DNA of 64,000 nt from Treponemataceae bacterium (GCA_963667725.2 CAXXHO010000003.1:704001-768000); one strand, 5' to 3'; positions 1-64,000 are shown, numbered from the stretch's first letter. The notes: generated from the sequence alone by a model not told the origin. Made by a program: numbers and translations.

Positions 1-934
1 CGAGCATTCCCCGAATTTTTTCGCTATGGATCACGCCTCCCGTGAAGGCGAGGGCGTCGGGTCTGCCGCCGAATAGAGGAAGGAAGCTGGAGACCCCCTT
101 CGCGATCTGGTAGACGTAGGCGTCGATGACCGACTTGGCTTCCGTATGGTCTTCGGCAAGCTTTAGTATATCCTGAATGTTTCTCATGCCAAAGTGCGAC
201 ACCATGCCGCCTTCGTGCGCCAGCTCTTTTACCGCTTCAGGTATGGAAATCGCTTTGGCCTCCATGTATTCCAGCAACTTGAGGGTAGGAAGCCCGCCGG
301 CCCGTTCCACCGCGAAGGGCCCTTCCTGGTCGCTGTTGTAGAGGTCGACCATCCGTCCACGCAGGTGGGCGCTGATGGATCCTCCTCCTCCGAGGTGTGT
401 CACTATAAGCCCGGCGTCGGCATACTCCATCCCGATCTCCCGGGCGGCTTTTTTCGCGACCGATTTCATGGAGAGAGCATGCGAGAGCGAAGCGCGGCTG
501 ATGTCTTTGATGCCGGTGATCCTCGCCGTCTCGTCCAGTTCGTCGACGCTGATGGGGTCAACTGTGTAGCCGGGTACGCCGAATTCCTTTTCGAAATCCC
601 AGGCCATGACCACCGCGATGTTCGCGGGATGCTGGCCCTGGAGTCCGCGCTTCGCGTGGCCGACCATCTCTTCGTTCACCCGGTAGACGCCCGACGATAC
701 GGGCTTAAGCCGCCCTCCGCGGGCGGCGAAACCGTCAAGCTGTCGGGGGTCTACGCCAATGCGCTCCAAATGATCGAGGACGCCCTGCCTGCGAGCGCGA
801 TATTGATCGGGGAACAGCGGCAGGTCCAGAAAGGCGCCGACATGTTCCAGCTTAGCGCTGTCGACGCATCGCTCATCTTCGTAGAGAGCGGTGCGCGTCG
901 ATGTGGACCCGGGGTTCACCACCAGGATAAGCAT
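1..934 (-). CDS. buk: Butyrate kinase / branched-chain carboxylic acid kinase (3' end runs off the window)
   Basis: Not in the ORF track; translated manually from ATG at 934. MLILVVNPGSTSTRTALYED, VDPISVDEL, THLGGGGSISAH and EGPFAVERAG match acetate/butyrate kinase motifs. Confidence 0.88.
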   Translation of the reverse strand, partial: MLILVVNPGSTSTRTALYEDERCVDSAKLEHVGAFLDLPLFPDQYRARRQGVLDHLERIGVDPRQLDGFAARGGRLKPVSSGVYRVNEEMVGHAKRGLQGQHPANIAVVMAWDFEKEFGVPGYTVDPISVDELDETARITGIKDISRASLSHALSMKSVAKKAAREIGMEYADAGLIVTHLGGGGSISAHLRGRMVDLYNSDQEGPFAVERAGGLPTLKLLEYMEAKAISIPEAVKELAHEGGMVSHFGMRNIQDILKLAEDHTEAKSVIDAYVYQIAKGVSSFLPLFGGRPDALAFTGGVIHSEKIRGML

Positions 935-939
935 TTCTT

Positions 940-2208
940 CTAAGCCTTTCCCACAACGTCGCCGACGATTTTGGCGATCAGGGACTCTTCGAGGACCGTC
1001 TTTCTGATGCGACCTTCCCCATGGATCCTCTCGAGGATGTCCTCGAGCTGCTTTTCCGTCGCTTCGATGCCGTTCTGCCGCAGATAATACTTCACGCTGG
1101 CGTTTCCGCTGAAGGCTCCGTATTTTATTTCCGGACCGGGCCTGCCCACCAGCTGGGGCATGTAGGGGGTCATCGCCGCGTTGATGCCGGCGTCGTTCAA
1201 CTTGTCGAGAGCGTCGACGACGACGCCCGATTCGACCCAGAACAGTCTTTCGCCTACGACGGGACTGTTGTACGCGGGCGACAGCTTCGCTATATCCTGC
1301 ACCAGTTTCGACACGTTCCACAATTTGGAGATGTCGACGCCGGAATCGATGTTGAGCAGGATTTTGAGCGCCGCGGCCACTTGTTCCGTCGCGACGTTTC
1401 CTGTCCTCTCGCCGAGCCCATTCATCGAAGAATGAATCGTTCTCGCGCCTCCCATGACGGCGGCAATCACCGACCCCATGGCCAGGCCGAATTCGTTATG
1501 GACATGGAATTCGAGTCCAATCTTTTCGGGGATCACTTTCCGCAGTTCCTCAAAAGCGAACTGGATGGCCGAAGGTGTACCCACTCCGAAACTGTCGACG
1601 AAGGCTACGGTTTCCGGATTGGCCGCCGCCGCGATCCTGCCGAAGGTGTCAAGGACGTAATCGATGGACGAGCGCGTCGCGTCCCAGCCCATGAAACTCA
1701 CCTTGGTGCCGTTCTTCCTGGCCATTTCGATGCAGTTCGTCACTTTTTCGACGACCTGATCCATGGTGCTGTGATAGACATAGGCGTTCAGGTAAGGATT
1801 GACCGCATGTTCCACGATGATACGGTCGACGCCCACTTCGAGGGCTGCCTCGATATCCTTGGGCATCGCCCTGCAGAATGCGACGATCTCGCTTTTGAGG
1901 TGCATTTGTTTCAGACGCTTGATCGCCCTGCGATTCTCGTCGGAAATTATGGGCATGCCCACCTCGATACGGTCGACGCCAAGCTCGTCGAGGGCTTCGC
2001 CGATCCTGACGCGGTCATCTTCCCTCCACACGAGACCGCAGGTCTGTTCGCCGTCTCGCAGGGTGACGTCGTGGATGCTCACTCTTTTCGGCAGTTTGGC
2101 GTAGGAGGCTCCTTCGAGGTAATTCTGGGGGGAGACCCAGCGCTGCGCGTCAAAATATGGCGTGCCTTTCATGGGCATGCCTTTTAGTTCATGTAATTCG
2201 TTTGTCAT
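940..2208 (-). CDS. LeuA/homocitrate synthase-like DRE-TIM metallolyase (pyruvate carboxyltransferase family); substrate unknown
   Basis: DVTLRDGEQT, HVHNEFG and GLGERTGN motifs; 422 aa with no LeuA regulatory domain. Confidence 0.85.
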   Translation of the reverse strand: MTNELHELKGMPMKGTPYFDAQRWVSPQNYLEGASYAKLPKRVSIHDVTLRDGEQTCGLVWREDDRVRIGEALDELGVDRIEVGMPIISDENRRAIKRLKQMHLKSEIVAFCRAMPKDIEAALEVGVDRIIVEHAVNPYLNAYVYHSTMDQVVEKVTNCIEMARKNGTKVSFMGWDATRSSIDYVLDTFGRIAAAANPETVAFVDSFGVGTPSAIQFAFEELRKVIPEKIGLEFHVHNEFGLAMGSVIAAVMGGARTIHSSMNGLGERTGNVATEQVAAALKILLNIDSGVDISKLWNVSKLVQDIAKLSPAYNSPVVGERLFWVESGVVVDALDKLNDAGINAAMTPYMPQLVGRPGPEIKYGAFSGNASVKYYLRQNGIEATEKQLEDILERIHGEGRIRKTVLEESLIAKIVGDVVGKA

Positions 2209-2286
2209 TTCCGTTTCCTCCTAGCTTTGCTATATAAAATTTGCCGTCAAAAATATTCGCTGTTGCCTGCTCCAGGCGACTTCGTC

Positions 2287-3018
2287 TCAATCTTTCGCGA
2301 AATACATATCCTGGATCATCTGGTTGGAGTGGATCTCCGACACCGGGCCTTCCATGACGATCGATCCCTGCGACAGAATATAGATTCGATCGCTCAACGG
2401 CAGGGACAGCTTGGCGTTTTGCTCCACGATCAGAAGCGTGAGTTTCGTGTTCTTCACGATTTCCTTCAAGGTCCTGAAAATTCTCTGGACGATAACGGGG
2501 GCCAAACCCATGGAAGGTTCATCGATCAAGACGAGATCGCATTTGGAGACAATCGCTCTCCCGATTGCGAGCATCTGCTGTTCGCCGCCGCTCAACGACC
2601 CGGCCTGCTGATTTTTTCGGGTAATCAGTTCCGGAAAGAGCTGGTAAACCTCATCGATTTTCGCCTTGCGCGAAGCGCCCGGAATTCTGGTGGCCGCGAC
2701 TTCGAGGTTCTCGTTCACCGACATCGCCGGAAACACCTGTCTCCCTTCCGGAACATGGGCAACGCCTTCCTTGACGATAGTGTATGCCGGTTTGCCCACA
2801 AGTTGCGCGCCGCAGAACTTGATGCTGGAGCCGCTCTCCGGCTTCACCAGTCCCGAAATCGTGCGCAGGAGCGTCGTTTTTCCGGCCCCATTGGGGCCCA
2901 GAACCGATACCACCTCGCCTTTATTGACATACATGGAAACGGATCGAAGCGCGGTGATGCCGTTATACGCCACTTTCAGGTTTTCGATTTCGAGCATGGC
3001 TTCGTGATTGCCGTTCAT
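2287..3018 (-). CDS. livF: Branched-chain amino acid-type ABC ATPase (LivF-like)
   Basis: GPNGAGKT, LSGGEQQM, DEPSMGLAP and VEQNA motifs. Start moved to ATG 3018, which overlaps the upstream stop. Confidence 0.88.
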   Translation of the reverse strand: MNGNHEAMLEIENLKVAYNGITALRSVSMYVNKGEVVSVLGPNGAGKTTLLRTISGLVKPESGSSIKFCGAQLVGKPAYTIVKEGVAHVPEGRQVFPAMSVNENLEVAATRIPGASRKAKIDEVYQLFPELITRKNQQAGSLSGGEQQMLAIGRAIVSKCDLVLIDEPSMGLAPVIVQRIFRTLKEIVKNTKLTLLIVEQNAKLSLPLSDRIYILSQGSIVMEGPVSEIHSNQMIQDMYFAKD

Positions 3019-3779
3019 TCTTCGTCTCCCAAATAGGCGGTTATGACCGCCCTGTTCTTTTCGATCTCCTCGAATGGTCCCTGGGCGATCACTTCGCCGA
3101 AATTGAGCACATACACCCAATCAACGGCTTTTCTGATGAATTCCATGGTGTGTTCGACCAGCAGCATGGTGATTCTCTTTTCCTTGAGGATATCCATGAT
3201 GCGCAATACCTCGACAAATTCTTCCTTCGTCATTCCGGCCGCGGGTTCGTCGAGCAAAAGCAGGGAAGGTTCGAGCGCGAGAGCCCGGGCAATTTCCAGC
3301 GCGCGCCTTTTACCGTACGGAAGCTTGGACGGATAGGACATCGCGTCGCTTTCGAGGCCCAACAATCGTAGAAGCTCCATCGACTTTTCGTACTGTTCGT
3401 CTTCCTCGCGGCGCAGTTTTTTTGACCTGAACGCCACGTCAAAAAGCGATGACGAGATGAATTTGCCCCTTGGAACCAATACATTCTCCAGAACATTCAG
3501 CCGATCGAAAAGCTGGATCCTTTGAAAAGTCCTGGCGATTCCCATGGAGGCTACTTTGCACGCCGGTTGCTGCGATATCTCCGTTCCCTTGAATTTGATG
3601 CTTCCCGATGTGGGAGGGAAAATGCCGGAAATCTGATTGATGAAGGTCGTCTTGCCCGAACCGTTTGGGCCTATCAGGCCGGTCGTTTTTCCTTCCGTTA
3701 TTAAAAGGTCGATCCCGTTGTTCGCTATGATGCCGCCGAATTTTTTCGTAAGCGCTTTCGTTTCCAGAATATACGACAT
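3015..3779 (-). CDS. livG: Branched-chain amino acid-type ABC ATPase (LivG-like)
   Basis: GPNGSGKT, GIARTFQ, LPYG..R.LEIARALA and DEPAAG motifs; C-terminal AYLG. Confidence 0.88.
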   Translation of the reverse strand: MSYILETKALTKKFGGIIANNGIDLLITEGKTTGLIGPNGSGKTTFINQISGIFPPTSGSIKFKGTEISQQPACKVASMGIARTFQRIQLFDRLNVLENVLVPRGKFISSSLFDVAFRSKKLRREEDEQYEKSMELLRLLGLESDAMSYPSKLPYGKRRALEIARALALEPSLLLLDEPAAGMTKEEFVEVLRIMDILKEKRITMLLVEHTMEFIRKAVDWVYVLNFGEVIAQGPFEEIEKNRAVITAYLGDEE

Positions 3780-3781
3780 GA

Positions 3782-4783
3782 TTATGCTTTCTCCTTGCCT
3801 TTTGGGTTACGCAAGGTCATAGCTCGCGGATTTTCGCCCCAAAGCCGTGATAGACCATTGAAAAGGCTTGCCCCGAGCCCCTTTGGAAGGAAGATGATGA
3901 TGAGGAGAACGATGGACGCGTTGACTATCAGATAGTAATTCTCGAAGCCCCTGATGTTAAGGCGGAGCAGTTCGGGAAGCCATGTGAGCAGTACACCTCC
4001 GATAACGCCGCCGCTCATGTGGCGCAGGCCACCGACGACGGCCATCGCGACGGCGTTGCCCGATTCGAAAAAGACGAAAGGCTCCGGCGTGAGAAATCCC
4101 AGCATGTGAGCGTAGAGACTGCCCGAGAGTCCCGCCAGGGCGGCGGAAAAGCTGAACGCCATAATCTTCGTGTTTTTGGAGTTGATTCCGCAGGCTTCGG
4201 CGGCGATTTCGTCGTCGTTCACCGCGAACATCTTTCGTCCGATATGCGAATATTTTATCCGGTTAATCAAAACGAGAGACAGAACGGCGAAAGCGAGAAA
4301 CACATAATAGTACATCGCGTTCGAAAACAAATTATTCCCTATTTTCATGAGAGGAATGTTGAACAGACCCTGGGATCCCCCGGTCAGCTTCGTCAGATTC
4401 ACAAGCAAAAGCCATACGATCTGCCCGAAGGCGATCGTCATTAGCGAAAGGAAGAAAGCCTTCAGCTTGAATGAAGGGATCGCCACCAAAAGTCCAGCGA
4501 AAGCGCTGAGCGCGACGCCAGCGAGGATGCCGACGGGAATGGGCAGTCCCAGTTTCACGGTCACGAGCGCCGAGGTATATGCTCCGATCGCGGAGAAGCC
4601 TGCCTGACCAAGAGAAATCTGCCCCGCGAAGCCGGTAAGAAATACCAAGCCTGAAGCCAAGATCACATTCAGCAGGGCTCGATTTGTCACGAAAAGATCA
4701 TAATCGTTCCTGCTCAGCAGAGGCATGCAGAGGAGGAAGGTGAAAAACAGGAAATAGATGATTCGTTTTATTATTTGGCGCAT
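3782..4783 (-). CDS. livM: Branched-chain amino acid-type ABC permease (LivM-like)
   Basis: GFAGQISLGQAGF..IGAY motif and many TM segments; start at MRQII after a GGAG RBS. Confidence 0.85.
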   Translation of the reverse strand: MRQIIKRIIYFLFFTFLLCMPLLSRNDYDLFVTNRALLNVILASGLVFLTGFAGQISLGQAGFSAIGAYTSALVTVKLGLPIPVGILAGVALSAFAGLLVAIPSFKLKAFFLSLMTIAFGQIVWLLLVNLTKLTGGSQGLFNIPLMKIGNNLFSNAMYYYVFLAFAVLSLVLINRIKYSHIGRKMFAVNDDEIAAEACGINSKNTKIMAFSFSAALAGLSGSLYAHMLGFLTPEPFVFFESGNAVAMAVVGGLRHMSGGVIGGVLLTWLPELLRLNIRGFENYYLIVNASIVLLIIIFLPKGLGASLFNGLSRLWGENPRAMTLRNPKGKEKA

Positions 4784-4787
4784 TGCT

Positions 4788-5681
4788 TCAGTCTCCTTTG
4801 GTTGTCCAGTTAAAAATGCCTCGCGGCTTCCAGAGCAGTACGACAACGAGAATCATGAAGGAGATGATATCCTTGTAGGCCGACGAAATGAAAAGCGTGG
4901 AAAAGTTCTCGATCAAACCTATCGTGATTCCGCCGAGAATAGCGCCGAAAGGATCGATCAAGCCTCCCATCACCGCGGAAGCGAATCCTTTCACGCCGAT
5001 CGATCCGCCCCCGAGTTCCAGGGACACGAAATATATAGGGGCGAGTAAAATGCCCGCTATGCCGACTATCGTGGTCGCCATCATGAAGGCGATGGATGTT
5101 GTCAGGTTGACGTTGACGCCCATAAGCGCCGCGGCTTCCTTGTTCTGAGCGGTTGCCCTGAGCATTTTTCCTATGAAAGTCTTTCGGAGAAGAAAGTAAA
5201 GACCGAGAATCAGCAACAATACGACCAGGAATATCCAGAAATAGACCGAAGGGATGCTTATCGGTCCCATCTGGACAAAACTAGTGGCTTCGCCGAAAAC
5301 GGGGGGGAAGGGCTTCGGAAGACCGCCGAAGGTGGCGTTTATGACCGACAGCCACAATATGCACAACATCAGCGTGGCGACAACGAATTCGAGTTTGTCT
5401 CCGCCGTGCCGGGTGATCGGTTCATAGACGAGATAGCGCAACAACATCCCATAAATCGCGATGATCAGTATCGAACAGATGAAAGATAGAAAAAACCCGA
5501 AATGCAGCTGAGTATAGAATGTGTAAAACAAGTACGCGGCAAGCATCGCTGAACTTATGTTCGCGAAATTTATCCTGTTTATGCTCTGCCAGAGGAAAAC
5601 GACGCCGAGGCCTATAAGTCCATAGGTGGACCCCACGGTTACACCGCCAATAATATTTTGAAGAAGATCATTAAAAAGCAT
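4788..5681 (-). CDS. livH: Branched-chain amino acid-type ABC permease (LivH-like)
   Basis: YGLIGLG, INFA, G..LRATAQN..AA.LMGVN and KPRGIF motifs. Confidence 0.85.
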   Translation of the reverse strand: MLFNDLLQNIIGGVTVGSTYGLIGLGVVFLWQSINRINFANISSAMLAAYLFYTFYTQLHFGFFLSFICSILIIAIYGMLLRYLVYEPITRHGGDKLEFVVATLMLCILWLSVINATFGGLPKPFPPVFGEATSFVQMGPISIPSVYFWIFLVVLLLILGLYFLLRKTFIGKMLRATAQNKEAAALMGVNVNLTTSIAFMMATTIVGIAGILLAPIYFVSLELGGGSIGVKGFASAVMGGLIDPFGAILGGITIGLIENFSTLFISSAYKDIISFMILVVVLLWKPRGIFNWTTKGD

Positions 5682-5708
5682 GGATGTTTCCTCTCAAAGC
5701 CTGGAATT

Positions 5709-5745
5709 TAGCCAATCCGGCCGGGAGTACCTGCCGAATTGGCTA
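5709..5745. other. Intergenic stem-loop between the binding-protein and permease genes
   Basis: TAGCCAATccggc...gccgaATTGGCTA inverted repeat. Such hairpins typically stabilise mRNA after binding-protein genes. Confidence 0.55.
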
Positions 5746-5774
5746 CGAAGAAGCGAAACGCTAGGAATGTCTGA

Positions 5775-6920
5775 CTATTGAATCTTCGTGATTATCTTCC
5801 ATATCTTGCCGTCGAACTGCGAGATGTAGCAGATGTCGGTGTAATTGTGCAGCGCGTCCATCTTCATTCTCCCCTGTACGCCAGTATATTCGATGGTCGA
5901 CAAGGCTTCGGTAATCTTCACGGAATCGGTGGATCCGGCCGTTTCGATCGCCTTTTTCAGCAGATAAACGCCATCATAATAGCACTGGGCGGGATCGCTG
6001 GGCTCTCTGCCCCATTTGGCCTTGTAGGCGTCCACGAAGGCTTTCACGGGCGGATCGGTATCCGCGGGGTTGAATCCTTGTACCGAGATTACGCCCACGG
6101 CCGCGTCGCCAGCCAGGTCCGTGAAGGCGGGAACGCCCCAAGCCGAGAAACCGACGACAGGCGCGGTGAGCTTCATCTGGCGATACTGCTTCATCACGAC
6201 GGCCGCTTCTGGCTCATGGGTAAGTCCGACGAGACAATCGATGCCCGCGTTCTTGAGCTTGGTGATCTGGGCGGTGACGTCCTTGTCGCCCTCTTTCATG
6301 TTCTCTATATCGACGATCTTTATGCCGTATTTCGCGAAGGCTTCTTTGGCGACGTCGAGCGCCGAAGTGCAATAGTCCGTGGATCCGACGATGACGCCTG
6401 GCCTTTTCGCCTTGAGCACTTCCGCTATGTACTTGACTTGCTGGGCGACTTTGATGCCGTCATCGGCGCGAAGCCTGAACAGATAGTCGTTCTTAACTTT
6501 GTCGAATCGGAAGGAAGGGGAAGTGGCTCCCACGAGCATGGGTTTCTTGGCCTGCTGGGCGAGCGTATGCACGCCGATGACCGCCGCGCTCATGTTCGGG
6601 CCGAATATCGCCACGGCCCTATCGTCGAAGAGCGCCCTGCGAACGACCGTCGCCGCCGTGCTTGCGTTCGCCTGGTCGTCATAGACCACGAGGTCGAACT
6701 TCGCGCCCGCTACACCGCCAGAGGCGTTGATCTCGTCTATGGCAAGCAAGGCGCCCTGTTTGATGTAGTCGCCCAGGATCGACCCCAGCCCTGTAAATGG
6801 GGCGCTGAGAGCAATTTTAATAGGCTTCGACGGGTCTATTTTCCCCTGTCCCCAAACGTTGCCGTTTATGAGGATGAGCAGAATCAAGCCTACGAAAACC
6901 TTTCGAGAGAGCTTTTTCAT
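5775..6920 (-). CDS. ABC substrate-binding protein, LivJ/LivK family
   Basis: Signal peptide; AIDEINASGGVAG..LVVYDD and YYDGVYLL..AI..AGS motifs. Confidence 0.88.
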   Translation of the reverse strand: MKKLSRKVFVGLILLILINGNVWGQGKIDPSKPIKIALSAPFTGLGSILGDYIKQGALLAIDEINASGGVAGAKFDLVVYDDQANASTAATVVRRALFDDRAVAIFGPNMSAAVIGVHTLAQQAKKPMLVGATSPSFRFDKVKNDYLFRLRADDGIKVAQQVKYIAEVLKAKRPGVIVGSTDYCTSALDVAKEAFAKYGIKIVDIENMKEGDKDVTAQITKLKNAGIDCLVGLTHEPEAAVVMKQYRQMKLTAPVVGFSAWGVPAFTDLAGDAAVGVISVQGFNPADTDPPVKAFVDAYKAKWGREPSDPAQCYYDGVYLLKKAIETAGSTDSVKITEALSTIEYTGVQGRMKMDALHNYTDICYISQFDGKIWKIITKIQ

Positions 6921-6954
6921 AAAATCCTCCTATTCCCGATGCTTCATAAAATAT

Positions 6955-7008
6955 ATGATGCATCATGCATGATTGAAGAACAGTATACCGATACTTTTCA
7001 TATGTCAA
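6955..7008 (-). promoter_or_regulatory. Putative sigma70 promoter and palindromic operator for the liv-type operon
   Basis: TTGACA (7008-7003)-N17-TACTGT on the minus strand; palindrome ATGATGCATCAT at 6955-6966 in an AT-rich intergenic region. Confidence 0.5.
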
Positions 7009-7173
7009 TCTTTTTTATTTCTTAATTTCTTGTTGAAACAATCAATGATTATTTTAATGATTAAATTGGGATGAGGTTGAGAACATGGGTTGTGGATACT
7101 TAAGGCTGTAACTGTAGGTAAGTATTGGAATGCTCTCTAAAATGGCTCAGTTAGCAAGCCTTCGCTAATATGA

Positions 7174-7205
7174 AACGGCCGCGCCCTGTCCAGGGCGCGG
7201 CCGTT
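7174..7205 (-). terminator. Intrinsic terminator of the TRAP operon
   Basis: Perfect GC-rich inverted repeat AACGGCCGCGCCCTG-tc-CAGGGCGCGGCCGTT just after the dctM stop. Confidence 0.75.
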
Positions 7206-7227
7206 CTAGTTTTAACTCAAACAATTA

Positions 7228-8511
7228 CTATCTTCCCATAAGCTTCAGCAATCCGATGCTCGCGTCGGGGATGTAGGTAACAAGCAGCAGGGCGAGGAAC
7301 ATGGCTACTATGAAAGGGAGAGCCTTCTTGACGATTTTGTCGAGAGGAATACTCGTCATGCCCGAAGCCACGAAGAGGTTGGCTGCGACCGGCGGCGTCA
7401 CGAAACCGATGGCGAGATTGATCGTCATCATGATTCCGAAATGGACGGGATCTATGCCATAGGGCCTCAGGGCGAGCAGAAGGATCGGCGAGAAGATGAT
7501 GTTCGCCGAGGTGGTGTCCATGACCATGCCGACAAAGACAAGGAAAACGTTCACGATCAGGAGGACGATGATCTTGTTGCTCGAGATGCCGAACAGGAAG
7601 GCGGTCAGCCCCTGCGGAATCTGGAGGAGGGACAGCACCGCGCCCATGGCCGCGGCGGGGGCGAAGGTCAGCATCATGCCGCCCACGAAGGAGGTGTTGC
7701 CGACGAGCATCTTCCAGAGGTTCTTCCAGGTCAGTTCCTTGTAGATGAAGACGCCGACGATGATGCCGTAGAAAGTAGCTATGACGGCAGCCTCGGTCGG
7801 GGTAAAGATGCCGCCGTAGATGCCGCCCAGGATGATGACGGGCATGAGCAAGGCCCATATGCCTTCCCAGGTAGCCTTGAGGAGAGCCTTCATGCTGAAT
7901 TTTTGGCCGTTGCCAAGATAGCCGGCTTTCTTGGAGAGAACGATGTTGGGGACGATGAGGAAAGCGGCCACGATGAAGGCTGGCACGATGCCGGCGAGGA
8001 AGAGGTCGCCGATTGAGGTGTTGGTGGCGACGCCATAGACGACGAGGGGAATGCTGGGAGGCATGATGACGCCCAAGCCTCCGGCGACAGCCGACAGTCC
8101 AGTCGCGTAGGTTCTGTCGTATCCCGCCTTCTTCATGTAGGGGATCATGATGCCGCCGATGGCGGCCACCGTCGCGGGGCCGGAGCCGGAGATGGCTCCG
8201 AAGAAAAGGCAGGCGACGACAGTGACGGTTCCGAGGCCGCCTACCGTATGCCCGAGCGCCTTGTCCGCCATGTTGACGAGCCTTTTCGACAGGCCGCCCG
8301 TCTCCATGACGGCGCCGGCGAGCATGAAGCAGGGTATCGCCGTCAGCGGCAGGGATTCGAAGCCGGAATACATGGACTGCGCGAGGAAGGTCAGGTTCGT
8401 CGTTCCGAAGCCCATCGCGACGGCCATCATGCCGAGTCCGAGGGAGATTCCAACGGGCACGCCTATACCGAGGAGTACGACTGCCACCATTGCCAATACT
8501 AGTGATGCCAT
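7228..8511 (-). CDS. dctM: TRAP transporter large permease
   Basis: AIPCFMLAG, GAISGSGPATVAAIG, PPSIP, FTPTEA and GFVTPPV motifs. Confidence 0.93.
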   Translation of the reverse strand: MASLVLAMVAVVLLGIGVPVGISLGLGMMAVAMGFGTTNLTFLAQSMYSGFESLPLTAIPCFMLAGAVMETGGLSKRLVNMADKALGHTVGGLGTVTVVACLFFGAISGSGPATVAAIGGIMIPYMKKAGYDRTYATGLSAVAGGLGVIMPPSIPLVVYGVATNTSIGDLFLAGIVPAFIVAAFLIVPNIVLSKKAGYLGNGQKFSMKALLKATWEGIWALLMPVIILGGIYGGIFTPTEAAVIATFYGIIVGVFIYKELTWKNLWKMLVGNTSFVGGMMLTFAPAAAMGAVLSLLQIPQGLTAFLFGISSNKIIVLLIVNVFLVFVGMVMDTTSANIIFSPILLLALRPYGIDPVHFGIMMTINLAIGFVTPPVAANLFVASGMTSIPLDKIVKKALPFIVAMFLALLLVTYIPDASIGLLKLMGR

Positions 8512-8514
8512 AGC

Positions 8515-9030
8515 TTACTCCCCTTTGCCTTTTTCAATGCCGCCGGCCTCAGGCTTGCGGATTTGGAAGTCCTTGACCTTCTGGATGCTGTCCTGCGCGA
8601 GTCTCAAGAGCATCAAGCCGAACATGGCCGGCAGGATGGAATAGTTGATCCACTTCGGAATGCCGATGACAGCCGTCGCCGTTCCGCTTCGAAACAGCCT
8701 GATGACGATGGGCATGATCCCGAACATCACGATGCAGCTGAAAACGGCAAAGAAAAAGTTTCCGACGAGATCGAGGATCAGGCGATTTTTCGGATTGACC
8801 TTGTCGAGCAGGATTTCGAGGCGGAGATGCTGATGTCTTCGGATAGCCGCGCAGGCGCCGAAATAGATCGACCATACGAAGAGGATAAGGGCGAGTTCCT
8901 CCGACCAGGAAAACGCTTGGTTGAAAACATACCTGGAGACGACCTGAGCGAACAGGACGAGGAACATGGCGCCCGACGCCACCGCTCCCAGGTATATTTC
9001 GATTTCATTGAGGAATTTCCTCACAGTCAT
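8515..9030 (-). CDS. dctQ: TRAP transporter small permease
   Basis: QVVSRYVF..AFSWSEEL and H(LRLE) motifs; four TM segments. Confidence 0.9.
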   Translation of the reverse strand: MTVRKFLNEIEIYLGAVASGAMFLVLFAQVVSRYVFNQAFSWSEELALILFVWSIYFGACAAIRRHQHLRLEILLDKVNPKNRLILDLVGNFFFAVFSCIVMFGIMPIVIRLFRSGTATAVIGIPKWINYSILPAMFGLMLLRLAQDSIQKVKDFQIRKPEAGGIEKGKGE

Positions 9031-9113
9031 AAATCCCTTCCTTTTTAAAACTGAGGGCAACCCGCTCGATGGAACCGCGGGTTGCCCATGGCTCTATGCC
9101 ACGATGATCAGTA

Positions 9114-10235
9114 TCAGTAGCCCATCTTCTCGATGGAGTTCTTGATCGAGTTGAAGTAATCGGCGCCGATCCTCTTGGCGGCTTCGGTCCAGGTGTCGGT
9201 GGAAAGCTTCCTGAACTTGGCGAATTCATCCGCGGAGAGTTCGTTCATCGTCATTCTTTCCTTGAGTTTCTCGATCATCTTCGCTTCGGTCTTTACGAGT
9301 TCGGGGCCGGAATAGTCCTGGGCGATTTTCGCGCTTTCGGCAACGGCTTTCTGAATGTCGGCGGGGAGGGATTTCAGCCACTTGTCGTTGGTCACCGTCG
9401 CGCCAGCCGTGTAGAGATGGTTCGTGAAGGTCAGGTATTTCTGAACTTCGGCATAGTTCTGGGCGAAGATGTTGGCGATGGGGTTTTCCTGGCCGTCGAC
9501 AACTTTCTGCTGGAGGCTGGTGAAGAGTTCGGCGTATGCGATGGGCGTAGCGGCGGCGCCGAGCTTGTTCATGGCCATGATATGGAGGGGGTTGTTCTGG
9601 GTGCGGATCTTCAGGCCCTTGATGTCTGAAACCTGGTCGATCGGGCGCTTGCTGTTCGTGATATGGCGCATGCCAATGGCTCCCATGATCATGACGCTGA
9701 GGCCGGTGTCCTTGATGCACTTTTCGTTCATCAGTTTTCCCGGCTCGCCGGCGACGATCTTGTAGCCCGCTTCCAGGTTGGGAACAAGGAACATGACGTC
9801 CAGGGGCATGAAGGCTTTGGTGTATTCAGCGAAGGCGCCGACGTTGTAGGAATAGGACTCGAAATTGCGGGACTGCAGGCCGCCGAGGATCTGGTCCGCC
9901 GAGGTGCCGAGGCTGCCGTTGTAGTAGATCTGGAATTCAACCTTGTCGCCCAAGCGCTTCTTCATCTCGATGAAAAATTGTCTGTCGCCGCGAGCCACGG
10001 GGGAGTCGAGCAGGTTGCCGGTGACTGCTCCATGTCTCCATACGATCTTCTTGGGGTTATTGGACTTGGCGTCGACGGTTTTCCAGATCGCCTCATCAGC
10101 CGCTGAGAGCGGCGTGGCGATGGAGAGGGCGAAAGCGGTGACGTCCAGTTTCTGTGCCGCGACATTGGACACGAGCCCGGTGAGGGCAAAGAAAATCACA
10201 AGCGCGGTGGCGGTGATTCTGGTTCCTGTCTTCAT
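9114..10235 (-). CDS. dctP: TRAP substrate-binding protein
   Basis: Signal peptide; GLKIRTQ (conserved Arg) and ELFTSLQQKVVDGQENP motifs. Confidence 0.92.
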   Translation of the reverse strand: MKTGTRITATALVIFFALTGLVSNVAAQKLDVTAFALSIATPLSAADEAIWKTVDAKSNNPKKIVWRHGAVTGNLLDSPVARGDRQFFIEMKKRLGDKVEFQIYYNGSLGTSADQILGGLQSRNFESYSYNVGAFAEYTKAFMPLDVMFLVPNLEAGYKIVAGEPGKLMNEKCIKDTGLSVMIMGAIGMRHITNSKRPIDQVSDIKGLKIRTQNNPLHIMAMNKLGAAATPIAYAELFTSLQQKVVDGQENPIANIFAQNYAEVQKYLTFTNHLYTAGATVTNDKWLKSLPADIQKAVAESAKIAQDYSGPELVKTEAKMIEKLKERMTMNELSADEFAKFRKLSTDTWTEAAKRIGADYFNSIKNSIEKMGY

Positions 10236-10284
10236 ATATTCCTCCTTGCTTCAACATGGATGTCCACAGGGACATCCTGAAAAA

Positions 10285-11475
10285 TCATTTGATCGTGACG
10301 ACCTTGGACTGCCTGTAAGCCTGTTCCGAGATTTCGTTGCCTATACCGGGTTCGTTCGGCACTTCGAAATACCCGTTGACCGGCTGGGGATTGTGCTTGG
10401 AGAGGCATGCGTTCCACGCGCAGCGGTTGGCGATGTGGTGCTCGTGGATGAGAAAATTGGGGATAACCGATTCGAGATGTAGCGCGACGTTCGTGGACAA
10501 GGGACTCGCGCAGACATGGGCCTGGACGTTCACGTCGTAGGTATATGCCATGTCGCAGATTTTCTTGGCTTCGGTCAGGCCGCCGCAGTTGCCGATATCA
10601 GGCTGGATCACCTGAAGCGACTTGTTCTCGAAGTAGGGAGCATACTGCCACCTGGAGTAGATGCGCTCGCCTGAAGCCTGGGGAATGTTGACCTTCTCGG
10701 CAATGTATTTCTGCATGTACGGAGTGGGGGTATTGGGTTCCTCGAAATAGAAGATGCGGTACTTTTCAGCCATCTGTCCGAGCTGGACCGCCGCCTGGGC
10801 ATCGAGCGAGGAATGGTTTTCGATGATGATGTCCAGATCCTGGCCGCATTGGGCGCGGATTGCCTTGAGCCTGTCCTCGATCATATGCATGAACTTCGGA
10901 TGGATGATGTGCGTGCGCTCTTCTTCTCCGAAAGTTTCGCCGTTGGGGCCGTAGGTGAAGAAATCGATCTTCACGGCGTCGTAGCCTTCGTTCATGGCTC
11001 TCTGGCATACATCAGCATAATCCTCGGTCGTATAGGACTGCTTGCCCATTCCCACTTTAGAATCCCAATCCCAGCCGAACTGAAGCTGGGAAGCATAGGC
11101 TCTGAGTTTGTCCCTGCGTTTTCCGCCCAGGAGGGCATGGAGAGGCTGATTGAAGAACTTGCCTTTGATATCCCAGAGGGCGATATCGATGGCGCTGATG
11201 CCGGAGAAAACGATCGGGCCGCCGTTCTGTCCCCAGAAGGTGGTCTTGTACATCTTGTCCCAGATAACCTCGTTTTTCAGGGGGTCCATCCCGATGATGA
11301 TCTTCGCGAGGTCTTGGACCATCCCGAAGGCCGCGGTCTGGCCGGAGACATAGGCGACGGCTGCTTCTCCGTCCCCGCAGATGCCTGAGTCCGTATACAC
11401 GCGGCAGAGAATTGGGTGCCAGATGGGATTGTCGGGGACATCGACAAGCAGCACGTCCACTTTCGTAATTTTCAT
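10285..11475 (-). CDS. Mandelate racemase/muconate lactonizing (enolase superfamily) enzyme, probable sugar-acid dehydratase
   Basis: SAIDIALWDIKGK, KID, ENH, EEP, GER and HEHH motifs. Confidence 0.9.
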   Translation of the reverse strand: MKITKVDVLLVDVPDNPIWHPILCRVYTDSGICGDGEAAVAYVSGQTAAFGMVQDLAKIIIGMDPLKNEVIWDKMYKTTFWGQNGGPIVFSGISAIDIALWDIKGKFFNQPLHALLGGKRRDKLRAYASQLQFGWDWDSKVGMGKQSYTTEDYADVCQRAMNEGYDAVKIDFFTYGPNGETFGEEERTHIIHPKFMHMIEDRLKAIRAQCGQDLDIIIENHSSLDAQAAVQLGQMAEKYRIFYFEEPNTPTPYMQKYIAEKVNIPQASGERIYSRWQYAPYFENKSLQVIQPDIGNCGGLTEAKKICDMAYTYDVNVQAHVCASPLSTNVALHLESVIPNFLIHEHHIANRCAWNACLSKHNPQPVNGYFEVPNEPGIGNEISEQAYRQSKVVTIK

Positions 11476-11553
11476 TGTTGCTCCTTTGCGGCGCTTCTAT
11501 CAGCCGCGCGCCGTTTCATCGCGCGGCTGATTTACGCGGCTGCGCTGTGCCGT

Positions 11554-12756
11554 TCAAGCCCAGCGATTGGCTTTGATGGTCACCACTTCGCTCGCGGCGA
11601 TCGTCTCGTCCGTCAGCTCGTTGCCGATGCCGGGTCTTTCGGGGACGCTGAAGTAGCCGTTGACGGGCTGATAATCGTACTTGCAGAGATTGATGTTCGC
11701 GTCGAGAAGGGCGGCTTCATGGTGTTCGTGGATGACGAAGTTGGGGATGACAGCCTCGACCTGGAGCGCCGCGGCCGTGGAGATCGGGCCGCCGCAGATG
11801 TGGATCTGGACGCCGACGTCGTAGACGTGGGCCATGTCGCAGATTTTCTTGCCTTCGGAGATGCCGCCTGTGTTGCAGAGATCGGGCTGGATGATGCCCA
11901 CCGAACCCTGTTCGAAGAATTCGCGGAAGCCCCAGCGGGAATAGGATCTTTCGCCGGTAGCCATCGGGATCTTCACGTTGTCGGCGATCTCGCGGAACAA
12001 GGTCTGGTTAAGGGGCTGCGTCGGCTCCTCATAATAGAAGCAGCGGAACTTCTCGAGCTCGCGGCCGAGTTGGATGGCAGTCTTCTTGTCGGTGAGGGAA
12101 TGGAGCTCGATGATGATGTCGAGGGCGGGGCCGCCGGCTTCGCGTATCGCCGCGACGCGATCGACCGCGATCTTCAGCTGGTCATATTCCAGGATTCCGT
12201 AGTTGCTCCAGCCCATCCAGCGACCCTGGAGGTCGAAGCCGACCGGGTCCACTTTAATGCAGTTGTAGCCGTCGGCGATGGCCTTCCTGGCCGCGTCGCC
12301 GTACTGTTCGGGTTTGGAGAGAGCATGGCATTCCTTGCCCCAGTCGAACTGGATCTGGCTGGCATAGGCGCGGAGCTTGTCGTTCGTCTTTCCGCCGAGA
12401 AGCTGGTACACGGGTACGCCGAGCGCCTTTCCCTTGATGTCCCAGAGCGCGATATCGATCGCGCTGATCCCCGAGAAGATTACTCCGCCGCCGCCCATTC
12501 CCCAGAATGTCGAGCGATGCAGCTTGTTCCAGACTTTCTCGATGTTCATCGGGTCCATGCCGATGATGAGTTCGGCGAAATCCTTGCACATGCCGAAGGC
12601 AGCGTTGTTGGCGTTGCCGTAGCAGAGTCCGGCCTCGCCGAAACCGCTGATTCCTTCGTCGGTGTTGACGCGCACGCAAATGGGATTCCAGGGTGTTCCC
12701 TTCACGCTCGGCTGGCCTGTCAGGACCTTGATGACATCCACGCTTGTGATCTTCAT
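11554..12756 (-). CDS. Second MR/MLE-family probable sugar-acid dehydratase
   Basis: Same motif set (KVD, ELH, EEP, GER, HEHH). Start MKITSVD at 12756 follows AGGAGG. Confidence 0.9.
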   Translation of the reverse strand: MKITSVDVIKVLTGQPSVKGTPWNPICVRVNTDEGISGFGEAGLCYGNANNAAFGMCKDFAELIIGMDPMNIEKVWNKLHRSTFWGMGGGGVIFSGISAIDIALWDIKGKALGVPVYQLLGGKTNDKLRAYASQIQFDWGKECHALSKPEQYGDAARKAIADGYNCIKVDPVGFDLQGRWMGWSNYGILEYDQLKIAVDRVAAIREAGGPALDIIIELHSLTDKKTAIQLGRELEKFRCFYYEEPTQPLNQTLFREIADNVKIPMATGERSYSRWGFREFFEQGSVGIIQPDLCNTGGISEGKKICDMAHVYDVGVQIHICGGPISTAAALQVEAVIPNFVIHEHHEAALLDANINLCKYDYQPVNGYFSVPERPGIGNELTDETIAASEVVTIKANRWA

Positions 12757-12829
12757 TGCTTCTCTCCTCCTTGTCGATTGGATAGCCATATATGAAATTT
12801 CTCTTTATTCGACGCTCGGCGGGACGCGG

Positions 12830-13567
12830 TCATGGGGAGACCTGGTCGACGCTTATTTTTCGTTCGTAGACGACAACAAGCTCGTCTATCATTTTCGTAA
12901 AGGCTTCCACGGCGGCTCGCTGGTCTCTGTTCTTGAAGGCAGCCAGGACTTTTCCGTGGTGATCCATGCCCGCGGCCAGGGTGGGAATGCCATAGGCTTC
13001 CCTATAGTGCTGTTCGTTTTCCCCAAGGTGGAGGAAGAAGAGCTCTGACATGGATTCGTAGATTTCTATGAACAGACTGTTCTTCGACATCAGGAAAACC
13101 TGGTGATGGAACCTGTAGTCGTAGCTGACAGTCTTCTTGTAGTCCTCAGCGCAGAGCGCGTTCCAGTACTCGCTGAAAATGCTTTCGAGCGCTTCGATGT
13201 CGCTCGCGTCGGCTTTCTTGATTCCCAATTTCAGGCATTCGATTTCCAGAGCCTTGCGAAACTCCAGGATTTCGAGGGCATTTTTGGGTTTCGAAAAAAT
13301 GGAGCTCAGACCTTTCAGGAAGACGGCGGGGTTGAACTCGATGACGTAGGTGCCTTCGCCCATTCTTACTTCGACGAGCCCGAAGGTTTCCAGCTTCTTG
13401 ATCGCCGCTCTCACCGACATTCTGCTCACGCCGAATTCGGAGGCGAGCTGGATCTCTGAGGGCAGGGATTCTCCGGGCTCCCACTTCCCCGCGATGATCG
13501 ACTTTTTAAGTTCCTCGAAAATCTGGTCGGGGACGCTCGTTCTCTCGATCTTTCTGTAACCTTCCAT
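12830..13567 (-). CDS. GntR/FadR-family transcriptional regulator
   Basis: LPSE.QLA.EFGVSR.SVRAA winged HTH plus FCD domain. The real start is MEGYRK at 13567; the upstream part of the track ORF is spurious. Confidence 0.9.
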   Translation of the reverse strand: MEGYRKIERTSVPDQIFEELKKSIIAGKWEPGESLPSEIQLASEFGVSRMSVRAAIKKLETFGLVEVRMGEGTYVIEFNPAVFLKGLSSIFSKPKNALEILEFRKALEIECLKLGIKKADASDIEALESIFSEYWNALCAEDYKKTVSYDYRFHHQVFLMSKNSLFIEIYESMSELFFLHLGENEQHYREAYGIPTLAAGMDHHGKVLAAFKNRDQRAAVEAFTKMIDELVVVYERKISVDQVSP

Positions 13568-13636
13568 CGTTTCGGATTCCCCTTGTTTGACTGATCGACT
13601 GATGAACTGTTTGCTGTCCGGTTGTTCGCTAGGCCC

Positions 13637-13665
13637 AGGATAGGGCCAGTTTTTAATCCTGTCAA
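13637..13665 (-). promoter_or_regulatory. Putative sigma70 promoter for the leftward FadR gene / TRAP-dehydratase operon
   Basis: TTGACA-N17-TATCCT on the minus strand, preceded by an A-tract. Confidence 0.6.
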
Positions 13666-13804
13666 CTTTTTTTTGAAATTTCTTTGAGCAGGGAAGAAGT
13701 CTCGCATTATTGACTTCAAGGTCGAATGACGATTCAATGAAGAGGGTTTCTCCGGCGCAGGCGCCGGGACCGCGATTTTGACGTCGAAAAGCCGAAGGAT
13801 TCGA

Positions 13805-14539
13805 ATGAAAATTAAAAAAACTTCCTTGCCCGATGAAATTTGCGACAGCATCAAGGCATCGATCAAGAATGGGGAGTGGAAGCTTCAGGAAAAACTGCCT
13901 TCCGAGAACGAACTTTCGGAAATGTTCGGCGTTAACCGCTTGACCATCCGCATGGCGTTGCAGAAGCTGAACTCGCAGGGTATCGTCGAAACACGCGTGG
14001 GCGAGGGTACCTATGTAAAGGATTTCAGCTTCAGTACCTACATCGGCGAGGTATCCGACTTCTACCTCATGCCCGAGATGATCGATAATGTGTGCGAGTA
14101 CAGGCAGCTTCTCGAAGTGGAGTGCGCCAGGCTCGCCATCGAGCGCGCCTCTCCCGAGGAGGTGGAGGCGCTTGGCGCGGTCTGCGACCGCTACGACAAG
14201 ACCAATCTGAGGGTGTTCGCTATCGCCGACTGGAATTCTGAACTGATGCAGGAACTGATCGAGCGTGATCTCGAGTTTCATTATGAGATCGTGAAACTTT
14301 CGAAAAACATACTCTATAGATACTCGTTCGAGGTGGCGAGGGAACCGATATTCCGCTATCTGCAGATGATCGTCACCCAGCGACACAAGAGTTCCATAGG
14401 GAATCGCGAGCTCATAGCCAAAGCTTGTTCCCAGCATAGGATGATCTTCGAGGCCATCCGCGACAAGGATTTCGTGAAGTGCAGGAACGCGATCCTCAAG
14501 ATGATCGATTATACCATAGACCTCAGCGAACTGGCATAG
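13805..14539 (+). CDS. GntR/FadR-family transcriptional regulator
   Basis: LPSENELSEMFGVNR.TIR.AL HTH and FCD domain (DLEFH, QHRMIFEAI). Confidence 0.9.
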   Translation: MKIKKTSLPDEICDSIKASIKNGEWKLQEKLPSENELSEMFGVNRLTIRMALQKLNSQGIVETRVGEGTYVKDFSFSTYIGEVSDFYLMPEMIDNVCEYRQLLEVECARLAIERASPEEVEALGAVCDRYDKTNLRVFAIADWNSELMQELIERDLEFHYEIVKLSKNILYRYSFEVAREPIFRYLQMIVTQRHKSSIGNRELIAKACSQHRMIFEAIRDKDFVKCRNAILKMIDYTIDLSELA

Positions 14540-14575
14540 GCCGATCCGCCTAAGCTCCTGGTCTTCGGCCCCGCG

Positions 14576-15475
14576 CTAAGCCATGAGGCTGGCGAAAATA
14601 GGGATGGTGAACACCGACAGGATCGTCGTGGCGAAGACGACTTCCGACGCGAAGGACGAATCCGCTCCGACCGATTCCGCGATGACGACGGTCTGGGCGC
14701 CGGCGGGCATGGCCGTCATGATGAGGGCGATGCCCGGGGCAAGCCCCGTCGAGCCGGTGAGCTTGATTATGCCGTACACGGCGAGCGGAATGCAGACGAG
14801 CCTCACCGCGATCGCCACCAGCAGCGCTTTTTCGGGAAGAATCCTCTCCACGCGAATATTGGCTATATTGGCGCCGACGATGAACATCGCGAGCGGCGTC
14901 TGAAGCTTTGCCATAAGCCCCACCGATTCGAGCAGGAAGTTAGGAAGGGAAAAGGGCAGGAACCAGAGGATAATGCCCAAGGAGATCGCGATAATGCCCG
15001 GGTTCAGCAGGATTTTTTTAAGCCGTCCCTTCTCCGCCTTTTCCTGGAAAAGGGAAAGACCGTAGGTGTAGATCAGAATCATGTACGCGACGTTGTAGAT
15101 CGAGGCGAACATCATGCCTTTGGTTCCGGCTATGCTCTGCGCCACGGGCAAGCCCATGAAGGCGGAATTCGTGAATACGGTGATGAAAGACAGCACCTTG
15201 CGCTGGTTATCCGGAAAGCGCCGGTAGGCGAAGGACGCGAGGGCTATCGATGCTCCATGAATGGCGAAAGACCATAAAGCCATTATTCCAAGCTCGGGCA
15301 GCACGGATTTCGGGATGCTTCGATCAAGGCTGACCAGGAACGCGAAGGGGAGGGCGATATTCACCATGAACGACGAGAGACCGCGCAGGAATACCGCATC
15401 GACCGCTTTGAATTTCTTGGCGGCGAAACCGATCGCCATGATGACGAATATCGATAGAATTTTTTCCAGGACCAC
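14576..15475 (-). CDS. AEC (auxin efflux carrier / malate permease) family transporter
   Basis: FTNSAFMGLP, LLNP, AMPAG and TTILS motifs; about 10 TM segments; GTG start. Confidence 0.88.
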   Translation of the reverse strand: MVLEKILSIFVIMAIGFAAKKFKAVDAVFLRGLSSFMVNIALPFAFLVSLDRSIPKSVLPELGIMALWSFAIHGASIALASFAYRRFPDNQRKVLSFITVFTNSAFMGLPVAQSIAGTKGMMFASIYNVAYMILIYTYGLSLFQEKAEKGRLKKILLNPGIIAISLGIILWFLPFSLPNFLLESVGLMAKLQTPLAMFIVGANIANIRVERILPEKALLVAIAVRLVCIPLAVYGIIKLTGSTGLAPGIALIMTAMPAGAQTVVIAESVGADSSFASEVVFATTILSVFTIPIFASLMA

Positions 15476-15555
15476 CTAACGTCTCCTAGCTTCGATTTCT
15501 CTATCCTATCCCGCAGGTGGTCGCGAGTTCTAGTATGAGCGCGAATGGTCGGGGT

Positions 15556-15957
15556 TTATTTCGGTTCAGCTACCGTTGCCGCCGCCGTATTGGCCGCCAG
15601 GGCGTCCTGTATGAGTTTGGACAGCCTCAGCAGCGTATCGTCCGACAGGGTGTCAACCTTCGATTTCAGCTCTTCCACGGTGGCCAGAGCGGCTTCCAGT
15701 TCTCCGGCCGAAAGCTTCGCGGCTTCCAGATCGGCCGTAAGCTGGGCAACGAGCGTCTTGATGGCCTCGATTTCCTTGATGGCGTTTTCCGCGTTGGTCA
15801 AGGCGGCGCTCATGGAATTCAGTTTTTCGTCGGTGGCCGTTGTATAGGCGGCAAGTTCCGACTTGGAGACGCCGCCCATCGACTTAAGCATGGAAGCGCA
15901 GCCGGTCAGCGACACGATACACCCGATCACGATTATAAATGATACGATTTTTTTCAT
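15556..15957 (-). CDS. Hypothetical coiled-coil lipoprotein
   Basis: MKK + hydrophobic stretch + LTGC lipobox; heptad-like Ala/Leu-rich body; AGGAGG RBS. Confidence 0.75.
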   Translation of the reverse strand: MKKIVSFIIVIGCIVSLTGCASMLKSMGGVSKSELAAYTTATDEKLNSMSAALTNAENAIKEIEAIKTLVAQLTADLEAAKLSAGELEAALATVEELKSKVDTLSDDTLLRLSKLIQDALAANTAAATVAEPK

Positions 15958-16112
15958 GAGAGCCTCCTAGTGCATTGTAGTGCAGGAGTATCTAAGCTTC
16001 AAACATTATCTTCAGGAAAATTAGGCTGATCGTGAAAATTCCTCGATCTTGCGGCAGCGCGGGGCATGAATCGGTTGATTCACGCGCAACGGCTAATGAA
16101 TGCAGCGAATTA

Positions 16113-16179
16113 AAATATAGACAAAGTGTTTAATAGGTCTATTGAAATATAGACAAATACTTGATAGAATACATTCTAT
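16113..16179 (+). promoter_or_regulatory. Promoter with direct repeats upstream of the DUF2087-like gene
   Basis: AAATATAGACAAA at 16113 and 16145; TTGAAA-N17-TAGAAT with extended -10 TG, ending 7 nt before ATG 16178. Confidence 0.65.
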
Positions 16180-16957
16180 GATAGACGAAAAGCTTATTGA
16201 ATCCAGATCCGGCAACGACCTGGCGCGCGGGTACTACCGCGGCAAAGATGGATCCTCCTTTCACTGTCTCCGTTGTGACGTCATCTTCGAGAAAGGTCGC
16301 GTATATCCCTCAGCCGGCGGCTTTTCCGCGGCCGAACGCGCGATGAAGGAACATGTCGCGGCTGACCACGGGAATCTCTTCGATGAAATTCTCGATATGG
16401 GAAAGGATGCGACGGGGATTCCCGACGCGATGGCGGAAGTGCTGCGCCTTCTCTATAAAGGGAACGCCGACAAGGAAATCGCGACCATGCTGGGCGGGAA
16501 GGCGCCCTCCACGGTGAGGAACCAGCGACGTGCCCTGCGTAGGCGCGAAACGGAAGCCAAGATTTTCCTCGCCCTCATGAAGCTCCTGGACCAGTCCGGG
16601 AAGCGTGTGGGTCGTTTTATAACCTACCCGGCTTCGATGCCCATGCAGGATGACCGCGCCGTGGTGACCGAGGAGGAAGCCCTGGCGATAGAAACCAAAT
16701 ACCTGAAGGGTGACGGGAGCTTGCTGCGGATTCCGCGCAAAGAAAAGGAAAAACTAGTCATTCTCCGCAGGATTGCCGAGCGCTTCGCGGCCGATCGCCT
16801 TTACGACCAGAAAGAAGTCGACGCCATTCTGATCCAGGCCGACGCGGACTACGCGGCGCTCAGGCGCTATCTCATCGACTATCGCTTTCTGGAGCGTGAA
16901 CCCGATGGGAGCGCCTACTGGGTGAAGGGTAAGAAACCTTCTGCCGACCAGGCTTAA
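16178..16957 (+). CDS. DUF2087-like protein with central HTH (putative regulator)
   Basis: N-terminal CxxC..H..H, HTH-like DKEIA...STVRN, and C-terminal Y.QKEVD.IL...DYA.LRRYLIDY.FL.R..DGS.YW typical of DUF2087. Confidence 0.78.
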   Translation: MIDEKLIESRSGNDLARGYYRGKDGSSFHCLRCDVIFEKGRVYPSAGGFSAAERAMKEHVAADHGNLFDEILDMGKDATGIPDAMAEVLRLLYKGNADKEIATMLGGKAPSTVRNQRRALRRRETEAKIFLALMKLLDQSGKRVGRFITYPASMPMQDDRAVVTEEEALAIETKYLKGDGSLLRIPRKEKEKLVILRRIAERFAADRLYDQKEVDAILIQADADYAALRRYLIDYRFLEREPDGSAYWVKGKKPSADQA

Positions 16958-17107
16958 AAAAATAAGGCGATTCGCTCCGTGAGACTTTTCCCGTCCCGCG
17001 CTGATGGGAAAAGTCAATAACGGATATGTTTTGTCAATATTCCGCATTGCCTATGGACTCTTTGCGATCTAGTCTTCTAGATGTAACCAAGCTCCAGGGA
17101 GTGGCAC

Positions 17108-18595
17108 ATGAAGACAGTCTGCGGAATCGACCTAGGCACCCAAAGCTGCAAAGTCCTCGTCTACGACTTCGAAGGACGGAGGATCGCGGCCCTGAGCCAG
17201 TCTCCCCTGGAGATGATCGCCCGGAACGACGGCACGCGCGAGCAGGAGGCTTCCTGGTATCGCGAGGCGCTCAAGGCTTGTTTCGCGGCGATAGATCCCG
17301 CCCTCAGGGCCACGATCGCGGGGATCGGCGTCTCGGGCCAGCAGCATGGATTCGTGGCGCTGGATGAGAAGGGGTTGCCGATCCGGCCCGTCAAGCTTTG
17401 GTGCGACACCTCGACTGTCGCGGAATGCGCGGAACTCACCTCGGCCGCGGGAGGGGAGGGAGCCCTTCTCGCCCGGACGGGGATGCTCATGCTCCCCGGC
17501 TATACGGCTCCCAAGATTCTCTGGCTGAAAAAGCGCGAACCCGAGGCCTTTGCTCGCCTCGCCCATATACTTCTTCCCCATGATTACGTGAATTTCCTCC
17601 TCACCGGTGAGTACGCGGCCGAGTTCGGCGACGCTTCGGGCACGGCGCTTTTCGACGTGAGGGCGCGAAAATGGTCGGCGCCGATCTGCGCGCTCGTGGA
17701 TAGGCGCGTCGAGGCCTGTCTCCCGCGCCTGCTTCGGCCGGAAGAGCCGGCGGGGCGGGTCGGGGCGGCCGCCGCCCGCGAATTCGGCCTGCCTGAGGGG
17801 GCGATCGTGGCGGCGGGCGGCGGCGACAACATGATGGGCGCTCTCGGCACCGGCACGGTGCGCGACGGCTTTCTCACGATGAGCCTCGGCACCTCGGGGA
17901 CTCTCTACGGATACTCAAGCGCGCCCATCATCGATCCGAAGGGCAATCTCGCGGCCTTCTGCTCCTCGACAGGCGGCTGGCTGCCTCTTCTATGCACGAT
18001 GAACTGCACCGTCGCGAGCGAAAAAATCAGGACTCTGCTAGGCCTTGGCCTCGCCGAGCTAAACGCGCTGGCGGAAAAAGCTCCCATTGGCGCCGAGGGC
18101 CTCGTCGTACTGCCGTTTTTCAACGGCGAACGCATCCCCAACCTTCCCGAAGGCAGGGCAAGCGTCAACGGCGCCACGGCGTCCAACTTCACGAAGGAAA
18201 ATCTTTCGCGGGCGGCCATGGAATCGGCGATCTTCGGCATGAAGATCGGCCTCGATTCCTTCCGCTCACTCGGTTTCGAAGCCAGGGAAATACGCCTCAT
18301 AGGCGGCGGGGCCAAGAGCGCGCTCTGGAGGTCCATGGCCGCCAATGTCACTGGCCTCCCGGTCCGCGTCCCGGCGGGCGAGGAAGCCGCCGCGATGGGC
18401 GCGGCCCTGCAGGCTCTGTACTGCGGCGAGCGCGCCGCAGGAAGGCCGGCCAGCCTGGAAGCCCTGGTCGACGACCATATCGCCATGGACGCGAAAAGCG
18501 CCGTAGAGCCCGATCCCGCGCAATCCGGGCGCTGGGAAGCCGCCTACGCCGAATACTCGAAGTATCTCGGGGCCTTAAGCCCACTGTATGGATAA
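17108..18595 (+). CDS. xylB: Xylulokinase
   Basis: FGGY kinase motifs GIDLGT, SGQQHG, LWCD, DASGT and GGGDN; adjacent to xylA. Confidence 0.93.
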
Positions 18596-18605
18596 GGAGA
18601 ACGCA

Positions 18606-19949
18606 ATGACTGACTATTTCGTCGGGACGAAGGAATACTTTCCGGGCATCGGCCGCATACCCTTTGAGGGCCCGAAGAGCGACAACCCCCTCGCCTTCAA
18701 GTACTACGATCCGGAGCGGAAGGTCGGCGGCAAGACGATGAAGGAACAGCTTCGCTTCGCCGTCGCCTACTGGCACAGCTTCTGCGGCGACGGCCTGGAT
18801 CCCTTTGGTTCCCCGACGCACTTTTTCCCCTGGAACGACCAGCCTGCCACGCCCATGCAAGCCGCCGAGCGGAAACTCGACGCGGCCTTCGAGTTCTTCA
18901 CCAAACTGGGCGCCGAGTACTACTGTTTCCACGACCGCGACATAGCGCCCGAAGGCTCTACGCCCGCCGAAAGCGAGAAGAATCTCCGGCACATAGTGGA
19001 GCTCGCGGGCGAACGCCAGGCGGCCACGGGAGTCAAGCTCCTCTGGGCGACCGCCAACATGTTTTTCAACCCACGCTTCATGAACGGGGCGGCCACCAAT
19101 CCTGAATTTCCCGTCGTCGCCCACGCGGCCGCCCAGGTCAAGGTTGCGATCGACGCGACGATAGCCTTAGGCGGACGGGGCTATACCTTCTGGGGAGGCC
19201 GCGAGGGCTATATGAGTCTCCTCAACACGGACCTGAAGCGCGAGAAGGAACATCTCGCCCAATTCCTGACCATGGCGCGCGACTACGGCAGGAAGCAGGG
19301 ATTCAAGGGCATGTTCTACATCGAGCCGAAACCCATGGAACCCATGAAACATCAGTACGACTTCGATGTCGAGACAGTGGCGGGTTTTCTGCGCGCCTAC
19401 GGCCTGGAGAAGGATTTCCGCATCAACATCGAGGCTAATCACGCGGAACTGGCGGGCCACGATTTTTACCACGAACTGGAGACCGCCGTGTCGATGGGCT
19501 TCTTCGGCTCAGTGGACGCGAACCGCGGCGATCCGCGCAACGGCTGGGACACCGACCAGTTCCCCTCGAGTCTACAGGAGACGACGCTGGCCATGCTCGC
19601 CATCCTGAAGGCGGGCGGCTTCGTCACCGGCGGCCTTAACTTCGATGCCAAGATACGCCGCAACTCCGTCGACCCCAGCGATCTCTTCGAGGCCCACATA
19701 GGCGGCATGGACGCCTTCGCGGCGGGCCTCGTGGCCGCGCAGCGGATCATCGAGGATGGCAAACTCGCCGCCTTCTTGAAAAACCGTTACACGTCCTTTG
19801 ATTCGGGCGCAGGTGCGGAATTCGAGCGCGGCGAGCTGTCGCTGGAAACCCTCGCCGGATTCGCCTCAGCCTATGGCAGGGACGGAATCACCTCGGGCAA
19901 GCAGGAATGGCTGGAAAACCTCATCAACAGCAATATGTTCAATCTTTAA
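18606..19949 (+). CDS. xylA: Xylose isomerase (class II)
   Basis: [46 protein letters not shown] and NFDAK motifs. Confidence 0.97.
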
Positions 19950-20014
19950 TCGTCGAGGCGCGCATGCTCGTCGCCGAGCGCGGAGCTCGCGGCAAATCGA
20001 TTGCCAGGAACGCG

Positions 20015-20096
20015 ATGCACGCGAGTGCATATTGTGTCTTGCGCGTTTGAAAAAGCGGGTGTAGGATTTTATTGAGTAAAATGCACGCGTGTGCAT
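20015..20096 (+). promoter_or_regulatory. Two palindromic operators flanking a promoter (probable LacI-family sites)
   Basis: ATGCACGCGAGTGCAT (20015-20030) and ATGCACGCGTGTGCAT (20081-20096) flank TTGCGC-N17-TAGGAT. Confidence 0.7.
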
Positions 20097-20135
20097 AAAA
20101 CAAGATCGTGCATAAAGCCAATGAGGAGGATCGAG

Positions 20136-21308
20136 ATGATAGAAGCCAGCGCGGACGCGAAAAATATCCATAAGTTGCGCTACGGCATGGTGGGCGGAGG
20201 GCAAGGCGCCTTCATCGGCGATGTCCACCGAAAAGCGATTAATCTTGATGGGCTCGCGATCCTCGCGGCTGGCTGCTTTTCGCAGAACTATGAAAACACC
20301 CTCGCTACGGGCGCCTCTCTTGGATTGCCCGCCGAGCGCTGTTACCGCGGTTATGAGGAAATGGCTGAGAAGGAGAGCACCAAAGGCGATGCCATCGATT
20401 TCGTCGTCATCGTGACGCCGAACGCGCTTCACTATCCCGTAGCCAAAGCTTTCTTAAGCCGAGGAATCAACGTTGTCTGCGACAAGCCCCTCACCTTCGA
20501 GGTAGCTGAAGCTCAGGAATTGTCGGAACTCGCCAAAAAGAAAAAATTGCTTTTTTGCGTCACCTATACCTATACGGGATATCCCGCCGTCAAACAGGCG
20601 AGGGAAATGATAGCTCACGGCGACATCGGGGAAATTCGTTTCGTGAACACCGAATACCCCCAAGAATGGCTTGCCACGCCGAGCGAGAAGGAAGGATCCA
20701 AACAGGCCGCCTGGAGGACGGATCCCAAACTCGCCGGAAAATCCAATTGCGTGGGCGACATCGGGAGCCATGCGGAAAACTTGGTCTCCTATGTGACGGG
20801 GTTGAAAATCAAATCGCTCTGCGCCCGTCTCGATACTTTCGTGAAGGGCAGAGCGCTCGACGACAACGCCACGATCATGACCGAATTTGAAGGCGGGGCA
20901 AAGGGACTCTATTGGGCGAGCCAGATCGCCATAGGCTGTGACAATAGCCTAAAGATAAGGGTTTTTGGCACGAAGGGGAGCATCCAATGGTCGCAGGAAA
21001 ACCCCAACTACCTCGGCATATCCCGGCTCGGCGAGCCGAGCCAAACGCTCTCACGAGGGAGGGACGCCTTCTATCCGGGCGCCCAGGCCTATTCTCGAAT
21101 TCCGTCAGGCCATCCCGAGGGCTACTTTGAGGCCTTCGCCAACATATACAAGACCTATATCGGTGCGCTTGCCTTGCTAAAGGCGGGCAAAAAGCCCAAG
21201 GCCGAGGATTTGGATTTTCCGACCATTGAAATGGGCATAGACGGTGTGCGCTTTATCGGCAAATGCGTGGAAAGCTCCCAGAAGGGCGCTGTCTGGATCA
21301 ATTATTGA
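20136..21308 (+). CDS. Gfo/Idh/MocA-family oxidoreductase
   Basis: GMVGGG..AFIG.VHR, VTPN.LH, CDKP and DIGSHA motifs. Confidence 0.9.
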   Translation: MIEASADAKNIHKLRYGMVGGGQGAFIGDVHRKAINLDGLAILAAGCFSQNYENTLATGASLGLPAERCYRGYEEMAEKESTKGDAIDFVVIVTPNALHYPVAKAFLSRGINVVCDKPLTFEVAEAQELSELAKKKKLLFCVTYTYTGYPAVKQAREMIAHGDIGEIRFVNTEYPQEWLATPSEKEGSKQAAWRTDPKLAGKSNCVGDIGSHAENLVSYVTGLKIKSLCARLDTFVKGRALDDNATIMTEFEGGAKGLYWASQIAIGCDNSLKIRVFGTKGSIQWSQENPNYLGISRLGEPSQTLSRGRDAFYPGAQAYSRIPSGHPEGYFEAFANIYKTYIGALALLKAGKKPKAEDLDFPTIEMGIDGVRFIGKCVESSQKGAVWINY

Positions 21309-21318
21309 GGAGGGAATC

Positions 21319-22308
21319 ATGTCGAGACCAGTGACGATTTTTTCCGGCCAGTGGGCCGATCTTCCTTTCGATGAATTTTGTGGCAAAGTGAAATCTTTTG
21401 GCTACGATGGCGTGGAAATCGCCTGTTGGGGCGATCATATGGATGTGAAGCGCGCGGCCACCGATCCCGCCTACATCGCCGGACGTAAAGCCATTCTCGC
21501 CAAGCATGGTCTGAAGTGCTGGGCTCTCGGCGCTCATCTTGCCGGTCAGTGCGTGGGTGATCTCTGGGATCCCCGCCTCGACGGCTTCGCCCCCCCGGAG
21601 TTCAAGGGCAATCCTGCCAAAATCCGCGATTGGGCTATTCAGGAAATGAAGTATACGGCTCAAGCCGCCAATGCCATGGGCTGCAAGGTAGTGACCGGTT
21701 TTATGGGAAGCCCCGTCTGGAAATACTGGTATTCATTCCCCCAAACAACCGATCAGATGATCGATGACGCTTTCGCCGAAATCGTAAAACTTTGGACTCC
21801 CATCCTCGATGAATTCGACCGTCGCGGCGTGAAGTTCGCTCTCGAAGTCCACCCAACCGAGATCGCTTTCGATTATTATACGGCCGAACGCCTCCTCGCG
21901 GAATTCGGGAACAGGCCTGCCCTCGGCTTTAATTTCGATCCCTCCCATCTTATCTGGCAAGGCGTGACGCCCCACATTTTTCTCCGCGATTTCGCTTCCA
22001 ATATCTACCACGTCCACATGAAGGACGCGGCGGTCACCCTCGACGGCAAGGCGGGCATTATCGGCTCCCACCTAACCTTCGGCGACACGAGGCGGGGTTG
22101 GAACTTCCGCTCGCTTGGCCATGGGGACGTGGATTTCGAGAATATCATCAGGGAACTCAACGTGGCCGGCTACCAGGGGCCTCTCTCCGTCGAGTGGGAG
22201 GATTCAGGCATGGAAAGGGAATATGGAGCCAGGGAAGCCTGCGAATTCGTCAGGGACATCGATTTCGCCCCTTCGAATCTCGCTTTCGACGAGGCTCTGA
22301 AGCAGTAA
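21319..22308 (+). CDS. Sugar phosphate isomerase/epimerase (xylose-isomerase-like TIM barrel)
   Basis: QWADLP, FALEVHP.E, NFDPSH, HVHMKD and LSVEWED motifs. Confidence 0.88.
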   Translation: MSRPVTIFSGQWADLPFDEFCGKVKSFGYDGVEIACWGDHMDVKRAATDPAYIAGRKAILAKHGLKCWALGAHLAGQCVGDLWDPRLDGFAPPEFKGNPAKIRDWAIQEMKYTAQAANAMGCKVVTGFMGSPVWKYWYSFPQTTDQMIDDAFAEIVKLWTPILDEFDRRGVKFALEVHPTEIAFDYYTAERLLAEFGNRPALGFNFDPSHLIWQGVTPHIFLRDFASNIYHVHMKDAAVTLDGKAGIIGSHLTFGDTRRGWNFRSLGHGDVDFENIIRELNVAGYQGPLSVEWEDSGMEREYGAREACEFVRDIDFAPSNLAFDEALKQ

Positions 22309-23805
22309 ATGGAAACTCTAGTCAGGACCGAGGGGGTCTCGAAGGAATTCTCCTCAGTGCGGGTGCTCGATAATATCTCAGTTGAGATCAGGGTGGGGGA
22401 GGTCTTCGGCATCATCGGAGAAAATGGGGCTGGGAAGTCCACCTTCATCAAGATCCTCTCGGGCCTCTACGAACCTACGGCCGGCAAGCTCTGGTTCGAC
22501 GGGGCGCCCATGGAAATCCGCGGCCCGGCCGATGCCCGCAGAATAGGCATTAGCCTCATTCCCCAGGAATTCAATCTCGTCGCCGATCTCTGCGTCTATG
22601 AGAACATTTTCCTGGGCGAGGAGCTGTTGGAGAAGGGAGGCTTTCTCGACCGAAAAGCCATGATTGAAAGGACGCGCCTCCTCCTCGCCGAACTCAATGC
22701 CTCATCGATCGATCCCGAGGCTCGTATCCAAAATCTCTCGGTGGCCCAAAAGCAGATGGTGGAGATCGCCAAGGCCACAGCCTACGATTCCCGCCTCCTC
22801 ATCATGGACGAGCCGACTACCGTGCTCACGAGCAAGGAAATCGAGGTCCTTTTCAGGCTCATGGAGCGGTTGAAGGCGAAGGGCGTCACTCTCGTCTATA
22901 TTTCTCACAAATTAAAGGAAGTGAAGAGGATCTGCGACAGGGTGATGGTGCTGCGCGACGGGGCCTTTATCTGCCTCGAGGAAGCCGCGACCATGGAGAT
23001 CGACGAAATGGCCCGTCGGATGGTCGGCCGCGAGCTCAAGGAGATATTCCCGGAAAAGAAACCGGCCCAGGATGGCGTGGCGCTCTCCGTCCGGAAGCTC
23101 TGCGTCGAAGGCTTGCTTTACGATGTCAGTTTTGAATTGCGCAAGGGCGAAATCCTGGGCTTCGCCGGCCTCATTGGCGCGGGGCGCACCGAAGTCGCCG
23201 AAACCATCATGGGATTGAGGAAGGCTGACTCGGGCGAAATCTTCATAGACAGCGCCGCATTGAAGGTGAAAACTCCCTCCGACGCGGTGAAGGCGGGCAT
23301 CAGCTATCTTTCCGAGGACAGACAGGGAGCAGGTATCCTGACCGCCTTCGACCTTATCGGCAACACGACCCTCGTTTCGCTCGGGGATTACGCCACACCG
23401 CTTATCGATCGCAAAAAAGAAACCGAAAAGACGGGCTTTTATGTCGACCGTTTCGCGATAAAAGCGTCCTCGCTTTATGCGCGGCTCGAACAGCTTTCGG
23501 GCGGAAACCAGCAGAAAATATCGCTGGCTAAAAGCATCGACACGAATCCTAGGATCATCATCGTCGACGAGCCCACGCGGGGCATCGACGTGAAGGCGAA
23601 GCATGACATCTACGCCTTCATTCGCGAACTCGCTGATTCGGGCCTCTCCGTCATTTTCATCTCTTCCGAATTGGAAGAACTCATTGGCATGTGCGGCCGC
23701 GTGCTCGTGATGAAGGAAGGGCGAATCGCGGGCGAACTTTCCGGAAGCGAAATTAGCGAAGAGGAAATCATGTACTTCGCCACCGGAATCAAGGGAGGAC
23801 TATAA
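22309..23805 (+). CDS. Monosaccharide ABC transporter ATPase (RbsA-like, two domains)
   Basis: GENGAGKST, MDEPT, LSGGNQQK and DEPTRGIDV motifs. Confidence 0.92.
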   Translation: METLVRTEGVSKEFSSVRVLDNISVEIRVGEVFGIIGENGAGKSTFIKILSGLYEPTAGKLWFDGAPMEIRGPADARRIGISLIPQEFNLVADLCVYENIFLGEELLEKGGFLDRKAMIERTRLLLAELNASSIDPEARIQNLSVAQKQMVEIAKATAYDSRLLIMDEPTTVLTSKEIEVLFRLMERLKAKGVTLVYISHKLKEVKRICDRVMVLRDGAFICLEEAATMEIDEMARRMVGRELKEIFPEKKPAQDGVALSVRKLCVEGLLYDVSFELRKGEILGFAGLIGAGRTEVAETIMGLRKADSGEIFIDSAALKVKTPSDAVKAGISYLSEDRQGAGILTAFDLIGNTTLVSLGDYATPLIDRKKETEKTGFYVDRFAIKASSLYARLEQLSGGNQQKISLAKSIDTNPRIIIVDEPTRGIDVKAKHDIYAFIRELADSGLSVIFISSELEELIGMCGRVLVMKEGRIAGELSGSEISEEEIMYFATGIKGGL

Positions 23806-24810
23806 ATGGCTGCATCCGCGCCAAGAAAATTCAGCTTTGAGAAATTCGCGCCCCTTGTGGCCCTGGGTGCGCTGGTGGTCGTCTCGACCATACTCTACCC
23901 GCGCTTTCTGGAGCCTCGTAACCTTCTCAACATCCTGAGGCAGGTCTCCTACACCGGCATAATCGCCCTGGGCATGACCTTTGTCGTCATCTCCGGCGGC
24001 ATAGACCTTTCGGTGGGCTCCATGACGGCCCTCGCCGGCTCCTGCGCCATCCTCGCGCTGAACGCCAGCACCCAGGCACTCATGACCTTTGAACCGCGCT
24101 GGCTGGGAACGGGACTCTGCGTGCTCGCCGCCGCCGCGGCGGCCCTGGCGGTTACCCTCGTCGCGGGCTTCTTCAACGGCTTTCTCGTCACCAAGGGCAA
24201 GATAGCTCCCTTCATCGTCACCCTGGGCTCGATGGCCATATTCCGCTCCCTGACCCTCTACATCGGCAGCGCCGGCGAATTCAGATCTCAGAATTCCAGC
24301 TACGGGGACATGGGCATGTCATCCATTCTCGAGATTCCGCTCCCCGTGTGGATTCTATTTGGGCTGGCGGCCCTTCTCTCCATTCTTCTCGACCGGACCC
24401 GCTTCGGGCGCTATGTGTGCGCCGTAGGCTCGAACGAAAAAGTGGCCAAGTACTCGGCCATAGACATCGATAATATCAGACTCCGGACCTATGTCATCGT
24501 GGGCATCATGGTCGCGATCACCGCGGTTCTCATTTCGGCGCGCCTCAACTCCATAAGTTCCACGAACGCGGGCAAGGATTACGAAATGGACGCGATCGCC
24601 GCCGTCGTGATAGGCGGCACGGCCATGACCGGAGGCCATGGCTCGATTTGGGGCTCGGTCGTCGGCGCGATCATCCTGGGTATCATCAACAACATGCTCA
24701 ACATGCTCGGCGTTTCACCCTATCTTCAGGGCCTGGTGAAGGGCCTCGTGATCATCGGGGCGGTCTTCATCCAGAGGGGTTCTTCCAAAAGCAAGCGCTC
24801 AGGTCTTTGA
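23806..24810 (+). CDS. Monosaccharide ABC permease (RbsC-like)
   Basis: GGIDLSVG, PFIVTLG and YEMDAIAAVVIGG motifs. Confidence 0.92.
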   Translation: MAASAPRKFSFEKFAPLVALGALVVVSTILYPRFLEPRNLLNILRQVSYTGIIALGMTFVVISGGIDLSVGSMTALAGSCAILALNASTQALMTFEPRWLGTGLCVLAAAAAALAVTLVAGFFNGFLVTKGKIAPFIVTLGSMAIFRSLTLYIGSAGEFRSQNSSYGDMGMSSILEIPLPVWILFGLAALLSILLDRTRFGRYVCAVGSNEKVAKYSAIDIDNIRLRTYVIVGIMVAITAVLISARLNSISSTNAGKDYEMDAIAAVVIGGTAMTGGHGSIWGSVVGAIILGIINNMLNMLGVSPYLQGLVKGLVIIGAVFIQRGSSKSKRSGL

Positions 24811-24893
24811 CCAGGGAAGATTCGGGAATCGGGCCGTCGGCCTATGGTCCCCGATTTCAATAGTGTACGTGCTAGGTTTTTAAGGAGGTTTGT

Positions 24894-25856
24894 ATGAAGA
24901 AGGCATTCCTTGCCCTCATGGTAGTCCTCGCTCTTTCGGCTACCCCCGTTTTCGCCCAGAAGATCAGGGTAGGCGTTTCGATCCCGACCGCCGACCATGG
25001 ATGGACTGGCGGCATAAACTACTATGCCCAGAAAGCCATCAAGGATTGGCAGGCCAAAGACAAGAACATTGAGTTCTACCTGGTGACCGCCGACTCGCCG
25101 GCGAAACAGGTCAATGACGTTGAAGACCTCATGGTCAAGGGCATCGACGCCCTGGTCATCCTGGCCTACGATTCAGCCCCACTCACCCCCGTTGTCAAGA
25201 AAGCCTATGAGAAGGGCGTCTATGTCGTATCCGTCGACCGCGGCCTCACCGAAAACGTGCAGGATGTCTACATCGCCGGCGACAATCCTGGCATGGGCCG
25301 CGTCTCGGCCGAATGGCTGGGCAAGGCTCTGGGCGGCAAAGGCGAAATCGTCGTCCTCGAGGGAATTCCCTGCGTTATCAATTCGGAACGAGTGGACAAC
25401 TTCAACGACGTCATCGCCAAGAAATTCCCCGGCATCAAAATCCTCGATTCCCAGCCCGCCAATTGGGACACACAGAAAGGCCTCGAGATCATGACCAACT
25501 ATCTGCAGAAGTATAAGAAAATTGACGCCGTTTGGGCGCAGGATGACGACGTTCTCGTCGGCGTTCTCCAGGCGTACAAGGAATCCGGCCGCAAGGACAT
25601 CAAGATATTCCTCGGCGGGGCAGGATCGAAGGTCATGATCAAAAAAGTAATGGATGGCGATGTTCTCGTCCAAGCCGACGTCACCTATCCGCCCTCGATG
25701 ATCGCCTCCGGCATTTCTCTCGCGATCTATGGCGCCCGTAACCAGCCCCTGCCTGGCTTCTATCAGGGAAAGATCCCCTCGAAGATCGTACTGGCCGCCG
25801 AGCTGATCACGAAACAAAACGCCAAGTCCTATTATCAGCCTGAATCGATTTTTTAA
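24894..25856 (+). CDS. Sugar ABC substrate-binding protein (RbsB-like)
   Basis: Signal peptide; ADHGW, VDR, GDN..MG and AVWAQDD motifs. Confidence 0.9.
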   Translation: MKKAFLALMVVLALSATPVFAQKIRVGVSIPTADHGWTGGINYYAQKAIKDWQAKDKNIEFYLVTADSPAKQVNDVEDLMVKGIDALVILAYDSAPLTPVVKKAYEKGVYVVSVDRGLTENVQDVYIAGDNPGMGRVSAEWLGKALGGKGEIVVLEGIPCVINSERVDNFNDVIAKKFPGIKILDSQPANWDTQKGLEIMTNYLQKYKKIDAVWAQDDDVLVGVLQAYKESGRKDIKIFLGGAGSKVMIKKVMDGDVLVQADVTYPPSMIASGISLAIYGARNQPLPGFYQGKIPSKIVLAAELITKQNAKSYYQPESIF

Positions 25857-25878
25857 AAATAAATAAAAGTGCGGTTGT

Positions 25879-25908
25879 GGGGGCCGCGGCCGGAAGGCCG
25901 CGGCCCCC
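25879..25908 (+). terminator. GC-rich hairpin after the binding-protein gene (terminator or stabiliser)
   Basis: GGGGGCCGCGGCC-GGAA-GGCCGCGGCCCCC with a GNRA loop; no clear U-tract. Confidence 0.55.
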
Positions 25909-25997
25909 GGCACATCCCGGGCATGGACTTCGGCGCGGCTGATCGCTAGAATGAGTGCGTTTTCCGGCCGGAAAAGCCTTAGTCCCCGAAGCAGGAA

Positions 25998-27023
25998 ATG
26001 CCAATGGCCCAGAAACCCTCGCGCGCCGATGTCGCCCATTTGGCGGGTGTCGCCGAATCCACGGTATCGCGGGCGCTCAACGACTCGAACCTCATCACCG
26101 AGCCCATAAAGAGCCGTGTCCGCGAAGCGGCCAAAGAACTTGGATACATACCTTCCCGGCAAGCCGCCCTTTTCGCGCGCAAGCGCACGAACACGATAGG
26201 TTTTGTCGTGCCTTCCTACGGTTCCTTCCCTCCCTTTTCCCGATCGTACTTTCCCGCCCTCCTCGATGGTGTCGTTTTGGAGACCGACGCGAACGATTAC
26301 GCTACGACGGTTATCCTCGACAAGCAAAGCAGCTGCAACGAAGATTACATGGCCTTGATACGGTCAAAAACGGTCGATGGGCTTCTCTTTGCCGTTACTC
26401 GAGACGATTTCGAGCCATTTAGGGGTTTACGCCAGCAGGGCGTGCCCTTTGTGCTCATCAACAACTACCAGGAAGGATTGAATAGTGTCGACGCCTTGCC
26501 TGAACCGGGCATGCGCATGGCTTTTTCGCACGGCTTCAACTTGGGCCACAAACATTTCGGCTATATCACGGGCGATATGCGCTACAAGAACGCGATCGAC
26601 CGTCTGCATGTCTTCAAAAAGCTTTGCATAGAATATGGAACTGCCTCTTCGGTGATCGAGGGCGATTTTTCGAAGACATCGGGGTATAGAGGCGCGGCCC
26701 GCCTCCTTGCCCCGGCCAATCGTCCCAGCATCATCATGACGAGTTCGGATCGCTCCGCCTTCGGCGTCCTTAATTACGCCGCGGAGCACGGAATCCGAAT
26801 TCCCGATGATCTGAGCGTCATCGGTTACGACAACCTGCCTCCCGTTCAGGATGTCACGCCGCCTCTGTCCACCGTCGACCATCCCGTCACCAATCTCGCC
26901 AAAAAGGCGACGAGACTCCTCCTGAGCATCCTAAGGGACGAACGCATCGAGCCCGTCCAGGAATGGCTGGATACCGGCTTCATTGTCAGGGAATCGACCA
27001 CGATTTACAGGCAGCGCCCATGA
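25998..27023 (+). CDS. LacI-family transcriptional regulator
   Basis: DVA.LAGVA.STVSRALN, IPDDLSVIGYD and PPLSTV motifs. Confidence 0.93.
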   Translation: MPMAQKPSRADVAHLAGVAESTVSRALNDSNLITEPIKSRVREAAKELGYIPSRQAALFARKRTNTIGFVVPSYGSFPPFSRSYFPALLDGVVLETDANDYATTVILDKQSSCNEDYMALIRSKTVDGLLFAVTRDDFEPFRGLRQQGVPFVLINNYQEGLNSVDALPEPGMRMAFSHGFNLGHKHFGYITGDMRYKNAIDRLHVFKKLCIEYGTASSVIEGDFSKTSGYRGAARLLAPANRPSIIMTSSDRSAFGVLNYAAEHGIRIPDDLSVIGYDNLPPVQDVTPPLSTVDHPVTNLAKKATRLLLSILRDERIEPVQEWLDTGFIVRESTTIYRQRP

Positions 27024-28135
27024 CGCGTCTCGCGATCGTCGGCACCGGCGGCATGGCCGAATATCAGGCGAAGAAATTCGCCGAAAATGGCAACTGCGCG
27101 ATCACCGCCTGCGCCGACCGGAATGCCGACCACGCGCGGAATTTCGCCCGACGCTTTGATATTCCCTATCATTGCGACGCCATCCGGACGCTTCTGGATC
27201 ATGGAGACTTCGATGCCGCCACCTGCTCGGTGATCGACAGCCAGCACGCCCGCATCTGCGAGGCTATTCTCGGCCGCGGCCTTCCCGTCTTCTGCGAAAA
27301 GCCTTTGGCGCGCAGTATCGCGGAGTGCGAACGGCTCACAGGGCTAGCAGCGGAGACGCCGGTGCCGGCTATCGTCAACTTTTCTAAACGGAACGCCCCG
27401 GCCCTTCATGCCCTGAAAGCCGTCCTCGACACGGGCGAACTCGGCGCGATAGAATCCGTTGACGCTTCCTATCTCCAGGATTGGGTGGCGAGCTCCCACT
27501 GGGGCGATTGGAAAACAGTGCCGCGCTGGAAATGGAGACTCCTCCCCTCCGAGAGCAGCTCGGGAGCGGCGGGGGATTTAGGGAGCCATCTCGTGGACGC
27601 CCTGCTTTTCCTTTTCGGAAGCCTTTCGGCGGATAAGCCGGGTAAGGGCTTGAGTCTCATCGAGGCGATGGATGCCGGCTTCCTGACGGCGGAAACGTTG
27701 CCGCCTGAATTCATGGACAGCGCGGTCGCGCCTCCTCTGGTGGAGTTTTCGGCCAATATCTCTCTTCCCGGCGGCATCCCCCTCACGCTCAGGACGAGCT
27801 GGATCGAGCGGGGCTCCACCGACGTTTTCGCGATACAGGTCCAGGGTTCGAAGGGCATGGCCTTGCTCGATCTCGTGAAATCGCGTGCTTCGATCGAAAT
27901 CCGGCCAGCAAGCTCGGCTGGATCGGGCGACGATTATGGGGATGGCGCCTCCTCGATCAGGCGCGATGGCCCATTGATTCCATCCACCTATGAGCGCTTT
28001 ATCGAACTGACGGAAGCGCATATCGCGGACGCGGATGCCGACGTCGAAACCGACGCCGACTATCCGACTTTCGAGCAAGGACTCAAGGTAATGCGCGTTC
28101 TCGATTCACTAATCCCTGGAGGCTTGCCGAAATGA
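27020..28135 (+). CDS. Gfo/Idh/MocA-family oxidoreductase
   Basis: AIVGTGGMA, CEKPLA and DLGSH motifs; ATG overlaps the LacI stop. Confidence 0.85.
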   Translation: MTRLAIVGTGGMAEYQAKKFAENGNCAITACADRNADHARNFARRFDIPYHCDAIRTLLDHGDFDAATCSVIDSQHARICEAILGRGLPVFCEKPLARSIAECERLTGLAAETPVPAIVNFSKRNAPALHALKAVLDTGELGAIESVDASYLQDWVASSHWGDWKTVPRWKWRLLPSESSSGAAGDLGSHLVDALLFLFGSLSADKPGKGLSLIEAMDAGFLTAETLPPEFMDSAVAPPLVEFSANISLPGGIPLTLRTSWIERGSTDVFAIQVQGSKGMALLDLVKSRASIEIRPASSAGSGDDYGDGASSIRRDGPLIPSTYERFIELTEAHIADADADVETDADYPTFEQGLKVMRVLDSLIPGGLPK

Positions 28136-28998
28136 AGAAAATACCTCTTGGTACGCTCGTCAAGGGTGACGCGGATCCGGCGATGGCCATTCGGACGCTG
28201 GGGCCTTTGGGGTTTGAGTGCTTTTCTCTCTCTTTCTGGGAGGGCCTGGGTGGTACCGATCTCCTGAAGCTCGCCGAAGAGGTGGGAAAAGCGACCGAGG
28301 AGACGGGCACGTTTATCAGCGCCCTCTCCGTCTACGGCAATCCTCTAAGGGACGACGAAAGGGGCACCGCGACCAGGGGAAGCCTGGAAGCTCTCCTGGA
28401 TGCCGCTCCGCGCTTCGGCTGCGGCCTGGTAAGCTGCTTCGCCGGCCGCGTGCCGGGAACCTCGGTGAAAGATTCATTGCCCGCGTGGAAACGATACTTC
28501 GCCCCTCTGGCCGAGCGAGCCGAAGTATCGGGGTTTAGGATCGCTTTCGAAAACTGCAGGCTGGGTGACACGTGGAAAACTGGCTCCTGGAACATCGCCA
28601 TAAACCCCGACGCGTGGGAACTCATGTTCGACGCGATATCTTCCCCGGCGATCGGCCTGGAGTGGGAACCCTGCCATCAGGTGGAAGCCCTGGCCGATCC
28701 CTACGCTCAGCTGAAAGCCTGGCTCCCGAAGATCCTTCATCTCCACGGCAAGGACGCGCGGATAGACAAGCGCCTCTTGGCCGCTCGAGGACTCTACGGT
28801 TCGACACGCTGGCACGCTTCCTGCTTACCCGGGAATGGCGACACCGACTGGAGGCCTATCCTTGACATCCTCGGGCGTCGCGGGTATACAGGCAGCATCG
28901 ACATAGAAGGCTGGAACGACGCCGAATGGTCGGGAGAAAGGGAACAGGAAGGTCAGGCGAGGGCTTTGGCTCATTTGAAAAGCTGCAGGGGAGCCTGA
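28132..28998 (+). CDS. Sugar phosphate isomerase/epimerase (TIM barrel)
   Basis: AFENC, GLEWEPCH, HLHGKD, PG.GDTDW and IDIEG motifs. Confidence 0.85.
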   Translation: MKKIPLGTLVKGDADPAMAIRTLGPLGFECFSLSFWEGLGGTDLLKLAEEVGKATEETGTFISALSVYGNPLRDDERGTATRGSLEALLDAAPRFGCGLVSCFAGRVPGTSVKDSLPAWKRYFAPLAERAEVSGFRIAFENCRLGDTWKTGSWNIAINPDAWELMFDAISSPAIGLEWEPCHQVEALADPYAQLKAWLPKILHLHGKDARIDKRLLAARGLYGSTRWHASCLPGNGDTDWRPILDILGRRGYTGSIDIEGWNDAEWSGEREQEGQARALAHLKSCRGA

Positions 28999-29049
28999 TA
29001 ACAACCAAAGCGGAACCGGCGGTCGCGGCTGGTTCATTGGAGACCAGTC

Positions 29050-29952
29050 ATGCGTGATGACGCGAGGCTCAGGGATTTTATGTCGAGATTGGACAGCGGC
29101 GTCTATTTCGTCGATCGACAGCGGAGAATCACTTTCTGGAACAGCGCGGCGGAAAAGTTGACCGGATACTCTGAAAGCAAGGCTCTAGGTTCTCGCTGCT
29201 CGGACAATCTCCTGAGGCATATCACGCCCGACGGAGTCCAGCTTTGCCTGCAAGGCTGTCCCCTCGCCGGAACGATTTCGGACGGTAAAGTGCGGGAAGC
29301 CGACGTGTATATGCATCACAGCAGCGGGCATCGGGTTCCGATCACCGTATGGGCGGCGCCGCTCACCGATGAAACCGACACTATTATCGGCGCCATCGAG
29401 ATATTCTCCGATCGCCGCGATCGATCCACCCTTCTTTCCGAACTCGAGCGCCTGCGGCATGAGGTGCTCACCGATCCGCTCACGGGGCTTGGCAACCGGC
29501 GCTTCCTGGACATCATGATTGAATCCCGTCTCCTCGCCCTGAGGGAAGGGGCGGCATCTTTCGGGCTCTTCGTGGCCGACATCGATCACTTCAAGTCAGT
29601 GAATGACGAGTATGGCCATGATGTAGGCGACAGGGTGCTCGCCATGGTCGCCGCGACACTTAGTTCGGCGGTGCGTCCCCTCGATGCCGCCGTGCGCTGG
29701 GGCGGCGAGGAATTTATCCTTGTATGCCCGAATGTGGCTGATGCGCTTGCCTCCATCGCCGAGCGAGTCAGGACGATGGTGGAGAAAAGCTGGGTGGAAC
29801 TGGAAGATGGAAGGACCTTGTCCGTGACCATCTCCGTGGGCGCCGCCAAGGCCGCCAAAGGCGACACGCTCGAATCCATCGTGGCAAGGGCCGACAAACG
29901 CCTCTACGAAGCCAAGAATTCCGGCCGGAACCGCTGCGTCGTGGGCGATTAA
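29050..29952 (+). CDS. PAS-GGDEF diguanylate cyclase
   Basis: N-terminal PAS (WN.AAE.LTGY), DPLTGL.NRR, DIDHFK.VND.YGH and GGEEF with an RxxD I-site (RPLD). Confidence 0.92.
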   Translation: MRDDARLRDFMSRLDSGVYFVDRQRRITFWNSAAEKLTGYSESKALGSRCSDNLLRHITPDGVQLCLQGCPLAGTISDGKVREADVYMHHSSGHRVPITVWAAPLTDETDTIIGAIEIFSDRRDRSTLLSELERLRHEVLTDPLTGLGNRRFLDIMIESRLLALREGAASFGLFVADIDHFKSVNDEYGHDVGDRVLAMVAATLSSAVRPLDAAVRWGGEEFILVCPNVADALASIAERVRTMVEKSWVELEDGRTLSVTISVGAAKAAKGDTLESIVARADKRLYEAKNSGRNRCVVGD

Positions 29953-30935
29953 GCCCTGTCCAGAATTCCTTGGTACTTCTCCGCGAAGAGCGCCGGCTGG
30001 CCTCCCGTATTCCAGAAAAGCACAGACTCGTCCTTCCCGAAACAACCCTTTCGTATGAGATCGACGAGGCCAGCCGCGGCCCTTCCCGTATAGACGGGAT
30101 CGAGTAGCAGCCCTTCGGTCCGCGCGAATAACGTCACCGCTTCTCTTTCGGCGCCGGTGAGCACGCCATAGCCGGCCGAACAATAGGAATCGTTCGCGAG
30201 AATCTCCTCCGGCCTTATCTCGATGCGTCTGCCTAGAAGCTCGGAGGCGTTCGAGGCGAGGGTCGAGACGCGCGCCTTCAGCCAGGCCTCCGATTCGTCG
30301 ATGCTGATGCCCAGGACCTTTCCGCGATAGCCGAAGAGGCGCGCTCCCAGGGCTAGCCCCGCGTGGGTTCCTCCCGAAGAGGTACCGAAGACGAACCAGT
30401 CCGCGTCTATGCCCTGGGCCAGGACCTCCTCGACCGCGAAGGCATAGCCCATCGCCCCTATCGGGCTCGATCCGCCGTAGGGGACGAAGTAGGTCTTTTC
30501 TCCCGCGGCGTCCAGTTTCCCGCAGGTCTCCCTTTGCGTTCTTTCCCTGTCCTTCCTGTCGGCGACCCAGACGATGCGGGCGCCGAAAAGCCTGTCCAGG
30601 AGGAGATTCGCGCTTGGCTCGTCGGGTTCGCGCCCGTCCAGCACGAGGACGCAGCCCATGCCGAATTTAGCCGCCGCAGCGGCCGTCTGCCTGCAGTGGT
30701 TGGATTGGGCGGCTCCCGCCGTCACGAGCGTCCTAGCACTCTTCGCCAGGGCGTCGGCCACCAGGAACTCCAGCTTGCGCGTCTTGTTGCCGCCCAGTGC
30801 GAGCCCCGTGGCGTCGTCCCTTTTCACGAAAAGGCGGGGTCCGCCCAGCTCGGCCGAAAGCCGCTTCATTTCCTCGATCGGCGTCGGAAGGTGGGCGAAT
30901 CTGATCCTGTCGACGTTTTTCTCGATTGCGCTCAC
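29949..30935 (-). CDS. D-cysteine desulfhydrase / ACC deaminase family PLP enzyme
   Basis: KRDD, GGNKTRKLEF, QSNH and DPVYT motifs; GTG start. Confidence 0.9.
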   Translation of the reverse strand: MSAIEKNVDRIRFAHLPTPIEEMKRLSAELGGPRLFVKRDDATGLALGGNKTRKLEFLVADALAKSARTLVTAGAAQSNHCRQTAAAAAKFGMGCVLVLDGREPDEPSANLLLDRLFGARIVWVADRKDRERTQRETCGKLDAAGEKTYFVPYGGSSPIGAMGYAFAVEEVLAQGIDADWFVFGTSSGGTHAGLALGARLFGYRGKVLGISIDESEAWLKARVSTLASNASELLGRRIEIRPEEILANDSYCSAGYGVLTGAEREAVTLFARTEGLLLDPVYTGRAAAGLVDLIRKGCFGKDESVLFWNTGGQPALFAEKYQGILDRA

Positions 30936-30953
30936 GACGGCTCCTTTTTTATG

Positions 30954-32240
30954 TCATTGTCCCGAAGGTCTGCGGTGTTCGAACCTCAGGCCCGACGCGT
31001 TCCTGACGGTAAAGCCTTTCCAGTAGGTATCGCTCCCCGCCGTCGATTCCTTCGAACGCTCGGGCAGGTCGAGATAGGCCTCGGCCGCCGGATCCTCCAT
31101 CAGATATTTCGCGAGGAAGGCGGTGACGAAGTGCTGGGCTATATTGTTGCCCCGAACGCCGTCCCAGACCGGATCCTGGTAGTGTTTCCAGTATCTGGCC
31201 TCGGGGCCGGTCGACAGGCAGACTTCCCTCGGCGCCGGTATGGGCGCAATGGCGTTGTGGCCGGCGTTCTCGAAGGTGAGGAGGTATCGTTCAGCGTGGA
31301 CGCAGTTCTCGAAAATATTCCGCACGCCGGGCTCGTAGCCCACCGTCGTATCGATGCTGCCGGCGAGGAAGATCAGCGGGGTTCTGACGCCTTCCAGGCC
31401 TGATTTATCCCAGAACCCATGGGTCCAGCCCCAGGGGGCTATCGCCACGGCGGCCTTGATCCTGGAATCCAGGCTTGCCTCATACTGGGGGTTGCCCGCC
31501 TGCCTCGCGGCCAGGAGCATATTGGGCGGCGCCAGCGGGTTTTTTACTATGGCCGGGCTAAAGCCGCCGCCGATCGTGTTTATCAGGCCGTACCCGCCCA
31601 TGGAATAGCCGATGATGGCCGTCCTGTCTGCGTCAATCATGCCCGCGAGGTTCGCGCCTACGCCCTCGTCCGTACCCGCGCCGGTACCCGCGCCCTCGTC
31701 CTCGCCGTTGAGGCGAGCCAAAGCGTTCAGGATGAAAAGCTGATCGAGGGGTCGGTTGTACAGGGTGGAGGAGAAGGCACCCAGATTGTCGTAGGTGCTC
31801 TCGAAATGGTCCATCGAAACAACGATATAACCCTTGCTGGCGAGGTTTTCGCCGAAATGGCACATGATGAACCGGTTGCCGGGATATCCGTGCGAGAGGA
31901 TGACGAGGGGGCAGGGCCCTGCTTCCTTCGCTGGTTCGGCGTTCCTGACGGCCCGTCCCCAGAGCGAGACAAAGGTCTTGCCGTCGCGCGTCATGACCTT
32001 TTCATACTCGCCGGAGGAAGGCCGGCCTGATTCCCTCTTGGCGGGATACCAGATTTCGGTCGTAAGCGTCCTGTCGTAGAGGGGGGCTGGCTTGCCGGTA
32101 TCGGTCCTGGCCACGTCCACCTGTCTTGGGTTCGTGAAGGTGACAGTTTTCACCCCCACGGGCAAGGCTCCGAACGGCGCCAGGTCGGGCGCGTCGGGGC
32201 GGATGGCGTCTATGCGATTGCCGCTGGTTTCTTCATTCAT
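30954..32240 (-). CDS. Alpha/beta hydrolase (dienelactone hydrolase / PAF-acetylhydrolase-like)
   Basis: SHGYPG, nucleophile elbow GYSMGG, and candidate catalytic D (GSID) and H (AGHN). Confidence 0.82.
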   Translation of the reverse strand: MNEETSGNRIDAIRPDAPDLAPFGALPVGVKTVTFTNPRQVDVARTDTGKPAPLYDRTLTTEIWYPAKRESGRPSSGEYEKVMTRDGKTFVSLWGRAVRNAEPAKEAGPCPLVILSHGYPGNRFIMCHFGENLASKGYIVVSMDHFESTYDNLGAFSSTLYNRPLDQLFILNALARLNGEDEGAGTGAGTDEGVGANLAGMIDADRTAIIGYSMGGYGLINTIGGGFSPAIVKNPLAPPNMLLAARQAGNPQYEASLDSRIKAAVAIAPWGWTHGFWDKSGLEGVRTPLIFLAGSIDTTVGYEPGVRNIFENCVHAERYLLTFENAGHNAIAPIPAPREVCLSTGPEARYWKHYQDPVWDGVRGNNIAQHFVTAFLAKYLMEDPAAEAYLDLPERSKESTAGSDTYWKGFTVRNASGLRFEHRRPSGQ

Positions 32241-33346
32241 CGATCTTTCCTCCGCCGGATGAGGGCCGCCGCCAGAATGCCGATCGCCGCGGCCAAGGCG
32301 GCGAAGGCGAGTGGTGTATTGTAGCGTACGTTTTTATAGACATCGCCTTCTCCCGGGAGGGGGAGGGGTATAGGGTCGTAGGGGAGTCCGTTTTTCGCCG
32401 CGAGGGACCTGATGTTAAGGAGATTGATCACGGGGATTCCCCGAGCGGCATACTCATAGATAAGGCCCCGGTCGGCCGATGGGGGAATGCGCGGCGGGTC
32501 CATAACGAGGCCCTGAGGAAAATCGAGGGTATAGGAGGACGCGCCGCTGTTGGAGCTGGCGCCGCCGATATTCACGAAGCATTCGATTTTTTTCCCCGCC
32601 GAAGCCTCTTCGAAAAGCTCAAGGCGTCGCGCGATGCTGGCCTCGAGATCGGGCGGGGTAAAATCGATGAACTCGACGCCGGTTTCCGTTGCCAATCCGG
32701 CGATGATCGCGCGCGAATCCTCGAAGAGAGGGTTTTCGCCGTGGTCGCCGTCGGCTCCGGGAGAGACGGCTATCAGCGAATAGGGGATTATCGACGCGTC
32801 GGAGAGGATGCGGATCATCTTGGGCGTGGTGAATTCTGGTCTTGTCGCCCCATACATCGACGAGCCGAAGGAGGCTATCGTCAGCGCCTCGAGTCCCATT
32901 TCCCGGGCAGCGCAGAGCGTCGCTATGGTCATGCCCGGAAAGGATCCGCTGGCGCCCACCGCGATCAAGTCTCCTTTTTTGAGTCCCGCCTCGTGAAAAT
33001 AGCGGACCATGAGGGCCGCGAAATTGGGATTGAGGGTGCTCCGCTTGGCTTCCAGATCCCCGAGCGTCGTCGTCAAGGCTGTCCACTCGGGTCCGATCAG
33101 GCCCGTCGAATTGGGATCGAGCTCTCTTTCTATGGGGATGTTCTCGGAAACGAGGGCATTTTGGAGAATACTTTCCGCTTTGGCCATCAGCCTCGCGGCG
33201 GCCAGCTGGGTTTCGTAGAGGGGGTAGGGAACGGCGGTCTTCGTCGCCTGAAGCAGGACGAAACCGAGGCAGGCCGCCGCCAGGGCGCCGGTGAGATATC
33301 CCGCGCTTATTCGCGAACGCTGGAAATAGGCCGCCTTTCCTTTCAT
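32237..33346 (-). CDS. pgsW: Poly-gamma-glutamate system protein PgsW
   Basis: DPN.TGLIG.E....TTTLG.LEAKR...NP.FAA, SGSFPG, GSS.YGA and NIGG motifs; TM segments at both ends; follows pgsC. Confidence 0.85.
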   Translation of the reverse strand: MKGKAAYFQRSRISAGYLTGALAAACLGFVLLQATKTAVPYPLYETQLAAARLMAKAESILQNALVSENIPIERELDPNSTGLIGPEWTALTTTLGDLEAKRSTLNPNFAALMVRYFHEAGLKKGDLIAVGASGSFPGMTIATLCAAREMGLEALTIASFGSSMYGATRPEFTTPKMIRILSDASIIPYSLIAVSPGADGDHGENPLFEDSRAIIAGLATETGVEFIDFTPPDLEASIARRLELFEEASAGKKIECFVNIGGASSNSGASSYTLDFPQGLVMDPPRIPPSADRGLIYEYAARGIPVINLLNIRSLAAKNGLPYDPIPLPLPGEGDVYKNVRYNTPLAFAALAAAIGILAAALIRRRKDR

Positions 33347-33777
33347 CGGAAGACGACCACCATCATGACGAGGCGGATGACGATCGCCGCGAGGAGAACC
33401 ATGGCTATAGTCTTCGCCACGCCCTGTTTGAGCATGTCGTTGGCGATCAGGCCAGGGACGATATAGCCGATGATTCGGATGTCCTGGCTGAGCCAGTCGA
33501 CATAGAAGAATGCCTGTTCGAAAATCCACGTGCCGGCGAGGCTGAGCAGCACTGTAGCCATGAAACGCCGCCTTCCGAAAATGATCATGAAACGCTGCAG
33601 AAGGCGGATAAGCAGGAATATGAGGATCGCGAGGACCATGGTGGAAAGCAGGCGCAGCGGCTGCTCCAGATAGAATGCCAGATAGCCCGGGGAGATGAGG
33701 CCTCCGGCGGAAATGCCCAGGAATTCGCTGGAGAGAAATCCCAATATGATGCTCAATCCTATAGATTCCTGAAGCAT
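33343..33777 (-). CDS. pgsC: Poly-gamma-glutamate biosynthesis protein PgsC/CapC
   Basis: AGGLISPGYLA, FGRRRF and IG.IVPGLIAN...KQG motifs. Confidence 0.93.
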   Translation of the reverse strand: MLQESIGLSIILGFLSSEFLGISAGGLISPGYLAFYLEQPLRLLSTMVLAILIFLLIRLLQRFMIIFGRRRFMATVLLSLAGTWIFEQAFFYVDWLSQDIRIIGYIVPGLIANDMLKQGVAKTIAMVLLAAIVIRLVMMVVVFR

Positions 33778-34949
33778 TCCCCCTCCTTCTTCCTTCCATA
33801 AGGGTAACCGTGTTCCATACAGTAGGTCATCAGCGCTTTGCCCATGCCGTAAATGTTGCCGACGCCGAAAAGCAGGAAAGATTCGCCGACGCGAGCCGCC
33901 AGGTCGGAGAATAGGGCTCCGAAGTCCGTTCCGCTTGCGCAGGTCATGGTCTCGAGTCCGGAATTCCCGAAGCCGCGCGCCACTTTTTGCCTATGCTCGC
34001 CCATGGCGACAAGCAGCCTGATGTTCCCTAATCTGCCGGGCAATCGCAGGAATTCCGGAATTCTGTATTCGCGGTCGGCGCGGTTGTTGTAGAGGAGAAT
34101 GAGGGGCAGATCGGGGGGCAGGAGCCTGGTAGCCTCATTCCATACCATTTCCGTGGAAAGGATATCGTTCGCCGCGAATCCGTTGACGAAGATCATGCTG
34201 TACGTCGGCGACTCGACGGCGAACAGGCGAAGCACGCCGATGTCGGGCTCGGCTTTGATCATCCCCTCGATGGCCTTTTCCCTGTCAATGCCAAGCTCCG
34301 AGGCGACCTGAAGGGCGATGGACAGGTTTTCCGGGAAGACGGGATAGGAAAAGCGTTCCAGGATATCCTCGGTAAGGTCAGATAGATTCGCCACGACGAC
34401 GCGTCGCGCCGCGCCCGCGATGGGCGAACCCGCAAAGCGGGAGTCGGAAGTTATGAGCGTGCCGTCGGGGGGAATGGAAAATGAGAGGGCGGCTTCCGTG
34501 TCCGCGACGGTGGGCCCCATTTCCTCCACGTGATCCACGCGCGCGTTCGTGATGACGGTGATGGTGGGTCTGACGAGCTGGCTTCGCATCAGCATCTGCG
34601 ACTCAGGTCTCACGGCCATGCACTCGACGACGAGGGCCTCGGCTTTTTGCCGCGCCGCCAGCCTCGCGAGGGCTTTCTGTTCGGTAATCCTGGCCCCCAA
34701 GGGGCGCCTGACCGGCGTCTCGCTCCCGTCTTCGAGGATGACGCGGGCTTCGGAGCCTGTCGTCTTGGCTATCGTTCTGTACCCCGCCTCCCTCAACGCG
34801 CCCGCGATAAGCCGCGTGACGCTGGATTTGCCCCGGGTTCCGTTGACGAGGATGCGTATCGGTATTGAGCGCAGATTTTTTTGATGGAAGAAGTTTTCCG
34901 CCAGGCCCAAAACGAATAGCGCCAAGCCGAAAACGATGACAAGCTGCAC
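33759..34949 (-). CDS. pgsB: Poly-gamma-glutamate synthase PgsB/CapB
   Basis: VNGTRGKSSVTRLI, AKTTG, ECMAV.P, TNAR.DH, FAAND and N.R.DR motifs. Confidence 0.93.
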   Translation of the reverse strand: MQLVIVFGLALFVLGLAENFFHQKNLRSIPIRILVNGTRGKSSVTRLIAGALREAGYRTIAKTTGSEARVILEDGSETPVRRPLGARITEQKALARLAARQKAEALVVECMAVRPESQMLMRSQLVRPTITVITNARVDHVEEMGPTVADTEAALSFSIPPDGTLITSDSRFAGSPIAGAARRVVVANLSDLTEDILERFSYPVFPENLSIALQVASELGIDREKAIEGMIKAEPDIGVLRLFAVESPTYSMIFVNGFAANDILSTEMVWNEATRLLPPDLPLILLYNNRADREYRIPEFLRLPGRLGNIRLLVAMGEHRQKVARGFGNSGLETMTCASGTDFGALFSDLAARVGESFLLFGVGNIYGMGKALMTYCMEHGYPYGRKKEGECFRNL

Positions 34950-35043
34950 ACGATGCTCCCGTTGCGGGCTTCTCTCCCGCGAGAGGAGTCCCCGTAAATA
35001 AAACCGGCACGGCTGAGTGCCGTGCCGGAAGTATACAACAGGC

Positions 35044-36666
35044 TTACTTTTTTTCCACTGGCTTGATGGGCGCTTTGGACATGATTTCGCTCCACCACTT
35101 ATTGGGTGTCTGCACTTTCATTTTCTTGTTGCCCCACATATAGGTGCCGAGCAGCTGGTCGCCGAGGGCGAGCCAGTCAGTGTGCCACATTTCGGCGTTG
35201 GTGTAGGCGTAGGAGGTGAGCAGATCGATGGCCTCCGCCTTCTTGCCCTGGTTGATCAGGTTGGCGGCCGTGTTCTGGATCTCGTCCACGATCTTGTACT
35301 GGGTGTCCATCCTGGGCTGACGGAAGGCGTGGATGTCCTGGACCGCGCTCTGGTAGTTGATCCTGGCGATCTGCTGGACATAGGAATTGGTCCACCAGCC
35401 GGAATCGCGGCGGAATTCCTCATAGCGGTTGCCGGTCGTGTACAGGGAAGGCAGCTTCGTCATGGTCGGCCACAGGGGCGTGATATAGGTGGTGTCGGGA
35501 GCGCCGTAGCCGTACCACACGAGGCACTTGGCTTCGTCGGGCAGCCATGCTTTCACGTTCGCTATCATCACGTAGCAGGTCCTGAACAGGTTGATGGAGC
35601 GTTCCTTGTGGTAGGGAACGATGGGGTCGCCGTAGGGACCGGCATCCGGAGCGCGGGAAAGGTCATAGTCGGTGCCCTGATAGTAATCGGCCTTGATCTC
35701 CAGGACGTCCTGGACGGTAAGCTTCTTCTCGGGGATGACATAGAAGGGGAACCTTTTTGCGTTCGGGTCGAGCTTGAGCGAGGGGGCGACGAGGTCGAAG
35801 GCTCTCCACTCGCGGCGGGTGCTGTAGGCACCCTCGTAGGGGGCGTAGATTTCGGCGGGGGAGAAGGGAACGCCGGAAGCTTCTGACCAGAGACCGTTCT
35901 CGACGGCGAAACTCTTGATGTTCGGCGAATACAGGTAGTTTTCGTGGTCGTTGAAATCGATGGAGTCGATGCGCGCGCGGTTGGCGGCGACAAAGAATGC
36001 GTTTTTCGGGATGCGGCGGGCGGCCCAGAGATCGAGTCCGTAGAACTCGGCGATCCAGACATCGGTGCCGTCGGCGATATTGATGGTTTCGCCCGGGTCT
36101 TTCCAGCCGTACTTCTCGACGAGGCTTCCCATGACGAGCACCGCTTCCTTCGCGGTCGCGGCGCGCTCGAGGGCTATGTCCTGGGCGTTCCAGCAGTCGA
36201 TGAGTCCGAGGTTCTTTCCGAAGATCAGGTCATAGGTCTTCTTGCGGAGGGGCGTGGACTTGTCGAAGTTGAAGGTGCTCTCTCCCATCGACACGCCCTT
36301 CTCGTTGATGAAGGAATAGCGCGAATGGAAGTAGGCGTAGGTCTGGGCGGCTTCGGGGATCTCGGCCACGAGGGTGCCGTTTCCGTAGTCCTTGACCTTG
36401 GGATACTGGCCGAAATCGCCGTAGTTGTGCGAATCGATGACGAGGTCGCGCGTGGCGCCGGCTGCTTGTTTCCCGCCCGGGGTGATCCAGAGGCGGAAGT
36501 CCGCTCCGGAGGAATCGTCATTGTGCGTGACGACGGTGGAACCATCGGCCATGGCCTCGGTGCCGACGGCGACGATCGTGCAGGCGAAGGCTGACTGGGC
36601 GTTCATGAACAATGCCGCCGCCAGTATCAGCAGGACGGCCATCGCTCTCTTCATTCCTTTGTGCAT
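35044..36666 (-). CDS. C69-family dipeptidase (Ntn hydrolase), exported
   Basis: Signal peptide ending AFA then N-terminal Cys (CTIVAVG); NEKGV..GEST, ALERA.TA.EA and ANRARI motifs. Confidence 0.85.
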   Translation of the reverse strand: MHKGMKRAMAVLLILAAALFMNAQSAFACTIVAVGTEAMADGSTVVTHNDDSSGADFRLWITPGGKQAAGATRDLVIDSHNYGDFGQYPKVKDYGNGTLVAEIPEAAQTYAYFHSRYSFINEKGVSMGESTFNFDKSTPLRKKTYDLIFGKNLGLIDCWNAQDIALERAATAKEAVLVMGSLVEKYGWKDPGETINIADGTDVWIAEFYGLDLWAARRIPKNAFFVAANRARIDSIDFNDHENYLYSPNIKSFAVENGLWSEASGVPFSPAEIYAPYEGAYSTRREWRAFDLVAPSLKLDPNAKRFPFYVIPEKKLTVQDVLEIKADYYQGTDYDLSRAPDAGPYGDPIVPYHKERSINLFRTCYVMIANVKAWLPDEAKCLVWYGYGAPDTTYITPLWPTMTKLPSLYTTGNRYEEFRRDSGWWTNSYVQQIARINYQSAVQDIHAFRQPRMDTQYKIVDEIQNTAANLINQGKKAEAIDLLTSYAYTNAEMWHTDWLALGDQLLGTYMWGNKKMKVQTPNKWWSEIMSKAPIKPVEKK

Positions 36667-36728
36667 AAGCTCTCCTTTTCTGGGGTAACTTCAATAATGC
36701 GGCTCACAGCCGCAAAAAAGCGCAAGAA

Positions 36729-37916
36729 TCATATCTCGAACACCAGCTCCTTGGCGGCCGTTTTGGGGTCGTGTAGGTAATGCCCGCAATCGTTCGCCTG
36801 GAGATCCAGGTAGGTCGGCCATTCGACGATCACTTCCTTTTCAGGCTGGAACTGGTTCATCCAATTGATGGCCTCGAGGGCGCCGGTAAGGTGTCTTCCG
36901 CAGCGGTACCAGAGGGGCGAGCCGAATTCCAGGTTGTAGGGCACGTAGGTGAGGCCGTGTTTGGCCGCCGTGGCCAGGAACTCGTCCTTGCCCTCGGTGA
37001 AAAGTTCCTCGGTCATGGGTCCCACCACGCGGTCGATGAAGGGCTCGGGGGTTTCCATGAGGATGGCCAGGGTGTCGCTGTAGTCGCCCCATTCGCGGTG
37101 CGAGAGGCCGCGCAGCCCCTTGGGCGAGGATTCGCATTTCATGTCGAAGGTGCCCGCGCTCAGGTTCATGGCCGCCATCATCGCGAGGTCAAAGGACCTT
37201 TCGTGGGCGACATAGGTGCCCACCACGGGGTACATCAGCGAGGCTTCATGCGCGTCGATCGACAGATCGATCTTTTCTCGCCTGATGAGTTCCATGATCG
37301 CGTAGGAGGCGCGTTCGGTGAGCGTCCCGTCCTTGCGCCCGGGATAGGTGCGGTTCATGTTCCTGATATCCTGGTAGGCAAGGCTCTGTTTGGAAGGATA
37401 GTTGACGTAGGTGAAGGGGTCGGGCCACTGGTCCAGGGGATTCGTCCCGCGGTCGCCGATGCGGAACTTCTTGCCACCGAATTCAGTCTTCACGGTGAAG
37501 AACTTCGGATAGGCGTTGCCCAGCATGCCCGTGGTCGAGCCCGAGCGGTTGCCCTGGGGGATCACGAAGACCTTGCCCTTGGTCACCTTGATGTTCTCCA
37601 TCATGATGTAGGCCGAGAGGCTGGTGGCGGGCTCGTAGGGATGCACGTTGGCCATGTAGAGGACTGATCCGCCGGGAACCCCGGAGTCGTACACGAATAT
37701 GGGCGTGTCCATCCAGGTGCCTTTGATGTTCTCGAGGTAGTCGCTCAGCATCTTCACTTCGGTCAGCCCGGGCGCCGACACGACGGTTTCCTTGTAATGT
37801 CTCAGTTCGTAGAATTCCCTGCCGCCCATGAAGGCGAGGGCGAGGGCGGCCGCGAGAAAGAAAATTTTGAGATAGAGTCTCGCCTTTCCGCTCGCGGGGG
37901 CTTTTTTCGTTTCCAT
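36729..37916 (-). CDS. Succinylglutamate desuccinylase/aspartoacylase (M14-like) deacylase, membrane-anchored
   Basis: N-terminal TM; zinc motif H-P-Y-E, RNMNRTYPG and DAHE motifs. Confidence 0.8.
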   Translation of the reverse strand: METKKAPASGKARLYLKIFFLAAALALAFMGGREFYELRHYKETVVSAPGLTEVKMLSDYLENIKGTWMDTPIFVYDSGVPGGSVLYMANVHPYEPATSLSAYIMMENIKVTKGKVFVIPQGNRSGSTTGMLGNAYPKFFTVKTEFGGKKFRIGDRGTNPLDQWPDPFTYVNYPSKQSLAYQDIRNMNRTYPGRKDGTLTERASYAIMELIRREKIDLSIDAHEASLMYPVVGTYVAHERSFDLAMMAAMNLSAGTFDMKCESSPKGLRGLSHREWGDYSDTLAILMETPEPFIDRVVGPMTEELFTEGKDEFLATAAKHGLTYVPYNLEFGSPLWYRCGRHLTGALEAINWMNQFQPEKEVIVEWPTYLDLQANDCGHYLHDPKTAAKELVFEI

Positions 37917-37930
37917 TTTTCGTTCTCCTG

Positions 37931-38104
37931 TCACTTTATGCCCAGTACACGCAGAAGGAAGGGTATGAAACAGTATGCGTAGACGATGTCGTACACGATG
38001 CCGGGCCTGGCCGTGCGCTTGAAGAAATTCCGCAGGAGGAAAAATCCGATTATCCCGGCTATGATGAAATAGATGACGTGGATGATCTGTTCGAATAGCA
38101 CCAT
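37931..38104 (-). CDS. 57-aa two-TM small membrane protein (below the ORF-track cutoff)
   Basis: Manual translation MVLFEQIIHVIYFIIAGIIGFFLLRNFFKRTARPGIVYDIVYAYCFIPFLLRVLGIK; AAGGGG RBS; exactly fills the gap in the operon. Confidence 0.75.
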   Translation of the reverse strand: MVLFEQIIHVIYFIIAGIIGFFLLRNFFKRTARPGIVYDIVYAYCFIPFLLRVLGIK

Positions 38105-38114
38105 GCGATCCCCC

Positions 38115-39401
38115 TTACTTCAGAAAAGCGAATTTGTTCGGGATGATAAGCATGACAAGCGCCAGCGCTCCCAAAAGGAGGACGGGCAGGAATATCTGCT
38201 TCAGGAAGGACATGTAGCTGCCCTTGTAGCCCACCGTCTCGCAGGAAATGCGTCCCACGATCCTCGACGGCGGCAGGCAGTCCCCTATGGGGAAGATAAG
38301 GCTCAGGGCCGCGCAGACGACCGTCGTGTTCATGCCCGCCGCGTTGAACATAAAAATGAGAGGCGTGCCGAATATGATGGCGCTTCCGTAGCTCAGGCTG
38401 CCCTGCGCCACGGGACAGAAGAAGAGCACCGTGAGAAGGATCCAGATCATCGGCAGGGTCACGAAGGTGATGCTCAAAAGACCCCGTACGCCGGTGGCCG
38501 CCATGACATTCACCAGGGCGCCAACGCTTATGACCGTCGCGAGGAGGGGGAAGACCTGTTCCATCGTCTTCTTCATCACTCCATAGTAGTCAGCGAGCGT
38601 CGACTTCCTCGGATTGCAGAGGACGGCGGCCAGGGTGGCCAGAACGAACATGAGGGGAAGGCCGAAGACCGGGGTGGAGAAAGGCGCGTACAGCGAGAGG
38701 AGGATGAGCCCCACGAGAAGCACGAGGGGGCAGAGAATCCTGAACCAGCCCATGTTGGCTTGCCCTTCCGGAAGTTCGGCGAGGATCTTTTCCTTGCTCT
38801 CCCTCTTGGCGCCCCAGCCCAGATAGATGATGGTGAAGGTGCCGACGATAACGATCGGCAGGAGGAGAAGCTTGGAAAAGCCGACATAGGGCATGTTCGC
38901 CTGCGCCGTCATCAGCATCACCCAAAGATTGATGGGCGGAGCCGCGGCGGAGAGAATGGCGAAGATGAACACGAAGGCGGTGGTTTTCTTGTCTGAGAGG
39001 CCCATGTAGCGCACGACCGTGGACACCAGCCCTCCCACCACGAAGATCGAAACGGAACCGGCGCCCGTCAGCGCTCCCGGAATCAGCATAAAGACAGCCA
39101 TGCAGATGAGGAGAAGCCATTTGCTGTCGATGCTCTGGACGAGCTTTCTCGTCACGACATTCATGGCTCCCGAGTAGGAATAGATGTTGACGAAGAGCGA
39201 GGCGCAGACAAAGAGGATGGCGAGATCGAAGTTGGTGAAGAGTCCTTCCACCAGAATCCGCACGGGAAAGCCGAGGCCCGCCGCGATCGCGCCCACGACC
39301 GCCGCGATCACCATCGAAATTTCGGGCGACTTGAGCTTCCAGCTCGAAATGACGAAGCTCGCGACCATCGCGACGAGCACTATCGACGTTTTAAGATACA
39401 T
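38115..39401 (-). CDS. DctM/CitM-like (IT superfamily) large permease
   Basis: About 12 TM segments; PGALTGAG, AAAPPIN and GDCLPP motifs. Confidence 0.75.
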   Translation of the reverse strand: MYLKTSIVLVAMVASFVISSWKLKSPEISMVIAAVVGAIAAGLGFPVRILVEGLFTNFDLAILFVCASLFVNIYSYSGAMNVVTRKLVQSIDSKWLLLICMAVFMLIPGALTGAGSVSIFVVGGLVSTVVRYMGLSDKKTTAFVFIFAILSAAAPPINLWVMLMTAQANMPYVGFSKLLLLPIVIVGTFTIIYLGWGAKRESKEKILAELPEGQANMGWFRILCPLVLLVGLILLSLYAPFSTPVFGLPLMFVLATLAAVLCNPRKSTLADYYGVMKKTMEQVFPLLATVISVGALVNVMAATGVRGLLSITFVTLPMIWILLTVLFFCPVAQGSLSYGSAIIFGTPLIFMFNAAGMNTTVVCAALSLIFPIGDCLPPSRIVGRISCETVGYKGSYMSFLKQIFLPVLLLGALALVMLIIPNKFAFLK

Positions 39402-39417
39402 ACAATACCCCTTACTT

Positions 39418-40020
39418 CTATTTTATGAATATTTTCTTGCACAGCTCGGTGAAGTCGATGGCGTTGTCTATGACGGTGAGCGGAATCTTGTATTTCGCCT
39501 TGAGCTTGTCGAAACGTTGGTCGGTATTGCCGCCCTTGATGACGATCATCCAGTCCGCGCTCGGGCAGATGGTGTCGATGCAGCGCTCGTTGGGGTTTGT
39601 AGCGATGGTGGAACGCTTGTCCTTCTCGAGCAGCACGGCGATGATCGGCAGCTTGCTGTCCTTGGCCGTCTTCACCATTTTCTGGAGCCTGGCGATTTCC
39701 TGGTCGATGGTGATGCCCGAGGCGCCCAGACCCTTGTCCGAGGATCCGATGATTACCATCAGCGCCTTGTAGGGTCTTTCCTTGATGTCCGTCTCCACCG
39801 GCTCCGATTTGTACCAGAAATCCTGATCCAGCATGATGGTCTTGGTCTGCGACACGAGAAGCCGCGCCATCTTCCCTCCAGGTCCCTGACCAGCGTTGGT
39901 GATGAGCATAGGAAGCCCGTACTGTTTGATAGGATCTCCCGAACTGGCGGCGAAGACGAATCCCGGCGTGACGACAAACAGAGCCGCGAGCGCCAAGAGC
40001 AGAGTCGTTCCTTTACGCAT
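39418..40020 (-). CDS. Exported protein resembling the DUF6305 family
   Basis: Signal peptide; LIT.AGQ.P, IG.S.KGLGA.G...DQE..R and GN.D..F motifs recalled from DUF6305 (no search run). Confidence 0.65.
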   Translation of the reverse strand: MRKGTTLLLALAALFVVTPGFVFAASSGDPIKQYGLPMLITNAGQGPGGKMARLLVSQTKTIMLDQDFWYKSEPVETDIKERPYKALMVIIGSSDKGLGASGITIDQEIARLQKMVKTAKDSKLPIIAVLLEKDKRSTIATNPNERCIDTICPSADWMIVIKGGNTDQRFDKLKAKYKIPLTVIDNAIDFTELCKKIFIK

Positions 40021-40117
40021 TTGTGTATCTCCTTTTCCATTAATAATTCTATATATATTAATTATACAGATGTGCAGCTGCGTTGGCTGATTTCAGTCAG
40101 TCGATTGAGCTGGTCAC

Positions 40118-40145
40118 ATTCTATAGCAGGTTGACATGTTGTCAA
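40118..40145 (-). promoter_or_regulatory. Putative promoter of the DUF6305...pgs run with an overlapping palindrome
   Basis: TTGACA-N16-TAGAAT on the minus strand; palindrome TTGACA-tgt-TGTCAA at 40131-40145. Confidence 0.5.
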
Positions 40146-40366
40146 GGCAACTCGCCGGCTAATTCGAATATGTACACCAGAATTTTGTGAAACATAGTTA
40201 ATTCTTGTTGCAGGATGAAATTGTTTCTATCGGAAGAATTGTGGATTTATATCCATTTTAACGTGTATATAATCATATTAATACCAAAAACGCCTAACGT
40301 TGACACGCTTGGACGCGATGTTTTTTGCGGACTATTTTAAGCGCTGAAACACGGCCCGGTCATTTT

Positions 40367-42934
40367 TCATCTCTTCTCGAATAGCCTCGTAAAGACAGGC
40401 AGCTTCGCTATCTCATTCGCCAGGATCGCCACGAGGCTCGTCACCGCGCAGAAGGCTATCTCCCAGGGATGAAGCGGTGAGAAGCTGAATATTTTTTCGT
40501 TGACCGCCGGCACGAAGATGGCGATGCCGAGGAAAGTCACAGCCGCCAGACATACCCACCACAGCGCCTTGTTGGGCACCCTCAGGCTCTGGAAGATGCT
40601 TCGCGACCATGAGCGGTTGGCGAAAATCATGCCGATGTTGCCGAAAACAAGCGTGACAAAGGAGATGGCGCGGGCCTCGCCTTCGCCGAACCCCTGTCCC
40701 AAACCCCAGGCGTAGATGCCCGCGACGATGGCGAATACGACGAGCCCCTGGCATAGACCGGTAAATACCATCCTTGGCCCGAAGAGCTTTTCCTTCTTGC
40801 TGCGAGGCCTGCGCTTCATGATGTCTTCTTCCTCTTCCTCCATCTCGAAGACGATGGAGCAGGCTGGATCGATGATGAGTTCGAGGAACATGATGTGGAC
40901 AGGGAGGAGCGCGAGAGGCCAGCCGAAAAGGACGGGGAGGAGGGACATCCCGGCAATGGGCAGGTGGACTGAAAATATGAAGGTCATGGCCTTCTGCAGG
41001 TTGTCGTAGATTCTTCTTCCAAGCCTGATGGCGGCCACGATGGAGGAGAAATCGTCGTCGAGAAGGACGAGGCCGGCCGATTCCCGGGCGACGTCGGTGC
41101 CCCTGCCGCCCATGGCGATGCCGATATCGGCGGCCTTGAGGGCCGGCGAATCGTTGACGCCGTCGCCCGTCATGGCCACCACCTCGCCGTTGCTCTTGAG
41201 CGCCTGGACGATCCTGAGTTTCTGCTCGGGCACGGCGCGGGCGAATATGCTCACCTCGCCGATGCGCATGGCGAGGTCGGCGTCGCTCATCCTGTCCATT
41301 TCTGGACCGGTTATGACTTTGTCGGGATTCGGGAGGCCTATGGTCCTGGCTATGTTTTTCGCGGTGCCTGAATAGTCGCCCGTTATCATGATGACGCGGA
41401 TGCCCGCCGTCTTGCATTCGGCGACGGCGGCCGGGACCATGGGGCGTACAGGATCCAGAAGCCCGAGGAGGCCCAGAAAGCGGAAATCGAAATCGTGCTG
41501 GATTTCAGGCAGATTCATCTTCGAGAAGGAGGCGCAGGCGACGCCGATGACCCTGAGGCCGTCGTCCGCCATCCCGTCGATGTCGACGTCGAGGGATTTT
41601 CGTTCATCCGCCTTCATATGGCAGAGGTCGGCTATCGCCTCGGGCGCTCCCTTAGCCGCGATGATATAGTTTAGGCCGTCCTTGGATTCCCAGACCCTGC
41701 TCATGGCGAGAAGCTCCGCCGACAGGGAGTATTCGCGCACGAGGGACCAGTCTTCGTGCAGATGCTCCGTGTTGTGCAGCGTACGGGCGCCCAGTTCCTT
41801 CATCGCTTTTTCCATGGGTTCGAAAGGATCGGCGGGGCTCGCCAGAATGGAATATTCCACGATTTCGTGGAACTCGTCGGGCAGCGAGGCGGCCTTGCCC
41901 GACACTTCGCATAGGCGGCCTCGGGAGCAGAGCCGGGCGACGGTCATTCTGTTCAGGGTGAGGGTGCCGGTCTTGTCGGTGCAGAGGACGGTGGCCGATC
42001 CGAGGGTTTCGATCGCGTGGGTCTTGCGCGCGAGGACGTTGCGTTTGGATATGCGCCAGGCGCCGAGCGCCAGGAAAATAGTCATGACGACGGGGAATTC
42101 CTCGGGCAGGGTGGCCATGGCCAGGGAAATGCCCGCGAGGATGCCTCGGAGCCAGTCCCCTCTCGTGAGCCCGAAGATGACGACGACGAGGAGACAGAGG
42201 CTCACGCCGACGAGAGAGAAGGTCTTGACGATGGTGGCGGTCTGGTGCTGGAGATCACCCTCGTGGCCTTCACCTTCATCGAGAGTCTGGAGCGCCTTGC
42301 CGATCTTGCCGATTTCCGTGTTGAGGCCCGTGCCGAGCACGCGCGCTATGCCTTGTCCCTGGACTATCATGGAACCCGAGTAGACAAAAGGCCGGTCGTC
42401 GCCGCCGGGCCTGCCGAAGGCTTCCACGCCGTTCCAGCCGCTTTTGCGCACGGGCACCGATTCGCCCGTTAAAAGAGATTCGTCCGCGGAGAGGTTGGTG
42501 GCCCGGAGGACGACGGCATCGGCGGGTACCCTGTCGCCTTCGGCAAGGAGGACGATATCGTCGGCCACGACGTCGCGTCCCGCTATGCGCAACTGCTGCC
42601 CGCCGCGGATGACGAGGGCCCGCGGACTCGAGAGGTCGCGAAGAGCGTCGAGGGCCTTTTCGGTCTTGTTTTCCTGGTAGAGGGTTATGCCGATCACCAC
42701 GACGACAAAGCCCATGAGCATCAGGGCTTCGTCGCGGTCGCCGAGGAGGAGATAAAGCGCGCCGCAGGCGATGAGGAGCATGAACATAGGTTCCCTGACG
42801 ACGCTCCATAGTATGAGGAAAATCGAGCGTTTCTTGGACGAGGGCAGTTCGTTGTAGCCGTCGCGGGCAAGGCGCTCCATCACTTCCTGGTCGGAAAGTC
42901 CCTGCAGGGATTCAGGCTGGAAATCATCGTTCAT
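40367..42934 (-). CDS. Cation-translocating P-type ATPase (type II, Ca2+-like)
   Basis: TGES, PEEFP, DKTGTLT, KGAPE, TGD and GDGVND motifs. Confidence 0.93.
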   Translation of the reverse strand: MNDDFQPESLQGLSDQEVMERLARDGYNELPSSKKRSIFLILWSVVREPMFMLLIACGALYLLLGDRDEALMLMGFVVVVIGITLYQENKTEKALDALRDLSSPRALVIRGGQQLRIAGRDVVADDIVLLAEGDRVPADAVVLRATNLSADESLLTGESVPVRKSGWNGVEAFGRPGGDDRPFVYSGSMIVQGQGIARVLGTGLNTEIGKIGKALQTLDEGEGHEGDLQHQTATIVKTFSLVGVSLCLLVVVIFGLTRGDWLRGILAGISLAMATLPEEFPVVMTIFLALGAWRISKRNVLARKTHAIETLGSATVLCTDKTGTLTLNRMTVARLCSRGRLCEVSGKAASLPDEFHEIVEYSILASPADPFEPMEKAMKELGARTLHNTEHLHEDWSLVREYSLSAELLAMSRVWESKDGLNYIIAAKGAPEAIADLCHMKADERKSLDVDIDGMADDGLRVIGVACASFSKMNLPEIQHDFDFRFLGLLGLLDPVRPMVPAAVAECKTAGIRVIMITGDYSGTAKNIARTIGLPNPDKVITGPEMDRMSDADLAMRIGEVSIFARAVPEQKLRIVQALKSNGEVVAMTGDGVNDSPALKAADIGIAMGGRGTDVARESAGLVLLDDDFSSIVAAIRLGRRIYDNLQKAMTFIFSVHLPIAGMSLLPVLFGWPLALLPVHIMFLELIIDPACSIVFEMEEEEEDIMKRRPRSKKEKLFGPRMVFTGLCQGLVVFAIVAGIYAWGLGQGFGEGEARAISFVTLVFGNIGMIFANRSWSRSIFQSLRVPNKALWWVCLAAVTFLGIAIFVPAVNEKIFSFSPLHPWEIAFCAVTSLVAILANEIAKLPVFTRLFEKR

Positions 42935-43052
42935 GCATGCTCCTCTCCGCTCGCGCGAGTGGCGTCCGGCGTAAAGCAGTAATTATAGAACGATATAAAC
43001 TTTTTGTAAATACAGAAAGTTGAGAAAGTTAAGGTACTACAAATAGTCTTCG

Positions 43053-43081
43053 TTGACAGCAAGCCGACCGGTCTCTATACT
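43053..43081 (+). promoter_or_regulatory. sigma70 promoter of the MarR/GbsR gene
   Basis: TTGACA-N17-TATACT, followed by a GGAGG RBS. Confidence 0.7.
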
Positions 43082-43102
43082 CAAAGCATCCGGAGGGCCT
43101 TC

Positions 43103-43570
43103 GTGATCCATAACATAGACGAGATGCATTTCATAGAAGATTTGGGACTCTTCTTCGAGCAGCTGGGAATGCCGCGGATGAACGGCCGCGTCCTGGGTAC
43201 CATACTCATCTCCGATGAAATCAGCCTTTCGCTCAATGATATATGCGACACGCTAGGAGCCTCGAAAAGCGCCGTCTCCGTCGCCGCCAAGCATCTCGTC
43301 GCCGAAGGCATACTCGAACCGGCGCACTCGCCCGTGCCACGCAGAGATTACTTCCGCTTCAAGTCGGGCGGCTGGCTCACTTTCATGCGTTCCCGCATGG
43401 AGATCCTCGCCGGCCTCCACGAGATCGCCGACCGGGGGCTCGCGCTCAAGAAAGAGTCCGATCCAGCCCTGAAGGTGCGGATCGAGGAAGCGCACGACAT
43501 CTTCGAATTCGTCGAGAAGGAATTCCCCGACTGGCTCTCGCGCATGTCGGCCAAACGCAGGCAGAAATAG
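43103..43570 (+). CDS. GbsR/MarR-family transcriptional regulator
   Basis: GMPRMNGRVLG, LSL.DI...LGASKS.VS and RRDYF motifs; divergent from the P-type ATPase. Confidence 0.87.
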   Translation: MIHNIDEMHFIEDLGLFFEQLGMPRMNGRVLGTILISDEISLSLNDICDTLGASKSAVSVAAKHLVAEGILEPAHSPVPRRDYFRFKSGGWLTFMRSRMEILAGLHEIADRGLALKKESDPALKVRIEEAHDIFEFVEKEFPDWLSRMSAKRRQK

Positions 43571-43576
43571 CGCCGC

Positions 43577-44209
43577 TCAGTTCATTTTATAGATAATCCT
43601 CGGAAAGGCGCTCATCAGCAGCGAGGCCAGGTTTTTCATGTCCGCGTCCTTGGTGGCCGGGTTCTTGAGCCAGAGGAGAAGCTGTTCTGGGTAGCTTCCC
43701 TTTTCGCCGATGACCCAGGGATTGAAGGCCTCGCGGAAGTCGCTCTTCGTGAACTGCAGGGTGAATTTCCCGTTGGCGACGATGGCCGGTTCGTCGGCGG
43801 GCACGAGACCTATGGAGCCGCCGTCCAGGAGAATGTAGTTCTTTTCGCCAAGGTTGGTCGCTATAGCAGGGCTTCCTTCGAGGCGGAATACAATGTAGGC
43901 GTGGCGCGGAAGTTTCTGGTTCGTTCTATCGAAACGATAGAGATACGCTCCCCCGCCGGTTTCCTTAATGTCGGCGAAGCGATAATCGGTGAGCATGAGT
44001 GCGGCCATGTTGTTGCCGAAATCGCGCAACGTCACGAGAAGAGGCATCACGATTTCTGTCCTGGCCTTCGCCTCGGGAATGATATCCAGTTTGTAGACGA
44101 CCGGCCGCGTGGTCGCGCAGGAAGCGGCGATCATGGCGAGAGCGAGAACCGCGCCCGACAGGAAGGCGCCGCGCGTGAGTTTTGAGAAAGCAATCCGGAT
44201 GTGTTTCAT
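43577..44209 (-). CDS. Hypothetical lipoprotein
   Basis: Signal peptide with AASC lipobox; GGAGG RBS; TTGACA-N17-TAGGGT promoter at 44266-44238. Confidence 0.72.
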   Translation of the reverse strand: MKHIRIAFSKLTRGAFLSGAVLALAMIAASCATTRPVVYKLDIIPEAKARTEIVMPLLVTLRDFGNNMAALMLTDYRFADIKETGGGAYLYRFDRTNQKLPRHAYIVFRLEGSPAIATNLGEKNYILLDGGSIGLVPADEPAIVANGKFTLQFTKSDFREAFNPWVIGEKGSYPEQLLLWLKNPATKDADMKNLASLLMSAFPRIIYKMN

Positions 44210-44340
44210 GGTAGCCTCCCTTCACTTGTATGATACAACCCTAGAGGAGGCGGAGGCGATTGTCAAGTTTTTCGCCGCGCCGGACTCTTTGAAGCGCCGT
44301 TTCCCGCAGCGGGAGAATCGAAGGCGGCATGGCGGGCTCC

Positions 44341-44369
44341 TTGCACGAGGAGAGCCGTAATAGTAGAGT
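44341..44369 (+). promoter_or_regulatory. Promoter of the radical SAM operon (leaderless)
   Basis: TTGCAC-N17-TAGAGT ending 6 nt before ATG 44376; no SD sequence in between. Confidence 0.6.
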
Positions 44370-44375
44370 CTGGGC

Positions 44376-44996
44376 ATGCTTCCCAAGGATTATCTGAAAT
44401 GGTACGCGCGCTCTCCGCTGGGGATCGGCAGCGGCTTCGCGGGGCTGGCCGCCGCTCTCGCGGGCGTCGCCGGCGGAATTCCGGCAGGCTTCGCGCTCTT
44501 GGCGGGATCGGCCATCGTCATTTCGGCCGGATTGGTCTCTCTTCTTGTCGGGGCTGGACCTAAATCAGCCATCGCCGCCAGGGAAGCGGCGCTCGGTCGC
44601 GACAGGGCGAAGAAGCTGAGCCATGCCGACGCCTCGAGGGAAAAGCTGGCGCGGATCAGGATCGCCGAGGGGCCCGCGGCCGATGCCGTCCGACTCGTCG
44701 CGCTGGCCGCGGGCGAGTATCTGGATGCCTGCAGGCGTGAAGGCAAGGACGATCCACTAGCCGACGCCGCGCTGGACGAGGCTCTCGATATCGTCGACAT
44801 TTTTCAAAAGGAAAAAGACGAAGCCGCCACCGAGAAACGCTTTGGGCTGGAGGACGCGGACCCCTTCGCGGACGCGGAAAGCCGCGTTGCCGCTGCGCTG
44901 CGCGAAAAAGCGGGGCTTCTGCGGGAGCGGCGGATTCAGATAGACGGCGGCTTACCCGCGTCCGGCCGCATGTCGGTCAGGGAGGAGATTGAATGA
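44376..44996 (+). CDS. Hypothetical membrane protein (two N-terminal TMs, helical C-terminus)
   Basis: Hydrophobic N-terminus and charged helical tail; stop overlaps the next ATG (ATGA). Confidence 0.72.
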   Translation: MLPKDYLKWYARSPLGIGSGFAGLAAALAGVAGGIPAGFALLAGSAIVISAGLVSLLVGAGPKSAIAAREAALGRDRAKKLSHADASREKLARIRIAEGPAADAVRLVALAAGEYLDACRREGKDDPLADAALDEALDIVDIFQKEKDEAATEKRFGLEDADPFADAESRVAAALREKAGLLRERRIQIDGGLPASGRMSVREEIE

Positions 44997-46720
44997 AACG
45001 AACGCGTTTCGGGGCAATGCTCGCCATCGCGCTTTTCGCTCTCGTGGGCGGCCTGTCCGCCCTTTCGACATCGCTGGAGTCGGCCGACATCACGGTGGTC
45101 TTGAGGACCGACGGCAAAGCGGATCTGTACTACTGCCTCAAATGGGAAGCCTCGGGCGGCCAGATGCACGGATTCTATTTCCAGGGCGAAGCCTTCGAAC
45201 CTGTCTGGGACATGAACGGCTGCTATGCCGACCTCCCCGGCGGCCTCCGCCAGCCTCTTTCCATAAAACCGATGGGTTCGGGAAAATTCGATGTCATTCT
45301 CTCGGACGGCAAGGGCTTCTCCGGCAGCGCCTACTACTTCCTGCACTATGCGGGGGATTTCGCCCGCGCCGGCCTCATCGGCAGGACAACCAGCCAGGAG
45401 TTCGGGGATCTTCTCTACTTCGACTGGGCTCCCGTCGAGTGGGATGCGGGCATGGAATCGCGGACGGTGAGGCTCGTACTCCCCATGAAGGTGGCTGGCG
45501 AGTCGCTCACCGAAACCGAGCGTTCCGGCGTCCCTCTGAAAACCGAAAAATCGGTGAATGCCGAGAACAAGATAGATTACTACGGCTCGAAGGGCGATGA
45601 CGGCTCATATTACCTGACGCTGAGGTTTTTCCAGGAAAAGCTCGCGGCGCGGCAAACCCAGCGCCTGCGGCTGTATTTCCCCGAAGGCTATCTGCCCATG
45701 ACGGCGGCCTTCGATGAGGCGGCGGGACAGGCAGGGGCCACGGGGCAGCTTGGAGCCATGGGGGAGCCCGGCGCCAATGGGCAGCCCGGCGCCGCGGAAG
45801 GCTCGGGCGGTAACGGAGAAAGCCTGCGCGGCCTCAGGCTGCTGACGAATCCCCTCGTCGCGGTTCCGGCCTTCGCGGCGCTCATCGCGCTGGCGCTGTA
45901 CCTTTACATGCTGAACCTTCGCCGCTACGGAAAGCGCGCCGCCCTCGTGAAGGGAATCGCCTGGGCCGGCGATTCCTGGGTGCCGCCCAAGCTGTTTACC
46001 GGAACCTATCAGGTTCCGGGCAAGATAGCCGAGGATCTGCATCCCGCCGAAGTGGCGCTTCTCTTCGAGTTTCCCCTCGCCAGGGTCGTCGCCCTCATGC
46101 TCGAAGGGCTGCGAAGTCAGGGAATCATCACGATCGCTGAGGAAAATCCCTTGAGGATTTCCATCCTGAGCCGGAATGAGGCGAAGGACGAGATAGAGGA
46201 AAGCTTCCTCGCCTGCTTCGATGCCGAGGGCAGGGTCCTGTCCGGCCTGATGATGGACTTCTTCGAGGCGACGATACGCGGGCTCCAGGAAAAGCTCTGG
46301 GACTGCGACATGGAGGCGACGAAGGCTCATTACCGGGCCCTGCTGGCCGAAGCCGAGACGATGGAGTCGGAGCGAAAAAGCGGCGAAGCGCTCATGGACG
46401 AAGAACGCCGGCTCGCCTGGCGCGCCCGCAACCATTACTGGTACTACTGGCATGGCTACTGCTATGTCCATTCCCATCCCGCGCGCTTCTTGGGGCTGGG
46501 ACTTCCCGAGGCGCTCTCGACGGGCTACAGCGATTTCATGCGATCTTCGGCCTGCTTCTCCGGCTGCTTCACTCCCGGCAAGGAAGGCCAAGCGGGAGCC
46601 TGCTATTCGGCCTGCCACAACGCTTGCCATGATGCCTGCCATTCGGCCTGTCATTCAGCATGCCATTCGGCCTGCCACTCGGCATGCCATTCGGCATGCG
46701 TATCCGGAGGCGGTCATTGA
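44993..46720 (+). CDS. DUF2207-like single-pass membrane protein with C-terminal (C-H/Y-x-A)n repeat; candidate radical SAM target
   Basis: Signal peptide, beta-rich ectodomain (ADITVVLRTDG), Gly-X-Y linker, TM followed by RRYGKR, LHPAEVALL motif, and tail CYSACHNACHDA(CHSA)5CVSGGGH. Confidence 0.8.
   Translation: MKRTRFGAMLAIALFALVGGLSALSTSLESADITVVLRTDGKADLYYCLKWEASGGQMHGFYFQGEAFEPVWDMNGCYADLPGGLRQPLSIKPMGSGKFDVILSDGKGFSGSAYYFLHYAGDFARAGLIGRTTSQEFGDLLYFDWAPVEWDAGMESRTVRLVLPMKVAGESLTETERSGVPLKTEKSVNAENKIDYYGSKGDDGSYYLTLRFFQEKLAARQTQRLRLYFPEGYLPMTAAFDEAAGQAGATGQLGAMGEPGANGQPGAAEGSGGNGESLRGLRLLTNPLVAVPAFAALIALALYLYMLNLRRYGKRAALVKGIAWAGDSWVPPKLFTGTYQVPGKIAEDLHPAEVALLFEFPLARVVALMLEGLRSQGIITIAEENPLRISILSRNEAKDEIEESFLACFDAEGRVLSGLMMDFFEATIRGLQEKLWDCDMEATKAHYRALLAEAETMESERKSGEALMDEERRLAWRARNHYWYYWHGYCYVHSHPARFLGLGLPEALSTGYSDFMRSSACFSGCFTPGKEGQAGACYSACHNACHDACHSACHSACHSACHSACHSACVSGGGH
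46601..46708 (+). repeat. Nine 12-bp tandem units encoding C-(Y/H/V)-x-(A/G)
   Basis: tgctattcggcc tgccacaacgct tgccatgatgcc tgccattcggcc tgtcattcagca tgccattcggcc tgccactcggca tgccattcggca tgcgtatccgga. Confidence 0.95.
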
Positions 46721-48138
46721 TCGGCGGCGATCAGAACGCGCGCGGAGGGAGCCAAGGCGACCGACCAGATCTCTCCTGGGTGCCGGGATTCTGGGAATCC
46801 GTGCGCGATTACATGTTCGTGCGCGAGGAGGACAACGTCGTCATTCTTCCGCCCAACATGGTCTATAAAACCAACGAAACGGGCGTGAAGATCCTCGCGG
46901 CCCTCGATTCGGGCCAGAAAATCGAGAAGCTGCCGGGAATGGACGCGGCGAAGCTGCGCGACATCGCCGGTTTTCTTTCGGACATCAAGGATATCTGCGA
47001 CGGCCGCCAGGTGACGACAGAGCGCGTCGCCTACGGCTTCGACTTCACCCGACTCCCCATCCTGGGGGAGATCGCCGTCACCTACCGCTGCAACAACCGC
47101 TGCCTTTTCTGCTACGCGGGCTGCGGGAGCGGAGGGAGCTGCGGATCCGGGCAGGCCTTTCCTTCCGGCATGGCCTCGGAAGAGATGGATACGCGGGAAA
47201 TTAAGCGCGTTATTGACATTTTCAGGGAAAAGGCCAAAATTCCCTTTTTCTCCTTCACCGGGGGGGAGCCGCTGCTCAGGACCGACCTCGAGGAGTTCAT
47301 CGCCTATGCCGACGGGAAACATCTTCGCGTCAATTTGATCACGAACGGCACGTTGGCGAACCCCGAGCGCGCCCGGTCCCTCTACAAGGCGGGCTTGAGG
47401 ACGGCCCAGGTGAGCCTTGAAAGTCCCGACGCCGCGATCCACGATCGTCTCTGCGGCGCCCCGGGCGCGCACGAGCGCACCTTGGCGGGCATCGAAGCGC
47501 TCGCCGCCGCGGGAATCCGCGTCCAGACCAACTCGACCCTTACCCGGCCCAACAGGGAGAGCCTTCTCTCGATGCCCGCCTACCTGAAGAGCCTCGGCGT
47601 CGAGCGTTTTTCGATGAACCTCTACATCCCGGCTGCCAATTCCGAGCGGGCGCCCGAGCTCTTCGTGGCCTATTCGGATACCGGCGCCTTTGTCGACGAA
47701 ATCCGCCGGCAAGCCTTCAGGGAAGGGCTCACTTTCTTCTGGTATTCACCGACGCCGCTCTGCATCTACAATCCCGTCGCCAGGGGTTTGGGCAACAAGA
47801 GCTGCGCCGCCGCCGACGGTCTCCTGAGCGTGAATCCCGCCGGCGATATCCTGCCCTGTTCCTCCTATCCCGAATCGCTCGGCAACATTCTGAAGAAAGA
47901 TTTTTCGGATATCTGGTTCTCGGAACGCGCCGCCCACTTCAAGAATAAACGCTACGCTCCCGAATCCTGCGAAAGCTGCGGTTCATTCACCGCCTGCCAG
48001 GCCGCCTGCCCTCTTTATTGGGACTACGCTGGCTACGGCGAGCTCGAGAACGCAAGGAAAACGATGGAAACAAGAGCAAGCGGCGATAATCGCGCGATGT
48101 CGCGGCCCGCGGTTTCCGCGGCCGACGAAAAGAGGTAA
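46717..48138 (+). CDS. Radical SAM/SPASM enzyme with N-terminal PqqD/RRE-like region
   Basis: CNNRCLFC, TGGEP, TNG and QVSLE motifs; SPASM C...G.ILPC...LGN...CESC...CQAACP. TTG start at 46717 overlaps the upstream TGA and has a GGAGG RBS. Confidence 0.92.
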   Translation: MIGGDQNARGGSQGDRPDLSWVPGFWESVRDYMFVREEDNVVILPPNMVYKTNETGVKILAALDSGQKIEKLPGMDAAKLRDIAGFLSDIKDICDGRQVTTERVAYGFDFTRLPILGEIAVTYRCNNRCLFCYAGCGSGGSCGSGQAFPSGMASEEMDTREIKRVIDIFREKAKIPFFSFTGGEPLLRTDLEEFIAYADGKHLRVNLITNGTLANPERARSLYKAGLRTAQVSLESPDAAIHDRLCGAPGAHERTLAGIEALAAAGIRVQTNSTLTRPNRESLLSMPAYLKSLGVERFSMNLYIPAANSERAPELFVAYSDTGAFVDEIRRQAFREGLTFFWYSPTPLCIYNPVARGLGNKSCAAADGLLSVNPAGDILPCSSYPESLGNILKKDFSDIWFSERAAHFKNKRYAPESCESCGSFTACQAACPLYWDYAGYGELENARKTMETRASGDNRAMSRPAVSAADEKR

Positions 48139-48142
48139 AGCG

Positions 48143-49015
48143 ATGGACTACGAATTTTCTTCCATGAAACTGAGTCTTTCCGCAAGGCTGGCCCTCGCGG
48201 CCGGGCTTTTTTCCGTTGGAGCCCTCCTCCAGGTCCTCTTCGGCTGGGGCCTCCTGCCCGGCTTGATCGCCATTGTCCTCGGCTACATTCCCCTGCGCCT
48301 CAAGCCGATAACGAACAAGCCGGCCGACCAGGGGCTCGAGGAATGGCGTCCCGTCTCGATGGCCGAGATCGACAAGCTGGCTGATACCCTGCGCGAATCG
48401 AAGGCGATCTTCGGCAAGTCCATCGGCGGCAGCGTTCTCATGGTCATACTGGCAAGCGCCGTGGCGATCGCCGCTGGTGTTTCGCTCGCCTTCAGCCCCG
48501 ATCTGTCGCTGGTTCTGGCCGACGGACTGCTTTTCGCCGTACCCGCCATGTTTTTCGGAAGGGTGAAGGCCTTCGTGCCCCATGTCCTTTCTCTGAAAAT
48601 GCCCTGCTTCCAGGCGCTCTTTGCCGAGCGGATCCCCGAGCACGTCGTCGTCACGCCCTATCTTCGCTTCGACAAGGACAAGAATGGGGGCGACGTGCCC
48701 GAGGATATCCGCCTCATGATCGAGCCCAAGCGCAAACCCGACGATTTCGTGGGCGTTCAGGTCCAGGCGGCCATCAACAAGGGGCCGAGCGCCGAGGTGC
48801 CTTATCTCTACGCCGTTATTCTCACGAAAGGGAAGGGCGCCAGCTACCGCAGGTTCGAGGATCTGCGCGCGAGCGGCTACGAAAAAGAAGCCGGCGGCGA
48901 CGAAGCCTACGGCAGCATCGTCGTGAGGCAGGAGACTTCGGGGACGGGCTACGCCACGAAACCTTCCGACTGCGTGAGGCTGTTCAACCTGATCTGCGGA
49001 ATCCTGAAGGCTTAA
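48143..49015 (+). CDS. Hypothetical membrane protein (about 4 TMs plus soluble C-terminal domain)
   Basis: Two hydrophobic hairpins; starts 4 nt after the rSAM stop, so it is likely the last gene of the operon. Confidence 0.72.
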   Translation: MDYEFSSMKLSLSARLALAAGLFSVGALLQVLFGWGLLPGLIAIVLGYIPLRLKPITNKPADQGLEEWRPVSMAEIDKLADTLRESKAIFGKSIGGSVLMVILASAVAIAAGVSLAFSPDLSLVLADGLLFAVPAMFFGRVKAFVPHVLSLKMPCFQALFAERIPEHVVVTPYLRFDKDKNGGDVPEDIRLMIEPKRKPDDFVGVQVQAAINKGPSAEVPYLYAVILTKGKGASYRRFEDLRASGYEKEAGGDEAYGSIVVRQETSGTGYATKPSDCVRLFNLICGILKA

Positions 49016-49047
49016 GCGCCGGCCCGCGCTATCGCCGCCTCGTTATA

Positions 49048-50457
49048 TTACTTGTTCCCCGTAGCGTCGCCGCCGGCCATCCGGAGCAGCCAGGAGGCTT
49101 GCGGGACCAGCCCGCCCAGCCTTTCTTTTCTGATCTGCAGGAACCAGGGCTTGCCGTGCCGGATTTTTCCTCCGGTACAGCCTTCCGCGTCGAAAAATCT
49201 ATAATCCTCCGCTTCGAGCCTGATGGCCTTCCCCTCGGGGGGGATGACCTCGATGACTTCGCCGGCCGGGATGCTGTTCTTCAGTTCGGCATAAACAGGA
49301 CTTGTCCAGGCTTCGTCCTCAAATCGGGAATTCAGCGAAGTCCTCTCCGCGTCGGCGTCGAGGCTCTGGGCGGCTCCATCCTCGATGGCCGGCATATTCT
49401 CGAGGCTTCCCGCGAAAAGGTGAGTCTGCCGGTAGGACGTGACGGCAGACAGGTCCATCCCCTCGCGGCCGTAGAAAAAGCCGGTGTCGTACTCCCTGTG
49501 GCTGACGGCGAAGAGATCCTCGCGGAAAAGATTCTCTTCCCCCGGATGATCGAGGGCGTATCGGTAGGCGCGGGTGATAAGGGCGACATAGTAGATGCTT
49601 TTCATCCTGCCTTCCAGCTTGAGGCTGTCGACGCCAGCCTCCTTCAGGTCCTGAAGGTGGTCGATCATGCACAGGTCGCGGGAGGACATGAGGAGGGTGT
49701 AGCCGCCGTGGCTCGTCTCGCCCGTCTCGACGGGCAGCAGCTGGCCGTGGCGTTTTTCCTCTTCGATATAGACTTTATAGTGCCAGCGGCAGGAATGCGT
49801 GCAGTCGCCCTTGTTGGCCGATCTTCCCGCCAGCCAAGAGGAGATGAAACATCTGCCCGAATAGGCCATGCACATGGCGCCGTGCACGAAGGCTTCCACC
49901 TCCAGCCCCGGCACATGGTCCTTGATGGCCTTGATGACGTCGAGGGAAAGTTCGCGCGCCGGAACGATGCGGCTGAAGCCCATGTCCCGATAGAGCTTCG
50001 CCGCCCGCCAGTTGGTGCAGTTCGCCTGCGTGCTGAGGTGGAATTCCCTGTCGGGAAAGGCTTTTCTCAGCATTTCGTAGGCGCCGAGGTCGCTCACGAG
50101 AAATCCGTCGAAGGGGTACTCCGCGATTCTCGGCAGCGCTTTTTCGAGGGCGTCCAGGTCGTCGTTGTGGAAGAAAATGTTGGCGGCGCAGTAGAGTTTC
50201 TTGCCTGGCGACGGCCGCGCCGGCGCTGGGCCCGGCCGCCCCGGCGGGACGCCGGGCCGCTCCGGCAGCCCGCCGGGCCGACTAAAAGTCTCCTTAATCG
50301 CGCGGATTCTGTCCGGAGCCATGCCATCCTCATCGTCGATGTTTTCGGCCTGGGCGCGGAGGCTGAAGAAGGGGAGACCGATGTAGGCGGCGTCAGCGCC
50401 ATACCGGTAGGCGTAGATCAGTTTTTCGATGCTGCCAGCGGGGGAAAGAAGTTCCAT
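49048..50457 (-). CDS. Peptidase U32 family protein (TrhP/RlhA-like Fe-S protein)
   Basis: ELLSPAG, GADA.Y.G, HLSTQAN, HGAMCMAYSGRC, NKGDCTHSCR and K.EGRMK motifs. Confidence 0.9.
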   Translation of the reverse strand: MELLSPAGSIEKLIYAYRYGADAAYIGLPFFSLRAQAENIDDEDGMAPDRIRAIKETFSRPGGLPERPGVPPGRPGPAPARPSPGKKLYCAANIFFHNDDLDALEKALPRIAEYPFDGFLVSDLGAYEMLRKAFPDREFHLSTQANCTNWRAAKLYRDMGFSRIVPARELSLDVIKAIKDHVPGLEVEAFVHGAMCMAYSGRCFISSWLAGRSANKGDCTHSCRWHYKVYIEEEKRHGQLLPVETGETSHGGYTLLMSSRDLCMIDHLQDLKEAGVDSLKLEGRMKSIYYVALITRAYRYALDHPGEENLFREDLFAVSHREYDTGFFYGREGMDLSAVTSYRQTHLFAGSLENMPAIEDGAAQSLDADAERTSLNSRFEDEAWTSPVYAELKNSIPAGEVIEVIPPEGKAIRLEAEDYRFFDAEGCTGGKIRHGKPWFLQIRKERLGGLVPQASWLLRMAGGDATGNK

Positions 50458-50546
50458 GCATGGATTATCCCCGCGGCGCTTCTTTCTGTCCATCACCGCG
50501 TGATAGATTGGAGAGACACGGAAACGCGAGGGTAGGGAGGTCTGGA

Positions 50547-51065
50547 ATGGAATACAAGGTAGTCGCGCCGAAGGAAGCCTATACGCTTCAGAATGCCGGG
50601 GGGCTTGTCTTCATCTGCACGAAAGGCCGGGATGGCCGATACGATCTCGCGCCTGTAGCCTGGTGCTGTCCCCTGGACTACGATCCGGTTTCGCGGTTTA
50701 TCTGCGTTCTCGATATAAGCCACAGAACCTTCAAGGACCTGGAGGTTTCGAAAGAATTCGCCATCGCCCTGCCGGCCGCCGATCAGAAAGACCTGGTGAA
50801 CCGATGCGGATCGATCTCGGGAAACGATGTCGACAAGTATGAAGCATTGTACATAGAAGCTTTTCGCGGCAAATGCGTCGACGTGAAAATTCCGGCCGGA
50901 GTCGTAGGATGGATGGAATGTTCCCTTTCCGGCCTGGTCCTGGAGGGCACTTCGGCGATCGTCATGGGCGATACCCTCCACGCCGAGGCTGTCGAAGGAG
51001 CCTGGAAGGAAAGGATTCATTTTGTGAGCGATGGTCTATTTTTCCGCCCCGGCGCTCTCTCCTAG
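50547..51065 (+). CDS. Flavin reductase-like (DIM6/NTAB) protein
   Basis: APVAW, H.T, CGSISG..VDK and MEC motifs; GGGAGG RBS before ATG 50547. Confidence 0.8.
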   Translation: MEYKVVAPKEAYTLQNAGGLVFICTKGRDGRYDLAPVAWCCPLDYDPVSRFICVLDISHRTFKDLEVSKEFAIALPAADQKDLVNRCGSISGNDVDKYEALYIEAFRGKCVDVKIPAGVVGWMECSLSGLVLEGTSAIVMGDTLHAEAVEGAWKERIHFVSDGLFFRPGALS

Positions 51066-51213
51066 GCCTATCAGGAGGCTTCGCGCGGCCCCCCGACTTG
51101 ACTCCTGCGGCGCCTAGCGGCATTATTGCGGTATACGCTTGGACGCGAAGTCGCCGAGACGTGAGGTGAACCTTGAACATTAACGCGCGGCCCCCTCTGC
51201 AAGGGATGGCCCG

Positions 51214-53016
51214 ATGCCGCTGATAAAGCTCGATTCCGTCAGTTACACATATCCCGATTCCCGAACCCAGGCATTGAAGGATGTCTCTCTTACCATCGAC
51301 AAGGGTGAGTATGTCGCCGTCGTCGGCAACAATGGTTCGGGCAAGAGCACGCTCGTGCGCCTCTTTAACGGACTGCGGAGCTCCGATTCGGGCGCCGTGC
51401 TCGTGAAAGGCCTCGATCCCGCGCTCCGCGGCTCCTTGTTCGCGGTGCGTTCCGCCGTCGCTCTCGTCTTCCAATCCCCCGTGGATCAGATCGTATCGAG
51501 CTGCGTCGAGGAAGATGTGGCCTTCGGTCCCTCCAACCTTGGACTTCCCAACGAGGAAATCGAAAGGCGAGTCTCAGCGGCCCTCGACAAGGTGGGCATG
51601 ACCGAGCTGCGCGGGCGGCCTACGCGCTCGCTCTCGGGCGGCCAGCAGCAGAAGCTCGCAATCGCTGGGGCTCTAGCGATGAATCCCGAATGCCTTGTTT
51701 TCGACGAGGCTACCTCCATGCTTGATCCCAGAACCAAGCTGGCCGTCCTCGAGCTCATGGAAGAGCTCGTCACCCAGGGAATGACCGTCGTTCACGTGAC
51801 GCACGACATGAATGACGCTGCCCGCGCCGGAAGAATCATCGCCCTCGAGGCGGGGCGGATCGCTTACGACGGAAGTCCTGCCCGGTTTTTTCTGAACCTT
51901 CCGGATTTGGCGGACGACGATCCGCCGGCGGCCCCCGCCGGAGGCGGAATCGCCGCCCTTGCCATGGGCTTCGATCTGCCAAAAACCATAGCCGCGGCCG
52001 GATTGTTCGGCTTGCGGCCTTCCCTCGACGATGACATCGAGACGCTGGCCGGGCGGATCGCGTCGGCGCGAGATCCATGCCCCGAAATGGCGCCTTCGCC
52101 GGCCTCGGAGGCCCGAAATGAAGCAGCCTCCGAGCCCGTGTTTTCCTTCAGGGACGTATCCTTTTCCTACCTGCGCGGAACGGCCGGAGAAGTGAGGGCA
52201 TTGGAAAATGTTTCCTTCGCCGTCCGGAAAGGCTGGCGCGTCGCGTTGGTGGGCAAGACAGGTTCAGGCAAGTCCTCCGCGCTCCAGCTTTTCAATTCAT
52301 TGATCCAGCCCTCCCAGGGCTCCGTCATCAGCTTCGGGCAGGATACGAAATCCGCCTCGCTCGACGCGCGCAAACTGAGAATCACCGCTCCGCTTTCGAT
52401 CCAGCGTCCCGAATCGGCGCTTTTCGAAATCTACGCGGCCGACGACGTCGCCTTCGGCCCCCGGAATCTGGGAATTTCCGGGGCGCCCCTCGTCGATAGG
52501 GTGCGAAAGTGGATGGATTCGGCGGGCATTCCTTATGACACGTTCCGCGACCGGATGACGCGCGGCCTTTCGGGGGGCGAAAAACGAAAGCTCGCCCTCG
52601 CTGGCGTCTTTGCCCTTGAATCCGAGGCTGTGCTTCTCGACGAACCCACCGCGGCCCTGGATCCCTCCTCGCAGAAGGCGGTTTTCGGCCTCCTTGAGCG
52701 GGTTTCCCTGCAGGGGAGGACGGTGGTTTTCGCCACGCATTCCATGGAGGAAGCGGCGCAGGCCGATATGGTCGCCGTTTTCCGCGACGGGCGGCTCGCC
52801 GATTTCGGTTCGCCGCGAGAAATCTTCTACGATCGCTACGACTCGGGCTGGGGCATAGCGCTACCCTATGCCGTCGGGCTCGCGAAGCGGCTGAAAGACC
52901 TCGGCGTCCGTATCGACGGGAATCCATTGACCCTGGAAGCCCTGCACGAGACCTTGGGTTTCTCGTCGGCACCGGGGCAGGCTGGCGCCACGCCCGAGAG
53001 CGGAGGCCCGTCATGA
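51214..53016 (+). CDS. ECF transporter fused ATPases (EcfA-EcfA')
   Basis: Two Walker A motifs (GNNGSGKS, GKTGSGKS); VEEDVAFG, LSGGQQQK, DEATSMLDP and DEPTAALDP. Confidence 0.92.
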   Translation: MPLIKLDSVSYTYPDSRTQALKDVSLTIDKGEYVAVVGNNGSGKSTLVRLFNGLRSSDSGAVLVKGLDPALRGSLFAVRSAVALVFQSPVDQIVSSCVEEDVAFGPSNLGLPNEEIERRVSAALDKVGMTELRGRPTRSLSGGQQQKLAIAGALAMNPECLVFDEATSMLDPRTKLAVLELMEELVTQGMTVVHVTHDMNDAARAGRIIALEAGRIAYDGSPARFFLNLPDLADDDPPAAPAGGGIAALAMGFDLPKTIAAAGLFGLRPSLDDDIETLAGRIASARDPCPEMAPSPASEARNEAASEPVFSFRDVSFSYLRGTAGEVRALENVSFAVRKGWRVALVGKTGSGKSSALQLFNSLIQPSQGSVISFGQDTKSASLDARKLRITAPLSIQRPESALFEIYAADDVAFGPRNLGISGAPLVDRVRKWMDSAGIPYDTFRDRMTRGLSGGEKRKLALAGVFALESEAVLLDEPTAALDPSSQKAVFGLLERVSLQGRTVVFATHSMEEAAQADMVAVFRDGRLADFGSPREIFYDRYDSGWGIALPYAVGLAKRLKDLGVRIDGNPLTLEALHETLGFSSAPGQAGATPESGGPS

Positions 53017-53867
53017 AAAATCTGGAATTTTTCAAAAATATCGGCATAGGCCAATATATCGACTCGGGTTCGTGGTTTCACGGTCTGCGCCCCTCGACGA
53101 AGTACGTATTCCTGCTGGCCCTCTCCGCGGTCGCGATAGCCGCGCCGACGCCGCTCGCGGTGGCCTTGGTAATATTTTTATCGCTCGGCCTCGCCGCGGC
53201 CTCAAGAATACACGTCATGTTCCTGCTTCGGACGCTGAAGCCCATCTTCCCCGTGCTGATCCTGACGGCGGTCCTTCAATTTCTCTTCAGCTGGCCCGGC
53301 GACCTTTCCGTCTCCCTGCTCTCCATCGGGCCTCTTTCCTTCACGATGCACGAATTATGGATCGTGTCCCTCATCCTGCTGCGATCTTCGGGCATGATGA
53401 TCATCGTTGGATGGTTCACCTCGGTCACGACCGAATCTGACGCGGCGCGGGGCATCGAGGACATCCTGCGCCCCTTGAGCGGCAAGGTATCCTTCGTTCA
53501 TCGCCTGTCCCTCGCCGCCGCCACGGCCATCCGCTTCGTGCCGATCGTGGCCGGCGAGCTGGAGGAAATCGTGAAAGCCCAGGCGTCCAGGGGCGCCGAT
53601 TTCGGTTCCGGCAGAAAGAACATCATCGCGAAGGCGAAGGCCTACGCGCCGCTCTTCGTGCCGGTGACGATCCGGGCGCTGGAGCGGGCCGAACTTCTGG
53701 CCGAGGCCATGGAGGCGCGCTGCTATACGGGGGAGGGCAGAACCCCTCCTCCCCGCCGTCCAGCCCTTCGGGGCGACGCGCTTTCCGCGGTTTTCGTCGT
53801 CGTTTTTTCGATCATTGTCCTGATTGCGGACAATATCTATATAAAAGCCTGGATTCGACCTTTCTAG
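53013..53867 (+). CDS. ecfT: ECF transporter T component
   Basis: RFVP, AQASRG and LAEAMEARCY motifs. Confidence 0.92.
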   Translation: MKNLEFFKNIGIGQYIDSGSWFHGLRPSTKYVFLLALSAVAIAAPTPLAVALVIFLSLGLAAASRIHVMFLLRTLKPIFPVLILTAVLQFLFSWPGDLSVSLLSIGPLSFTMHELWIVSLILLRSSGMMIIVGWFTSVTTESDAARGIEDILRPLSGKVSFVHRLSLAAATAIRFVPIVAGELEEIVKAQASRGADFGSGRKNIIAKAKAYAPLFVPVTIRALERAELLAEAMEARCYTGEGRTPPPRRPALRGDALSAVFVVVFSIIVLIADNIYIKAWIRPF

Positions 53868-53892
53868 GCGGCTACCAGGCAGGGAGGACGAT

Positions 53893-54495
53893 ATGTCTGA
53901 ATCCAAACGCGAAACCAAGGGATCTTCTTCCTTGATTCGCACGACCATCGTGACGGGAGCCTTGAGCGCCGTCTCCATAGCGCTTTTTCTCACGCCTTTC
54001 GGCTACATTCCATGGGTGGCGGGGGCTTCGCTGACGGTCATGCATGTTCCGGCCATTCTGGGCGCCGTGCTGGAGGGACCTGTGGCGGGGGCTATCATAG
54101 GCGGCATTTTCGGCGTCACGAGCCTCATAAAGGCGGCCACGGCTCCCCAGGGTCCGATCGACGTCTTTTTCACGAATCCCCTCGTTTCCGTGCTGCCGCG
54201 CATCCTCGTCGGGCTTTTGGCCTGGGTGGCTTTCAAGGCCATTGGCAGGAAGAAAGTGGTGCTGGGCGCCGCGGCGGCGGCCATCGTCGGCTCGCTCACC
54301 AATTCGCTCTTCGTCCTGGGCTCCCTTGTCCTGCTCGGCGCGCTGCCGCTCGCCGCGGCGGCTTCGGTGTTCGTCGCCAACAGCTTTGTCGAGGCGGCCC
54401 TGGCCGCCGTGCTGACAGTCGCCGTAGTCGCGGCCTGGCGGGGCATCGGTTCCAAGAGCGGCAAGGCTCGTCTCGCGGACGAGGAGAAAAAATAG
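53893..54495 (+). CDS. ECF S component, probably pantothenate-specific (PanT-like)
   Basis: TPFGYIP, MHVPAILGA.LEGP, F.NPLVSVLPR and GSLTN motifs; next to coaX. Confidence 0.82.
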   Translation: MSESKRETKGSSSLIRTTIVTGALSAVSIALFLTPFGYIPWVAGASLTVMHVPAILGAVLEGPVAGAIIGGIFGVTSLIKAATAPQGPIDVFFTNPLVSVLPRILVGLLAWVAFKAIGRKKVVLGAAAAAIVGSLTNSLFVLGSLVLLGALPLAAAASVFVANSFVEAALAAVLTVAVVAAWRGIGSKSGKARLADEEKK

Positions 54496-54517
54496 CCTGA
54501 CCTGAACGGAGGACAGA

Positions 54518-55357
54518 ATGCTGGTAGCGATCGATATCCGAAACAAGGTCATATCCGTGGGTTTTCATGAAGACGGAACCTGGAGGGCGATCCGCAGGAT
54601 CGGAGCGCTCTATCAGAGAACCTCCGACGAATATTCCATGCTCTTCCGGCATTTCCTGCAGGAGATGCCGGAAGCCGGCGGGGCGTCTTTCAGCAAGGCA
54701 GCCCACGCTGCCACCTTCAGCGCGACAGCCCCCGCCGTCAAGGCGGACTCGGTCTGGATCTCCAGCGTCGTGCCTTCGCTCACACCCCTGCTGACCGCTT
54801 CGGCCAAAGAAGTTTTCGGCTGCGAGGTTCATGTCGTCGGTCCGGGCGTCAAGACCGGCATCAAGATCCGGACCGACCTGCCTTCTGAGTTGGGCAGCGA
54901 TCTTGTCTGCGCCGCGGCCGCCGGCCGCGACCTGACGGATTCGGCTTTCATCGTCGTCGATTTCGGCGTGGCGATCACCTTTTCCGCCGTGAATCAGGCT
55001 GGCGAATTCCTCGGCGTCGCGATCGTTCCCGGACCTGAGACCTGCGCCGAAACCTTAAGGCTTCAGGCGGTCCAGATTCCCGAGGTGAAGCTGGAATTTC
55101 CATCGCGCTCGATAGGCCGTTCGACGGGCGAATCCGTGCGTTCAGGCATCCTGCTGGGATACGAAGGTCTCATACTCCATATGCTTGAAACGATGGCGGA
55201 AGAAATGCGGGCGCTTGGCGCCGGCGCCGTCGTGGTATATGGAACGGGCGACGAGATCGGGCGCGAATTCCTGAAGAGATCAGGCAGAGGCAGCTTCGTC
55301 CCCAACCTCGTGCTGGAGGGACTCGCTTCCATCGCGAAAAAGTCGCTCCCTGCCTGA
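54518..55357 (+). CDS. coaX: Type III pantothenate kinase (divergent motifs)
   Basis: T.DEY, ISSVVP, G.KTGIKI..D.P.ELG.D, IVVDFG and LVLEGL motifs. Confidence 0.8.
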   Translation: MLVAIDIRNKVISVGFHEDGTWRAIRRIGALYQRTSDEYSMLFRHFLQEMPEAGGASFSKAAHAATFSATAPAVKADSVWISSVVPSLTPLLTASAKEVFGCEVHVVGPGVKTGIKIRTDLPSELGSDLVCAAAAGRDLTDSAFIVVDFGVAITFSAVNQAGEFLGVAIVPGPETCAETLRLQAVQIPEVKLEFPSRSIGRSTGESVRSGILLGYEGLILHMLETMAEEMRALGAGAVVVYGTGDEIGREFLKRSGRGSFVPNLVLEGLASIAKKSLPA

Positions 55358-55387
55358 TTCGGCATACCGGCCCGCCTGGCCCGTCGC

Positions 55388-56896
55388 CTAGCCCGCCTGC
55401 CCAGCCCCGCCGAACTTGTATTTTTCGAGAAAGACTTTCGCGGATTTGGCGTTGGCGATGGAGCAGGGGCCGTTGACGCAGCCTCCATCGCAGGCCATCA
55501 CCTCGAGAAGCGCGGCTTTTCCCTCCGGCCGCGGCTTCATTGTCTTTATGGAGGCCAAGTTTTCTTTCGTGAGGCCAGAAACCACCACAGCCTCGACATC
55601 GGGTACAAAGGAGCCTTCTTCCGCCAGTTTCGCCAGTTCCCTAGTAACCGCGGCCGCCACTCCGCCCGACGCCCCAAAACCCCTTCCCATGGGCGAAGCG
55701 CCGGAGAGCGCAATTTCCTTTTCCTCGTTGACCTGGATCGAAGCCGCGATCAGCATGGTTCCCACTTCCTCGGAAGTAAGGACCGCGTCGATCGCGTTTA
55801 TGCCGATCCCGTTCGCGGCGATCGCGCCCGCGTCGATCGCGCCCGCCGCTTCGCGGGCTTCCCACTTCTTGGCGACGCAGGGACCGATAAAGACCGTAAA
55901 AGTCTCGGGTTTTCGCTTTTTCGCGAGCATACCGGCCACGATCATCGGGCTTGGCGTATCGGATACATGCCGAGCCATCGACGGGATGCTTCGCGCTGCC
56001 CTTGTCCATGACGGGCAGCATGAAGTGGCGAGAAAGCCGTCTCCTTTGGAGAATCGCTCCGCCAACTCTTTCGCTTCCTCCACGGCCACAAGATCGGCCG
56101 CCTCGGCCGCTTCCATCACTTCGGTAAAACCGAGGCGGAGCAGGGATGCCGCGAACTGCCCCGCGGAGAAGGGGAACTGCGCCATGGCCGCGGGGGCCAC
56201 GATGGCGGTCACGCGCTTTTTCGCGCGGATCGTAGCCATGACACGCACGAGCTCCGATTTCTCCACGGGAGCGCCGAAAGGACAGGCATTAACGCATCTT
56301 CCGCAGAGAATGCATTTTTCTTCATCGATGGCGGCCGTGCCGTCATCGCCTTTCCTGATCGCCCCTACAGGGCAGGTTTCCTCGCAGGGGACGGGCACCT
56401 TTATGATGGCGTGGAAAGGACAGGCTTTTTCGCAGAGCCCGCAGTTTATGCAGCGTTCTGGATCGATATGGGACCGATCGTCCTTGATGCTGACGGCGTT
56501 TCTGGGGCAGCCAGTCTTACACGGGCGGGCAAAACAGCCCTGGCAGGCGTCGGTGACGAGATAGCGCGTCTTGGCGCAGGAATTGCAGGCCTCGGATATC
56601 ATCGTCAGCGGGAAAGTATCCTGGCGCCCCGCTTTCATCGCCTCGGCGGCATACTCCCTCAGGGGCCGCTCCACGTCGGACATTTTCTCCGCCGCAAAGC
56701 CCAGCATGCCTAAAAGCCTGAGGCGAATCAGCGCCCTGTCGTGATGGATACAGCAGCGTATGATTTCCCAGCCATCCCTGGTGGTCTCGAAGGGAATGCC
56801 GTCTATGTCGGCTTCCAGCCTGTTTTCCAGCATGAGCCGTGCGATTCTGAACAGCAGCTCGCGCCTAAGCTTGACGGCGTTATTTTCCTTGGCCAT
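55388..56896 (-). CDS. Monomeric [FeFe]-hydrogenase (group B-like) with multiple ferredoxin motifs
   Basis: H-cluster motifs TSCCPSW, GPCVAKK.E and EVMACDGGCVNGP; several CxxCxxCxxxCP ferredoxin motifs. Confidence 0.9.
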   Translation of the reverse strand: MAKENNAVKLRRELLFRIARLMLENRLEADIDGIPFETTRDGWEIIRCCIHHDRALIRLRLLGMLGFAAEKMSDVERPLREYAAEAMKAGRQDTFPLTMISEACNSCAKTRYLVTDACQGCFARPCKTGCPRNAVSIKDDRSHIDPERCINCGLCEKACPFHAIIKVPVPCEETCPVGAIRKGDDGTAAIDEEKCILCGRCVNACPFGAPVEKSELVRVMATIRAKKRVTAIVAPAAMAQFPFSAGQFAASLLRLGFTEVMEAAEAADLVAVEEAKELAERFSKGDGFLATSCCPSWTRAARSIPSMARHVSDTPSPMIVAGMLAKKRKPETFTVFIGPCVAKKWEAREAAGAIDAGAIAANGIGINAIDAVLTSEEVGTMLIAASIQVNEEKEIALSGASPMGRGFGASGGVAAAVTRELAKLAEEGSFVPDVEAVVVSGLTKENLASIKTMKPRPEGKAALLEVMACDGGCVNGPCSIANAKSAKVFLEKYKFGGAGQAG

Positions 56897-57155
56897 TTTC
56901 TTTTCCCGCCAGCGCTTCCTGAATAGATGCCTCAAGCGCCGCTATCGTAGCTTTCTCGACGACCTTGCCGTTGACCGTGGCGAAAGGCGCCTTGTTTTCC
57001 TTGCCGCATTTGCAGAGACCAAGGCATGGCGCGCCGTCCCATTCCACCTTTTCGCCAAAGGCGGCTTTCAGCTCCTCGAGCTGGCTCAGGATTTCGGCTC
57101 CTCCGAGGACATAACAGGCTGTGCCTACGCAGATCGTCACTTTCGCTTTTCGCAT
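56880..57155 (-). CDS. Thioredoxin-like [2Fe-2S] ferredoxin (NuoE-like small protein)
   Basis: ICVGTACYVLG and CLGLC motifs. Confidence 0.82.
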   Translation of the reverse strand: MRKAKVTICVGTACYVLGGAEILSQLEELKAAFGEKVEWDGAPCLGLCKCGKENKAPFATVNGKVVEKATIAALEASIQEALAGKENGQGK

Positions 57156-57183
57156 GATGCAACTCCGCTTCTGGTCAGATTAG

Positions 57184-58380
57184 TCAGATGAACCGTACCG
57201 TGACTTCCTTCAGGTATTTCTCCTCGAGGAGGGCGGCCAGTCGCTTGATGACGTTCCTTCGTATCTCCAGTTCGACCGGCATGGTCGGGTCCTGGTGGGC
57301 TTCGTTTATCTTCGTGCCCACGAGAAATTCAATCGCGTCGGAATCGACAAGGAGCTGGAGGATCATCGCCGCGGCGTTTTCATCCAGGCTTTCCGGCTTG
57401 AAGTCCTGCTCGATGTATTCAATTACCTTGCCGAGGGTGAGAATCCCTTCCGTTATGAGGTCGGCGCCTTCCATGGCCGATGGCGGGGGGATGAGGGGGT
57501 CGGAAGCCTTGAGCGACACCCGGATTCGCTTTTTCAGTTCCCGGGCGATGATGTTGGCCGTCGTTCCTCCGCATATGATCTTCTTCCCATCGAAGGCGGA
57601 AAAGATCGCCGCGAGCTCGCCGTCATCCTCGGGATGGATGGGCGGCCCCGACGCGAGCAGCAGGCGCCTCGCCTGTCTGAAATACGCCGTGGTGCAGGTG
57701 ATGTCGTCCTTGGGCTCTCCCCCGTCATAGTATGCCGCCCGGAGGACGATGGCGCGGGCGATTTCCCTCGCCGAAATGTCGGATCGGGAGCGGATCAAGT
57801 CGTTCGTGAAATCGCGGACCCCTTTCAGCCCCCAGCCCAGGGGCATGGCCTTGCTGCCCATCCCCGCCTGCGTGACGCCGTCCGAAAAAAATATGAGCCT
57901 GTCCCCAAACTGAGCCTTGAATGTGGACCAATGAAGGACTGGCTTTTTCGGATGCTTGCCGATGCTTTCCCTGCTCGTGACCGCTATGTCGAGCTTTATC
58001 GGCTCCAGGTCCACGCCTTCCCTGATAAGGAGATAGGGAGGATTGTCGTATTCGATGATCCTGACCTCGGTTCCCTTCTCTATGTCCACGATCGTGAAGG
58101 TCGAGTAGCTGATCTTCCGTTCTGAACACACGGGCAGGGATTTCATGATGAGCCGGGCGGTCTTCCTGATGGGCATGTTGGAGGCGATGCAGCCCGTGGC
58201 GAGGGTGGCGGTGAGCGTAGCCAGCACGCCTGCCTTGATGCCGGAGCCGAGACCGTCCGACAGAACGGAAATTATCCTGTCGGAATCGTGAAGTTTTCTC
58301 GACATGAATACGTCGCCGGCGGCCAGTTCGCCCTGTTTCGCCAGCTGATAGTTGCCGATCTCGACGAAGTACCGGTTCAA
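57184..58380 (-). CDS. SpoIIE/PP2C-family Ser/Thr phosphatase (HfsC-like)
   Basis: GD, LSDGLGSG, YSTFT, FSDGV, DD.T and ICGGTTA motifs; TTG start overlaps the upstream stop. Confidence 0.9.
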   Translation of the reverse strand: MNRYFVEIGNYQLAKQGELAAGDVFMSRKLHDSDRIISVLSDGLGSGIKAGVLATLTATLATGCIASNMPIRKTARLIMKSLPVCSERKISYSTFTIVDIEKGTEVRIIEYDNPPYLLIREGVDLEPIKLDIAVTSRESIGKHPKKPVLHWSTFKAQFGDRLIFFSDGVTQAGMGSKAMPLGWGLKGVRDFTNDLIRSRSDISAREIARAIVLRAAYYDGGEPKDDITCTTAYFRQARRLLLASGPPIHPEDDGELAAIFSAFDGKKIICGGTTANIIARELKKRIRVSLKASDPLIPPPSAMEGADLITEGILTLGKVIEYIEQDFKPESLDENAAAMILQLLVDSDAIEFLVGTKINEAHQDPTMPVELEIRRNVIKRLAALLEEKYLKEVTVRFI

Positions 58381-60155
58381 GACGAGGTCCTTTCGGAATC
58401 GTCGTAGGAATCGCCCGGCCCCTGGGCCTGGAAGGATTCAATGATGGACGTGAGGGCCGATTCGGCGTCGGCCGCGTTTTCGCCCAGCAAATAGGCGATC
58501 TTCTGCACCGTCTTGAGGTTCTGGCGCATGACGGTCCGCGCCTGGTGGATGACCCTGTCCTTCTGTATCCATGGGGCGGTTATGTCCTGGAACAATCCAC
58601 CGGCAAGCAGGCCCTTCTCTATGCTAAATACGGTGCCGTGGATGACCCTGTCCTTTATGCGGAAGTCCGACGTGAGGCTGTCGGCGCGGCCAGCGGTGAG
58701 CACGTCCTGAAACGCCTGCCAGAAGGGCACGAGTTTCTTGATGTCGGCGTTTTCCATGGTCGGCCTGACCTCGAAAATGGCCATCGCCTCGGCGCCGAGC
58801 AGCTCGGCGAAGGGCTTGTTGGACTCCACCACGCGCATCGCTGCGTCCACGACGACAGCGGCCGAAGGCATGGCTTTGAGGAGAGCGTTGGCCTTTTTCT
58901 GCGCCAGGTTTCTCATGTAGGAAACGCACATGGTCTTTTCGGCCTTGTCCAGCAGCATCGCCCTGGCGAAGGCTCGGCATGAGTCATAGCCGCAGCCTGA
59001 ACAGTTCAATTCGTCCTTATGGCCATATTTTCCGATCGAGGCTAGGGCTAGCCTCAAGTTCTCGTCGGAGACGGCTTCTTCCTTCACCGGCCCTTCCATG
59101 AGCGAGCGGGGCTGGAGGAGCATCCCCGTTCTCAAGGGGGCTGGAGCCTCGTATTTCCGCGCGTCGGCGTAGGTCAGAACCCGCAGCCTTTTGGCGACCG
59201 TCCCCGAGCCGCGCGCGGATTTGGGGCCGTTGATGCAGCCTCCCTCGCAGGCTAGCAGCTCGATGAACAGCGTTTTATCTCCGGATGCGGGAAAATCGGC
59301 GTCGAGCGCGAGCTCTCCGCCCTGAACCGCCTCCCTGATCTGCCTAATGCCCGAGAAGGTCATGCAATGCGCGTCCTGGAGCCCGGCATGCTTGAGGGAG
59401 GCGATCATGCCTCCTTCGATAGGATAGAGCGCCCCATGGAAAGACCTTTTGGGGAACAGGTGGTCGTCATTCGTGGGCTGAATGGTCTTAATGTCGATTT
59501 TTTCTTCTTCGAGCCACGCCCGCAGCTCGCAGAAGGTCAGCGCGACGTCGATCGCGCCTTCCGACCCGTCGGCTTCTGTCTTTTTCGCTATGCAGGGGCC
59601 GGCGAAGATGACCGCCGTATCCTGTCCGAGCATGTCCTTCAGGTACCTTCCGTGGGCGACCATGGGCGAACAGACATCGGCGATATAACCCGAAAACGCC
59701 GGCAGATACTTATGAATGTATTGAACGACGGAAGGGCAGGCCGAGGAGATGAGAATCCCGGGTTTATTCTTTTTTATGGAACGGCTGAGTTCGGCCGATA
59801 CGAGATCGGCGCCGAAGGATGTTTCCGAGACGGCGTGGAAGCCCAAGGCCTTGATCGCGGCGACGATGTTTTCCATGGGTACGCCGGGAAATTCGGCGGC
59901 GAAGGAAGGCGCGATGGAGAGCACGGACTTGGCCCTGAGCCGAACCAGGATCTTGGCCCGCTCCAGATCGCTCCTCACTTTTTTCGCCTTCTGAGGGCAG
60001 ACTTCGACGCAGTGCCCGCAGTTGATACACAGCTCCCCCATGACTTTGGCGTGGTTTTCCGAGATGCGTATCGCCTTCACGGGGCATTCCCTCAGGCATT
60101 TGTAGCAATCCTGACAGGCCGTCAGCTCGGTATAGATGGCTTGATCCTTATTCAC
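58377..60155 (-). CDS. Sensory (group C) [FeFe]-hydrogenase with C-terminal PAS domain (HydS/HfsB-like)
   Basis: Two ferredoxin motifs; SSACP, GPCIAKK.E and ELLACEGGCINGP; Fe-S motif LNCSGCGY.SC...C; PAS domain; terminal IAYLLGE. Confidence 0.9.
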   Translation of the reverse strand: MNKDQAIYTELTACQDCYKCLRECPVKAIRISENHAKVMGELCINCGHCVEVCPQKAKKVRSDLERAKILVRLRAKSVLSIAPSFAAEFPGVPMENIVAAIKALGFHAVSETSFGADLVSAELSRSIKKNKPGILISSACPSVVQYIHKYLPAFSGYIADVCSPMVAHGRYLKDMLGQDTAVIFAGPCIAKKTEADGSEGAIDVALTFCELRAWLEEEKIDIKTIQPTNDDHLFPKRSFHGALYPIEGGMIASLKHAGLQDAHCMTFSGIRQIREAVQGGELALDADFPASGDKTLFIELLACEGGCINGPKSARGSGTVAKRLRVLTYADARKYEAPAPLRTGMLLQPRSLMEGPVKEEAVSDENLRLALASIGKYGHKDELNCSGCGYDSCRAFARAMLLDKAEKTMCVSYMRNLAQKKANALLKAMPSAAVVVDAAMRVVESNKPFAELLGAEAMAIFEVRPTMENADIKKLVPFWQAFQDVLTAGRADSLTSDFRIKDRVIHGTVFSIEKGLLAGGLFQDITAPWIQKDRVIHQARTVMRQNLKTVQKIAYLLGENAADAESALTSIIESFQAQGPGDSYDDSERTSS

Positions 60156-60460
60156 GCCGACGCTCCCTTATAATCCGAATCTCCCGTGTCTTTCACGCCT
60201 TCCTCGCCTTCCTCCGCCGGGAATTCATGTTCGAGGATGTCGCTTACGCTCGCGGAATTCACTTTCGTATAGATCGCCGATCCGATCTTCAGTATTGGAC
60301 CTTCGCGGCACCTTCCCTCGCAGAGGGTGCCGCCGAGCTCTATATGGGCATCCATCCGATGGTTTCTAAGCCATGTCTGTATCGCTTCCACATTGTAGGC
60401 GTTTCCTCTGGCATAGCAGGAACTGCCCATGCAGATGGTGATGGTTTTTTTAGGTTTCAT
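60152..60460 (-). CDS. Thioredoxin-like [2Fe-2S] protein (HfsA-like)
   Basis: ICMGSSCYARGN and LCEGRCREGP motifs. Confidence 0.87.
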   Translation of the reverse strand: MKPKKTITICMGSSCYARGNAYNVEAIQTWLRNHRMDAHIELGGTLCEGRCREGPILKIGSAIYTKVNSASVSDILEHEFPAEEGEEGVKDTGDSDYKGASA

Positions 60461-60470
60461 AAGATAAAAT

Positions 60471-60500
60471 ATTATATATAAAATACTATCTAATAGTCAA
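60471..60500 (-). promoter_or_regulatory. Promoter of the hydrogenase operon
   Basis: TTGACT-N18-TATAAT on the minus strand, 10 nt before ATG 60460; no SD sequence. Confidence 0.6.
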
Positions 60501-60558
60501 TACGCAAAGAGTATCGCTTGGACTGTACCCTGAGTCGCCGCTATGCTACTATAACTCC

Positions 60559-62379
60559 GTGGCAACTTCCAAACAAAATAACAAGCCCATATACGACGAA
60601 TCGAAGATCAAGACGCTGTCTTCCCTTGAGCATATCCGTCTTCGGACGGGCATGTACATCGGCAGGCTGGGCGACGGCTCGAATATCGACGACGGCATCT
60701 ATGTCCTTATAAAAGAAGTAATTGATAACTCTGTGGATGAGTTCATCATGGGGGCTGGAAACCGCATCGCGGTGACCGTGGCCGGCGACAGGATCCGCGT
60801 GAGGGACTACGGGCGCGGCATACCCCTCGGCAAGGTCATCGACTGCGTTTCGATCATCAATACGGGCGCCAAGTACAACGACGAGGTCTTCCAGTTCTCG
60901 GTAGGCCTGAACGGAGTTGGAACCAAAGCGGTCAACGCACTCTCGAAGAATTTCCACGTCGTCTCCTACCGAGACAGCCGTCTCTTCGAGGCGACCTTCG
61001 AGCGGGGAGTGCTGAAAAGTTCCCGCGAGGACTCGGCGGGCAGGGAGAAAAATGGTCTTCTTGTGGAATTCACCCCCGACACGGACATATTCCCCGAGTA
61101 CAGCTATAACATGGAGTTCCTGGAAAAGCGGATGTGGGCCTACGCCTGCCTCAATACGGGTCTCACGATCATCCTCAACGGCAAGGAATTCAAGGCCCAA
61201 CATGGACTTCTCGATCTTCTCGACTCGGAGGTCAACGGTTCAGCCCTCTACGACATAGGCTGGTACGTAGGCGACAAGATCGAGTTCTCCTTCACCCATA
61301 CCAACAACTACGGCGAGGAACATTTTTCCTTCGTCAACGGCCAGTATACCTCGGACGGCGGCACCCACCTTTCGGCCTTCCGCGAGGGCTTCCTCAAGGC
61401 GGTCAACGAATTCTACCAGGCTTCCTGGAAGGGCGAGGACATACGCGAGGGGGTGGCGGCGGCCGTGGCGGTCAAACTCCAGAATCCTCTCTTCGAGAGC
61501 CAGACCAAGAACAAGCTCGGCAACGCCGAAATCCGTCCCTGGATACAGCAGGAAGTGAAACGAGGCGTCGACGAGTTCCTGAGGCGCAATCCCGTGGCGG
61601 CCAAGAAGCTCCAGGAAAAGATACTCTCCAGCGAAAAGCTGCGCACCGAACTCAATGTGGTCAAGAAAGAAGCCAAGGAAGCGGCGAAAAAGATCGAACT
61701 CAAGATCCCCAAGCTCAAGGACTGCAAGTACCACCTGGGCGACGGGGAGAAGGGCGACGGATCGATGATCTTCATCACCGAGGGACAGTCGGCGGCCGGT
61801 TCGATGGTCAGTTCCCGCGATGTCTACACCCAGGCCATCTTCTCCCTCAGGGGCAAGCCGGAAAACATGTTCGGCAGGCGCCAGACCGCCATCTACAAGA
61901 ACGAGGAACTCTACAATCTCATGATGGCCCTGGGCATTGAGAACGAGCTGGAAAACCTGCGCTACGGCAAGATCATCATGGCCACCGACGCCGACTACGA
62001 CGGCTTTCACATCCGCAATCTCCTCCTCACCTTTTTCCTCACCTATTTCGAGGAACTGGTGACGCAAGGCAGGGTGTACATTCTCGAGACGCCCCTCTTC
62101 AGGGTCAGAACCAAGAAGGAGACGAGATACTGCTACAGCGCGCGGGAGCGGGACGAAGCCATCAAAGCCCTCGGCCCGAGCAGCGAGACGACGCGGTTCA
62201 AGGGCTTGGGGGAGATCAGCCCGGCTGAGTTCGGTCAGTTCATAGGAAAGGATCTGCGTATCGTGAAAGTGGATATACAGACCCTGGCCTCGGTGCCCGA
62301 GCTCCTCGAATTCTATATGGGCAAGAACACGCCCGATCGCAGGGAATACATCATGCAGAATCTCATCGCGGACCTCTAG
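60559..62379 (+). CDS. parE: DNA topoisomerase IV subunit B
   Basis: EHIR.R.GMYIG, EVIDNSVDE, GLNGVG, TEGQSA, LRGK, TDADYDG and RFKGLGE motifs; short form paired with parC. Confidence 0.9.
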   Translation: MATSKQNNKPIYDESKIKTLSSLEHIRLRTGMYIGRLGDGSNIDDGIYVLIKEVIDNSVDEFIMGAGNRIAVTVAGDRIRVRDYGRGIPLGKVIDCVSIINTGAKYNDEVFQFSVGLNGVGTKAVNALSKNFHVVSYRDSRLFEATFERGVLKSSREDSAGREKNGLLVEFTPDTDIFPEYSYNMEFLEKRMWAYACLNTGLTIILNGKEFKAQHGLLDLLDSEVNGSALYDIGWYVGDKIEFSFTHTNNYGEEHFSFVNGQYTSDGGTHLSAFREGFLKAVNEFYQASWKGEDIREGVAAAVAVKLQNPLFESQTKNKLGNAEIRPWIQQEVKRGVDEFLRRNPVAAKKLQEKILSSEKLRTELNVVKKEAKEAAKKIELKIPKLKDCKYHLGDGEKGDGSMIFITEGQSAAGSMVSSRDVYTQAIFSLRGKPENMFGRRQTAIYKNEELYNLMMALGIENELENLRYGKIIMATDADYDGFHIRNLLLTFFLTYFEELVTQGRVYILETPLFRVRTKKETRYCYSARERDEAIKALGPSSETTRFKGLGEISPAEFGQFIGKDLRIVKVDIQTLASVPELLEFYMGKNTPDRREYIMQNLIADL

Positions 62380-62388
62380 GAAGCAGCC

Positions 62389-64000
62389 ATGGCATACCTG
62401 AAGAAGCTTTTCAACGATAATTTCCTCTACTACGCCTCCTACGTCATAAAGGACCGCGCCATCCCCGATCTCGAGGACGGCCTCAAACCCGTACAGCGGC
62501 GCATTCTCCACTCCCTCTTCGAGATGGATGACGGCAAGTTCCATAAGGTGGCCAACGCGATAGGCCACTGCATGAAGTACCACCCCCACGGGGACCAGTC
62601 GATCGGCTCGGCCCTCGTCGTCCTGGCGAACAAGGAACTTTTCATAGACAAGCAGGGCAACTTCGGCAATATTTTCACGGGCGACGAGGCATCGGCCGCG
62701 CGATATATCGAATGCCGGGCTTCGGCCTTCGCCAAGGAAGTCTTCTACAATCCCAAGACGACTACCTACGTCGATTCCTACGACGGACGGAACAAGGAGC
62801 CCAGGCATTTCCCCGCCAAGCTCCCCGTCGTCCTTCTCATGGGCGCCGAGGGCATCGCGGTGGGGATGAGCACGAAGATCCTGCCCCATAATCCGGTGGA
62901 GGTGATCAAGGCCGAGATAGCCTGTCTTCAGGGCAAGAAATTCGAGGTCTACCCGGATTTCCCGACGGGCGGATCGATGGACCTCTCGGACTACAGGGAG
63001 GGCAACGGGAAGGTTCTCGTACGGGCCAAACTCGACACTTCCGATCCCAAGAAGATCGTGATCAGGGAGATTCCCTATTCCTCGACGACGGAAAGCCTCA
63101 TAGCGAGCATCGAGGCGGCTTCCCGCTCGGGCCAGCTCAAGATAGCCTCGATCTCCGATTTCACCACGGATAAAGTGGAGATCGAGATACGCCTCCAGCG
63201 CGGCGTGTACACTCAGGAAGTGATCGACGCTCTGTACGCCTTTACCGAGTGCGAGCAGAGCATCTCCTGCAACTGCCTCGTCATTCACGACCAGAAACCG
63301 GAGATCACGACCCCAGCCGAGATCGTCCGCCACCATGCCGACAAGCTTCTCGCCGTCCTGAAAAAGGAACTGGAGATAATCCGCGACGAACTGCTGGACG
63401 AGCTGCATGCCAGGACCCTCGAACGCATCTTCATCGAGGAGCGTGTCTACAAGCGCATCGAGAACAAAAAGACCCAGGAGACGGTCAACCTCGCCGTGCT
63501 CGAAGGGCTCGAGCCCTTCGCCAAGGAGATTGGCAGAGCGGTGACTCCCGAGGATATTGAACGCCTGCTGAAGATACCGATTCGCCGAATATCGCTGTAC
63601 GATATAGAAAAAGCGAAGGACGAGATGCGCAGGCTCGGCGATCGCCTCAAGGAAATCGAGGCGCATCTTCGCGGCCTCGTGGCCTATGCCGTAGACTTCC
63701 TCAAGGGCATGGCCAAGAAGCTTGAGTCCTCGTGGCCGCGGCGCACCGCCATCCAGAGCTTCTCCAAGATCGACGTCAAGGAAGCGGCGCGCCGCGACGT
63801 CGCGCTCCGCTACGACGAGCAGTCGGGGTATTTGGGGATGGCCGTCTCCTCGGGAGAAAAACTGCTCGAGGTTTCAGCCTTCGACCGCATTCTCATAGTC
63901 CGGCACAGTGGCATGTACTCGGTGGTGCCCGTTCCGGAAAAACTCTTCGTCGATCAGGGGCTTCAATGGGTGGCTGTCGCCAACAAGGAAGAGATCAGCT
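62389..64000 (+). CDS. parC: DNA topoisomerase IV subunit A (partial, runs off the window)
   Basis: Not in the ORF track; translated manually from ATG 62389. RAIPDLEDGLKPVQRRIL, KYHPHGD, active-site AARYIE and PDFPTGG. Confidence 0.9.
   Translation, partial: MAYLKKLFNDNFLYYASYVIKDRAIPDLEDGLKPVQRRILHSLFEMDDGKFHKVANAIGHCMKYHPHGDQSIGSALVVLANKELFIDKQGNFGNIFTGDEASAARYIECRASAFAKEVFYNPKTTTYVDSYDGRNKEPRHFPAKLPVVLLMGAEGIAVGMSTKILPHNPVEVIKAEIACLQGKKFEVYPDFPTGGSMDLSDYREGNGKVLVRAKLDTSDPKKIVIREIPYSSTTESLIASIEAASRSGQLKIASISDFTTDKVEIEIRLQRGVYTQEVIDALYAFTECEQSISCNCLVIHDQKPEITTPAEIVRHHADKLLAVLKKELEIIRDELLDELHARTLERIFIEERVYKRIENKKTQETVNLAVLEGLEPFAKEIGRAVTPEDIERLLKIPIRRISLYDIEKAKDEMRRLGDRLKEIEAHLRGLVAYAVDFLKGMAKKLESSWPRRTAIQSFSKIDVKEAARRDVALRYDEQSGYLGMAVSSGEKLLEVSAFDRILIVRHSGMYSVVPVPEKLFVDQGLQWVAVANKEEIS

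Follow-up and report, generated by a model that had tools for sequence, protein, structure and literature searches.

A radical SAM/SPASM enzyme, encoded by the third of four coupled genes (g1 to g4), probably modifies its membrane-protein neighbor covalently and in place. The target would be the cytoplasmic tail of that protein, the product of g2, which ends in a tandem Cys-His-x-Ala repeat. Adjacency and translational coupling, co-occurrence, conservation of the tail, the type of enzyme, and membrane topology all point to the repeat tail as the substrate, as an earlier note on this DNA had proposed. We infer that this modification occurs, and its kind, from the analysis of sequences and models described below.

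The gene cassette and the tail-bearing membrane protein

The genes lie on the plus strand of the window (the whole stretch of DNA that was analyzed, 64,000 nucleotides), where ORFs and junctions read from the sequence between 44376 and 49015 agree with the tight coupling that had been described:

44376-44996, plus strand: g1, ORF of 206 aa
44993-46720, plus strand: g2, ORF of 575 aa
46717-48138 (TTG start; alternative start 46660), plus strand: g3, ORF for the radical SAM/SPASM enzyme
48143-49015, plus strand: g4, ORF of 290 aa
46706-46710, plus strand: GGAGG ribosome-binding site of g3, read from the sequence, 6 nt 5' of the TTG at 46717

The g1/g2 junction is an ATGA overlap, the g2 stop codon (TGA, 46718-46720) overlaps the TTG at 46717 (TTGA), and 4 nt separate g3 from g4. 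The GGAGG of g3 sits within the Ser-Gly-Gly codons that close the tail, and an in-frame ATG at 46660, within tail-coding DNA, is an alternative start; from the TTG, g3 is 473 aa long. A single promoter had also been claimed, and this was not borne out: a sigma-70 scan gave no site in 44210-44375, and its only two matches were intragenic, with 0.9 expected by chance. Pfam matched g3 alone and returned no families in g1, g2, or g4.

To describe g2 we combined hydropathy, structure prediction, and alignments of its relatives. The features are:

45065-45697, plus strand: ecto-domain, residues ~25-235, an all-beta sandwich (pLDDT >90)
45854-45910, plus strand: TM helix, residues 288-306, followed by RRYGKR (hydropathy 2.27; modeled helix 287-320)
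45950-46387, plus strand: cytoplasmic domain, residues ~320-465, a winged-helix-like part and a helical bundle (pLDDT ~90)
46553-46570, plus strand: pre-tail motif C521-F-S-G-C525-F, both Cys invariant or nearly so in alignments A2 and A3
46598-46717, plus strand: tail, A536-H575, CYSA-CHNA-CHDA-(CHSA)5-CVSGGGH, read from the sequence

By hydropathy g2 is a type-I membrane protein with a signal/anchor at residues 6-24 and one TM helix at 288-306. Because five K/R residues follow this helix and two precede it, the positive-inside rule puts residues 307-575 in the cytoplasm, which upholds the earlier placement of the tail. With this topology the tail and the enzyme share one compartment. A third hydrophobic segment, 352-370, passed the threshold of our script and was rejected as a TM helix, as it contains E/R residues and lies within the modeled helices of the cytoplasmic domain.

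In the g2 model (pLDDT 79.2), the ecto-domain gave Foldseek matches to the ERAP1 N-domain and to chain E of solved OST complexes (E ~1e-6), and it may distantly resemble the DUF2207 N-terminal domain. The cytoplasmic domain bears an invariant WDCDxEAT motif (W436, D439, and A442 are invariant in alignment A3), and the Atlas clusters nearest to it are DUF2207 and DUF2207_C, at 0.89-0.93. We found 16 g2 homologues, and NCBI gives the name DUF2207 to two. The label “DUF2207-like” used previously has support in some relatives, PF09972 matching 6 of 33 that were aligned (best 3.5e-7); the window's copy has no Pfam family, and PF09972 gave no match to it with the E threshold relaxed to 10.

From A536 to H575 the tail sequence is identical to the one first described. 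Its DNA consists of 12-nt units that differ at synonymous sites (TRF: period 12, 8.5 copies, 75% matches). Mean identity among relatives was 0.88 in the tail versus 0.38-0.40 in the folded domains. Over the last 24 codons of 42 sequences we counted 12085 synonymous versus 557 non-synonymous codon differences, with an amino-acid identity of 0.973 and a third-position identity of 0.408. In contigs from three runs the length of the tail was unchanged, and three of the four listed tail changes were synonymous. These sequence comparisons suggest that selection acts on the tail peptide itself. A degenerate DNA pattern for three CHxA units had a single site in the 4.2-Mb genome of origin and the reversed-pattern control had 0 matches, both there and in 301 genomes, so the tail is not a chance occurrence, and it is the one candidate target in its genome.

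The proteins that carry the tail vary, whereas the tail itself is retained: this repeat also closes proteins of 646-1052 aa for which no family could be detected. Among proteins of 40-128 aa we found no stand-alone small form of it; the search returned three tail proteins, of which one is a frameshifted piece and the others come from contigs only 578 and 728 nt long. A 102-aa fragment with the same tail (P0139) bears a precomputed PF27846.1 match. The only family to touch the tail of g2 was TIGR04117, which scored 14.8 bits against a cut-off of 50 (E 0.023) over the last 73 residues.

The enzyme and its pairing with the tail across genomes

The assignment of g3 is based on two Pfam families that exceed their cut-offs, PF04055 Radical_SAM (95.3 bits versus 29.5, E 5.9e-27) and PF13186 SPASM (41.8 bits versus 21.5, E 1.3e-10), and more than 120 homologues share at least 57% identity with it. 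Three regions were located:

46780-46998, plus strand: N-terminal RRE-like domain, residues ~22-94, three strands then helices (predicted fold)
47089-47112, plus strand: radical SAM cluster motif C125-x3-C129-x2-C132, invariant in 33 sequences
47761-48009, plus strand: SPASM region, with Cys 349, 363, 381, 418, 421, 427, and 431 invariant or at least 90% conserved in alignment A1

The g3 model (pLDDT 80.9, pTM 0.83) superimposed on SuiB by VIA-align with Z 26.5, model residues 22-447 on chain residues 2-439. Together with SkfB (Z 26.1) and anSME (Z 25.3, residues 113-443), SuiB was among the best fold matches, and a PDB profile search aligned CteB over positions 43-422. The PqqD/RRE domain that had been assigned to the enzyme is supported by predicted fold in the SuiB superposition, a match of the whole model and not of the domain alone. 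DSSP gave E34-36, E41-44, E48-51, H54-64, and H77-94, in a block with pLDDT 71-89. By sequence the assignment fell below the cut-offs (PF05402, 15.4 bits versus 23.4; TIGR03859, 13.8 versus 46; E 0.023-0.04).

At the family level g3 exceeded no NCBIfam cut-off, those for the AhbC, AhbD, and NirJ enzymes included; the grouping with cofactor-biosynthesis enzymes that the earlier note had named as evidence against its reading was thus not seen. Scores for TIGR04545, TIGR04546, and TIGR04051/54/55 were 139.7, 97.7, 88.9, 80.3, and 115 bits, with cut-offs of 500-650. PADLOC 2.0.0, which predates HXS, matched the generic radical SAM core of g3 to its viperin models (7.6e-17) and matched g1, g2, and g4 to no model.

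We then asked how often relatives of the enzyme stand beside a tail. An upstream ORF on the same strand with the tail was present in 73 of 79 loci, and the record labels of these 79 loci name more than ten bacterial phylum-level groups. In the other cases the tail was at a contig edge (two), upstream DNA was missing (three), or there was no tail (one); counting the two contig-edge fragments, a tail was seen in 75 of 79. The lack of a Cys-tail neighbor, which had been expected to be usual if the pairing were wrong, was genuine at one locus, L092, where no tail gene lies within 5 kb of the enzyme relative. In 13 further genome loci, 5 of them on the same contigs as in the 79-locus set, the tail ORF was found in 11, and a twelfth has the tail pattern at the start of the contig. 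Of the 301 genomes sampled from the phylum, 13 had both the enzyme and the tail pattern and 286 had neither; one genome had the enzyme only (at a contig end) and one the pattern only (in an unrelated frame).

A third gene accompanies the pair. The g4 protein has four TM segments in two hairpins by hydropathy and a cytoplasmic C-terminal domain of ~150 aa; it belongs to no family in Pfam, NCBIfam, or PADLOC, and its nearest Atlas clusters hold hypothetical proteins only. The g4 profile matched in 71 of the 79 loci, directly 3' of the enzyme in all but L057. g4 is the third core gene of a cassette whose other members are the tail protein and the enzyme. g1, in which two N-terminal TM segments (by hydropathy) precede an acidic, helical, cytoplasmic part, likewise matched none of the families in Pfam, NCBIfam, or PADLOC. 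Its profile, built from relatives, matched directly upstream of g2 in 43 of the 79 loci, and g1 is a lineage-restricted, spirochaete-specific accessory gene.

Proposed modification in place and the competing readings

We propose that g2 is inserted in the membrane with its beta-sandwich outside and its winged-helix/helical domain and tail in the cytoplasm, and that g3 is translated by coupling from the g2 end. The enzyme would bind the C-terminal region of g2 and, by 5'-deoxyadenosyl radical chemistry, introduce one covalent change per repeat unit, and the tail would stay attached to the membrane protein afterwards. Our best guess is that the sulfur of each Cys becomes joined, in an in-line thioether, to a carbon of a residue nearby, much as PapB and NxxcB do on repeated short motifs; cross-linking of this kind would give a rigid Cys/His ladder. 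The conserved third partner, g4, may be a scaffold at the membrane, and g1 is a spirochaete-specific accessory to the cassette. We infer binding, catalysis, bond type, and the biological role of the cassette alike. The sequence does not reveal the acceptor residue, since position 3 of the unit is variable and the first and last units have Tyr and Val, respectively, where the others have His. This counts against the reading, as do the sub-threshold sequence scores of the RRE, the top NCBIfam score for AhbD, the tail-less locus L092, the low confidence of the modeled tail (pLDDT <50), and the capacity of such a tail to bind metals unmodified. In addition, the lineages share no common leader-like motif ahead of the repeat. 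The pre-tail CFxGCF is kept in most of them and is missing from several distant loci, L090, L093, and L096 among them.

A more speculative extension, to which we give a low probability, is that the modified tail becomes a protein-derived cofactor. In this case covalent cross-links, for instance sulfur-to-carbon or sulfur-to-imidazole, would yield a fixed-length Cys-His ladder at the inner membrane face. It would relay electrons or metal for an envelope protein and may be a built-in prosthetic group of a kind not described before. Alternatively, under the same low estimate, the cassette could be an envelope-associated defense or stress module like HXS, with the radical SAM-matured protein as its working part.

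One possibility other than modification is that the tail, in a membrane sensor or an accessory to a transporter, binds metal or an iron-sulfur cluster and undergoes no covalent change. It would then donate a cluster, sulfur, or electrons to g3 or dock it at the membrane, or g3 would act on another substrate. A row of nine Cys in strict i+4 spacing, most with His as the next residue, is a strong metal-binding sequence, and 9-11 Cys with 7-8 His would bind metals without modification. In the model the tail forms a single helix (pLDDT <50), and this would align the Cys. In addition, SPASM enzymes have two auxiliary clusters and g3 has seven conserved SPASM Cys rather than eight, so that one ligand is possibly external. 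However, the N-terminal domain of g3 is of the substrate-recognition type, and the best matches of the enzyme are peptide and protein maturases. The number and sequence of the units are kept across phyla at 0.97 amino-acid identity, whereas metal-binding tails usually drift in length and composition. Nor is any metal transporter or chaperone gene conserved alongside, as flanking genes recur in only 1-3 of the 79 loci. We therefore regard a purely metal-binding tail as unlikely.

Another possibility is that the tail is a membrane-tethered RiPP precursor that is modified, cut, and released or exported, with the body of g2 as an oversized leader. For enzymes that join an RRE to radical SAM and SPASM domains, the typical substrate is a precursor that loses its leader at a later stage, and g4, as a membrane protein, could help in release. 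This is nevertheless quite improbable. The list of ORFs and the search for small proteins agree with the previous observation that the operon holds no small precursor, protease, or exporter, and no protease or ABC-type exporter is conserved beside the 79 loci. The ecto- and cytoplasmic domains of g2 are conserved folds and not a disposable leader, no small stand-alone form of the tail turned up among proteins of 40-128 aa, and the tail faces the cytoplasm. RiPPs are defined by a short leader-core precursor and proteolytic release, while the carrier here has 575 aa and folded domains.

That g3 is a cofactor-biosynthesis enzyme of the AhbD/NirJ kind, incidentally adjacent to g2, is very improbable: its best NCBIfam scores are indeed for AhbD (139.7 bits) and NirJ2 (115 bits), but these are far under cut-offs of 500, the AhbD match covers the core only (residues 121-310), the N-terminal domain aligns with that of SuiB, the enzyme stays next to the tail and co-occurs with it in many phyla, and the operon has no other heme or siroheme gene.

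Radical SAM/SPASM maturases have been studied almost wholly on small secreted peptides, and here this type of enzyme is tied to the tail of a membrane protein. If the tail is modified in place, RiPP-type chemistry reaches membrane proteins, a short, defined, and highly repetitive substrate becomes available for possibly new Cys/His chemistry, and the large DUF2207-like class gains a first handle on its function.

Comparison with known systems

The earlier note knew of no characterized system with this layout. This stands for the particular pair of enzyme and target, of which we found no published description in the literature searched, and is too broad for the principle: QhpD/QhpC, anSME, and, since 2026, HxsA are known cases in which radical SAM enzymes mature a whole protein.

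Proteins of the DUF2207 class resemble g2 in having a signal peptide, a beta ecto-domain, a TM helix, a cytoplasmic part, and a low-complexity C-terminal end. Ordinary DUF2207 proteins are paired with LemA (PMC12631010); LemA had no match in this genome.

The CXXX- and ACGX-repeat systems (TIGR04117 with TIGR04115; TIGR04340) share with g2 and g3 a Cys at each fourth residue in tandem and a dedicated radical SAM/SPASM enzyme. However, the proteins described by these models are small (98 positions in the TIGR04117 profile). g3 scored 75-78.5 bits against TIGR04340 (cut-off 400), and a genome search with TIGR04115 (cut-off 350 bits) at E up to 10 matched only another gene, at 11.9 bits, and not g3. 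We know of no experiment on the targets of these systems, and the names CXXX-repeat, ACGX-repeat, TIGR04117, TIGR04115, and TIGR04340 were absent from the literature searched.

SuiB, CteB, and SkfB have the same domain order and fold as g3. Both PapB and NxxcB feature in a published account of such enzymes (PMC10114670). In general, PapB and NxxcB make one small thioether ring on each of several repeated short motifs. In contrast to the tail of g2, the substrates of these five enzymes are small leader-core peptides that are released, and the enzymes share only 15-22% identity with g3. Against the NCBIfam PapB model g3 scored 59.8 bits (cut-off 340), and StsB and WgkB were also far below cut-off.

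Like the proposed activity of g3, that of anSME is a radical SAM-SPASM modification of Cys/Ser in a full-size protein. anSME differs in lacking the N-terminal domain and in acting once per sulfatase, on a single motif, and g3 scored 56.9 bits against its NCBIfam model (cut-off 349). Together with QhpD/QhpC, NxxcB, and PapB, it is a precedent for radical SAM chemistry on whole proteins or repeated motifs (PMC10114670).

In the HXS antiphage system, radical SAM enzymes mature HxsA, a whole protein with short tandem His-containing repeats, and the modified protein is the working part (PMC13128918). HXS uses two radical SAM enzymes and HxsD, and its repeat, His-x-Ser, has a period of 3 and lacks Cys. 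HxsA is moreover cleaved, and its destination is the periplasm. The present cassette has one enzyme and a Cys-His-x-Ala repeat with a period of 4, in a tail that a membrane protein holds in the cytoplasm. The scores of g3 against HxsC (TIGR03977, 54.3 bits, cut-off 267.9) and HxsC4 (70.2 bits, cut-off 500) likewise place it outside HXS.

QhpC, which is small and soluble, has Cys-to-Asp/Glu links and lacks tandem repeats. Its maturase QhpD, a radical SAM-SPASM enzyme, installs several intra-protein Cys thioethers, and the likeness is that the target goes on to work as a subunit instead of being released as a peptide (PMC10114670). In our cassette, on the other hand, the target would be the repeat tail of a 575-aa membrane protein.

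Association of the enzyme with a Cys-tail neighbor

Four coupled genes occupy positions 44376 to 49015 of the window. The second encodes a membrane protein whose C-terminal Cys-His-x-Ala repeat we call the tail, each four-residue repeat being one unit:

44376-44996, + strand: g1, ORF of 206 aa
44993-46720, + strand: g2, ORF of 575 aa ending in the tail (stop codon 46718-46720)
46717 (TTG) or 46660 (ATG) to 48138, + strand: g3, ORF for the radical SAM/SPASM enzyme
48143-49015, + strand: g4, ORF of 290 aa

Database searches returned more than 120 homologues of g3 at 57% identity or greater. A word-based search returned 16 homologues of g2, and every complete one has the same tail end; the database proteins P0009 and P0015, which are rich in Pro, Ala and Thr, result from reading the tail in a shifted frame. 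Three short matches to the tail as a stand-alone small peptide were all fragments.

We called the enzyme at E <= 1e-40 in a sample of 301 genomes of the phylum and found it in 14, including the genome under study. For the 13 other matches, flanking DNA was fetched to about 7 kb per side, or less at contig ends. In 11 of these 13 loci an upstream ORF ends in (CHSA)n-CVS. The other two are situated at contig ends; one of them, in genome G287, shows the tail pattern within its first 39 bases. The same 301 genomes were also searched using a degenerate DNA pattern that describes three tail units, and the outcome is given as plain counts with no statistical test because related genomes are not independent.

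Co-occurrence of the enzyme gene and the tail pattern in 301 genomes
Enzyme and pattern: 13 genomes; pattern beside the enzyme every time
Enzyme only: 1 genome (G051, in which the enzyme gene is located at a contig end)
Pattern only: 1 genome (G291)
Neither: 286 genomes

The G291 match was rejected as a tail-bearing protein, as its three units lie in an unrelated frame and g2, g3 and g4 are absent. The reversed pattern gave zero matches in the genome under study and in the 301 genomes; the tail pattern itself occurs in the genome under study in g2 only.

A wider scan by enzyme alignment, with one genome per species, yielded 590 candidate stretches, from which 401 relatives were confirmed and 79 loci kept (five on the same contigs as loci of the phylum sample). 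A tail ORF ends at the start of the enzyme gene in 73 of the 79. Two more (L040 and L076) have less than 100 nt upstream, where tblastn still found the tail, and three (L045, L075 and L104) are on contigs without upstream DNA. The one true negative is L092, which lacks a tail gene within 5 kb. The regular presence of a Cys-tail gene beside the enzyme, which the earlier note had proposed looking for, is thus borne out. By submitters' labels, the loci include Spirochaetota, Myxococcota, Armatimonadota, Bacteroidales, Kiritimatiellae, Lentisphaerae, Aminicenantes, Cloacimonetes, UBP16, Bacteriovoracaceae, Gammaproteobacteria and a Clostridium. The enzyme relative of L092, labeled Candidatus Moduliflexus, has 45% identity, adjoins response-regulator-like ORFs and has no g4 within 5 kb.

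A profile for g4, made from ORFs of the same 79 loci, matches in 71 of them, directly 3' of the enzyme gene in all except L057. The eight loci without a match are two contig ends, four loci of a second type, L047 and L092. A g1 profile matches directly 5' of g2 in 43 of the 79 loci, mostly spirochaete-labeled, and the genes that flank the cassette in the window recur in only one to three of the 79. Judged from these recurrences, g2, g3 and g4 make up the core of the cassette; g1 is a lineage-specific extra. Locus L057 (3250-10186) holds two g2-like genes: the tail-bearing one lies upstream of the enzyme gene, and the second (7547-9181) is followed by a g4-like gene (9218-10186).

The second type comprises L022-L027, L098, L105, L107 and L108. 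Its tail-bearing proteins have 646-1052 aa and belong to no Pfam family; their tails carry Val-His interruptions and end in CVSSF, CVSNF or CVSDF. The place of g4 is taken by a soluble ORF of 390-446 aa of no known family in L024, L026, L027, L098, L105, L107 and L108, while no same-strand ORF was found downstream of the enzyme gene in L022 and L023. These loci show that the carrier protein can vary while the tail persists.

A convergent gene of 482 aa (49048-50496, - strand), whose product looks like a U32-family peptidase, ends 32 nt past g4. It accompanies the cassette in just 2 of the 79 loci and so does not belong to it. A PADLOC search with the four proteins returned only generic viperin-core similarity.

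Gene starts and constraint on the tail

The junctions are as first described: an ATGA overlap of g1 and g2, the g2 stop codon overlapping TTG 46717, and a 4-nt gap between g3 and g4. The longest g3 ORF starts at ATG 46660, and its first 19 codons (46660-46716) come from reading the tail repeat in a different frame; in a 33-sequence alignment, conservation of the enzyme starts only near residue 17. TTG 46717 is therefore the likelier start. GGAGG (46706-46710) lies 6 nt ahead of it, within the Ser-Gly-Gly codons at the tail's end. The MPFGLPLG-like N-terminal extension annotated on several homologues of the enzyme is the same out-of-frame by-product. The second tail frame is also free of stops and gives a 138-aa shadow ORF (46452-46868, + strand).

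A single promoter for all four genes had been proposed as well; this was not confirmed. Promoter and terminator scans of the upstream intergenic region and of the DNA after g4 gave no matches above chance. The g1 ATG has no Shine-Dalgarno-like sequence (44341-44378), and a weak TTGCAC-17-TAGAGT pair, under the scan thresholds, ends 8 nt before it; if it served as a promoter, the g1 transcript would be nearly leaderless. One sequencing run guessed to be cDNA (X12), which may hold DNA, gave contigs over parts of g2, g3 and g4.

The C-terminus of g2 consists of C521-FSG-C525-F, a short linker and then A536-CYSA-CHNA-CHDA-(CHSA)5-CVSGGGH575. Tandem Repeats Finder reads the tail DNA as a 12-nt unit in 8.5 copies with 75% matches. 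Across 33 aligned g2 sequences, the tail has a mean pairwise identity of 0.88; outside it, the values are 0.38 for the ecto-domain, 0.40 for the cytoplasmic domain and 0.12-0.23 for the linkers. Over the last 24 codons of 42 sequences (861 pairs), differing codons were synonymous in 12085 cases vs. 557 non-synonymous, and identity was 0.973 for amino acids, 0.735 for nucleotides and 0.408 at third positions. Selection acts on the peptide rather than on the DNA repeat. Tail length is unchanged in contigs from three runs of three studies, one run possibly being the source of the window; of four listed base changes that these contigs show in the tail, three are synonymous and one alters Ala536, before the first unit. 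The only family touching the tail is TIGR04117 ("Cys-Xaa-Xaa-Xaa repeat radical SAM target protein"), for which the score is 14.8 bits and the cut-off 50. Precomputed Pfam annotation places PF27846.1 on a short database fragment bearing the same tail.

The enzyme and the membrane proteins

Among the four proteins, g3 alone was recognized by Pfam (Radical_SAM, 5.9e-27; SPASM, 1.3e-10), while g1, g2 and g4 match no Pfam or NCBIfam family. NCBIfam gave 69 sub-threshold matches for g3, the best being AhbD (139.7 bits vs. a cut-off of 500), and no family cut-off was reached, including those of TIGR04115 and TIGR04340. C125, C129, C132 and seven SPASM cysteines are kept in the 33-sequence alignment. 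The g3 model (pLDDT 80.9, pTM 0.83) has an N-terminal region, residues 34-94, of three strands followed by helices; the PqqD sequence match is weak (E 0.023-0.04, under cut-offs). Foldseek placed SuiB first (E 1.4e-16, 442 columns), followed by SkfB, CteB, PqqE, BlsE, MoaA and anSME. VIA-align gave Z 26.5 for SuiB, with model residues 22-447 on chain residues 2-439, Z 26.1 for SkfB, and Z 25.3 for anSME over the core and SPASM domain only; a PDB profile search aligned CteB over positions 43-422. Right after CxxxCxxC, g3 carries a Gly/Ser/Cys-rich insert (residues about 134-155, 47116-47181) whose length ranges between 0 and about 50 residues across homologues and which is modeled at pLDDT <50.

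Outside the window, the same genome holds another radical SAM/SPASM gene (locus L115, G000:C3:344868-345893, - strand), which scores 337 bits against the ACGX-system family TIGR04340 (cut-off 400) and has no Cys-repeat peptide within 1.5 kb on either side.

By hydropathy, g3 has no hydrophobic segment and is cytoplasmic, g1 has two transmembrane segments, and g4 has four in two hairpins. In g2, a signal/anchor (6-24) and one transmembrane segment (288-306) were found, with five Lys/Arg after the latter vs. two before. A third segment above threshold (352-370) was not read as transmembrane, as it contains Glu and Arg and sits in modeled helices of the cytoplasmic domain. The positive-inside rule thus predicts that g2 307-575 is cytoplasmic, as are the soluble parts of g1 and g4. 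This agrees with the earlier note in putting the tail on the same side as the enzyme.

The g2 model (pLDDT 79.2) divides into a beta ecto-domain (25-230, pLDDT >90), the transmembrane helix, a winged-helix-like unit with a helical bundle (351-500, pLDDT about 90), and the tail (<50). A fold search gave only generic beta-sandwich likeness (the ERAP1 N-domain; chain E of solved OST complexes), which points to no function. PF09972, the DUF2207 N-terminal domain, matches 6 of 33 g2 relatives but not the copy in the window. A language-model search places the cytoplasmic part of g2 close to clusters of DUF2207 and DUF2207_C. In the Atlas of protein clusters, the nearest to g4 are all hypothetical proteins, one cluster being rich in Thorarchaeota labels. 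A LemA-DUF2207 pairing is described in PMC12631010; g1 was rejected as a LemA counterpart, as a search of the whole genome at E <= 10 returned no LemA match.

A putative enzyme-substrate pair and known systems

The data fit an enzyme-substrate pair of g3 and the tail, in which the tail of a full-size membrane protein would be modified in place, in the cytoplasm. A first guess at the chemistry, by analogy with PapB, NxxcB and QhpD, is one thioether per unit; a bond between Cys and His, or a cyclophane formed on His, is possible instead. Co-folding of g3 with the C-terminal 90 residues of g2, run without controls, gave a score of 0.00 and a mark of 0.32 and is neutral on binding.

The main rival is that the tail is purely metal-binding. 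Its composition would be accounted for in this way; however, the fixed number of units, the near-invariance and the recognition-type domain of the enzyme would all be left unexplained.

Literature searches on the tail repeat, radical SAM and DUF2207 found no paper on this enzyme-target pair, and the DUF2207 papers found include none with a radical SAM partner. The separate elements of the proposed pair have precedents. anSME and QhpD/QhpC are established cases of radical SAM-SPASM enzymes acting on whole proteins, and NxxcB and PapB are established cases of in-line thioether formation (PMC10114670). HxsA, a protein of about 214 residues (mass-spectrometric coverage to residue 214) with five His-x-Ser repeats, is matured by HxsB and HxsC to a periplasmic antiphage effector (PMC13128918, 2026).
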